DNA of 64,000 nt from Iphione sp. A-MEVVRFRX5. Its lineage: Eukaryota. The first letter of the stretch is position 1. Each line of letters starts with the position of its first letter. Location: assembly GCA_976226885.1 (NCBI GenBank), contig OZ320317.1, forward strand, positions 31,372,001 through 31,436,000, in the 5' to 3' direction. A program made the translations under genes and the position numbers. The notes beneath the pieces were generated by a model. That model was not told the origin of the DNA and did not search any database. It saw nothing but the letters and a program-made list of their open reading frames with translations. Below, piece after piece: positions 1-64,000 of the stretch.

Positions 1-184
1 TGGCTGTGAGAGGAAAGTAATGCCAATGTTACGCACACTATGGAACTGACGGTATTGAAAGAGGACGGAAGAAATTTTCGGCATTTGTAATTTATCGTTC
101 GAGGAATGACAATTTACCTGTTTGAGTAGTTACCTTAAAACAGCTTTTTAAGAGAAAAAGGGTGGCTGCGCTATGATAACTTAC

Positions 185-298
185 CTTGGCTGTAGTGGAA
201 CACGTGCGTATTGGGCGAGCAAGCACGGACAGATGTCTTCGTCAAAGTGTGAAGAGGTAGCGGAATGCGCCGGGGGCTGAGCTGCTCCCCTTTTTAAA
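185..298 (-). promoter_or_regulatory. Minus-strand core promoter plus ATG-less first exon (~266-185) of a gene leaving the window on the left
   Basis: On the minus strand: CCAAT (~370), TTTAAAAA (298-291) and Inr-like gcATTcc ~32 nt downstream (~266). Donor ccaag|GTAAGT at 184 and acceptor tttcctctcacAG at 5-4. Confidence 0.55.
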
Positions 299-729
299 GG
301 GCTCAGCGCGTCACTGCTCGCGTCAGGCCTTGGCGTTGGGCCAACGCGGGAGGTTGTAGGGTGAGATTGGAGTTCTAACATAGTTTGTTGTGATACTATA
401 TTAAACATAGAGTCCCAAGAAAAGCCTTTAAACCCCTGTCCTGTCACTGTACGTATTTATTGTTATAACAGATTTTATTGGATGAACCCGACATGTTGAT
501 ACCACTTGAAAAAAAGTAAACAAAATGGCCGACATGTTGTCGATTCAATGAAAGAAAGAGGATTTTTTGTACGAAAAACAATCTCATTCAGAACGACAAT
601 TTTAAAACAAATCAAAAATGAAGTAATTAACCGAACTCTTGCATATATGATAATAAGGACACCTTAAATAATCTGTATGAGACGTTTGTTCGCATCGTGA
701 CGAATGTAAACAAAACGAACGTGTATGGA

Positions 730-780
730 CCGGAAGTGGCGAAAGCAGGCATATGATTGGCCTAGGCAGGTCACGTGGTA
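730..780 (+). promoter_or_regulatory. Probable proximal promoter of the recombinase gene
   Basis: CCGGAAGT (ETS-type), ATTGG (reverse CCAAT) and GTCACGTG (E-box) cluster 25-70 bp upstream of ATG 803. Confidence 0.5.
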
Positions 781-802
781 CAAAATTTCGTCTGCTGCGA
801 AC

Positions 803-1166
803 ATGGCAAAGTTCAGCAAAGGCGAATTATGTTATTTTTTTGACGCAAGTGTCATCGTTGACGATGTTTATAAGCCTCCAGGTCTAGATTTGTATGTGTA
901 TGATGTCCGAGACATAAATACGGGACAGAAAAGCACTGCTGCGGTATACCAACTGAAGAAAACAGACACTGTCACCTTCGATTTGGGTTTTGATTTCGAT
1001 GACGATGACTTCGAGGATGACAAACCAGCACAGAAGGTAGACGAAACTAAGAAAGATAATGGCCGTTTTTATTTGCCGGAACAAAATCAAGTAGATGAGA
1101 TCAAAAAGGAGAGCAGCAAGAAAAGTACGTGCGAACAGACCAAATGGGCCATCAAGATTCTACGAG
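803..1166 (+). CDS. Crypton tyrosine recombinase, exon 1 (N-terminal beta-rich module, acidic FDLGFDFDDDDF tract, start of STCEQTKWAIKILR motif)
   Basis: The ORF is open from ATG 725, but ATG 803 (gcgaacATGGca) has better context and lies downstream of promoter motifs. Ends in cgag|GTAAGT donor at 1167 (phase 1). Splicing to 1289 gives WAIKILR-D-WLVAVGF in frame. Confidence 0.8.
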
Positions 1167-1288
1167 GTAAGTGTCAATATATGAAACCTGCACATAATAC
1201 ACTAAGTCATGGACATTACTTCTATTTAATGAATAAAGTCAACAAAGTGGTATTGAATACTTAAGGACAAACTTGATTTTTTTTACAG

Positions 1289-1505
1289 ATTGGCTAGTAG
1301 CAGTAGGGTTTTCTGCTGAATTCGAGGAACTCCCTGCCAAGGACCTAGCCGCCAAGCTCGAAAAATTCTATGCTACTGTCCAGACGAAATCATTGGAGAT
1401 GTACTCAAAAAGCGCGATGAAGAACATCCGTTGTGGCATTCAAAGGCACTTAACATCGCCGCCATGGAGCCGAAACATCAACATCATGAATGACACTGAG
1501 TTCCG
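1289..1505 (+). CDS. Crypton tyrosine recombinase, exon 2 (core-binding region: LEKFYATVQTKSLEMYSKSAMKNIRCGIQRHL)
   Basis: Acceptor ttttttttacAG at 1287-1288 and donor cg|GTAAGA at 1506 (phase 2). Both phases match the flanking exons. Confidence 0.88.
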
Positions 1506-1680
1506 GTAAGAATATTGCAGAAAAAAAAAAAAAAACATACATGCCTAGCAATCTTGTATATAAGACTCAAACATGGTTGGTGCGCCAATAACATTGAAAC
1601 TGTGCAATTAATGGGTGGAATGAAACATCCCAAGAATGTGTTGTCTTAAAATTTTTTTTTCTCTTTTTTTTTTCAATCAG

Positions 1681-2650
1681 GCAAGCGAATATGGCCTATA
1701 ATGGTTATATCGCTAAAATTCGTAATTCGGGTAAGGACAAGACAGCACACAAGCCCCTTATCGAACCCGAAGATGTCCAGCTCCTGTACGATCGTATATT
1801 CGTGGACACACCCCGGGGCCTGCAACGGAAAGTATTCTTTGATGTATGCTTTCATTTTGGTCGTAGAGGCCGAGAGGGCCTTCGTGAACTGAACAAGGAA
1901 TCCTTTGTGATTGCCACTGATGCTTCTGGAAAAGAATACGCTACCATGGCATATAACGAGACAGAAAAGACGAGATCGGGCCTGAAACACGATGAAGAGG
2001 ATGAGGTAAAAACGATGTATGCCTTACCGGAGGATCCCAAGCGTTGTCCTGTCACCTCTCTTCGCCGTTACCTCTCCCTGCTGAATCCCGTCTGCAATGC
2101 CTTTTTCCAGAGACCGAAGCGAAGTTACGACTCTAGAAGTACAGTGTGGTACGACAACATGCCTCTTGGCATGAATACACTGTACAATATGATGCAGTCC
2201 ATGTCGAAGGAAGGAGGCCTCTCCCGCCTGTACACCAATCACTCGATAAGGCGGACCTGCGTAACCACTTTGGACAGAGCTGGATTTTCCGCCGAGAAAA
2301 TTCAGTCCGTGACGGGCCATAAGTGTCAGAAATCGTTGGAGCCCTACATGGGAGGACCAACAAAGCAAGTCAAGCAGAATATGTCCAAAGTTCTCTCGAC
2401 ATATGGCAAGAATGCAGAGGAGGTGCAAGAAGAAACATGCGATGCTGTCGTGTTGTCCCAAGCAGACCAACGCCATTCCGACGATCAGCTGACTGTGCCA
2501 ATCGTCGAGTCTCCATCACCCAAAAATCTTCCAATCGCCCCAGTCCAGAACACAGCAGTAAATTTGTCTAAAGAAGACATTTGTAATGCTCTTTTTTCAG
2601 GAAAGACGTCGCTGGTTAATTGTACTATCAACATAAATTACGCAAAGTGA
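1681..2650 (+). CDS. Crypton tyrosine recombinase, exon 3 (catalytic DUF3504-like YR domain)
   Basis: Acceptor (t)n-caatcAG at 1679-1680 joins FR-QANMAYNG in frame. Motifs: FGRRGREGLREL (catalytic R), YTNHSIRR (HxxR), VTGHK (H), SLEPY (Y nucleophile) and C-terminal LFSG..NCTININ. No stops. The joined CDS from 725 is 442+217+970=1629 nt = 542 aa + stop. Confidence 0.92.
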
Positions 2651-3067
2651 AGCTAAACAGAGACGTAGTTCTGAACTGCATTGAATCCGCCGGGCAACTG
2701 TCCCAAGTCACGGAAGTTCACGCGAGATTTGAACTTTTTACCGCGAAAATGATAAAAAAGATTTTCACTTTTTAGTAACTTTTCACAGTATTGAAGAGAA
2801 TTAACCCAATAAGTACACCATATGTATTCTTGTTCGAAAATTGTGTGTTATTTCCCTTTCAGAGGCACATCTAAAACTTAATCCAATGAAAATTGTCGTT
2901 AGATTGTCAGTGCGTAATAAACATCCAAGATGGCCGCCAAACCATTCGAAGTGAGTTTTTGCCTTGTACAAGAAGAACATTTAGGGGAAAATAGGTCAAA
3001 TAAACTTGCCATTTAGACGCAAATAGATATAATAATCGTTCCAGCAAACATATGGCTAGATAAGAAC

Positions 3068-3201
3068 AGCAATTAACCACTTTATTTCGTGACAGGTGGG
3101 GCGATCCAGTCGCTCAGGCCTCGGGCTTGGACTGCGTCCAAGCCCTCGGCCTTCGCGACTGGATCTCCCACACCTGTCACTCTATGCCGTTGTTAATTGC
3201 T
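3068..3201. repeat. 134-bp imperfect hairpin at the 3' end of the Crypton
   Basis: Nested inverted pairs agcaattaac/gttaattgct, gtgacaggtg/cacctgtcac, gatccagtcgc/gcgactggatc and ggcttgga/tccaagcc. Confidence 0.9.
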
Positions 3202-3427
3202 TAGCCCTCTTTGTTTGCAGATGCAACGACCAGTGTAATAGCTTAACTTTACGCCACTGGCAAAAATTAAGGAACCGACGCCACAACCGATAAAACTTAG
3301 GCAGTAAAAGCGAGCCGCCGCAAGAACGACAAGAAGGACCGCACATGTTAATTACTGGTGGGCGACGGATGCAGGTGTGCGGACAGTTCAAAGCGAATGT
3401 CAAACCTGAACGAGAGACGCAACGAAT

Positions 3428-3880
3428 CAGTGCAGGGCTAATGGTGGCGCCCGCCGACAAAGGAAGTCGGTATCAACCTCACAAAATTTCCAATTAAAGT
3501 CGTGCTAAATAAGAACCCTGGGAACAACGGCGGTGTGGAAGGCTGTTGATAAAGGCAAGGGGTCACCACGCCGGCATTACCACCAAAGTTACGCCAGGGG
3601 ACAGGAGCACAGAGCGATGGTCTGTTCAATCGATGGCCTATCTAGACGCCATTTAGTCCGTCATCGCAGGTCTATTGGTGGCGCCCGCCGACAAAGCAAG
3701 TCGGTATCAGCCTCACAAAGTTCAAATTAAAGTCGTACTCAATAAGAACCCGTGGAACAAACGAGGTGTGGATGGTTGTAGATAAGGCAAGCGGTCAGCA
3801 GGGCGGCATGTAGCACCAAATTTACGGCAGGGGACAGCCGGTTCCATCGATGGCCTCTCGAGACGCCATTTCGACGTACA
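3428..3880. repeat. Two diverged direct copies of a ~234-bp unit
   Basis: tggtggcgcccgccgacaaag at 3442 and 3676, colinear for ~200 bp with many substitutions. Confidence 0.85.
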
Positions 3881-3899
3881 AAGTGGTTCAACCTGGCAC

Positions 3900-4575
3900 C
3901 GACTAGTCACCACAACACCATGTGGCCGTGCTCACAGATAGTGAAACACTGGTGCAAGGCGTTCATGATCTACATGCGGCAGGTACTGTGGCCACCGGAG
4001 ATGTGTGGGAAAACTAGTGGGCATGGCATGTGGGGACCTGTTCTTTATGGCCGAGAGCTACAGATCGATTTAAAAGATACGGAAGAATTGCCTTCACAGG
4101 CATATCTTCTGTCCACACATTCAAATGCGAAAGGCAGCTGGGATGCCAAGGCTCAGTAGTTTGTTGCAAAAATGGTCCTCCAAACGAAACCTAGTGTAAT
4201 AACTTTTATCAAGAAATATATATACTCTAAAGGGGCCATTAAATAAGCGTTTTAAACAAGAACTCCTGAAAAGACTACTAAAACAGAATTTGACAGTCCA
4301 TTAGTTCATAATTATGCATGGTACTTAGTATGGAATTGACCGGGCACCTGCCCCCCGACCATGTTCAATCATCATCAGCATCATCATCAACCATCTGTAT
4401 TATTATCAATATTATCGTGACTGTAAATAACTAGTCGTAAGTACTCTGTAGATATATTGTACATACTGTAGATATTGAATGTACATAGAAGTCATCGACC
4501 GGTCACGACAACGTTGTAAATTGCTGGTACCAAATGGGAATGCCAGTTTAAATAAAGGTAAACAAAAATAAAAAG
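3900..4575 (+). mobile_element. Decayed 3' end of an L1/Tx1-like LINE (tentative)
   Basis: Frameshifted C..R...DSETLVQ-AFM...VLW..VLYG resembles the C-terminal CCHC region of Tx1 ORF2. Ends with aataaaggtaaacaaaaataaaaa. Confidence 0.3.
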
Positions 4576-5060
4576 ATTGCGGTCATTAGGCAAAGAAAAG
4601 AAATGTGCTCATTATGGAAACTCTCAACGTCATATCCACCCAAAAAACCAGAAATCCAGCCATAGGAAACCCGACCCCAACCCAACATTCAATAATTTGT
4701 AGATCGCCTTAAAAATGTACATCGATTTCAACTATGAAATAAGTCGCCCACCAACGAGATGGGGATGGCAGCAGGGAGAGAGCGAGAGAAAAAGTGCAGC
4801 CGATGTAGTGAATGAGGGAGGGAGGAAAGGAGGGAGGAGGAGTCTATCAATATTAGGAAGCCATCACACGCCCTGGCCACACATTATACGGATACACCGG
4901 GACACGCGCGCTTCAAAAGCCTATTAATTAAATAGCCCGTGAAGCGCATCATTGCCAGGCACGGTACCATATGCCTACAAATTGTTAATTACTTCGCGCC
5001 CGGAAGTGCAGCGATAACACCAGTGCGGGGGGCATGGTCTCCATCATGGCGATTATGGCG

Positions 5061-5143
5061 ACTCCCCAGGTGCGCGTGTCCTCGGCCCGCCGTCTGGACT
5101 ACACTCCTCGGGTGCACGTGTCCTAGGCCCGTCGTCGGAACTA
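5061..5143. repeat. 42-bp tandem duplication in a CpG-rich patch
   Basis: actccccaggtgcgcgtgtcctcggcccgccgtctggacta vs actcctcgggtgcacgtgtcctaggcccgtcgtcggaacta. Confidence 0.8.
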
Positions 5144-5809
5144 TACCGCCGGTTTTTTTTTTATGGCAGACGTAACGTCATGACCTCATGGAAACTGTGG
5201 CTATCTTCGCTTGACAATCGACAGATACCCCGGTCCCATTTCCCAACGTATCAACGAGTTTGTAGTAGTGTCACTGACCTTTTGATATATGGCACTTGCT
5301 TCCCCCCCCCCCCCCCTTCCCCCGGTCGCGATGGCGCCTAAAGCGGTGCGTGTCTACTTTACATTCTCCGCTGATGCCTCCGTCCCCTCGCGCAGTTTAC
5401 CTATCTGAACACATCTAATATAATATCCTCCATAACTATTAAACTTGGCGACACGTCCTGAAATAGGTACATAAATAGGTATTTAAGTATTGCAGATGTA
5501 CCAAATTAAACCACAGGGTGCGGACATACCTTAAACACCATTTCGGTGGGCCAGGACGTACTGACGGCTTTTAAGAGCAGACCACGTGGCGTGACGGGTA
5601 AGGCCGTAGTGTGACGATAATAATCGGTGGCAAATTATATCATACTCCGACCTTTTCTCGTGATCTTTTCCCTTCACAATCTCTACGCGTTGTTGTTTTG
5701 TTCCGTCTGTTGTCACCTCCAGACATAACTATCGGTCTGTCGTACACTCACTTGAAGCGAGAGTCGCAAGGCATAGCAAGGAGAAGATGGTGGAAGTTGA
5801 AGGACAAGT

Positions 5810-6200
5810 GAAACAGAGGGCGCATGACGTACTTCCTGTTATATCATTACCAATAGACGGCGCCACCGACGATACAAAAGACCTTGAGCGTCCATTCTTT
5901 TCCTCCTCACACAAATCCGTCTCGTGGCCCAAGGCAAAGAAAAGTTGTCAGTGATGCATGTCATGGAAGTGAGACTCCTCCAAATCGAGTAGCCAAAGGA
6001 GGTCTTGCGTGTGAAGACCGAGTAAAATTCCACAAATGAAGCGAAGAAAAACAAGATGGCGCATGACGTATTTCCAGTCACCTCATTTCCACCAGGCGGC
6101 GCAACGGGAACCAATGGGAGACCTTGAGCGTCCCGTGTTTCGCCCTTCACACACATTCTGCGTATCTTACTTTTGTGGTTCCCACACAAAGTCCAAAACG
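5810..6200. repeat. Diverged ~239-bp direct repeat (possible third copy near 5580) carrying CTCF-like motifs
   Basis: gcgcatgacgta at 5820 and 6059, gaccttgagcgtcc in both copies, CCAATAGACGGCGC (5850-5863) and CCACCAGGCGGCGC (6089-6102). Confidence 0.75.
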
Positions 6201-6494
6201 TTATCTCGTCATAGATAAATTTAAAAAAAAAATAGAAGCCTAGGAAACAAAAGCATTTTTGAATGTGACTGTGGAGATCATGATACACACCATGCTCAAA
6301 GGGCTGATGCAACGTCAAGTCCCTCCTGTACACTCTCAATGAAGGAGTGGGATGCATTTCACCAGTGGCTGAAATGCCTGCCTCTCCAGAGAGATACCCG
6401 AGGGCCTTGGCCTATTGTGGCGCAAAACAATCTGCATGATGCTGTGTTTTTTCAGCATGACGCAGTGTCCTGACATCATGGGAAGTCTCACTTA

Positions 6495-6544
6495 GCACAT
6501 GCTGGGAACCGCCAGGTACCCGGGTTCGATTCCCGACGTGTGCA
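6495..6544 (+). pseudogene. 50-nt tRNA-like relic lacking one arm
   Basis: Acceptor gcacatg/cgtgtgc pairs, followed by a single hairpin ctgg-gaaccg-ccag and T-arm cggg-TTCGATT-cccg. Confidence 0.5.
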
Positions 6545-6848
6545 AACGACTTGCTACTTGATGTCAGTGACCCCTATTATTTAATTATTTTTTTGGTATA
6601 TTATCCGTTGCGTCACTTGCATGGACAAAGTAAATGAGTGCCGTTTCTCTGTATGACCGAATCAGGTTACGATATAGTACAAGACTGTTGCGGGATATCT
6701 GCGCGTGATATGATTCGTTGAAACTGTGATAAAATTTAAATCGGTATAGGGATATGATACAATACACAAATCACTGGAGTGGATGTTGGAAAGAACAGTG
6801 TACCAACCAATGTCCATCCACATCCATTCCAAGATGCGCATACGACCT

Positions 6849-6927
6849 CCGTGGCTCAGAGCGCAGGGCGCTCCACCCACCTTGTCTCGTGGGTCGTGGC
6901 ACGGGTTCGAATCCCGGGCCCGGCCCA
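6849..6927 (+). pseudogene. tRNA-derived SINE head or tRNA pseudogene
   Basis: A-box tggctcagagcgcagggc, stem cccac/gtggg and B-box gggttcgaatcccg. The acceptor stem does not pair. Confidence 0.55.
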
Positions 6928-9721
6928 CGGGCGAGGAAAAAGGCTAGAAAATTAATCATGGACATAATACATGCATGACAATACAAAACATGGACTGACA
7001 GGGGCTCTTCAGCCCCCAGTGGCGTACCAGGGCACATGATCAAGGTGTAGTCACGGAGGCCGGTGCTTGTTTTTTCCGTTTCACCATATACTAAATTTAC
7101 ATGGAAAGCCAGCAAACCGGTGACCAGAGAGAGGACAGTGGTGTGGAGAAAATGGAGCAGAGAGCGAGGGAACATAGACGCGCCTACAGTGGGGTACCCG
7201 AGCCAGGCCGGGTCTCACAGAGGTGCCAGGTCACTGGCACGGGGGGTGCCATAAAACATGGGGGAAGCTGTGCTGGATAGCCAAATTACCCCTATCCAGG
7301 AAGCGGCTTTATGCGGCTTTATGCTGTGCTGTGTACATGGAAAAGCAGCCTAACTGTTCTCAAAAAAGCATTTGCTCTTTTCTGCATATCAGCCATCACA
7401 TGGGGTTTCCATGGCACCCTGACAAGTAATCTCTCTAAAATTGTGCCATTTTTTAGCTGAATTTACACGAGATTTACTTTTTTTCTGTCCCAGTTATTCT
7501 GAATTTACCATTTTCTCGCATATTCTGATCCAATTTACATGATTATTGCAGTTATCTTGCCAAATTTGAATAAAATTAGTTTTTTTCCATTGAATTTACC
7601 CAAAGAATGCACATAGAATACTTTTCAGATGATATTCTTAGCTATGAGAACACACCTAACTACCTGAGAAAATACAGTCATGAACACATGTGCTATGGAA
7701 ACACATATCTAAGGAAATTCATGCTTGGGTCTCTTTGAGACAAAACAATCTTTAGGTAGGATGAGGTTTCCCTACGTAAAGATGGGTGACAAGAAAGAGA
7801 CCTATTATATTTTTGGCCTGACAAGACTTTTGCTCCATTGATATAAGAAGATTAACCAAGGCACAGACACAGTTGTGTAAGCTGTAAACACGAGATTTTT
7901 AGTAAACATCTTCCAAAATACATTTAATTGATGGATTAGTCTGTTGTCGTCTTATTATGAAAGCGTCGACTCTTTGGATTCTGTGACAAGTGAATGGGCC
8001 CTTAAGTCAGGCGTCATCGCCTACCCGTGCCATTACAGAGACGACTTGAAAGTTTACTTGCGAAATGTTCAGGTAATAAAAGTCTGAAAAAGAAATCTGA
8101 ACTCCAGTGACTGCAGTGATCTCAGGAAACCCGAGCAGGCCCTCTGGGGCATCGTTTTACCTTCTCGAAACGCCTCTACAGTATGTTTATGTGTTATTCA
8201 TACACTTTTCAATGAACTGAGTCTAAGCAAGGAGTATGTTTCGAAAGGACTAGATTGCGCATGTGTATCAATGCGTCGACGTTGATCACAGCAACAGTAG
8301 AAATCTGACCCCGAAGCTCCCGACACTCCACCTACGCTTCCAGGTACATGAAACATACGGTGTTCGAGAGTGTTTTTCGCCACCGCAAGTAGAAATCCCA
8401 TCCCCCCCATGTATATCATATCCCCTGCCATGAGCATTAGGCGTTTCGAATGATATGGTATTTACATGACATCTCTGGTCTGAAAAGAATCCCCACTTTG
8501 TTATTATGGTGCCGCAAATCCGCATCACGCCCGTCACTATAGGGGAATAAATTGAGTCATTGCGCCTCGGGTATGGCCAGATATGACAGGTGTGCTGTTC
8601 CTCTACCTAGAAAGCTGCCGTTAATGATCGGGTTTATTATGTTTTCACGACTTCACGACTACATAGAAATTTTGTATATGGTATATACAGAATGTCCTTG
8701 ATGTTCCAACCTCTAACTATTCCAGTACTTTTATTATTCTAGGCCCAATTAGTCGGAATAACACAATACTTCATAAAAAGAACCGTCTTTATTCCTCGAA
8801 ATTGCCGATAATATATTCACTTGGTACTAAGCAGTGCTGCAATCGCTAAAAGGCACTGTACGTGTTTAGGTCTCTCAGAAGCCAACAAAAAATAACATAA
8901 CGGTAACCAAAGTTTAATGTAGACAATTCTTTAACAATTTTTAAAATTTTGCCCTTGATTCATATAAATATAGAAAATTGTACCGTAAGCGTCTATCACT
9001 ATAAATTGTTTTGAATGACAACATAGAGTAATTCTTTTCAGGTCTTATCTACGACCATTGAGTAGGTACTGGTATGAATAAAACATTCATGAATATACAA
9101 TTTTGAAAGAGAATGTTGCAACTGAAATATAACATTTTATGATGGGGGACGAGGGCAAGGATTTAGCAGGTAATAATGCCCAAAATATGTTACCATTATT
9201 TTCAGAATAAAAATATAGCCCATTTTATATCATGGCTTCCATAAAACAGTTGATAAGACCACCGTAATAAAACACAGAACAAATCCCTTATCAGAAGGAC
9301 CAGAGGTCGATGTTGAATCTCAATCTTTGAGAGATAGAAAGGGAGATTTATGGAAAATGGGACATGCAAGGCCAGGGAGAATAGAATGTTGCATAGTATC
9401 AAATCAGACTAATTTGTGACTGATTTGGCCGTTGGCACGGGAAACATGTCCTGCTGATGCAGCAAGGCGTCAAATCACAGAGTGAATCAAGTCAAGGATG
9501 GCACTTACACGATCCATCATAATACATGGCGCGTCCTCTCTAACGTGATGAAGACCGTGGGCCGAGAGCGGCCATAGACAAGCCCAGCAGCATTATATAG
9601 ATTCTTGCTTCTCATCAAGTTTCACAGTTTGGGGTCCTCGTTGGTTATACTGCATTCTGCAAACCTCAAGTATGTACGTAAATATATATATAAGCTATAT
9701 ATGTAATGTATAGTTAAATGC

Positions 9722-10079
9722 CGCTATGCGACCAATAGTCAGTACGTTCCATAGGCCACGGTAATGGTTGGCGTGGCATTTTGGTATAAAGGCGATTTTG
9801 ATGTCTGCACTTCATAAAAACAGCAAATTTGACCATAAAGTGTTCTAAAAGTAGTAAATATGAAAAAGTGTTCTATAAGCTGTGAATTTGCTGAGTAAAC
9901 ATTCTAAAATCAGTGAGATTGATTGGAAGAAATTCTAAACGATGCGAATCTGATGAATAAATACCCTAAAAGTGACCAGTTTGATAAACTTTGTGATAAT
10001 ATTGAGCTGAATATTTTAGGTCCCAGTTCATTTGGCCATACTATAGGTTTTGGACACTTTATGGCCTGGCCGCATAGCG
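9722..10079. mobile_element. ~358-bp MITE-like element
   Basis: 13-bp inverted repeat cgctatgcgacca / tggccgcatagcg (1 mismatch) around an AT-rich interior. No clear TSD. Confidence 0.4.
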
Positions 10080-11239
10080 TAATGCGACTATGCATATATG
10101 TATATATATATATGTCAATGAGTAGAAGAACACCAGGAATGGGGTAAATAGGCACCTTTAATGCATAACAACAACAACATAAAGTTTAAAACCTGATGTG
10201 AAGTGTCGTTATAGAAGACGTGTACTATGGAAATGTATATGCGTTGCTTGGATACCACAACAATGCTTCACCTTTTGCGACATATATTAATATAATTCCT
10301 TATATGAATATATATTGTATATATGTATGTATCTGTAGTTAAGTGTATGTAAGTAGGGACAGTAAATGAAATTATATGGATACCCTTAGTTCTGGGTAAA
10401 AGCATACTTTCTGGTAAATTCTGGTAATATTCACATTGTCACATTGATTTAAGATGGAGTGGAGTCGCAAGAATACAGCCGCCGTTTGCTCCGAGCAAAG
10501 GTGTAACATAACAGCCCTTTGAGGGTACACCTCATTACTCCTCTGACGCTTGGAGGGGGAGGACGTCTCTTGTAGCCCAGGGAGCCTGTGGTCGTTGTGT
10601 TTTTGGATCCGAAGCGACAAACTGCACCAGAAATACAGTCTTGTGTTGAATTTATATCAACAAATCATTGTAGTAAGTATCGGGGGTCCAGTCAACAGTC
10701 TATATGCGAATGTATGTGATTTCAAACGTATGACCGCGTAAGCATGGATCACATACATGTACTCCTATAATTTTTTCCAAAACGTTGGAATCTGCAATTA
10801 ATGATTTCTAACTTCTCTTTATGCTAACAACACGGCAGTGTAATCGTCATAAAATATCTATGATGCGCAGGATATGAATAGGACCTTCATGCAAACCTAT
10901 ACCTGTCATAATCGTGGTATAAAGGGCGACATTAATTTAATGCTTCAATGATGCGCTGCTTGTATACATATACATATATATAGATAGATAATTGTATGTG
11001 CATATATATATTTCTACATAAATGGGTCTTCAACCAAGAGGGCTAAAAAATTTAAACAATTATCAGTGGAAAGAAGCTTCATTTCCGTTTCGTCGTGCGA
11101 TTGTGCTTATAGGAACGTGAATGAAAACTTTGAATGCACTTATGGGAACGTCTATGTAAACTCAATAAGAACCTGAAAATTGGGAAAAATGCAAGCTGCC
11201 AAGCCTCAGTGGACTTGATATTCAATGAAAGGGATTAAA

Positions 11240-11372
11240 AATAGTCACTTATAAAGAGTATCCAGAATTCAGCACGAGGCCTGAGAAGCGTGTACTGTCT
11301 GCCATAGGCTGACGGGCACATGCTTCAAGGGCTGAGTGCTGAATTGTGGATACTCTTTATAAGGTGACTATT
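11240..11372. mobile_element. 133-bp palindromic (foldback) element, possible non-autonomous Crypton derivative
   Basis: ~36-bp arms aatagtcac-ttataaagagtatccagaattcagcac / gtgctgaattgtggatactctttataaggtgactatt, inner gaagcgtgt/acatgcttc, flanked by attaa/ttaat. Confidence 0.65.
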
Positions 11373-12907
11373 ATTAATTACTGTTTGGCCATGACTTACA
11401 TATCATTTTGGATGGCTTTTTATCGATTTGCAAATGGTATGTTTACAAAAAGCGCCTTTCACCTAGTGTAGTGTGCATGTGTCACCCAATTAACCAGCTA
11501 TGAGCATGTACAATTGATGCGGTTTTTGTTTACATCTAGAGAGATCTAGTTAATAATAAATATAAGTATAATAATTCTAACTTTCACTCAAAACAATCTA
11601 TCTATATTTTGACATAGAAAAGTCAATTTGAGCACCATCTGCCATTTTGTCTAGGTGCAGATAGAACGTAGTTCAACTTTGACACCGAGTCCTTCAAGAG
11701 TCGCCGTGCTCACATGGATGGGTAATGGTCATATATACGATCTTCACCACCATCATGCTCGAGCTTACTCGTTAAGACTTACTGACACCGCCGCTCTAAG
11801 GCGCTCTCATCGGCTTTGTATATTGTTTGTCCAGGACAGTTCTACTGCTTCTGCTACAACTTCCCTGAAGGTAACGGTTTGCAGAATGACATAGCTCTAT
11901 ATTTGATTGTGAACATACTCATATACACAAGCGTATGTCAAAGTCAGTTATTACTGACATATCGTCATATATGTAAATGTCATATCATGGTTCCATATAC
12001 TTAGTTGCATTATAGGCGTTCCACAAGCTTCAAATTCCTTGGTTTATCATATTTGAGCCCATCCGTCGGCAGGCCCATCCCCATTCGTTACCCTCGATAT
12101 ATAGTTTCGCCAGGGCAGACTGCACCCAATTGTCATTTCTCATCATACATTTCCCTACCATTGTCAGCGATGGTTGCAGTGACCATCACCCACCTCTAAC
12201 TGTGAGCTCGATCATCCCTCTCCCACCTGGCATCCTCCACCGAATCGGTCGGTTCTATATACTCTTCTCTGTACTCGACCCTATCCACGTGCAGGGTTAT
12301 CTCTACTTACTCTAAGGGGAGGCTTATCCATCATTCTGTCAAAGGTGGACATCGCTTTTACTGCATAGCGGGATGCCATCGTCAGGCTGCAGGGTCTAAG
12401 TGATCTTTCTTCTATTTAGTAACTCGTATTTATAATACATCACTTTCTACTTTCTTCAATTTCTACTTTCTTTTTGAAACAAGCAGTGGGGAAAATGTTA
12501 TATTAACAACAAGTCTCTTTTCTTTCCGGTATGTTTAGCACATAATATGTATTTTGGACTCAAACAGATCAACACAGACTTTGGCTAAGCTTATAGCCGC
12601 AGTATTTCACATTGGAGGATCTACCGTAAAATTTGCATCCAAGTAGGTGTTATCTAAACTCCTACAGAGTTTAAATAGAGTATCCAGCATATATATTTCC
12701 ATTTGTAGAAAGACTATATTTAGATTCATCACATTAGCATTCAGTGAGAACACCATATAGAACTAAGGTACATAGGCCTACACAATAAGAAATGACAGAT
12801 ATACGTGTATGTATGTATGTAGCCTGATCAAGTGATGTGGAAAATTAATTGAAACCTACTCCCCCATTACTCCCTGCCAATCCTCTTGTTATGTTTGTGC
12901 TGTCAGT

Positions 12908-13361
12908 CAGGCCCGTAGCCAAGGGGGTATCGGGGGTATCGTCCGATACCCCCCACAACAGTCAGGAGTTCCACCTCTCTAGGCCTATAGCCAAGGGTGT
13001 ATCATGAGAAAGAGGGAGAGAGAGAAGGAGAGAGAAAGAGAGAGAGGCTGTGGAGATAGAGAGAGACACTCTGGAGAGAGAGGCTGTGGAGAGAGAGAGT
13101 GAGAGAGAGAGGACAGAGAGAGAGGAAGGAAAACCTCTGTAACCAGGAGTTCCACATCTCTAGGCCTATAATAATGGGTGTATCATGAGGATGAGGGAGG
13201 GGGATAGAGAGAGAGGACAGAGAGAGAGTGAGAGAGAGAGGAAGGAAGACCTCCCTAACTAGGAGTTCCACCTCTCTAATATGGAGTTCCACCTCTCTAA
13301 TCTGGAGTTCCAACTCTCTAATTTAAGATACCCCCCACAAGGCTGGCTGGCTACGGGCCTG
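12908..13361. mobile_element. CAGGCCCGTAGCC-TIR MITE with expanded GA-rich interior
   Basis: TIR caggcccgtagcc/ggctacgggcctg, internal gatacccccc motifs, repeated ggagttccacctctcta and (GA)n. Flanks tgtcagt/tgtcact. Confidence 0.85.
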
Positions 13362-16300
13362 TGTCACTATCGTGAAATAAGCCTTACACTGTCATGAACA
13401 TAAGTTTTAAATGTTAGCAGTGAATTCTTGGTACGTGTATATGAAGCCTTCCTGTTTTTATTATCTAGTATGGTGCCACATTTCACTTAGTCAGGTTCCT
13501 TTGTTAACATAGCGCAGCGTTTCACCAAATTCTACCCTGTTTTGGTATGAAATTGTCCGTAATTCTATATCGACTGAAATGAAATTCAATAAACAATATG
13601 CTGTTGCAGGTAGGCTGCATCTACTGCTCTGGGAGATTCCTCAAAATGACATTTTATTGTTAGCTGACGGAGCAGGACATATTCAAACCTGTCATGTCTC
13701 TGAGGAAAACTTCGGGTGAATGAATGTTTTTTTTATATGACACAGAATGCATGGGTGCAATTATGTTCAGGACTGAAAATACGTATAGATTCTCTGATGG
13801 CCTGTGGCCGAGCGCGAGACCTCAAAGTCGCATACAGCATCACTGGGACTTCCTTCTCCCTCATTAATAGCTAAGCGACTGTCCATTAGTCTCAGTTTAA
13901 TGTCCGTGCATGCAACCGCTACTCTATCCTAGCCCTCTGCAGTATTATTATATATGGCCGTGAGTCCTGATCGGTTGTTTCTTGGTAGCAGTAGGCCTAA
14001 GTAAAATACACTGCAATCTCAACAGCCAGTGGATAGGGATACCGAAAAGGTTTCTAGCTGCTCCTGCTGAACAAAAATGATGTTGCCGAGAAAAAACGGT
14101 GTGCATGCATGAATTACGGGAGTGTACGATGAAGCAGAAGGGACACTCCTTCCACCATCATCGACTTCAGCACGAAGGAAAGCGTGCAACACTGCTCGTG
14201 AAAGTATAGGATGAGGCAGGGAGCACAATAGGCACGATATACATCCATAGGCATATGGGAGGCAATCAGACGGAATGTAGTCAGCTGGAGGCGCCAAGGC
14301 GTTGAATTGTAAAAATCGCAATTCCCAAAATAGAACAGGAATGTTGTCTGGTTTGTTGGATGAAATAACTTAACTAGCAGCAGACTATTATGATATGTTA
14401 CAATACACTGTACAAAAATTCAAACTTACAACTGGTACTCATCCAGGCAGCGAGTTAAAGAAATATGGTAGCATACTACGAACAACAGACTCGAATAGAT
14501 AGATGAAAGGGAAATTCAAAAGCCGAAGCATAGATTGATTCATCCTTCTTTGAGTTATTTAGGGTCGATTCGGTCAAGGGACAACTCCATTCCCTATCCA
14601 AAATGGTCTGTGGCCAAGTGTAATGATATGTCATACACATCCAGATTGTTACATTACTAACAGTAAACAATGCGGCCATGCGCTGGCCGAAAAGAGCGTG
14701 AAGAAAGGTTTCTAGAATATTCCTATGAACCATCTAGAAATACGATATTCCAAAACTAAAATGAGGTTGACGTGACATCACCTTAATTAAGTATGGAATG
14801 CCCTTTTAATCCACACGCACGGAAATTGCAACAATAGATTAGAGAGCTGTGCAAAGGCAAACCAAATGTTAAACCAGTAAGTGTGCACCTTAAAGCGATA
14901 CATTCCTATACCGTACCTCAAAATCGCACAAAAGCAGTTAAATTGCATTTTGACCGTACAGGTTCGCTTGAAACTACCCCAACAGCAGTTTCTCTTTTGA
15001 CTTATGTACCTCTAATGTGAAAAGCAATCTATTATAAAAGCTTTCTGCCTTACATCAGAAGGCCTAGAGGCCTATGCCGAATGGTAAAAAATATGACAGC
15101 TGACGGGTAGAAAGTCGAGGGGGTCTTTAGGTGACATTATATGCCCAGTGGAAGCAACGATACATAACATGTTAAAAATATCATCAACTATCTTGGCGAA
15201 ACCCTCGTTATTGATCTGCTGAACCTTAAGCTGTTATGAAATAAGCAGCTTGCTACCCACCTCCGTAAGGAATTATCATATATCGTTTGTGAAACTAAGT
15301 CATGCCTTGTACCTATTTTTCGCAGGGGAACCCAAGCGCTGCAATCTGATAGCGCATCAGACAGCCAGATTCTGGCAGCCCGCATGTGGAGGTCTAGCCA
15401 AGGTCATTCTCGTTCACCAGCGGGGTGATAGCCTCATGGCAAGCAGCCCTTATGATGTCTGAATCTGTTGCCTCGACGTAAGCATGGACGGTGGGTGCAG
15501 GTCAGCTTGTCACCTAACATGGCAGAGGGTATGGCTCTCCTCCTCCTTCTTCTCCTTCTTACTAAACACGTTGAGACATTGATTAATCCAAGTGTTGCAA
15601 ACAGCCTTGTTCCCATTTTTGCTTGTTCCTCTTCACGTTGAATGCATGTTGTATTCCCACTATTTGGTATTTGTGGATATTGCTCTTGTATATAGTTTGT
15701 CCGCTCATGGTGTATAAGGCAATGCAGCACTAACAAATCATCCTCAGACCAAGAGAACCCAAGTGGCAGACACTAAAGAGGATAAAGGTAATAATAGGTT
15801 GGTCGATCCATCTCACACTTATAAGGTAGGTTGGGGGCCACTCAACATATTGACTTGGGTATAGAACAAAAGCAATAAAGATCAGCTTGTTTTTGATGTC
15901 AACAAAGTAACATTATTCTGTAAGAAAATACGGTTTGTTTATGCAGAGGAACTGGGCCAAAACGCCTCTCAGATTCTGATAGAGTGTATGGGTTACGTCT
16001 TTGATCAAATTTCTCTTGTGTGCGTACATTTGAATGAACATTTGCAAATTCTTTCACTGAATGTACAGTTTGGAAGTAAAGTTTTCTTTGTGCTCAAACA
16101 ATTACCTGATCACCGTTTTGCATCATTGCCACACAGAATGTCATTGTTTACATTTTCCCGTGCGTGAGTGAGTGGTGAGGGGCTGGTTGAACTTTGAAGG
16201 GTCATGCTATTGCTTGCATACTTTCTTAGATCCTTAGCTTTCAGTTGATGTGCTTCACTAAAATCTGACAAATAGAGGTATGTGGAGACTTGGGAAGACC

Positions 16301-16878
16301 AGGAGCATGTACGCACTGTCGTAAGGCACGTGACTTATGACCGTCGTAGCCTTGCTACTTATTTCACCAATTGCTCTCGCAGTATTCTGTGCTATATGAT
16401 GCATGTTAGCGGTTGGTTAATTCTTCTGAATGTAGAAAGATTTTGGCAAACTTGCCTAAAATTCAGAGGGTTCTACTCACGTTCCTAATCTTTCTAGCAG
16501 ATGCATGCAGGGAGGATAATGTCAGGATTTTACATTATATTTTAGAAATCTGTGGACAGTTGTCTAACAGGGTAGTGAACTCTTAAAACTTTCCACGGAG
16601 AATGGGAAAACGGATCGAGGCACAGAGGGATTTAGACGCTGTCAATGGCATTGCAATTCAAGCCGCAAACAGAATCCGTTATAGATGCAGAAGTTGTATG
16701 GAAGAAGTGCGTCAACACTTGCTCTTGTATGGTAGGCTAATATTACTTTCGATAGTTTATGATCAAACTTACACAATGAATTGGTGATATGTCCTATTGC
16801 TGTTCAACACGTGTCCAGTCATGTAATATAAAAATGCGTCATATTTAATTTTTCTATAGACTGAATTCTGGAACTATT

Positions 16879-18016
16879 CCAGCCAGCACAAAAACGTCAA
16901 AAACTGTAAAAACATTGTGTAAAATGTTCTCAAAACATTGTAAATGAAAGTTTGCTTGATGTTTTCCTAACCAGAGTAGCAAACATTTTTAGAACATTGT
17001 TAAAAACATTTTAAAATGTTTTTAAAAACATTTTTGAAAAATGTGTAAGGGATCTGGACAGGGTATGAACCTGGTTCCTTGAACCTGACATGTTAAGACT
17101 GGCACTCCCACCTGCTGCTCGAAAGGAAGTAGCATGATTCTTTGCATTAAATGATGGATAAAGTTGTACTATGGTTAGGCCATTCATTTTTCATTTAAAT
17201 ATATTTTCATAAATAAACATTTTAATATTTGCCCCATTTTCATAAATTCAATACTAATATTTTTAGCCAAATCTCCAGTAATATTTGCCACTTGTCATAA
17301 TTTAAATGCATCTTTTGCACTACCTCCGGCAATATTATCCATGTTTTCATAAATTCAATACATCTTTAGCCAAACCTTCAATAATATTTGCCACTTGTCA
17401 TAAGTTAATTACATCTTTAACACTACCTCCGGGAATATGGGCTATGTTTTAATAAATACAATACATCTTTAGCCAAACCTCCAGTAGTATTTGCCACTTA
17501 TCACAAATTAAATGTCTTAAACACTACCTTCAAAATCTTTGGCCCTTTTTCATAAATTTATACATCTTTTGCAAAGCCTGAAAGGTCACCACACTCCTGT
17601 CATGCTCAGAGGTCCCTCACACCTCGTCAGGTTCTACCCTGGCCTTGGCCACCCTCTTGTCACTCTCCGAGGTACCCTTAGCTCGTCAGGTTCTACTCCC
17701 ATCCTTGGCCATCCTCCTGCCACTATTAGAAGCCCTCACACCTCGTCAGGTCTTCTCCCAGCTTTGGCCATCCTCCTGCCTCTCCTAGAAGCTCTCCCAC
17801 CTTGTCAGGTAATACCCCTGTCTTTTGCCGCCATCCGTCACTCTCAGAGGTTTCCACACGTCATCAGGTACTACCCCCGGTTTTGGCCATCTTCCTGCCT
17901 CTGCTAGAAGCCCTCACACCTCGCTAGGTAACTTAAAACATTGTAAAATGGTTGGAAATGTTATAACCGAGTAAAAACTTTATAAAACGTTTTGAAAATG
18001 CTGTGTGCTGGCTGGG
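16879..18016. mobile_element. ~1.14-kb non-autonomous DNA element with CCAGCCAGCACA TIRs and internal subrepeat arrays
   Basis: TIR ccagccagcaca / tgtgctggctggg. aaaacatt-rich subterminal repeats, an AT-rich ~52-bp array (17220-17575) and a 60-bp array x~6 (17595-17930). Confidence 0.8.
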
Positions 18017-18582
18017 ATATCATTATTCTTGTCTTGTCCCTTAAAACGGCGATAATATGCATGTATGAATCTCAAGGTCCGGTATAGTTTCTTCATAGCA
18101 CAATTTCTAATCCATGACCTTTTCCAAGGCATTAATTCATGTTTCATACAAACTAAGCAGCTTAGTTTCAGCAGTCGTTACTTTTGTTTCACAAGAACAA
18201 TGCTCAAATATATGCGGACACCTGTAACGTTCGTAACTTCTACATCCTAGGACAAGGTCTTCCACCTCCGCAAAATGACCAGCTTCTTTCATAGTTACTT
18301 TGATAGATGAGGAGTCAGCAACAGCCTTCTCAGTGGCAGCTGCAAAACACGATGGCAGACATGACGGAATGTCTGTACGGATTTAGTAACGCTCAAAACG
18401 GTAGTTTGAAAACGCAACCACCAATATTTATGTGAATATTTCAAACGTTTTAAAAGAGTAGCTTTCTTGACACTCAAACAGCAGGCAAAGGATAAAATAT
18501 TTGGAACATTATTTTTCATCTGATGTCTTCTGAAAATGTCCCTATTTCTAGAAAGCATTTCTTCCAGCAGCTTTTCTTAGTT

Positions 18583-18610
18583 GTACTGAACAAGTACTCT
18601 TGTTCAGTAC
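18583..18610. repeat. Perfect 12-bp stem hairpin
   Basis: gtactgaacaag-tact-cttgttcagtac. Confidence 0.9.
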
Positions 18611-20821
18611 TATTTATGGGAAAGATATCCTGAAAGAATTAAGACACCTTGTTATGTTCTCAGATTGAAATATTTCCTAATTTCCATTATCGATTAATTC
18701 AATCTCTGTGGACTAAGAATAACATAGTCGCGCTTAAAATAACAAATTCCTAGTCCATCAAAATCCGTAATTTTGCAGATTTTCTATCACCGCGATGTGT
18801 TAATGGGTTTGATTGTATCATTACAGCCCACATTGAGCTCAAGACCGCACGCACTCCCAAAGTGCATGGACTCCATTCTAAATAACGGCGCCGGCCAATG
18901 TCCGAGAACAAAAAGCGATAACCTTTGAAACTGGCTTACGCATCCTAACACCAAGCTTTAGGTATTGAGCGAGACTGCGCTTCTGCCCTCAACCGCCGTC
19001 CATCAACACCTTGTCCAACCGCGCAAGCTCCTACATTCACCTGCCCACAGGTCTTTGTTTAAGCGTGGTCGAGATACCGTATATTTTGTAAGATTTATGG
19101 TGAATACCATTATAACTATACTTTGTGAGCACTCATTACCATACAGAAAAAAACACAAGGACGGAGGGCAACTATGCTCTAGGTCTCACTTTATACTACT
19201 TAGAGTATAATAACCTGTTTCATACATAATCTATCTACTATGATCATCCATCATCCTATTACCAAATGGTAGTTCTACTAATTTCTGTACATAATGAAAT
19301 GATTGATGTACATTGCACCATTAGTGACATGTAGCTAAGTCATTTTCATCCCTCTTTTCAACGAATGAATTGTATAACAAATTTGTAATGTGGTTTATTT
19401 ATTTACTAACCCCTGTTATAGTCCGGGCTGTATTGCAGCAAGGTGAAATAAAGTTTTATCAAATTGAGTAATTACAGTTTGTTATAATAAAAAAACGTTT
19501 TCTAGTACAAACAATGTTTTCTAATATCTAATACAAATATTGAAATCAAGTATGACACCAATTACCACTTTTCATGTATATGATACTCCATAGTATTAAT
19601 GCCCGTAATCTTGACTAAATGGGCAAGATATTTCATCACGTGTTTACACCTACAGAGAGATCTAGAGGAAATTTGCAAGTTAACAGTCTTTAGCTCGACG
19701 ACGATTATTCTACTTGAACGCTCAGCAATTGTATCGCATTGCTGGGAAAACACGCAGTGGTTCCTGTCAGGGAGATGGGGCCATAGCCAAGAGATCGGGC
19801 CCTTAATGATACATATCTAATCCTTTCTCAATATGTCTTATGGTGACCACGTCATTGGTTGGTCCAGGCACGTGGTAGAACCCTACTCGAGTTTATGATC
19901 TTCAAATGCTTGCGGTGGCAGTACATAATTTTCTATTTTTACCTCAACACAGCAAGCTGGAGTTTAAAAAAAAGGGGGGGGGGAATTGATAATAGCCGGA
20001 GCTAACCGAAAATGTTATTATCCTGGTTCAGCTGTGTCCGTTGCTTCCCATACATAGTGACATTAATAAAACCACATCTAAGACTAACCTATATATGTAA
20101 AAGCTTGGGGGGGGAGGGACATTAAGAGTGTTCAAGTTCTTTAGTGGCTGCGCGCAGACGATCGCTTCTGAAGCTCCCTCAAGACAAGCCGGCAGTACTT
20201 TCACAAACACAGCTATGTAAAGTGCGCAAGCCATAATTACAATGCCAGGTACGTGGTACGGATCCAGTGAGGTGACGAGCGCGGCTGTGGAGGTTGTAGC
20301 CAGGGATAGGACCGGTCATGGAGGGAATGGATAAAACGTGTAGCGACTGGAAACCAGGCCCTTCTGTGAGTTGCCCAGTAGCCCTCACTGTAGACACCAC
20401 AAAAGGATAAGGAACCTGAAAAAAATAAACAATCTAATGGAATATTTAATCAAGCATAGGAATGATCCTTAAGTTGTTTTCCTCTTGTGGTGGTTTCCTG
20501 ATTGAAGTAGACAGACTTTGCATAATTGTGTCTGTGGGCAAGGAAATGTTTTGTGAAAGACGATCGTCTCTAAGCATTTTATGGCGTTTTTAGAGTTTTG
20601 CCCCTTGTTCTTTAAATCGTTCACTTAAACTACGCTCAAATACACATACATTAGCCGAAGTAACCACCGACTCCTCTAGTGCTATTATGCATGGTTTGGC
20701 TTAGGTATACCACCCTATGTAACTGTTTTCAATCCTTTCCTTATTCGTGTGTCCCACTACAATACATGTGTGTGACTTGTGTCTGCATGTGCCATTTCCA
20801 CACGTTTTCCATGTACCATGA

Positions 20822-20933
20822 CAGGCCCGTAGCCAGGGGGGTATCGGGGGTATCGGACGATACCCCCCAAAGAGATTGATTACTATAGAACCTTATATGG
20901 ATTAAAAAAAATTAGTTCCATAGCCAGGGCCTG
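20822..20933. mobile_element. Short copy of the CAGGCCCGTAGCC MITE family
   Basis: caggcccgtagccaggggggtatcgggggtatcggacgataccccc is nearly identical to 12908. Degenerate right end gccagggcctg. Confidence 0.75.
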
Positions 20934-23900
20934 CCATGGACATGGCTCCCTCGGGTGACTACGCCCACGTCACTTGCCCTATGTAGCCGTCAACTGCATG
21001 CCTGCCCTAGTTGAGTGTACACATAGTCACAGAGGGTAGAACACACCCTGTATGACTATGTGCCCACATGGTACCTGTGCAAATGTTCCCATTTGGCTCA
21101 TGGATTATCAATGCCCTCTACCGTCTCACCCTTGATCAATTTTACTTTAAGTCTCCCCATGTGTGTGTCTGTACCGAATACGACCCAGTGCAGCACTATT
21201 CATCACTTGGTACTAGACTGTTAAAAGCCTACACTTTCACGGGGCTGAGCCGTCGCACCGTATTTTACCCCAATAATATTTCGCTGACTACACCTGCATC
21301 TGTACAGGAATGGCCACCGCAACGTGGTTAAATTGAAATTTTCAATTTGAGCGGTTTTAAAGGTAATTATGTCTGGAAATAGCACGTTTTCCTTGGTTAA
21401 GCAGCCATTTTAAAATCAGGAATGGCAAAAAGAAACGTTTACGAGGAGCAAGAGTTTATTTAAAGTTGGAACTCTGGCGGATGTTGTTCAAACAAATTTG
21501 TTAGGATAACAATGGTTGAACCTTTGAGGATGTACCGAATGTGAAAAAGCCACAACATGAATGAAAATATGAGGAGTGGATGACCAAATCTAACGTACAT
21601 TCCGGTAATGGTCCTCAACCAAACGTGACCAATTCATCTGCTTAAATATAACCTTTCGTAAACTAAGACCCTTTGAACCTACCTCCATATACAAGTAGTA
21701 TTTCAAAGAACACCGCGTTTCGGAAGTCGATATTTTTCAACGACTTAACATGAAACGAACCATTTCAAATGAAGAGAGATATTAGAAAAGCAGACAATTT
21801 TACAACATTATGCAGTAAACCGGATAACCTCTAACCCGCCCCAGCAAAAGATGCATCTGTCTATTTTCAGAAGTAGTTGTTTTTGCATTGTAGATGAACA
21901 GCTACTACTTTGAAGACCTATCCAACAAAGAACTACTACTTCATTAACGAATTGTCTATGCAATCTGCTGACGAAAATTGCCCGCATAGACTTATATTTC
22001 ATCAATTAGTATTCAGCAGATGAACTCCTAGAACATTTTCTTTGTGGATTGTACACCATATATGGTATTGGAGAGCCCTTTTCATATCATGTTTAAAAAG
22101 TCGTCATTCCTGTAAATAGATACTTATGCTCTTACAAATTAAAACATTATAAAAAAATATATTACGAGGGAGGGCAAGAGGGAGATGTACACATTTACAC
22201 ATTTGTGGTTATTATCTCACGGTTTTCCCCATTCTAAACCCATCGGGCAACATGTGCACAGCCCTCACCGTTCCATGCCCTGGACCACCGTGCCGACGCT
22301 AACGCCACCAATTAGGGCTGGCTCTAGCCCTGTAAGGCTTTGCCAGGAAATGGTGATGGAAGTAGGCTAGGTCGATGTCAGACAAGGATGTTTTTAACAT
22401 AAAATCTGCCAATCGAACCTGATCCCATGGATGACGGACATGATTATTGTCGCACAATGTAGTCCCCAGGTATATCAGCACAGAGTATGGGAAATAGTCA
22501 ACACGCCAGCATGGGACATATTAAATTCCAGTCTCTATAGTTAAGTCGATGGACACCTGGCATGAAAATAAAAGTACGATTCCAAGTAAAGGAGATCAGG
22601 CGTCTATGCAAGCTGTCCACTCGCTCCTGCTGATGGATGCTGACACTTTGGCCAGGCCTGCCTTCAGCTTAGTGCTGAAGTAACGGACCAAATAGTAGGT
22701 CAATTTACTTTTGAACTTCCAAATCAAACGCAGAGCTGGAAACTATCCACATAGTGCCGTGACTCAACTGCATGTGTGTAATGAAGTACATCAGGCATCC
22801 GTTGTTCATTATTCTATAACTTAATGTAAACATGCAAGGAAATAGAAGCTCTTTCTCTCCTGTATGTTTTAAGTAAAATAACATGGTTTTCTACATGTCA
22901 ACACATGCAACACATATACTCATCATATTAGGCATTTTTCCCCATTTTCACCACTTTTCTCATCAAATTCATTATTCTTGGTACTCGTCCTCGTCAAAAT
23001 CTTCTGTTTTCACTGCTTTTCTCATCATATTTGGCCTTTTTCTAGCTTTTCCTCATCATTTTGCTGCAGCTTCACACAACCTCAAAAGACACCCCTGTGC
23101 ATAAGGCTGCGGGAATATATCTATCCTCCTCCATCCGCATAGCAGCTTTATCTTAATGGGCATACAGGCACACGTAGTGACAAGAGGTAATGGTTTATAT
23201 GCCTTCTGTGAACATGGTCTACATACGCAGAGGGTATTTGCAGTACGCACAGAGCGGCGTTCAAGCCTGTGCGCAACTGCATCCCAGAGTGCGAAGCCAT
23301 CAAAATGGCTGAACCCCACGCTCGAAGACGGCTCTTGTATCTCTTACACAGCGGCATCTAGAAAGGTATGTTTAGGGTAACGCGGACCATGTCGGAATTT
23401 TCACTGTATCAAACCCACATGATAAAACTTGATGTACAGCATGCTATCGGCGGTCCCTTCAGGGTTCGAGGTGAGCACACGGATATCACCAACACTGACC
23501 TGGCTTAATGCCCTGACACCGATTACACCCGGACCAGCATACCAGTCACAGAGACTTTTCACAAACACAGATGAAACAGATGAATCGATGCTGATTTGGT
23601 AGGGTCTGAATTCGAACATGGTTATGGCGGCAACTGGGGATCCATTACAATGACGCTCCTCGGTGACATTCCGCGTTGAAAAGTGATGACCGTCGTTACA
23701 AAAATTGAAGAAGTAACTTTAAGGGCAAAGGGTTAAATAACGAGAGGGTTCTTCTTTAGCTGTAGTACTGATTGGCAAATCAGTATTAGGAATTCTCCAG
23801 ACGGTGTCAAACCAAGATTCGCTATGGATTCAAGTGTAAGAACCACGAGTCAATTATCAAAGCAGTTTTTATTCATGTTTTCCTGTTCAAAATGTTCCTT

Positions 23901-35835: not shown

Positions 35836-38800
35836 AACAGGGTACCCTTAGACAGTTTTTTTCAGTGGTTCTGCTTGAGTGCAGAGGGGTGTGACGTAGC
35901 ACCACGATTCTCCATAAATGAACCTACAGGCTATTTAAGTTAAGCTGCATATTGGCCAATAATTCACTACTTTCGTTCATGATCTGCAGTGTGCTTGTTC
36001 TGCCTTGCCCTACAATTTTGTGGTATATTGGATGTTTCTGTTCACGACACGCTTTTGCTGTATTAGACCCTCACGGTCACCTCGGCTGTGTAGGTATTTT
36101 AAATTCCTTGAGGTCTTCAGCAGTGTTTACCTCCTAACGGGACCACTGTCTTGAGTCAAGGTAAAGGCCAACCCCAGAAAAATGAGTGTACGTGCTGTGG
36201 TTTCAACCATGATAATCGCAGCATGAGGCGTCATGAGAATTCGCCCCTTCCTGTGGGGATTAAACCTTCATCCACTCCTTGTTTAACCTACAATTACTGT
36301 CGGTGTAATTGGATCAGAGGAGTCTCCTGCAAGTAAGGTGTGTATTGTTGTATCAGCTAAGGGCGTTTAGGTTACAGTCATTCTTCACCTATAGAAACTG
36401 TGGCCGAGGTACACTTTAAAAAGGTATCAATGCATAGTAACAATGATTGCATAATATTAATCAGGATCATGTACGACCATTCAAAAAAGGGTCCTGTTTG
36501 AAGTACCTCGTGATAAAATGAATTAGGAAAAAGAAACAAAAATGTGAAATCTTTTGGGATCAAAATGTTAATGTTCAATTCGATTCAAAGTTATATTAAC
36601 CTTCTCATTACAATGTGCTTTCAGAGGGTAATATGATACATAAGGAAAAAATAAGGATATAGTGAAGCAGACATACATAACCACACAGCTGTCACTGTTT
36701 ACAGGAGCATTGAAGTGTCACCTATGTACAAATTTTCCATAAAATCATCTGTACAGTATTTCATCAGTCTCGAATGCTATCACATATGCACCAGTCACAA
36801 ACACATCGTGTTGTCGACATCAATTTGAGTGAATATATCTAATCAGTTATTGGTTGCTGTCAAGAACCAACATTACATGACGCCTTACACATTAGATCAA
36901 TCTGTATCTATGATGGAAGCTAATAAGGGCATATGGAAGACGGTTTTTTGCAACAAGGCATGCAATGGCCAAATGTACATGTTCATCTACCCATCTGATT
37001 GAGCTACAATGAAATATGCATGCACTATGCATATTGATCAATTCCTTGACAATAGCAGAGACAATTAAATAAGTTGCTCTATCATCTCCACTAGGGTTCA
37101 ATTACATCGATAGCACCTCACTGCTTAGCCACTCCTTACTAATGTACTTACATTTACGGAATCAGCAGTATGGCCAAAAGGCATATTAACACCATGTTAC
37201 TGTGTTCACAGCATATCTAATATTATCAAATAGACAACACAACTGCGTTAAGACAATACAAAACTGTGGAACACATCAGATTTTCCAATATTATTGTCCT
37301 AGCTATTCCCAAGCACCTACGGTTCAAAACCCCCCCAACCCAATGTTGCAGGATCATTTACAAATGCATCACGGACATACTTTAACAGTCGGATAGCTAT
37401 CACAGTATAGCATAGTTCAATGAGTTAGCAACATGACCCCACACCAAGTATAGTTATGGAATACTGGCAATAATATCCCCTGGCAACCCAAGTAATGGGA
37501 AGCACCACACAATCTCCCAACAGGAAATTCTTCTCGGAAAAACTTCCCAGATTTTGCCCTAGGCACCCTGCATTGCAGACTATGGCCTGCTCGAGTTGCT
37601 GCCCTCGCTCATGGATTAGCCCTAGATGCACTTGCCTGTGCACTGCCAATAAAGCCTTCCGTCCGACAACTTCGCCCACTCATGAACACAACCTTGACGA
37701 CCGCATTATTGTCTTTATGTGGATATTGCAGTTGGGAAGCACTGTGACACCGTATGTTCCTACAATTGCAGCATCCCAGATGACAGCATGTATACATGTA
37801 TGTATATACACACTAGCTCATGCCTAGAAGCTTATTTACTGGGACAATATACATTTCACCACACAAAATGTGAATATCATGACACTTCATCATATATTCA
37901 GCAAGATAGTGAGACCTAAAGCTCAGTAAACCGAAGTTACCTACAGAGACTTCTTTATTTTGACAAGTAAAAAGTTCTCGTAACATTCGGTGTGTCAATG
38001 TGATCAAAGATATGAAGTGTACGTTGCCCTTATGAAAAAAAGAGCACGGACTTGTGAGGATGACCAGTTTAGGACTGAGGTCATCCAGTGTAACTTGCTG
38101 AGCGGACATGAGCAGGTAATGGAAAGAAGTGTCACTTAATTTATTATATTGTTACTGTGTATTTGGTGGTAGAATACTTGGAACCTTGTGAGCCTTTATA
38201 CGTCTTTACAAAATATACTCAGTTGAACTTCTGCCCTTATGTATCTTTATCTGATCACTTACTTCACAGAATGATCTAGATGATAGATGCTTAAGTCATG
38301 CAAGTTTGGTAGGTGGTGCTGCCGAACAATGCTGAGCAACATTCATCTACGTTCTGCTAATTTGTTTTAAAGCAGTTCTTATCCGATAGGAATAAATGTA
38401 GCAGTGTTATTTCGAATCTACCAGCTTTCCCCTTGAGGCTTCTGCCGTGTCTTCGTATATTGAGAGCCCCTTGTCATGAAGACACGTATCAAAACCATAG
38501 TTTAAAAACCGTTGACAGATGGCGATAGAAACCTTTACTCCAGGTGTTAGCACAGACTATTTTGTATCATCTCTCTAAATTCTGTGTGTCAGAGAGATAT
38601 TTCTAAATTTATACCCGTCTATGACTTATTTATTGTGGTAGTGATATTGAGGGTCGGGCTCTAACGCTGGGGGCTGTTAACTAATTGAGTTGCAAATAAA
38701 AGCAAACTTCAGTGGTGAGCAGTGTGGCGTAAACAACTTGATAGGCTGAGATTTCATATCGTCGATGTGGGAATAGCCTGCTATCTGTAACAACATTTTA

Positions 38801-41800
38801 TATTTAATCTAACTGTGCGATAGCTCGCTTTTTCACTCGAAAGTAAGACACTGATTAAAGGACCGAGCGTCAAAGACATTCCCTTTTGTACACGGGAGTA
38901 TCTCTACTCTGACGTGTTTTTAAAAGCTCTCAGATATTGTAAAATTAAATGCGTGGCCCCCGCTAAATCCCTTGTCTGATAAGACGTGTTGAGGTTGTTG
39001 TCAGCAGCAAGTACTGTAGTCACTCTTGAGAAAATAAACGGAGCTTGTGCGGCGACAGTATAAAGTAAGGATTCCAATGAAATCAAAATTTAACGTCGTA
39101 GGTGAGACCTCCCAGGTCTGCAAAGGATGTCCTACGATCAAAACCTTTTAAGCTGAGTTACGGGCGCCATTGCTAGACGAACGACAAACCAAAAAAAAAC
39201 AGCCCCTCTTGTGAAACAAACAGGTATATGTATTTATGTATGTATATATGGACAATTCTAGCAACCTTAGTATCAGTCTTGGAGAATACACAATTTGAAA
39301 TTTGACAAAACAGGTCATTATTATCATTTTAAATACTATTTTCAGAGCTTCAGTTATGCCCAAGGCCAGATAATGGTACTGGTGTATATTTCATCCTGTA
39401 CTAAAGATGCTGGCTGAGAACATAAAAAAAATGTCTATGCATTTTTATGCTAATATTTTGGTTTTAGTTTTAATACAGTTTTGCTACAATGTATTGTCTG
39501 GAACTGGTAGAAATATTGGTGGAATTGAGCATTCATATAATATATTTATATAAATACCATATTCACATACTGTTTTTCAGGAGAGAGCTTTACCGCCGGG
39601 GGGGGGGTGTATTTGTGGTCTACAGTTCTATAAAGAATCTGGGTGCCATTTTGGAGGTCTTTTCAAGATAGGTTCGAAGCGTTACCTTGACTGTACAATT
39701 TACGCTACAAAACGCTACTTAAAAGAAGTCTGCAATAGGGGCATGTCTCAATTCGGGACAGTTTGAGAAAGAACCAAGAGTGTCCTGATTGGAGGAATTG
39801 TAGTGTACGTACACGTATATCTGAAGAGAGGGTAGTCAAATGTAACCTATATTACACTACCATTATCTGTTCCTCTTCTTGGAACTGATTCTCCTCTGAG
39901 CAAAGGGAAAGCTATGCCTAGGCAATGCCTTAAACATTTTGTGTATAGATATATAGGTATGTATTTCATATATGAAACGAGCAACACCTTCTCATAGATG
40001 CACTTTGTTAAAGGACATTTATAGTCAGGACATTCCCTTGAGCTCTGCACATCGTCAATTCCAGCGTTAACCTAGATCACTGAGAATTCTCTGTGAACAC
40101 GTTTTAGACGGGGACGGGCGACAGAGCCGCAGGAAGCCGGCGCAGGGCACCTCTTCCGCTGAACTACCCAAACCAGCTATACTAGGATAACCCTCTGCTC
40201 CAAATATACAGTGATTGAATAGAGAGCACAGGTGGAGCGTCGCAACAAAAATAGATTTAGGGCCAGCAGTATTGTGATGTGAACTAGGAACATAGATCAG
40301 TTTTCCTATCAAAGTGTCGAAATTACTTGCAAAAATGTGTAAGCGGCAAGACTTTAATGACCAACTGATCTGATAAATACCTCCCTTTGTATGGTTTCCT
40401 AAATTAAGTTTTGATCTTCGCCGGTTGCTAACGAATATCAGTTAACAAATCTTTTCCTCTTCTTCGATAGAACGTCATTCTTTGGTTATGAATGTCGGTT
40501 ATCAAATGGCCTTACGAGATAGTATTCAATCACATTCATATACAATCGTAATTCCAGTTAGTTTCCGGCTGCGGTTTCCCATGCATGCAGTTCACAGCTT
40601 GACGGAGCTGACGAATACATTATACGAACACAGGTTTTCCGGCTACTTCTATAAGTATAAATATGTGGGCGCCAATTACTCGACATTCTCTATCGTACTT
40701 GGTGTCTGTAATCAACCAATTCGGATCCAAATCTCTTCCTTCGCCCAATATTTCCGTGAAGTTAATAAGCCGGCTACCCCGAAAGAATCCCTGCCTTTTT
40801 AAATGTTCGGCTCTACGACAAGGTTCCAGGCACTCGTGAATGTATGAAAGGGAGCCGGCCATAGAACCGTGTCTTTCAATGAGGTTATAGTAACTCCTTG
40901 TTTGAAGCAGCTGTTCACGTCAATCCCCAAGCCGATGTTTTCAACGTACCATGCTTAAATCCCGGGCAGGAGACCTTCGACAGGTTGCGTCTAGGACAAA
41001 TGCTTTCGGTCTACTCACTGGAGAGATACCCTTACGTCAGTAAATGCTCGCGTATTGCTCAAATTCAAAGCTTTCCTTTGTGAATGGAGAAAGCATCCGT
41101 TTACTATTTTCAGCCAATTATGAATTGCTTTAATAAGTCGGATATCCACTGTTGATATTTCGGTCTGGATGGGTAAAGGACCTAGATCTCGGTTCGGCTA
41201 CATTCGTCACACCACTGAATCCAATTTTACTTCCAGCGAGAGGGCTTTTGGATGTTTCCCCCGGACACGAGTGCAGGTCACGTTCTATCCTCTTAAGTCC
41301 GTTCTCCTAAAGTGGAGTGCCTTACGTCGGTGAAAACAGGATCAATACTATTTGTCAGAAGCCATGGATACCACGTAAGGTTTTGGAAATGTAACCACTG
41401 TGCTTGTGAAGGATGTAAAAGAGGAAAGTTTACAACCGAATGAATTGAAACGCCGTCTTGCCTGACGGTGATTCGATGACAAATCGCATGTCGGCTGCAA
41501 ATCTGTAATTTATGAGATTCAGCATGACCATCAACAGGTGAATAGCATGCACTCTTTGGCCTAGTACAATTAGCACTAGCAATTAACCGCTGAATGCCAA
41601 GACGCAAAGTTGAAAGCTTTTTCCTAATTTTGTTTTTCCTGTTTTTCGAGCCGCGTCAAAAGTTAACACATTGTTTTTCTGTCTAGCCTTTGTTGTTGTA
41701 CAGGTCAGTACACACTACCTTCCAGTAAATACACACAAAGCATATTGGTATTCTGAGCTTGAAACATTGGCTTGTTAGCTAGTTGAGCTGCTCTCAGGCG

Positions 41801-44800
41801 GGATTATTCCTCCAATGCTCTATGAGGTCTCGGAATTGACCGTACAGCATTAGAAGTGTGGCTGCTTCCATAAATCATGACAAATATCGTAAACAACGTA
41901 ACAGACCAAGTAACCTTCTAACATAACGTATAAACCGAACGGGAATATACTTTCGACATTGATAAGAAATCCAATCCGCATAAAATGTATACATGAAAAT
42001 TTGCATTTATTTGTGAGGACTTTTATCTTCTGATAGACGTCAACTTTCTATTTACCCACCAATTCAATATTGTCAATACGTGAAGCTTTTATGCAGTCAT
42101 TATTTCCTGTACTTATTAAAATCTTCTCTCCAAGTACACATATTATATACATGTATTTGTATTAAAAGCTACTCTAAGGTTGAAGCCAATCAGCTCATGT
42201 ATAATGGGATCGAACAGTAGCTCAGGGAGTTTTTCTCATATAATGCCGGTAACAAAAAAGCTGCTTGAGGTACAATTTTCATGTAGGGATGGATCTAAGG
42301 AAAAAAAGTAACTTCGGTCCCCTTTCCGAAAGCCTCCGCAGCCATTGCCAATATGTGACAGCTAGCACCTGACATTTCTTCCAATTACTGGCAACCTTAG
42401 ACTGACCTGAGGTCTGCTTCCAGCAATCCAAAGTGAGGGCTTTTTTTACACGGGCAAGTTTCCTATTAGATATCCGATTTCGTGCAGGATAGTGAAATGG
42501 AAAACTCCCCCAACAAAATACAATCACGTATCTACATTCCCCTGTTTGAGTATTTGATCAGTTTTCTTGGTCCAGGAGGATGTGCTTTCTGTTGTCGGTC
42601 CGTCCGGCTTTGCTTGGTCATCATTAGCTTTTAGTTGTGCGAATAAAAACAGGTGGCTACACCTTAATATTTGACAATATAAAAGAAAAGTTGTCCTTCA
42701 ATCGTCAGTACTGCTGGTAATCTGAGAATTAATCGACGGTTCATGGTTCTGAGGAAAATGTGAAAATCGGCTGGCCCATACAGGAGAGAATGTCTAACAG
42801 TCTGAAATAAGGAGCTGCTCGCCGGGGATGAGCAATGCTGAGGGAATCCTGTGATTTGCGATGTGCCGGTATGCTATTCATTTCGTGAACCGTCTGGGGA
42901 GAGATCTGTCATGACAGCTTTACGCTGTGAACAGCTAGGGTGCCAAGATGGAGATTTTAACTCGTTGGCTCTCCATAGACAGTGCGGACTTTCTTAAGAA
43001 GGTCGCGAAGCCACGAAGGTCAGCCGATGTTAACCTTATGGAACACGGTTCTCCCCGGGGTTAGGCTTCGCTATCATTTGTTCCTACACGCTCTTGTAGA
43101 CACTATACAACCGTAGGGGTGAGTTACCGCGCTAGTCTTGCTTACCGTGCAGGCTGCCCTCCAGCCCATAAGGTATGGGCGTCGGTCCTGACCTCAATCT
43201 GTTAGCATTAATCAGCAAGGCGAACAAAGCTCCTTGTGCTTTAACGATCGATATGACTGACTGTTGGCATAGGTAGGTGGACAAAGCGTGGCGCTACGTT
43301 GGTTTCCCTCGATATTCCGCAAATCCCTTCCCAAACGTCATGCCATTAGCTTTTGCTCTGCCTTTCCCTTGGAAGGTTAATCACCTTCAAGGTTGCAGAG
43401 ATTGAGGCATTCGATGCCGAGAGGGGAAAACCCAAGGTCTTGATATCGCATTTTTACATCACTGAAAAAAAACGTAATCTGTCAAGAAGATTGATGGAAT
43501 GACTCTTACAAATCATAGAAGGGAGCCTGCATATACTTAATGGAATAAAGACAGTAGGAACTACGAAAGAGACCGTCATAAAGTTTACATTATGCTGATA
43601 ACAATGGGAGGATGAACAGATCCGTGAGATGCATGACTACACTTACGCCGGCGAATTTATGCAGTAGGATGAGGGCAACAGTTATATTCACAGAAAGAGC
43701 TCCATTCATCGTGTCTTTGTCATACAGGAGCCCATCAGCGCCGTTGACTCCGCACTCCGGGGGTGATTCATTTGAAACAGATCAAGCACTGTCTCCGCGC
43801 AAGATAAGCATCTAATGCATAGTTACCATCCCGCGACACTTGGATAGCCTATCCTCAACCCCATTCATCCACGCCACGCAAAGCCTGCGTTACGCCCAGC
43901 CCGTTCTTCTTCATCCCACTGCGCCGCGCGTCCTTGGGCTTCATATACGCAATATAAGCGCGGACCAGGCTAACCGTTGAAGGTAGGAAGCCAGTCGCAA
44001 ATCTGATACCTCTGATGTCACGGCGGTTCGCCAGCCAGTGAGTCATGGGATTGGACGACGCGAACGAAAGCAATATCACCATATCAAGAGATACATTCGA
44101 TATACATTCATTTCCACGGTGATTGTGCCCGTATACCTCCCCTATGTACATATCCTGTCCCGCGTCGTTGTTTTTTTCCCATAGCCCTTGAAGATTCACC
44201 TAGGAGAGATCCTGGAATCAGACCATCAAAGACCAATTTATCGGCCTCAATCGTGCTCGATCTAAAACGGAAGGCGTCTTGCCTCATTAGGAGCTATCCG
44301 CCCCTACCTGTACGCTAGCGTCGCGATATCCCCAGTAGAGGGGTCCTGGGTTGCGATATAGAAGAGCTAATCTTTTCAAGGGGCTGGTACCCAATATATC
44401 CTCCCGTCATCTTATTTGATATTTGGACGAGGGGCATGTTAGAGATCACCCATCGACCGCTGCGTCCAGATTTCTCTAGGGGAGAGGGGCGGGGCACATG
44501 AGGAACATTCAACCATTCATCCATCCATCACCCACTCACTCACTCACTTCCAGAGACTGGACCTAAAAAATCGAATAACCCCAGTTTCGGTGTTATTCCC
44601 TTTCAGGTCAGATCAGTGCCTGTCTTCTTGCTCGCTCGATACCGTCAACTATCATGGGGAGTTTCTAGAAACATCTGCACTGCGCATATCGACCCTGGAC
44701 GACCAACCAATAACCATAGAACTGACCAAAACCCTGTCATACGGGTCTACTGATTCATCTGCACTACGTATCCTCTCCCTATCTTTTTACGAAGCTAGGG

Positions 44801-46794
44801 CCTGCATCCGATATGACATTTCTTGTATATAGACATTAATTAAATATTAATGAAAAGCAGGAGACTAAAGCGGTCTTTTTGTATCGCTCGCTCTTGCAAT
44901 CGGAGGACCAGATGACCTCGTGAGGCATTAATGAAAAATCTGTATGCGGCCTTTTTTGGCTTGGGAAGCCTTAGTCTGCAATCCTCCAGTGGCCTCCTTC
45001 ACATTTATCATGCACTGTACACTGGTGGATTATCTGGCCTTCTTTTATGTCCTGAATTTGGTCAAGAGGGTATCTGATCGGAGATGCTTGTTACAGCAGT
45101 GACAGGGCTGGGGGACAGAGAGGCCAGTAAAACTATCGGAGGATGGGTAAAAGATGTTTAGGAAACGTGATCAAGGGGTGAGACCCGCGGATGATGAAGC
45201 GAGACGGCTGAAATCCCGCCATTCCTGTCTACATTAGGCATTTACCCCCTAAAACTGACACCCTGTGCACTCAGGCGGGAATACGCCCAGTTAATGGCGC
45301 TGCACCTCGCCACATGGTCTGTATTGTCCCAGGTATTTATCATAGGCTTATCCAATTATTCAGTATACCGCTCGTCGTCATTATCATCATAGCCAATGTT
45401 TTAACGCTTTCTTATGGGGATAACATTACTTCGTTCGTGAGTGAAAACCGAGCCAGGCGGACAAGTATAAAAAATGTCTTGGCATTACATATGCTGTAAC
45501 ATAAATGCAGTAATTTCTTACGGTGCATTCCATCTTCTGTCTTTGAATATAATGCATCAAATGTTTCTGTTATATCAGTGGTACTTTCTGTTAATAATAA
45601 AGAACTGTTTCATTGTTTGACATATTGCAGGGGACGGCAGGGATACCATTGTCTCTACTTCGTCTACATTCTGTAGTTACTTCATGCCTAAAACCAGAGC
45701 ACACAGAATTTGGAAACTAGGAACATACAGCTTCGAAGTGATGCAACTCAGCAAAATAATCACTTCCACCAAATAAATAGAAGAAACTATGGCTTTTAAA
45801 TTACTTTTTCGAAATTAAATTCACAGAAACGAAATCTTTGTAGGAAGTTCTTTGATGGATGTTAATGCTTGTGTTCCGTGTTGCTTGTGTTAAGTTCAGT
45901 CTGGATGGTTCCACTTCACAACTATTACTTTCTACTCAATTAGAATAGACAAAATAACACAGATTATTGCGTGTAGATGTCTTTGGTACAAATTTTACAC
46001 TGACATCCCCAAACAGTCGCTGTATTGCCATTCTATTCATATCACCTTAGGAAAATGCGCAGGTTACTTCAAGGCTAACCGACTTTATTCAGACTGCAGT
46101 TAAGGCGACGATGGACCGGGCCATGCTGGCCCCTGGGCATTCTGCAATCTCAAAAGGAGAGAAGACAATATAACATCCGCAAGAGATAACGCAGAATGGT
46201 ATCATTTAAAAAAAAACTTTCGTTCGGTAAGCTAGTAATATTTGGATATTAGTATGTTAGCAAGATGTCACGTTCGAGACCACGACTAATGTTTTACACT
46301 GGTATATAGCCCAAGTGGTGCGATCGACTTCAATACTCATGCATCGTTACTCAGCTCAGTTCAAACTGAGATTGAATGGAATTAGAGAGACGGTGTTATA
46401 TGACTGGGTCAACAATAAAAATGAGGAAATATTACGCGGGTGTCATGGAATGACTGTGGTGAATCAGTTGAATGTCAGAATGAAACGCGATGGTAATATT
46501 GTAGGTAAACAGTAAATGTAATGGATTTCTCAAATATGATCATGATTTGATACAAGGTATCCGCCTTTCCAGTATGGGTAACAGTGGGACACATGGCCGC
46601 AGAAAATACACCTTCCTTGTGCTGTTTTCCTTTTTTTAAAGTTGTCTCATGTTTCAGCAGCCTCCTTGCAAGGCGTGTACGTTTAGGATTCATAGTATGT
46701 AACCATGCTCGATCCTACCCTTCCTGTTATGTGGGTGGAAAGGAAAATATTTCTTCCTCTCGAGGATAAGTGTCCAAATCCCAGGTATAGTATT

Positions 46795-47125
46795 GTAATG
46801 TAATAACGTTACCTGTGGTACCACAGCCACGTGTATTGTACTTGATGAACTCTAAGGCTTAGTAGTAACGTTGCCTGTGGTCCCACAGTCGCGTGGGTTG
46901 TAGTAGTAACTTTGTCTGTGGCACCCCAGTCACGTGTGTTGTACTTGATGAACTCTTAACACGTAGTAGTAATACTGCCTGTGGTTCCGCAGCCACTCGT
47001 GTTGTACTTGATGAACTCTAAGATTTAGTAGTAATGTTGCCTGTGGTCCCACAGTCATGTGGGTTGTAGTAGTAACTTTGCCTGTGGTTCCGCAGCCACT
47101 CATGTTGTACTTGGCCCTGTGTGGC
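46795..47125. repeat. Compound minisatellite of ~63-bp and ~39-bp units
   Basis: Recurrent gtagtaac(g/t)ttgcctgtgg..c.cagcc/tc and ttgtacttgatgaactct blocks. Confidence 0.85.
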
Positions 47126-49449
47126 CAATAAAACAGTTTGTACTTGGACCTCACTAGTGGACCTTGTTGATTGGGGATGTAACAAACCAACTTGGATTAC
47201 CTAGGGTTGGCACTTGGATGTAACCGCACTGGGACTACAGTGAAGTAACTGAGACAGGATAGCACTAGACATAGCTGGATCTACCAAGTGGGAGATTTAA
47301 CAGAGAATTATCCTGGAGTTAGGACTTGGCTAAAACCTCACTGGAATTATAGTGGAGTAACTAAGCGAGTTAGACTTAGTTGGATTACACCAAGTGGAGA
47401 AGTCAGCCATTAAATTACAGTGTGGATGGGTCTGGAGAGGGTTATAACGTATAGAATGGTAGAAAAACGGTTTAAGGGGAAATGAAAGCGGCAGGAAAAG
47501 AGAAAAAAAGATAAGAGGTTGACAAGATAAGAACAGAGAGATGGGCCGTGTTTTGTCCCAGTTAAGGACCGGATTGGTATGCAGGCTTTTCTTACCATGT
47601 TTCACCCGCCATTGTCTTCTCAGTTAAAGTTGCACATGTCTTTGTGTGGCAATATGCTTTGGCCACATGTGGTCTGAGGCATTTATGAGAGGGAAGCCAC
47701 ATATCCGTTGGACTCCCTAGAGGGCTGCTCTACATAGAAAAATATAACTACTATACTCTGCCACGTCTTATTTCACAGCATTACCGTGAAAACTTTTAAT
47801 TACAGTATCATATATGTAAGTAAATAAAGTCTATCTTTGATATTATGATTATCAGTATGATAAACGAATTGACTTAAATCCACTGTTTACAATAATATGA
47901 TTGACTATATATCTAATACCTTATACAGAGATATATCACTTACAGTTACATAACATCGCTAGTTAGATAGGTAGTTTTTTAAAATGTTTTTTCCATACTT
48001 AATGGATCTTGAAGATAGCAAATGTGTATGGCAATGTCACTTCTACTGATTATATTTTAATGAAACAAATCAAATGAAAGCTTGTTCACTATGAGATACA
48101 ATGGTGTATAGTGTAATTCTCTGGCATTATCCATCCCTGAGATATTCTCAAAAGAATAATAAAACGTTCCGATCCCCCAAACGTAGGGTAGGTCCGGTTT
48201 CTGAAAACAAATAATTGTCTACAAGCCCTAGCCTGTACCCACAATATCTTTTTACACAGTAATTGAATAGGGGTACACATTGTCTTTAATAGCGTACAGC
48301 TGACTGTCACTGCTATAGCTTGAGATGATAGCATTGACACTTTGTGACAGACCACAGATAAGTTAATGTTACGACAATGTCGACATTGTCTCGTGATCCA
48401 GGGTCAAAGAAAAGGATGATCGAATAAAATGATTGCTTGCTCATCATTAGGGTATCGTCTCATGGCTATTATGATTATTTTGTAAAAGTTCCCTCTTTGG
48501 CAATGAATGTGATAAATGAATGTCAAGGCATTGTAACTTTTCATGGATAGTCTCTGAATGACAGAGAAAATAGGGAAATCTCCGAGTTAATCCAAATGGT
48601 AACACTATTGTAACAGAACATGACGTTTTGCTCGTGCATCAACACGGAATGACTGTGAGCAAGACCCTAGCATTGACTGGAACCTTGTAATTATTCATTG
48701 TACATACCACCCTTCTCTATTGGTTCTCTTTGTGTACCCCTGTATCTATTCAAACAGGGATTGTGCTATTGTCATATTACAAAGTACCTTTTCTGTATCG
48801 TCTATGTTCAATTTAAAGGGTACGTTACGAGCCAGAACAATGAACTTGCTGGGAATGGACGGAATCGTCACTGGTATGGATGTGACATGTGACCACTTAT
48901 GTTTTTCTTTTGTCTTGGGTGAAGGCAGCATTCAGGATATGTACACTGATGCGAGAAAAATCAACATGAAATATGGGTTAAGAAAGACCTTTCAGAAATG
49001 ACAATTGTCTCTTAATTGATTTATAATCAATGCCCTGCCGGAATACCTGTGTATTAACTCAGGGAGGCAATAGGTCATCCTCAGGGTGACAATGGTAACC
49101 ATAGAGGTTAAATGGTGATTCGGGATCCACTAAGAGAGTGTGTTGGAAGTATAAAAGACATGGTCTCTCTACAGATAGTTCGATTCACCTGAACAGTTGT
49201 CAACAAGTGTATTATACTGCGGTCACTCAACAGTACATTCTTCTCAGCAATAAATGCAGAATTGAACTGGCTTGATGCGGTACACCTCTTTTAGAGTCAG
49301 TGTTGGTAAAATGAATGACTACACTGTCATATGTGAGATGAATAAAGAAATATAGACTTCAACATATTTTTGTGATTCGCGTTGTCTAAAAAAAGGTAAG
49401 AATCCACCTTCTAAAATTGTCATAGCATTTTATAACAACGTTACCACGA

Positions 49450-49640
49450 TGCCAACACAGCATTACGATTCCTTTGAGGCAGGGTTACACTGTCAGTTGT
49501 AGAGGTTTCAATCAATGCACATAGTGGCCAACACATCCTGGAGTCGGCGCTGAAAATTTTGCCTCGAGGGATCTGTGCACTAGTCCGATAGGCCAGGACC
49601 ATACACAAATTTCCTGTTCTTAGGTTGCAGGTCATAACTA
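49450..49640 (-). pseudogene. Decayed EGF-like repeats (tentative)
   Basis: Minus strand reads VMTCNLRTGNLC and MCID*NLYN*QCNP, then LKGI after a frameshift. The spacing resembles EGF CiD.vn.Y.C.C.pG..G..C with a Cys codon mutated to TGA. Confidence 0.3.
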
Positions 49641-52269
49641 GGTCGCCTACTGGCGACCTCTGCGAAGAAGTAGAAATAACTGTAAAGCTACTCAGCCACC
49701 CCACGGGCCATCGATGGCGGTAAGGTCGTCAGGGCTAATGGAAGGTTTGAAGAATGTAGGAGCATAGGAAGCGAGCGGATGATTCATACCTGTCTGGAAT
49801 GTGCCAAAATATACTCCCGATACACTGCATTATTATTGTGAAAATCTATCGGGGTGTCTTAGATACGCCGAGGGAAATTTTATTGTAATAAAACATTTTC
49901 CATTAGGGATTCTTCAAATTCATTTCATACCTCAAGTGCGTAATATAGATGTTTATGCCTCCGGATTAATAATATAACAGCTAGACTCCACTCAACATTA
50001 CCCTTGAGTTACTCCCCTCGTCTTCCGTAAAAAATCATCTCAGGCGTATACGTAAATTCATTTAACCCAGCAACGCCCATATTAGTGTGTAGTATGGGGT
50101 CTCTATTTCGATCAGACATCTAATCAGTCTCGCCCACATCCATGTTTTGCATCTCAAAAAAATCTGAGAAAATTAACACCTTAATGGGGGATTGGGCGGT
50201 AAAGGCCTCGGGCTAAGGCGTCAGCACTTTGCGTGCTCAAGGTAAGACTCTGCTCTATCGGCCAATATCTGGACTATTTTCCTAGAGATCCGTTCCCGTG
50301 AAGGAATTAAATTAGTGTTTCTCCGGCTGGGACCCTTCTGCAATATTTCAGCTATCCTTACTTCCATCTACCGTTGGCCGGTTACCTTTGTCCAACTTTC
50401 CCCTATGAACGGGGTAATGCTTAATCGATATCGAGGGATATTTTGTCCGATTTCCCATGTGGATGGTCAGACTAATGCATTATTGATATCTAGGGCAAGT
50501 GGTGCATAGCAGAGAAGAAATCCAAAAGCTTCTCGAATTTCATTTGAAACACCCACAGTTGAAAACCGCGTTTCAAATCTGTCATCATTTTAATCATGCT
50601 GGTATTTTCCTGGTCTATAGGATGATGTCGGCGCTTATCATACAGATGAAAAGCGACCATCAATTCCCAAAATTAAACAACGTTTGTAAAACAACGTTAT
50701 ATTCATATCCCAGGCCTTCAAGCATCGGCCAAATAAACAAAACACAAGTACCCGTCTTGTAGAAAACTGCCTGGCAAAGGCCGTCCAGCACTCCTGTTTT
50801 GAGTTGTAGACAAGTGTAGGGATATCTTTTATCTAGATATATGACCTGGCGAGCTGGTTATGAAGAAGGACGTAGCAGGATGTAGGTGTAAATTGAATCA
50901 CGCATCAACATTGGTAAGAGGAGGCTTTTGGCATATTTGCCTATAAAGATAATACATTGACTATAAATCACATTACGATAAGCAATCCTCACAGACGCCA
51001 ATCATGCTTGCTTAGTTCAGAAACTGGAAGATGTTTACCTTTAACGGCTTCCATGTGAATTTACTCCTTAAAATACATATTGGACTGTCCTTACCTCCTG
51101 AACAGTCTTGCGCGTTTATTCCCAGTATGAACAGTAGCGCTATTTTCAGTCATCTACCATATGGAATGCTTTATTCAACATTCATCCCGGTGTATATACT
51201 GTCAAAAACGTCAGACGTTTTTGCTGTAGTGTCCATAATTCTATCTTAAGGTCGTGCCGAGAGCTGAAAGTTGTCGCTTTGTACTCCTGTTTTTGGCTGT
51301 GTATCTGCTAGGTCGATAGACCCGGATCAGTGTGAAAAGAAATCCTTTCCTCGGGTCAGTCAAAGTGTTCAGGCCATAATATTCCTGTAAGCTGCTCGTT
51401 TTATGAGTCGCTGGGCGGCCTTCGACTGTCAAAAGGATGTGGCAGTGCTAAAAGAGGCGCCGGTCACATGATCAATAGCCTATAATGAGTCCTTCGAGTA
51501 CGGACTCCACTTGCGCATGTCCGGCCAAGGGTACGGAAATCCATAATTCCGAACGACCGGCCAAGGGGTGGTGTGGTCGGTTAGGGGACGGCGGGGGCTA
51601 CACGGCAGAGGGATGCCAGGTTAATCACATCCTCCTGGGTAGGAAGCGTACGTGGGGCCAACGGTGATGTGTCAGCGGTGTCACATGGCCTTGCGAAGCG
51701 GAGCGGGGGCCATCGCGGCACAACACAGCATCAACTGGAACCTGTTTAGGTTCTATATTAGCCAGAGGTGAAGACCGAGGACAAATCACGTGTCAGCTCG
51801 TCTCCAAACAAGAATGGCAAAATGCACAGTGCCTTTTATGTTGAAAAAAAAACTTTCCTCGGCTTTGAATAAATGGCTGTAGTTACATTGCCAGTGGGTC
51901 GAAACTACCTTGACAGAGAATGCTTACGAGTCTATTTTCTGTTGGACATATCCGTCGGTAACCTCGCCATTGGGAGCAGTAATTCAGAGGACTTCCGCTT
52001 TCCCTATGTAGGCTGTGATTGGATAAGTTGCCTGAAGGTGAAGACTGCTATATGTTTTCCTGAGTACTGAGAATTACATCCAAGGACACGCGTCTAATTA
52101 TAGAAACCTTAACACCGGATGCGAACTACTCGTCTTTCTCATCTGTATTTAGAGAGATTTTCTATCCGCTTTTCTAGCCAATCAAAGAATTATAAAAGCC
52201 CCTCTAGTGCTTTCCAATAGTACACCTGCAGTTCAAAAATTTAGATATATCTAAACCCTGTCCATATAA

Positions 52270-52600
52270 AGCCAAACAAAAATTATGTGTGTTTCTGGTC
52301 ACCCATCCCTACCTAGTAAAACCTCACCATACCTAAAGAATTTGGGGCCCAAAAGAGTTTCCAAGGCTTAATTTACTTAGATATGGGTTTCCACAACCCG
52401 TTTTGGGTAAATTCAGTAGGAAAACAACAAAATCCATGGAAATTTAGCAAAGAACTGTAAAACTCATGCAAATTGGTCCAAATTCTTTATATTATCTGGA
52501 AGGAGGAATAAAGTGGAAAGCAAATTTTAAAAAGATACCCCCTCCCTACCTAGGTTTTGGGCTGGTCATTACCAGAAACACTTTTATTTGGGGGGAGCCC
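52270..52600. mobile_element. PIF/Harbinger-type MITE, degenerate copy
   Basis: agccaaacaaaaattatgtgtgtttctggt ... accagaaacacttttatttgg. Same size and ends as the 57511 and 63109 copies. Confidence 0.55.
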
Positions 52601-52963
52601 AATATGTGTCAACAGGTGATAAGAATTTTGGTGATCAATTCTATAATCGTCTTCATGATGCACCACAATTTGAAATGCTTTATGATGCCAAAAAACAGAA
52701 AGACATAAACATTTAATGTTTTAATTTCAACCTTTATCATGCTTTAAATGTCCTAAATTAATCATATGATTGGTGACATCAATCAAGGGATTAGCTGTGC
52801 ACAATCTAGTCATTCTTTGATTGTTATTTGGAGTGAGAGGAGGTATTGTCACTCACTCCTGTAACCAATTCAGTTTTCTGCTTTTATTTCAGGTGAAATA
52901 AGAGGGAAAAATTGGAGAATGTATTCATTAAGGCTGTCCCCTTCTCTTTCTAACTGTCCTTAA

Positions 52964-54951
52964 CCCTGGCCTACCAGGTTTGATGGCATTCTGAGGCCAA
53001 TTTGGCAATAGATTCAGTGGTCTCTCCCTATCTACCCTACAAGCCTGAGGAGGGTTACGGACTAAAATGGTGTGTTTACAAATGTGAGCACTTACTTTGA
53101 ATAAGCGGAATCAGGTCTCATCCCTCACCCGAGTTCTGCATCAAATATGAGTTTGTGAATCAATTTGGATCAAAAATCCCAAAATGGTCATGGACTACTC
53201 AAATTTGGCAAGAACGCTGTGGGCCTGACCTGCAACTTTCCATATAACTCCTGAGAGAATCGGTACCAGTTTAGGTGCAGGAGTTTCTCCTGGTCATAGG
53301 GACCTGTCACTTGGTACACATATTATGAGCCTGGTCAATAAGATTCCATGCAACTCCCAAGAGAATTGGGAATGTTTCGGGTCCGACTTTCAAAATGACC
53401 ACGGGATGGCAAGATTTGAGTGAAAGGCCAAGGGGTTGGCCCACAATACCCGTACAAAGTTTGAACTTAAACTGGTGAGGTCCAAGTCCACTGACTTTCT
53501 CAGGCCATGCCTGGGTTCCCTCCTCCTCATGACATCTTTGGAGTGTGGGAGTGGGTCTGAGTGTTTTGTTTCCCCTTGGTTATGTATGTGAAAGCTGAGC
53601 ACAACTCTGGGGTAATCAGAGCTATGTGCATACTGAATTGGCAAATCTGTGAGAATCTAGAGTGGAATCTGTAACTGGTCTCTGACCATCATTCAGGCCT
53701 TCAGACATAAACTCTGAGATTTTGAACGTTTTACTCAGCATGCTTCTTTGTCCAGGGCACATGCCTGAAAAATTCAAGGTTCTATGATCATCATTTTAGG
53801 ATCTAGAGTCAAAAAAACTGACCGGGCCCCTGTCAGCCTATAGGGCCAGCTAGAAGTCAAGCTGCATAGGGAGCTCGGACTCCAAACTTTGTGACATGTA
53901 TCCAAACATGGTACATGTCAGCCCAATTTCAAGGCTATACGGTAACTTCTCAGGAATCTGGAGCAGAAACACACACTACCTCCAAGCCACCCTGCACGGT
54001 TTCAGCTAAAAGTCAGGCACGCCTGGAAGATTGAACTCGCACCTTAGGATGCATCTGCACTGGGGTAAGTGCACATGAAGTTTTATGTTGCTATATTTCT
54101 CTCTGTCGGAGGTAGAACCCACTGTCCGTTGGGTCCTTTGCAGGGATTGACTGGGGCGTGATTCCCTGGGGGTGTAGCTTGGCCTACCTTTATTTGATTT
54201 CGCCAAAATTCAAGCAAAACTTTGAGGGGGGCTTGATCTATATATTTGGCAATTATCAAATTCCTATCCTTAGTGTAGAGGACACAAGGGGCAGAACACC
54301 ATGTTGTACCATCAACCTTGGGAGTTCCAGATTGGTTTGGGTCCAGAACCCCACCTTAGGTTGAGGTCTCTGGGTCCCTCCTGTTCCCATGAGAGAGCAG
54401 GTTGGGTGATACAGTATTATTCGGCATTGTCTCCTCATTTAATGCTTGTGTAAGAAAGTCCAGCTAACCCTCAGGCAGGAGCAAATGCACATGGCCTCTT
54501 CCAGGGTACTTACCAAGGCTGCCTTAGGCTGCTCAGGCCAATCTTTTGTGTTCGCACTGTCAGTTCACTTGGGCCTGTATAATTATCCTTTCTTTTAGTC
54601 TGCACCATCTCCATGTGACACCAGAGCTAGACCTTCCCCACACGTGGGCCAGCCCTATGCCACTTAGGCCCAGGTAGCCTGGCAGGCATACACCCTCATC
54701 TGCAAGACTCATTATTGTTGATATGTGCACACTAGGGACCCCTTTGAGGGCATTTGCTATGTCTCCATATGGACCCTTTCAAATATATTAGGCAGGTCGG
54801 TGTCACTGAAACTGCCCCACCTCCCCAACCTACCCGGAACGTCGAGGTACCATGTATTGTTTTTGGCTAGTTTTTGTGCAAAAATGTCACTGTCAGCACC
54901 GGGATGTGTGAGGATATCTCAAAGACAATGCAACAATACTTCTCTAGAGGG
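52964..54951. mobile_element. Possible non-autonomous piggyBac-like element
   Basis: TTAA|CCCT at 52960-52967 and AGGG|TTAA at 54948-54955 around a non-coding, repeat-like interior. The ends match only over 4 bp. Confidence 0.25.
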
Positions 54952-55026
54952 TTAATTGATTGTAATTGGCACTGATTAGTCAAATGGAGGGTTAATTGAT
55001 TGTAATTGGCACTGATTAGTCAAATG
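54947..55026. repeat. Exact 40-bp tandem duplication
   Basis: gagggttaattgattgtaattggcactgattagtcaaatg twice. Confidence 0.95.
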
Positions 55027-57510
55027 GGGACACCTTTGGTCTTAGACAATGAATATCCCTTCAAACAGTCTGTTTTGTTATGGAGGAGGTGTCCACAGAT
55101 GGATATCCTCCTGATAAAACTTCTTGTTTTATTGGTACATGGTGGAATACAAATCCGTTTTGAGCTCAATCAGCTGCATTTCATATATGGCAGTATTGCA
55201 GACGTGTCCACTGGGAAACGTTAAACTGTAGTGAATCATTTGCAAGTGTGGTTAAAAAGTTCGTTCTGAATGCAGGTCTTAGTAGTGCTTGGAATAGTAA
55301 TTTACGGCTTGCTTCTGAGCTTTTTCTTCAGGTACATCCATGTGTGAAAGATAACTGACAACAATGAGCTATTAATATATAAATAAACGATGGAACTTTA
55401 ATATTAAAGAACCCCGTGTAAACTCTGCACCGTGTCCTACTCCGACAGGTAGCAGACCATTCGCTTGAAGGAGAACCCCTCCCTCTGTCATGTCAGCAAG
55501 ACACAGGTCCTTGCTGAAGGAAGACATAGGCTCTATTTTCCATACATCATCTTAGGCGACGTTACGGGGATTTGCCTGAAAGACTGACTGACTGACATGG
55601 CTCCGGCATCCTATACTTTATGAGGGAAATGTAAGCTTACACGTTAAGATGCGTTTTGTTTGTAAATAGTCGCTTCGCTCACAAGAAATACAGGACAAGC
55701 TTTTGAAATTAGTTCTCCACGACATACCTACGTTAATGTTAAGCCTCAAACACTTTTATCCACTGATCTTCATATTTATTTGTTACGTTCAAAATGGAAT
55801 TATGATTAACTTGGCACTGGGCACTGTCAACCCACCCGGAAGCATAGGACATATTTGACAATATTAATGTTCGTGCTTGGTTACTAGGATATTTTGCTAA
55901 AATTGTTTTTTTTTGGACGAATTACGGTTAACCTGGTATGGGACACTGTTCATCTTCATGTGACATAGGACTCGTATTACCGTTTTAATGTTCTTATTTT
56001 TGTTACAAAGATGCATGCATTTTTTCCAGTATTTGGAAGCGGAATAACCTTATTCTGTAATTCAATACCTGCACGAAGTCAATGTTCAGGTGGCGTATTG
56101 CCGGTTTATTCCTAAAGGACACGTGTGGCTCCGACGGAACTCTATTTTCTGACTATCTACCGCAAGAGACTAAATTAGCTATCATTCTATTTGCTTCCGC
56201 CTTTTTCTCACATGGCCGACTCGCATGTCTTCCCTTGGCAGTCACGCCAAAAATGAGCTTTCGTCTCAATCTCCGAACAAGGACACATTGCACAGCTGCT
56301 GTCACGGAGGCCCTGATCACTGAGCCGGGTCATTGTCTTCCCTCTAGGCGTAGGCCTAAAAAACTACTGATTCTATGGACTGGGGAAAACATCCAACATT
56401 GGATTGGGCTCAGAATGGCATAAACTGTAACTATACGCTATTAGATTGAATAGTAAATAAATAAACTTTAAATTTGTATAATTACACTGATGTGGCAAAT
56501 TAAAAACAGCCATTGTGACGTGAAAACGTCACCATGCATGTAAAAATGTGAAAGAAATAGTATGGTAGCCTTATAACACTGAACTATCGCGTAATATTTG
56601 TAAATTCGTATGGTAACGTCACACTCCGTATTCAAAAGAAAATATAAAATATAATGTAATGTGACTAGGATATGAAAAAGAGAGTATTTTGACTTTTGTC
56701 ATATATACATGGTTACAATTAGACTAGATACCAGTTGTTCCTTGCTTGAATGTCCACTCTTGGACTTTGTCCAAATTGTGGTATTTCTCAAATGTGAAAT
56801 TATGACACCTTAAACGTAGTGTATTTACGATATGTATGTTGAAGGTAATTGGCTCGTTATTGTTTTCCGAATCACACTTTAAGAGGGCAATAATTGCATG
56901 TGTAGACGTTTCATTTTAGATCAAAAGTGTATACATTCCCCGGCACCGTCATTGGTGAGGGAAATGTCACTAGAGATCAGTACATTGTCAGCCCGTCGGA
57001 GACTTTGATGGAACTGGTATAAACCTTTTTATGACATGAATGAGATTAGTTGTCTGGCTTCCACAGATTGACACCGCATGCCAATCAGCGGCTAATGAAT
57101 GTTGTTCGTGAAGTGCCCATAGTGAATGGCAAGCATAGGAGGTGGTTGTTAAGCTGTGCAAACAATTTACTGGGCATCTGTTGTTGCCACTGTAAAGGTC
57201 TTTTTTTGGCTCCAGGGCTCTTGTCCTCTCTGCAATATTATTGTTCTGGAGAGGGACACGCTTTTTGCTTCATGTTACCTCTGCTCAACTTACAAGCAGA
57301 GGATCAAACAGTCTCCAATTAATCAAAAGAACTGTTTAATACTGCGTATCGCATTGACCGTGTCAATCTGTTTTTAAGTTAAAACTATCGCTTATTATAT
57401 ATTACAGTGAGCTTTACGGGAAAATAAGGCGGTCGTTACAAACAGACGTTCCAAAACTGTTCTTGTCAAGTCAATGTTCGTGACCGTCTTTTCGGGTTTT
57501 CTTCCAATTA

Positions 57511-57832
57511 GGTTAAAAAGGGATATCTGTGTTTCCAGTGGCATTCTGGTAAAACGTACGGTTGATGCATAAGTGTTTTAATGTGTTTTTTTCAATATTA
57601 ACTGATACTGAAAACAACCGAAGAAAAAGGAGTACCACTTCTATCGCTTTAATGAAACTATTCTCACATGAAAGGTAATGCTATAAGGAGCACAATGGTA
57701 TATTGCTTGAGTCTGTATCTTAATTTACTCAGACGATATTCACAAAACAAGAAGAATCAATAACAACTTCAATTTAGACTAAAATAAGGGTGTGTCGAAT
57801 TACCGGAAACCCAGCTATTTTTTTAATTGGCC
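57511..57832. mobile_element. PIF/Harbinger-type MITE with TTA TSD
   Basis: TTA|ggttaaaaagggatatctgtgtttcc ... ggaaacccagctattttttttaattggcc|TTA. Confidence 0.65.
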
Positions 57833-58079
57833 TTAACACTTCTAGCATTGACGTATTACGTGTCATTGCTGTTTTTGGATCTTCTTGGTAAGCTTGCCCT
57901 TCCAGTCTCGATTTCTAACGCCCTACAAGCCATTTTACATATCGGTAAACAGAAACCCTAAGTTATTAACCGACTGGAGTTTAGAGCATCGACATCATCC
58001 AAGTAGGATCTGCAAAATTTTGAAAGGTGATCGAGTCATTCCTGATTAGATTGTTTTTCGTTGAAAAACCTACTACCGT

Positions 58080-58270
58080 TTTCCTCGGTGCTCGAATTAA
58101 ACCCGGAGAAAACCGGCTCGAATACCATACAGGGTAGGGGAGAGAACCTCGGCGATATGCTCTGCGAACAACTTTCCTATAGTTTTAGTTGAAGACAGCA
58201 GCACAGTGGTTTAGCTCGGATATAGTTCAGTAACCATGCGCCATGCACGGACCAGTCTTGTCAGAGAGAA
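58080..58270 (-). mobile_element. SINE relic
   Basis: The minus strand carries ggttttctccgggt, a motif typical of the central domain of many animal tRNA-SINEs. Confidence 0.35.
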
Positions 58271-58329
58271 GAGAGGGAATCACCCCCGTTTCGATTAGGG
58301 CCCCTTTTCCGTGGATCGACTGTGAGAAA

Positions 58330-58620
58330 CTATATATCTTTCAGTGGTTGGCTATTCCAGTAAACGGCGGAGAAGCTCAGAAAAGATGTTAATCTAAATC
58401 GACTAGCGTCAGCTCGTTTGAAGAGCGAGAGGTAAAGGGATACAGTAAGGAGCCCATGTCCACACATACAACGATCAATGATGTCGTGATACGTCCCACC
58501 ATGGCCCAAGCACATATTGGATAATGGCATAAATTACGTTCCCCGGGTCCCTCAAAATTCACCCCGTATTCACTTCTTGCCCTGTGAAGGCATAAACCTC
58601 CCCCACATGCGGGAATTGTC
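58330..58620 (-). pseudogene. Decayed class A GPCR fragment (ECL1-TM3-ICL2-TM4), tentative
   Basis: NFEGPGERNLCH...ITTSLIVVCVDMGSLLYPFTSR ... LF*ASPPFTG resembles FG..LC / SI.TL.VISVDRY.AI.YP..R / W....PP.FG, with stops. Confidence 0.35.
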
Positions 58621-59785
58621 TCATTGTCAACCAATAGCACTTCCGCGTGTGTCTCTTATCGCCATGGGCAATACAAAAACTTATTCATGCGTATGTAGTC
58701 TGCTCTGTCAGTATCTCTGTAAAGTCCTACGAAAATGATCCGACAAACCCTTCAAAATGGACTCCATCAGAGTGTCTGTCCACTCCCCTTGCAATTTCCT
58801 GTGCTGTCAAACAATGCATTTCTTGGACCCACATCTTATCTTCTTTAGCCTGTTTATAAATGATGAAAAAATAACCCCATAATTAAAAGGAAAATATTAC
58901 CATTTAGGCATTTTTCTGCCATAAACGAAACTCCATCCTTCAACCATACTTCACAATTCTTTATAGTCTCAAAATTTCTTCTTTCAGAAATTTCCTCTCT
59001 TCTTAAATGCATTTCCGCAACCTGTCTGCCCGGCCATTCTTCTGTGTAACATTTCGAAATCGTCATTTTGGCCTGTTCACGAGCCTGTTAATGCTTAAAA
59101 CATGTCCGTATTTTGTCTTATTCATTCTCAATTTTCTTAATTGAAAGGAGGGACACATGCCCTTAAGATCTGTGATTTCACAGATCTGTGATTTCAAGCT
59201 GGGGTCAGCGCACACTTTTAATGCAGGTTACCTTTAACACCTTTCTGACTGTCCATAGGCAAATCTGCCTAATTTGGTGTGAGGCTATCAGTATATAAGA
59301 ACAACTTATTTTAAAAGTATCCATCCTAGCGAAAGAGATGATACATGTACTATAGGGTTTCAGCCAAATAACCAGACTAAAATTGCTGTTTTGTAACCAG
59401 GATAATTACCAAGATTAACTTTCCATAAATTCCATGGTAACCGTTTTTCAGGCTATCAGCGATATCGATTGCTAGTAATTCTACATAAAAAGACAAACTC
59501 AATTTATTTTCATAATGAGTCAAGGTGCTTACTCAGAACTGTCATTTAGTTTGTTTCAAACCTGTTGTTTTCTTATCTATTGTTTGAAAATATTAAAAAC
59601 ATTCAAACCCTCAAGAGATTACTTTTGGTACTTATGTTATGTAATGTACTTGTTATGTAATGTAATGCAAGTACAGTCGAACTTCCCCGTTAGGGACGCC
59701 CTGTGTTCTTCGTTAGATCGTCCGCATTTTAGACTTGGCCGGTTTGTAGATCTCTTAGTAGGATATGACATGGGGGCCAAGAAGG

Positions 59786-59958
59786 AGTCACAAAAATGCA
59801 AAATGTGACGACCAAGAGTCACAAAAGTGCAGAATTGACAACTAGGAGCCATAAAAGTGCAGAATTTGGTGACTAAGAGTCACAAAAGTACAGAATTTGA
59901 CGACTAAGAGTCATAAAAGTGCAGAATTTGCCGACTAAGAGTCACAAATATGCAGACT
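59786..59958. repeat. 31-bp minisatellite x~5.5, related to 33807-33930
   Basis: taagagtcacaaaagtgcagaatttgacgac units. Confidence 0.9.
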
Positions 59959-60188
59959 TCTGAGGCCTCCCTGCTGACTGAAATTTGCGTGACTCCAGTA
60001 GTGGCTCCAGCAGGCAAACAAAACTGAAGCTGGATAATGTTCAGACCCTCTGGGAAACGTCAATTACGAGTAGTGCTGCAATCTTGTCACAGTTCTGCAA
60101 CACCTGGATTAATATGACTTGATATGGACTATACATCCATACAGTGCCAGAGGGTCTATTCAGGACCTAACCATAGTTTGTAGCAGTA

Positions 60189-60345
60189 CAGGCCCATAGC
60201 CAGGAAGTTCTCTGGGAGGTATCGGGCGACACCCCCAATTCCTCAGAGGTGGAACATTCTAGTGACCATCTCTACTCAAGTGTATGTAGAATTTCGGAGG
60301 CTGGTTTAGGATGATACCCCCGAAACCACCTTGGCTACGGGCCTG
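60189..60345. mobile_element. Third copy of the CAGGCCCGTAGCC MITE family
   Basis: caggcccatagcc ... gatacccccg ... ggctacgggcctg, with cagta duplicated on both sides. Confidence 0.8.
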
Positions 60346-60449
60346 CAGTATGTGGTATGTTCTTTTATATAGTAACAGAGATTCCAGGAAATCTTTTTTT
60401 CTATTCTAGCATTGCTCTCTACATCAATTACATTCAATCCTTAGAAATA

Positions 60450-61350
60450 ACAATATACTGGTACATTTATGTTTAGGAACGGCTATGCATTAGTAGAACA
60501 CTTAGATTCTTTGTTAGGCATGTATTAAATTTTATTAATTTGGCACTGATGTCGGTTTTGTTATTTTTGCACTGAAGGGTAATGGCAGTCAGATCAGCTT
60601 GTAATTTGAAAGGGCATAACTGTCATTTCTATGTATTATTGGAGCTTTGTCACGGGCATACATGTATAAACTGTAGGGTGTTGGACTTGCAGCATTCCGC
60701 ATGTGACATTCGGCAGAGAAGATGACTTTAAACAATTTGAAGTGTTGCTTGTAACCCACTTAGATACCCACTTTAAACCACCTAACAATAGAGCAAATCA
60801 AAAACCTTGTTATCTGCAAGGTATAATACAATGATGTGTTTTTTCATTTAGTTTAGTGTGTATCTCATCATTAAAATCAGCAGTTGCACTTGATGAGTTC
60901 TTGGTTTTGAAGCCATTCTATCTGGAGGTGGCATTCTAGATGTAAGTGATAGATTTGTCGTAAATTACTCTGTTGAGGATTTCTGATGATGGAGGGATGG
61001 TAAATTATCGGTAGTGGTTTGGACGTTTCCTTGACCCTCCTTTGAAAAGAAGCATGATGGGTGCTGTTTTCCAACCTATGGGAAAACTAAAACGACTTGT
61101 TGAAATAACCTTTTAGTTTAATCGGTAAATGCTTGGAGCAAGACAAGTAGTAACTATTGCTTTTACAGCAGGGAGACTGCCGACAGGAAATCTGGTAGAC
61201 TTGTTTTTGGCTAGATAACTGACAAAGTATTTCTGTACATATAGTATGTTTTAGACGAAAAATTAGCAGGTATATTTAGTTGGGAAATTTAGATTTCTTC
61301 ACGGAATTTAAGAAAGAATCTAGATCTACTACATGTATTTGCAGAGTATC
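60450..61350 (-). mobile_element. Decayed CR1/L2-clade LINE reverse transcriptase fragment
   Basis: Minus strand PIGWKTAPIMLLFKGGSRKRPNHYR*FTIPPSSEILNRVI...NGFKTKNS...PNVTCGMLQ matches RT motifs WK.A.I.PI.K.G....P.NYRPISIL, QxGF and GVPQG, with many stops. Confidence 0.75.
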
Positions 61351-62619
61351 AATTTGATACATATATCAGCACTGCCCTTTACAGCGTCTTTCGTGCTCTT
61401 TCTCCTGATGCGATTTCCATTTACGGCGTCTACCTTTTGTAGATTTAAAATATGATTAAGAGCACATTTTTCGTTCCCCGTAGCAGTTCATATCCTAGTC
61501 AAAAAGTACATGTCACTCCAGACATTGGGAATACCAATCAAACAAATTGGCAAACACACGAGTATCACAACCAATTACATTTATCTTCAAAATATGGAAT
61601 CTGGCCTCGTAAATATGCATAGCGTCAGCATATTGCAACCTTTAAATAAGCCATCCCTATGAGTTGTGCACTTTGGAAAGGAAGGACAATTTTTCGACAT
61701 ATAATATTATATGAGATAGCAAAATGCTCCGAGGCTTCACGAAAGGTTTGAATTTTAATTTGTTTATTGAACATTTCCGAGGTTATATAGTATTTCATGT
61801 ACAATGAATAAGGATGAAGGTCTCATGAAATTCTTCCTTGAACACCTTGCGAACCATAATATTGCATCTTTTTTTCACATTGCATACATCTTAGGATAAG
61901 GGAATTTAGAAAACGAGGTGGCTGTAATATCATCGTCAGATTGCGCAGATAAGCTTCTCTACAAGTACACAACGACAACTTTCCTTCTATGCCTGGTGTC
62001 CCGACGAAGATTGGTCTGTACTTTGTCAATTCTGACGCTTATGCAGGTTCATTGATTTAAGGTCAACAGAGGAAGTGAGCAGTTTGCTTCCAGCGCGAAG
62101 CTGTTGTTGGGGAGGACCAGGACGCCTGTTGTAACATGACACACTGCAGGCATTATTGATGGTCTTCAGAAGAGCTATGATAAACGGCTTTCTGATGGAA
62201 GCCCAGCCTCTTTCTCTCTTTTCCTACGGGGGCTTTTTCAGAAGGTAAATCCCATCCGCTGCCACTGGCTATTAGAGAAGTGGACGAAGAATGTGTGGCT
62301 AAAAAGGTCAGACTGTTCAGTGCGGCTTTTTCCCTCTGCTAACATGGATTTATCGACGATGGACCTACATGGAGGCTTTACGATGTGCCTGAGGAAGACA
62401 ATGTGAGTCTACTGAATTTCACTAAATGCCAGATGCTATAAAACAACAGAACACTTACGAAAGGTGATACGGCTCGCTTTAGTTCCTTTACTTAGAATAT
62501 CATTACTCATAAACCCATAATGAAATAACACACGAAGTAAACAAAGCTAGGTGGGATGATTACGGAAACTGACATTTTCCAAATACAGTTAAAGACCAGA
62601 TAGCACGGGAGACAAGATT

Positions 62620-62900
62620 GGGTGGATAGACCCTATTTGGATAGAACCAAGGTATATATATCTGTATAAAAAGAGACCACAGAGAAGACCAAACCACAAC
62701 AGAGACCAGGTTTCGCCAGTCCCAGAGGGGGTCTGTTCAGCAGGAGTACATGTGTGCGGTACATGTATAAACCCATGATAACCAGCGAATATGTGAAGTT
62801 TCCAGCTCCATCGCCAAACAGAATGAGCCACCCTACTGATTTGATCCCATAATAATACAATATAATGATTGCGTAGGTGATACTGGCATTGAATAACAAC
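62620..62900 (-). pseudogene. Decayed ZIP/SLC39 (LIV-1 subfamily) metal-transporter fragment
   Basis: GIKSVGWLILFGDGAGNFTYSLVIMG (62848-62770) aligns to the TM4 motif AWMI.LGDGLHNF.DGLAIG. Downstream VLLLN and GLCCGLVF resemble TM5-6. The metal-binding H and D are lost and the HExPHE segment is disrupted. Confidence 0.45.
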
Positions 62901-63108
62901 AATATTGTAACATGACCGATTATAACAAGAGACCTAGTGTACCAAGGCTCAGAGACTGATAGAAATGAAACAATGGCTACACAGAGAAATCTAGTTCACT
63001 CCATGAGCAAAATTCTGCTGGGTTCTTCTGTCAAGATGCAGGGAGAGAATGCTTCCTTATTTAGGGAAACATTCCTTTTTAGATCCAGGCACCGCTCTAG
63101 GTAGCTTA

Positions 63109-63435
63109 GGCCTAAAAAAAGTTCTGTGTTTCCAGCAAGAAGCTGAAAAAATACAGGGTCAGTCGGTAGGTCACATTTTTTTTATTTTTCAATGTAAAAG
63201 GATCCTGACAGCAACAAATGTGTATGGTAATGTTACTTATATTAGTTAGATCTTAATAAAACTGTGTCAAATGAAAGCTAAGAACCTAAGGAACCATTTG
63301 GTGTATAAAACATGTCCCTATCATTATTCATTCTAAAGTTATTAAAAAAAATAGAAAAAAAAATAAAAAGTCATAGTGGTTCCTAATAAAGGGTTGGTCG
63401 GGTTACTGAAAACACAGCTATTTTTTGTTTAGGCC
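63109..63435. mobile_element. PIF/Harbinger-type MITE with TTA TSD
   Basis: TTA|ggcctaaaaaaagttctgtgtttcc ... gaaaacacagctatttttttgtttaggcc|TTA. Confidence 0.75.
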
Positions 63436-64000
63436 TTATGCAACACATGATTTCGCAGCCACTAATGTCGTAGTATCCATTCTGGTGACCTTTCTGGAGT
63501 TAAAATTCAGATTTTTAGATCCAGTTGTCAGTTTTACAATCCAAACACCCTAATCTCATAAGGCAGTGATGCAGTTACTTGTTTCATGGACTGTATCTGC
63601 TACATTTTCTCATTCTTTAAGGAGGAAATTATGTTTATTGTTTGAGTTTGCTTCTTCATATTGTATTCCAATGAAAAGTCAATGAATATATAGCTTTATG
63701 ATATGGAAATATGATTCTATGATTTCTTATCTTCTTATACCTTTAAATACAAAATCCTTAAATATATAGTAAGCACTAAATAGCAGCAGCAGTAAATAGT
63801 ACGAAAACATGCCCAAGAATATTATCATTATCTCCAATAACGACACAATAATGCCATGTGAAAATAACACTTTATTACAGGGTCTGGATACCAGATGGGC
63901 ATATAGCCATCCTGAGGGGGTGGGTACGCTACCCACTACCTATCGCATTATCATATAGACAAACCTTCTTCTCTTGGCCTCCAACACAACATAAGCACTT

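Follow-up and report, generated by a model that had tools for sequence, protein, structure and literature searches.

The 64-kb window analysed here (64,000 nucleotides of contig OZ320317.1 of Iphione sp. A-MEVVRFRX5) carries at positions 372-3204, equivalent to 31,372,372-31,375,204 of the contig, a transposon copy rather than a domesticated gene, and this copy is very probably a complete, autonomous transposon of the CryptonA kind that entered its site very recently and conservatively, most likely by a non-replicative move. Its single three-exon gene would encode a 516-aa tyrosine recombinase composed of a beta barrel, a core-binding part and a Cre-like catalytic domain, and the whole unit lies within a copy of a host repeat. 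The features, in their order along the window, are as follows.

1-371, no strand assigned: left part of the host repeat copy, which extends 867 bp upstream of the window
372-3204, plus strand: whole Crypton element, 2,833 bp counting the terminal G twice; one G is the target's
372-455, plus strand: 5′ terminal cis region, GTTCTAACATAG...CCCCTGTCCTGTCAC, unstructured
440-451, plus strand: CCTGTCAC(T)NTA motif, with a direct repeat at 3173-3184 and an inverted copy in the left palindrome arm at about 3090-3097
803-1166, plus strand: exon 1, with a start (MAKFS) conserved in paralogues
1167-1288, plus strand: intron 1, GTAAGT...TTACAG, 122 nt, phase 1
1289-1505, plus strand: exon 2, N-terminal, core-binding part, QRICH1-domain-like, conserved in paralogues
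1506-1680, plus strand: intron 2, GTAAGA...AATCAG, 175 nt, phase 2
1681-2650, plus strand: exon 3, catalytic domain, disordered linker and conserved C-terminal tail, with the stop codon TGA at 2648-2650
2916-3004, plus strand: two AATAAA signals, at 2916 and 2999, upstream of the palindrome
3068-3201, plus strand: 3′ terminal imperfect palindrome, 134 bp, stopping 3 nt before the element end
3205-7352, no strand assigned: right part of the host repeat copy, with a common 3′ boundary at about 7352

The boundaries at 372 and 3204 are set by an abrupt start and stop of homology against six full-length copies on other chromosomes or at other sites, and the end sequences GTTCTAA...GCTTAG recur in at least six full-length copies (L002-L006 and L008); the 5′ terminus begins TTCTAACATAG... 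and the 3′ terminus reads ...TTAATTGCTTAG. The span of 725-2650 given in the preliminary description was too short, as the element reaches well beyond it on both sides, while the genome-wide copy search proposed there returned dispersed copies with common sharp ends, at least six of them full-length. About 55 elements of the same 3′ end type are present in the genome, against none in the control, and the flanks of 19 copies are mutually unrelated. Among them are non-autonomous derivatives of about 670 bp, which match the element over 75-84 nt at the 5′ end and 142-154 nt at the 3′ end and nowhere else. A repeat scan found no LTRs, split direct repeats or TIRs in the element, the 12-nt motif being the sole end-to-end repeat, and neither the ORF list nor Pfam searches with the three exons gave a second protein within 372-3204, be it a reverse transcriptase, an RNase H or a methyltransferase. 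Finally, a head-to-tail junction of the element, as expected of a circle or a tandem, has no match in the assembly, a result that is neutral on circles.

The insertion site can be read against many empty counterparts. The left flank (371 bp) is 100% identical to at least nine other copies of the host repeat, and the right flank is 97-99% (over 496 bp) and 98-100% (over 3.65 kb) identical to at least 35 copies on many chromosomes, so that the element sits in a dispersed repeat of at least 40 copies that are 97-100% identical. At least eight sister repeat copies are empty at the exact insertion point (...GATTGGA-G-CCCTCT...), and the present site without the element would read ...GAGATTGGAGCCCTCTTTG.... 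When the element is left out, the host copy aligns colinearly with ten sisters at 99.2-99.7% identity over 3,234 bp and carries just five private substitutions (0.15%). Comparison of empty with filled sites gives no target-site duplication; just a G or AG is common to element and target. Since the host copy has accumulated 0.15% private change, the nearest Crypton is 82% identical and sister sites are empty, an old, single-copy lineage has moved recently and cleanly. The surroundings had been taken for 64 kb of relics, which does not hold for the immediate neighbourhood, a very young repeat; and of the two alternatives then offered, a recent active insertion or a domesticated recombinase, the young host repeat and the empty sites bear out the recent insertion, whereas domestication does not fit a mobile unit with conserved ends.

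Across 19 copies the target is biased at particular positions, with a pyrimidine at +2 in every copy and at +3 in 17, an A at +5 in 14 and an A at -1 in 12. Target and 5′ end resemble each other only weakly (2.72 matches where 1.92 +/- 0.30 would be expected, n = 18, z about 2.7), a hint at most of a Goodwin-type direct repeat in which the target would resemble the 5′ end. The position-specific pyrimidine bias is the firmer of the two observations.

Joining the three exons over two GT-AG introns yields a stop-free protein of 516 aa. The introns at 1167-1288 and 1506-1680 and their matching phases, as previously described, were read directly: g at 1166 and at from 1289 give GAT, cg at 1504-1505 and g at 1681 give CGG, and the spliced frame is stop-free. 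Both introns have GT..AG at identical positions in all seven full-length copies, while their sequences are unalignable between copies of about 70% identity (48-60% identity within introns) and their lengths vary. The joint between exons 2 and 3 rebuilds the family motif PPxxRxINIxxDxxFxxANxxxxG with exact spacing; among 120 external homologues, 92 align across this second joint and 22 across the first. The support for the two introns is comparative. The ATG at 803 is almost certainly the start, because MAKFS... is conserved in paralogues and 725-802 is not. Of the length range of 516-542 aa first given, the lower value stands; the upstream ATG at 725, which would give 542 aa, was rejected, 725-802 being frame-shifted or unconserved in every paralogue. 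Judged solely by the positions of the two AATAAA signals, the mature mRNA would probably end before the palindrome. No other ORF of at least 180 aa occurs in the window by a rough check that intron-rich genes would escape, and Pfam gives no match to the four further ORFs (134-172 aa); the description of the gene as the only undecayed coding sequence therefore holds in so far as it has no rival ORF of that size, within a check blind to intron-rich genes.

Exon 3 matches DUF3504 (E 4.7e-15; 56 bits against a cut-off of 29.7) and Phage_integrase in Pfam, the two families named in the HMM check proposed earlier, and exon 2 gives a hint of PF25561 (QRICH1 domain; E 7.6e-4), under the curated cut-off. 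The R, HxxR, H and Y motifs reported at first reading are all present in the spliced protein (GRRGRE, NHSIRR, TGHK and LEPY), and the predicted catalytic set is complete: R256, K290, H381, R384, H407 and Y416. In an alignment of 46 sequences (exon 3 numbering), K96, H187, H213 and Y222 never vary and R61/R62, E65 and R190 hardly do; R62 (R256), placed by analogy with the spacing in Cre, is the putative catalytic Arg I, and HxxR and GH line up with XerA. A PDB sequence search gave marginal XerA and integrase matches only. The structures of exons 1 and 3 were predicted separately. The exon 3 model (pLDDT 82) adopts a Cre/Xer-like fold with Cre/Tre as best Foldseek matches (E 1e-6), the matches also including QRICH1 chain 9hjt_H and the integron integrase 2a3v. 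These domains, fold and catalytic residues, along with the lack of another ORF, LTRs or TIRs, uphold the original assignment to Cryptons. In exon 1, residues 1 to about 55 are modelled as a five-strand beta barrel (strands 9-53, pLDDT about 80), followed by an acidic linker and then the start of the core-binding helix. The barrel has weak fold matches to Tudor, chromo-barrel, PWWP and SH3-like structures (E 0.02-0.1), and the module has no Pfam match and no usable Atlas match; at moderate model confidence it would be a small barrel of the SH3-like type that may belong to the Royal family, and it recurs in at least 150 Crypton copies of the genome. Outside this genome, the protein comes nearest to DUF3504 proteins from echinoderms, bivalves and a hydrozoan, with which it shares 24-51% identity.

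In a genome search over the best-scoring candidates, the nearest Crypton copy is 82% identical over 2.5 kb. A near-identical copy, if assembled, should rank first in a search scoring best candidates. Between L001 and L002, dS is 0.76 and dN 0.056 (ratio 0.07), and against other lineages pS is saturated at 0.75-0.83 with pN at 0.11-0.15, values which indicate that the element's paralogues are ancient; L004 and L005, on different chromosomes, are separated by a dS of 0.08. The dN/dS comparison suggested in the preliminary description gave 0.03-0.07 among paralogues, that is, purifying selection. At otherwise invariant sites the window copy has a single private amino-acid change, E141K, against 18 in the decayed sister L002 and 30 in L008, which indicates that strong purifying selection acted on its lineage almost up to the present day.

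These data also bear on a possible but less probable reading, in which the copy is intact yet immobile, having moved once, possibly in trans, and being young and perhaps silenced or subtly defective. The intactness of a recent insertion would say little here, being expected whether or not the protein works; the non-autonomous derivatives are proof that these ends respond to a recombinase supplied in trans, the genome contains hundreds of related recombinase genes with open frames, and E141K is a private substitution. Against an immobile copy stand purifying selection maintained near to the present and the fact that catalytic residues, splice sites and element ends are all intact. By its sequence, the locus is a good candidate for an animal Crypton that can still move by cut and paste.

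In the favoured model of an autonomous element, the copy would have been moved by its own protein, entering by conservative breakage and joining that leaves no target duplication; in a circular intermediate the 3′ end with its palindrome would meet the 5′ end and form an attachment site, and the copy may still be able to move. A non-replicative move, excision followed by reinsertion, is most likely because the assembly lacks a close sister copy, and the clean, duplication-free insertion together with this lack is consistent with the excision-as-circle model. The missing sister copy could instead reflect a donor that is unassembled or lost. A replicative move, with a donor that is unassembled, on the other haplotype or later lost, or an arrival from outside by horizontal transfer, is improbable: copy gain does occur among the element's relatives, as the L004-L005 pair implies, Chlamydomonas Cryptons gained copies despite clean excisions (PMC9977147), and the genome search scores best candidates only, but the best non-self match over 2.5 kb stays at 82% in an assembly that is chromosome-scale (1.18 Gb in 89 contigs).

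A move of this kind would need in cis about 80 bp at the start of the element and about 150 bp at its end. The termini are 75-96% identical among copies, whereas introns and UTRs are unalignable. Among copies with saturated synonymous sites, the 5′ region (372-455) still has 75-88% identity, and its first 75-84 nt are the only 5′ part kept by non-autonomous derivatives; as a structured element the 5′ end was rejected (folding z-score 0.26). The CCTGTCAC(T)NTA motif is conserved in all full-length and non-autonomous copies and is a candidate recombinase binding site. At the 3′ end, the palindrome is centred on CTTGGA-CTGCG-TCCAAG, carries a conserved TC/TC mismatch and as single-stranded DNA has a folding energy of -51.3 kcal/mol (z -12). 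Five of six full-length copies match the window copy here at 89-96% identity and the sixth, the decayed L006, at 82%. Across 30 copies, 96.4% of cells are paired and double (compensatory) changes occur in 30 of 52 pairs, a covariation matched by none of 500 shuffles and set against 3-8 in slid controls, and one-sided intermediates comprise about 14 G-U against about 28 A-C cells. In other genomes, relatives carry long palindromes at the equivalent position that differ in sequence, those 3′ of homologous genes in an oyster, a brittle star and another assembly being unrelated.

That the palindrome is something other than a recombination site, either an RNA-level feature (a 3′ UTR hairpin or terminator) or a structure that perpetuates itself through intramolecular repair, seems unlikely. 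It does lie downstream of the gene on the sense strand, and templated repair can hold symmetry without selection; but it is kept by derivatives that lack the gene, stops just short of the element end, has stayed conserved while synonymous sites became saturated, and recurs in place with other sequence in other genomes. Both AATAAA signals lie upstream of it, and the lack of a G-U over A-C preference is contrary to RNA-level selection on the sense strand. Taking the palindrome as part of a recombination site, we tentatively consider that across a whole clade of Cryptons it may act in folded form, as a hairpin or cruciform, much as attC does for IntI. Such a folded site would account for the loose target, for ends that are asymmetric, unstructured on the 5′ side and a hairpin on the 3′ side, and for the lasting palindromes of unrelated sequence. 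attC and CTX-phage dif-like sites, which are folded single-strand substrates of tyrosine recombinases, offer a works-like comparison only: the palindrome is likewise kept by pairing rather than by sequence, with unpaired TC/TC conserved and a tyrosine-recombinase gene nearby, whereas the host is a eukaryote, the fold agrees best with Cre/Tre and not with IntI, and a folded substrate is here hypothetical. attC sites are about half as long as the 134-bp palindrome.

Judged by its sequence, the element probably belongs with the DUF3504-bearing CryptonA elements of animals (Kojima and Jurka 2011, PMC3212892; for example Crypton-1_SP, CryptonA-1_SK, CryptonA-1_OL and Crypton-1_NV). Like these it has a single ORF for a DUF3504-matching tyrosine recombinase and lacks a reverse transcriptase, LTRs, TIRs and a target-site duplication; introns are present in the group, its non-autonomous derivatives have retained the ends only, and many divergent low-copy lineages exist side by side in marine invertebrates (PMC3212892). 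Animal Cryptons are described there as lacking terminal repeats of any kind and a palindrome is never mentioned, unlike the present element with its covarying 134-bp 3′ palindrome and the CCTGTCAC motif at both ends; its conserved N-terminal beta barrel is likewise absent from that description. CryptonF-1_cRei of Chlamydomonas reinhardtii, which its authors put forward as the first Cryptons seen to be active (Lopez-Cortegano et al. 2023, PMC9977147), shows clean insertion and excision at a short target like its terminus. Both elements insert cleanly and without duplication at a short, loosely defined target, and the overall logic of both fits the Goodwin model of recombination between element end and target. 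However, CryptonF-1_cRei belongs to the CryptonF group, with another domain architecture and a host of another kingdom; its terminus CACCG resembles the target CAYCG, where the present element shares a G or AG with a pyrimidine-biased target; and its activity was seen in mutation-accumulation lines, whereas that of the present element would follow from one young insertion. Glomhoppers, a CryptonA subfamily of Glomeromycota, also have DUF3504 recombinases with catalytic residues kept and comprise many non-identical copies with and without introns, but their boundaries and repeats eluded definition in that study (PMC13465315), in contrast to the ends, empty site and cis regions defined here to the base.

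The host proteins KCTD1, KIAA1958, ZMYM2/3/4, QRICH1 and WOC share DUF3504 and the QRICH1-domain fold with the element, and differ in being encoded by single syntenic genes with an incomplete tetrad and no transposon ends. A domesticated, Crypton-derived host gene of the KCTD1, ZMYM2-4, QRICH1 or KIAA1958 type under host-level selection is scarcely credible here, for despite a very low dN/dS over ancient divergence, conserved introns, DUF3504 and QRICH1-domain similarity and the fold match to 9hjt_H, the gene lies inside a unit whose conserved ends are common to non-autonomous derivatives and which sits in a 0.15%-diverged repeat copy with empty sisters, its catalytic set is complete where domesticated DUF3504 genes lack the full tetrad (PMC3212892), and Pfam finds no fused host domains, neither BTB nor zf-MYM.

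Overall, the locus offers an intact gene, base-exact ends, filled and empty sites, and natural deletion products from which the extent of the cis sequences can be read. Since their definition from sequence data in 2003, Cryptons have been directly observed to move in a green alga only (PMC9977147), and in animals their ends, target and mechanism are essentially undescribed, no terminal repeats having been found (PMC3212892). With the assets of this locus, the questions of circle excision, the att site and cut-and-paste movement become directly testable, and the covarying terminal palindrome points to a recombination site. Were the folded-site reading true, there would be an animal Crypton clade with structure-specific rather than sequence-specific tyrosine recombination, and a working minimal animal transposon would consist of a 516-aa protein, one end of about 80 bp and another of about 150 bp. 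Such a compact tyrosine-recombinase transposon is a possible tool, and it bears on the origin of the DUF3504 host genes (ZMYM, QRICH1 and KCTD1) from elements of this kind.

The gene at 725-2650 is part of a transposon with base-exact ends. Homology of the window copy (L001) to all six other full-length copies in this 1.18-Gb assembly of 89 contigs begins and ends at identical bases, GTTCTAA (372) and GCTTAG (3204), with unrelated flanks in the compared copies, and comparison with those six revealed no TIR and no duplication. The closest full-length DNA copy, L002, lies 49 Mb away on the same chromosome and is 82% identical to the window copy, and the five further ones are 68-72% identical. 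The Crypton family is very large and diverse: a genome search with exon 3 returned 1,788 first-look candidates, and about four fifths of the 124 best-scored of these are stop-free. Searches using the two ends alone recovered elements of ~670 bp that carry both ends and whose similarity to the autonomous element is confined to its first 75-84 nt and last 142-154 nt; mobilisation in trans is therefore shown, and the sequences required in cis are delimited to about 80 bp (5') and about 150 bp (3'). About 55 copies have this type of 3' end, against 0 for a control pattern. The Crypton assignment of the preliminary description agrees with every testable defining feature, and membership in CryptonA is probable on DUF3504 similarity.

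Features of the window copy
372-3204: Crypton element
803-1166, 1289-1505 and 1681-2650: exons 1 to 3
3068-3201: imperfect palindrome, ending 3 nt before the element end

Two GT-AG introns had been proposed, with matching phases and a stop-free spliced product of 516-542 residues. Introns (GT at 1167 to AG ending at 1288; GT at 1506 to AG ending at 1680), phases and frame (stop at 2648-2650) all read from the sequence as described, and of the two lengths the shorter stood: because the paralogue stretch before ATG 803 is frame-shifted or unconserved, the protein almost certainly starts at the conserved MAKFS encoded there and comprises 516 residues. A start at ATG 725 (542 residues) was rejected, all six paralogues being frame-shifted or unconserved upstream of MAKFS. 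Comparison supports both introns, with GT..AG at the same two positions in 7/7 full-length copies, intron sequences that differ in length and are unalignable among copies of ~70% identity, restoration of the family motif PPxxRxINIxxDxxFxxANxxxxG with exact spacing by the exon 2/3 joint, and external homologues aligning across joint 2 (92/120) and joint 1 (22/120).

The window protein is a Cre-like tyrosine recombinase with the full catalytic set (R256, K290, H381, R384, H407 and Y416 in full-protein numbering). The HMM check suggested for this call bore it out, Pfam matching exon 3 to both DUF3504 (E 4.7e-15, 56 bits against a cut-off of 29.7) and Phage_integrase (E 4e-6, right at the cut-off); exon 2 gave a QRICH1-domain match below threshold. 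In a 46-sequence alignment including relatives from other genomes, K96, H187, H213 and Y222 (exon-3 numbering) are invariant and R61/R62, E65 and R190 nearly so, these positions corresponding to the catalytic set above, and phmmer aligns the XerA HxxR and GH boxes with HSIRRT and TGH of the window copy. The AlphaFold model of exon 3 (pLDDT 82, residues 1-245 confident) matches the Cre/Tre fold at E 1e-6, as well as XerA, XerH, integron integrase, Tn1549 integrase and human QRICH1. N-terminal residues 1-55 are modelled as a five-strand barrel (pLDDT about 80), present in at least 150 Crypton copies of the genome; it has no match in Pfam or the Atlas, and its fold matches, to Tudor, chromo-barrel and PWWP domains among further SH3-like barrels, are weak (E 0.02-0.1). 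The barrel might perhaps anchor the recombinase on chromatin or nucleic acid. The ~30 C-terminal residues, NTAVNLSKEDICNALFSGKTSLVNCTININYAK (window 2551-2647), form a conserved tail after a linker that is variable and disordered; the paralogues retain this tail, and relatives from other genomes retain its LFxG...N...N pattern.

Both flanks of the element come from a single copy of a dispersed repeat, which is represented on many chromosomes by at least 40 copies that are 97-100% identical (2,431 first-look candidates, common 3' boundary near window 7352). In eight sister copies without the element the flanks are contiguous, ...GAGATTGGA-G-CCCTCTTTG..., and the filled site in the window reads GGA/GTTCTAAC...GCTTAG/CCCTCT (slashes mark the element ends). 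Insertion was therefore exact, without duplication or deletion, just G (or AG) being common to element end and target. With the element excised in silico, the host copy aligns colinearly over 3,234 bp with ten sisters (99.2-99.7%) and carries 5 private substitutions (0.15%), within the range of the sisters; the Crypton insertion is younger than this level of divergence. The window copy thus arrived recently and conservatively. The nearest Crypton copy is nevertheless just 82% identical (dS 0.76). An old lineage, present once and newly arrived, is the expectation under excision and reinsertion and not under copy-and-paste amplification. Of the recent active insertion proposed initially, recency stands on the host copy's private change and the empty sister sites, and activity today is about evenly poised. 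Just 3' of the element, 19 copies show a pyrimidine at +2 (19/19) and +3 (17/19) and A at +5 (14/19), with A at -1 in 12/19; the target resembles the 5' terminus only weakly.

The host copy itself (window 1-371 and 3205-~7352) is a very young repeat that extends 867 bp upstream of the window, is shorter on its 5' side than its sisters, contains no ORF with a Pfam match, and carries an internal duplication (about 3432-3654 versus 3666-3871, 79% identity). Elsewhere in the genome, locus L042 (G000:C11:67021763-67025557) holds two opposed 3' palindromes of different subtypes, 720-862 (-) and 3310-3452 (+), 2.5 kb apart and one adjoining exon 1 of a Crypton copy, and looks like nested or adjacent elements. 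Two non-autonomous copies, L067 (G000:C2:111790031-111791308) and L068 (111734441-111735718), are 100% identical, flanks included, and lie inverted to each other at a distance of about 55 kb; they are a recent inverted segmental duplication, not two insertions. Several Crypton recombinase genes also form close pairs, inverted or tandem, whose members are separated by 1-2.4 kb and score equally, possibly as paired insertions or as recombination products of the recombinase.

Paired recombinase genes
G000:C15:20415860-20418650
G000:C10:29690180-29693168
G000:C4:113580487-113583843

Selection has acted on the gene. L001, L003, L004 and L005 are intact; L002 (C-terminal frameshift), L006 (frameshifts) and L008 (two stops) are decayed. 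At sites where the other five copies are all alike, a single private amino-acid change (E141K) marks the window copy, against 18 in L002 and 30 in L008; the window lineage therefore stayed under purifying selection up to nearly the present. Among the private changes in L002, L005 and L008, those of the types R-to-C, R-to-H, R-to-Q, S-to-L and A-to-V abound, as expected from CpG deamination, a hint that silenced copies may be methylated. The non-coding ends (5' end 75-88% identical, palindrome 89-96% in most copies) are far better conserved than synonymous sites; introns and UTRs, about 48-60% identical among copies, are at noise. Domestication of the recombinase, also considered initially, is contradicted by every feature tested.

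Divergence between Crypton copies
Window copy versus L002: dS 0.76, dN 0.056, ratio 0.07
Window copy versus other lineages: pS 0.75-0.83 (saturated), pN 0.11-0.15, ratio not computable
L004 versus L005 (different chromosomes): dS 0.08, dN 0.009, ratio 0.11

Folded as single-stranded DNA, the palindrome reaches -51.3 kcal/mol (z -12); folding of the 5' end gave no structure (z 0.26). In an alignment of 30 distinct copies, some from families with recombinases just 63-70% identical to that of the window copy, 96.4% of palindrome cells pair, and 30/52 pairs changed on both sides (118 cells), a covariation matched by 0/500 shuffles; slid controls gave 3-8 such pairs. One-sided intermediates are rare. 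With about 14 G-U against about 28 A-C there is no G-U excess, and the palindrome is situated downstream of both AATAAA signals, which argues for pairing at the level of DNA and not of mRNA. Since the covariation shows that pairing matters, the palindrome might be read in folded form (cruciform or hairpin), a possible if rather unlikely reading. Its centre, CTTGGA-CTGCG-TCCAAG, and a TC/TC mismatch are conserved in sequence, and the 8-12-nt motif CCTGTCAC(T)NTA is found close to the 5' end and again in each palindrome arm. The mismatch (GGCCTCGGG versus CCCTCGGCC, within window 3119-3151) and a G-T pair are kept in nearly all 30 copies (columns 59-60/84-85 and 21/124 of the palindrome alignment, A1) and resemble deliberate hairpin imperfections.

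We infer that the recombinase would bring the two element ends together (synapsis) and excise the element as a circle, in which the palindrome-bearing 3' end would abut the 5' end to form an attachment site; this would then recombine with a loosely defined target, the palindrome presumably being recognised as duplex, cruciform or hairpin. Long palindromes, unrelated in sequence to that of the window, also lie 3' of homologous recombinase genes in other genomes, with arms of 71-90 nt and spacers of 3-4 nt overall.

Palindromes at homologous loci
L086:4776-4932: another assembly; 76-77-nt arms, 360-600 bp after the stop (range with L087)
L087:5012-5166 and 5191-5353: same assembly as L086, two in tandem; arms and distance as for L086
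L088:4662-4807: Saccostrea cucullata; 71-nt arms, 200 bp after the stop
L089:6013-6196: Amphiura filiformis; 90-nt arms, 2 kb after the stop, less tight

Kojima and Jurka found no terminal repeats in animal Cryptons (PMC3212892), and our literature search found no description of such a Crypton terminal palindrome. The element is a further Crypton, of a class already known. Three of its features go beyond the literature found, namely ends resolved to the base together with an empty site, covariation in a terminal palindrome, and the signature left by an animal element moving recently without replication; with these the Crypton mechanism can be tested directly.
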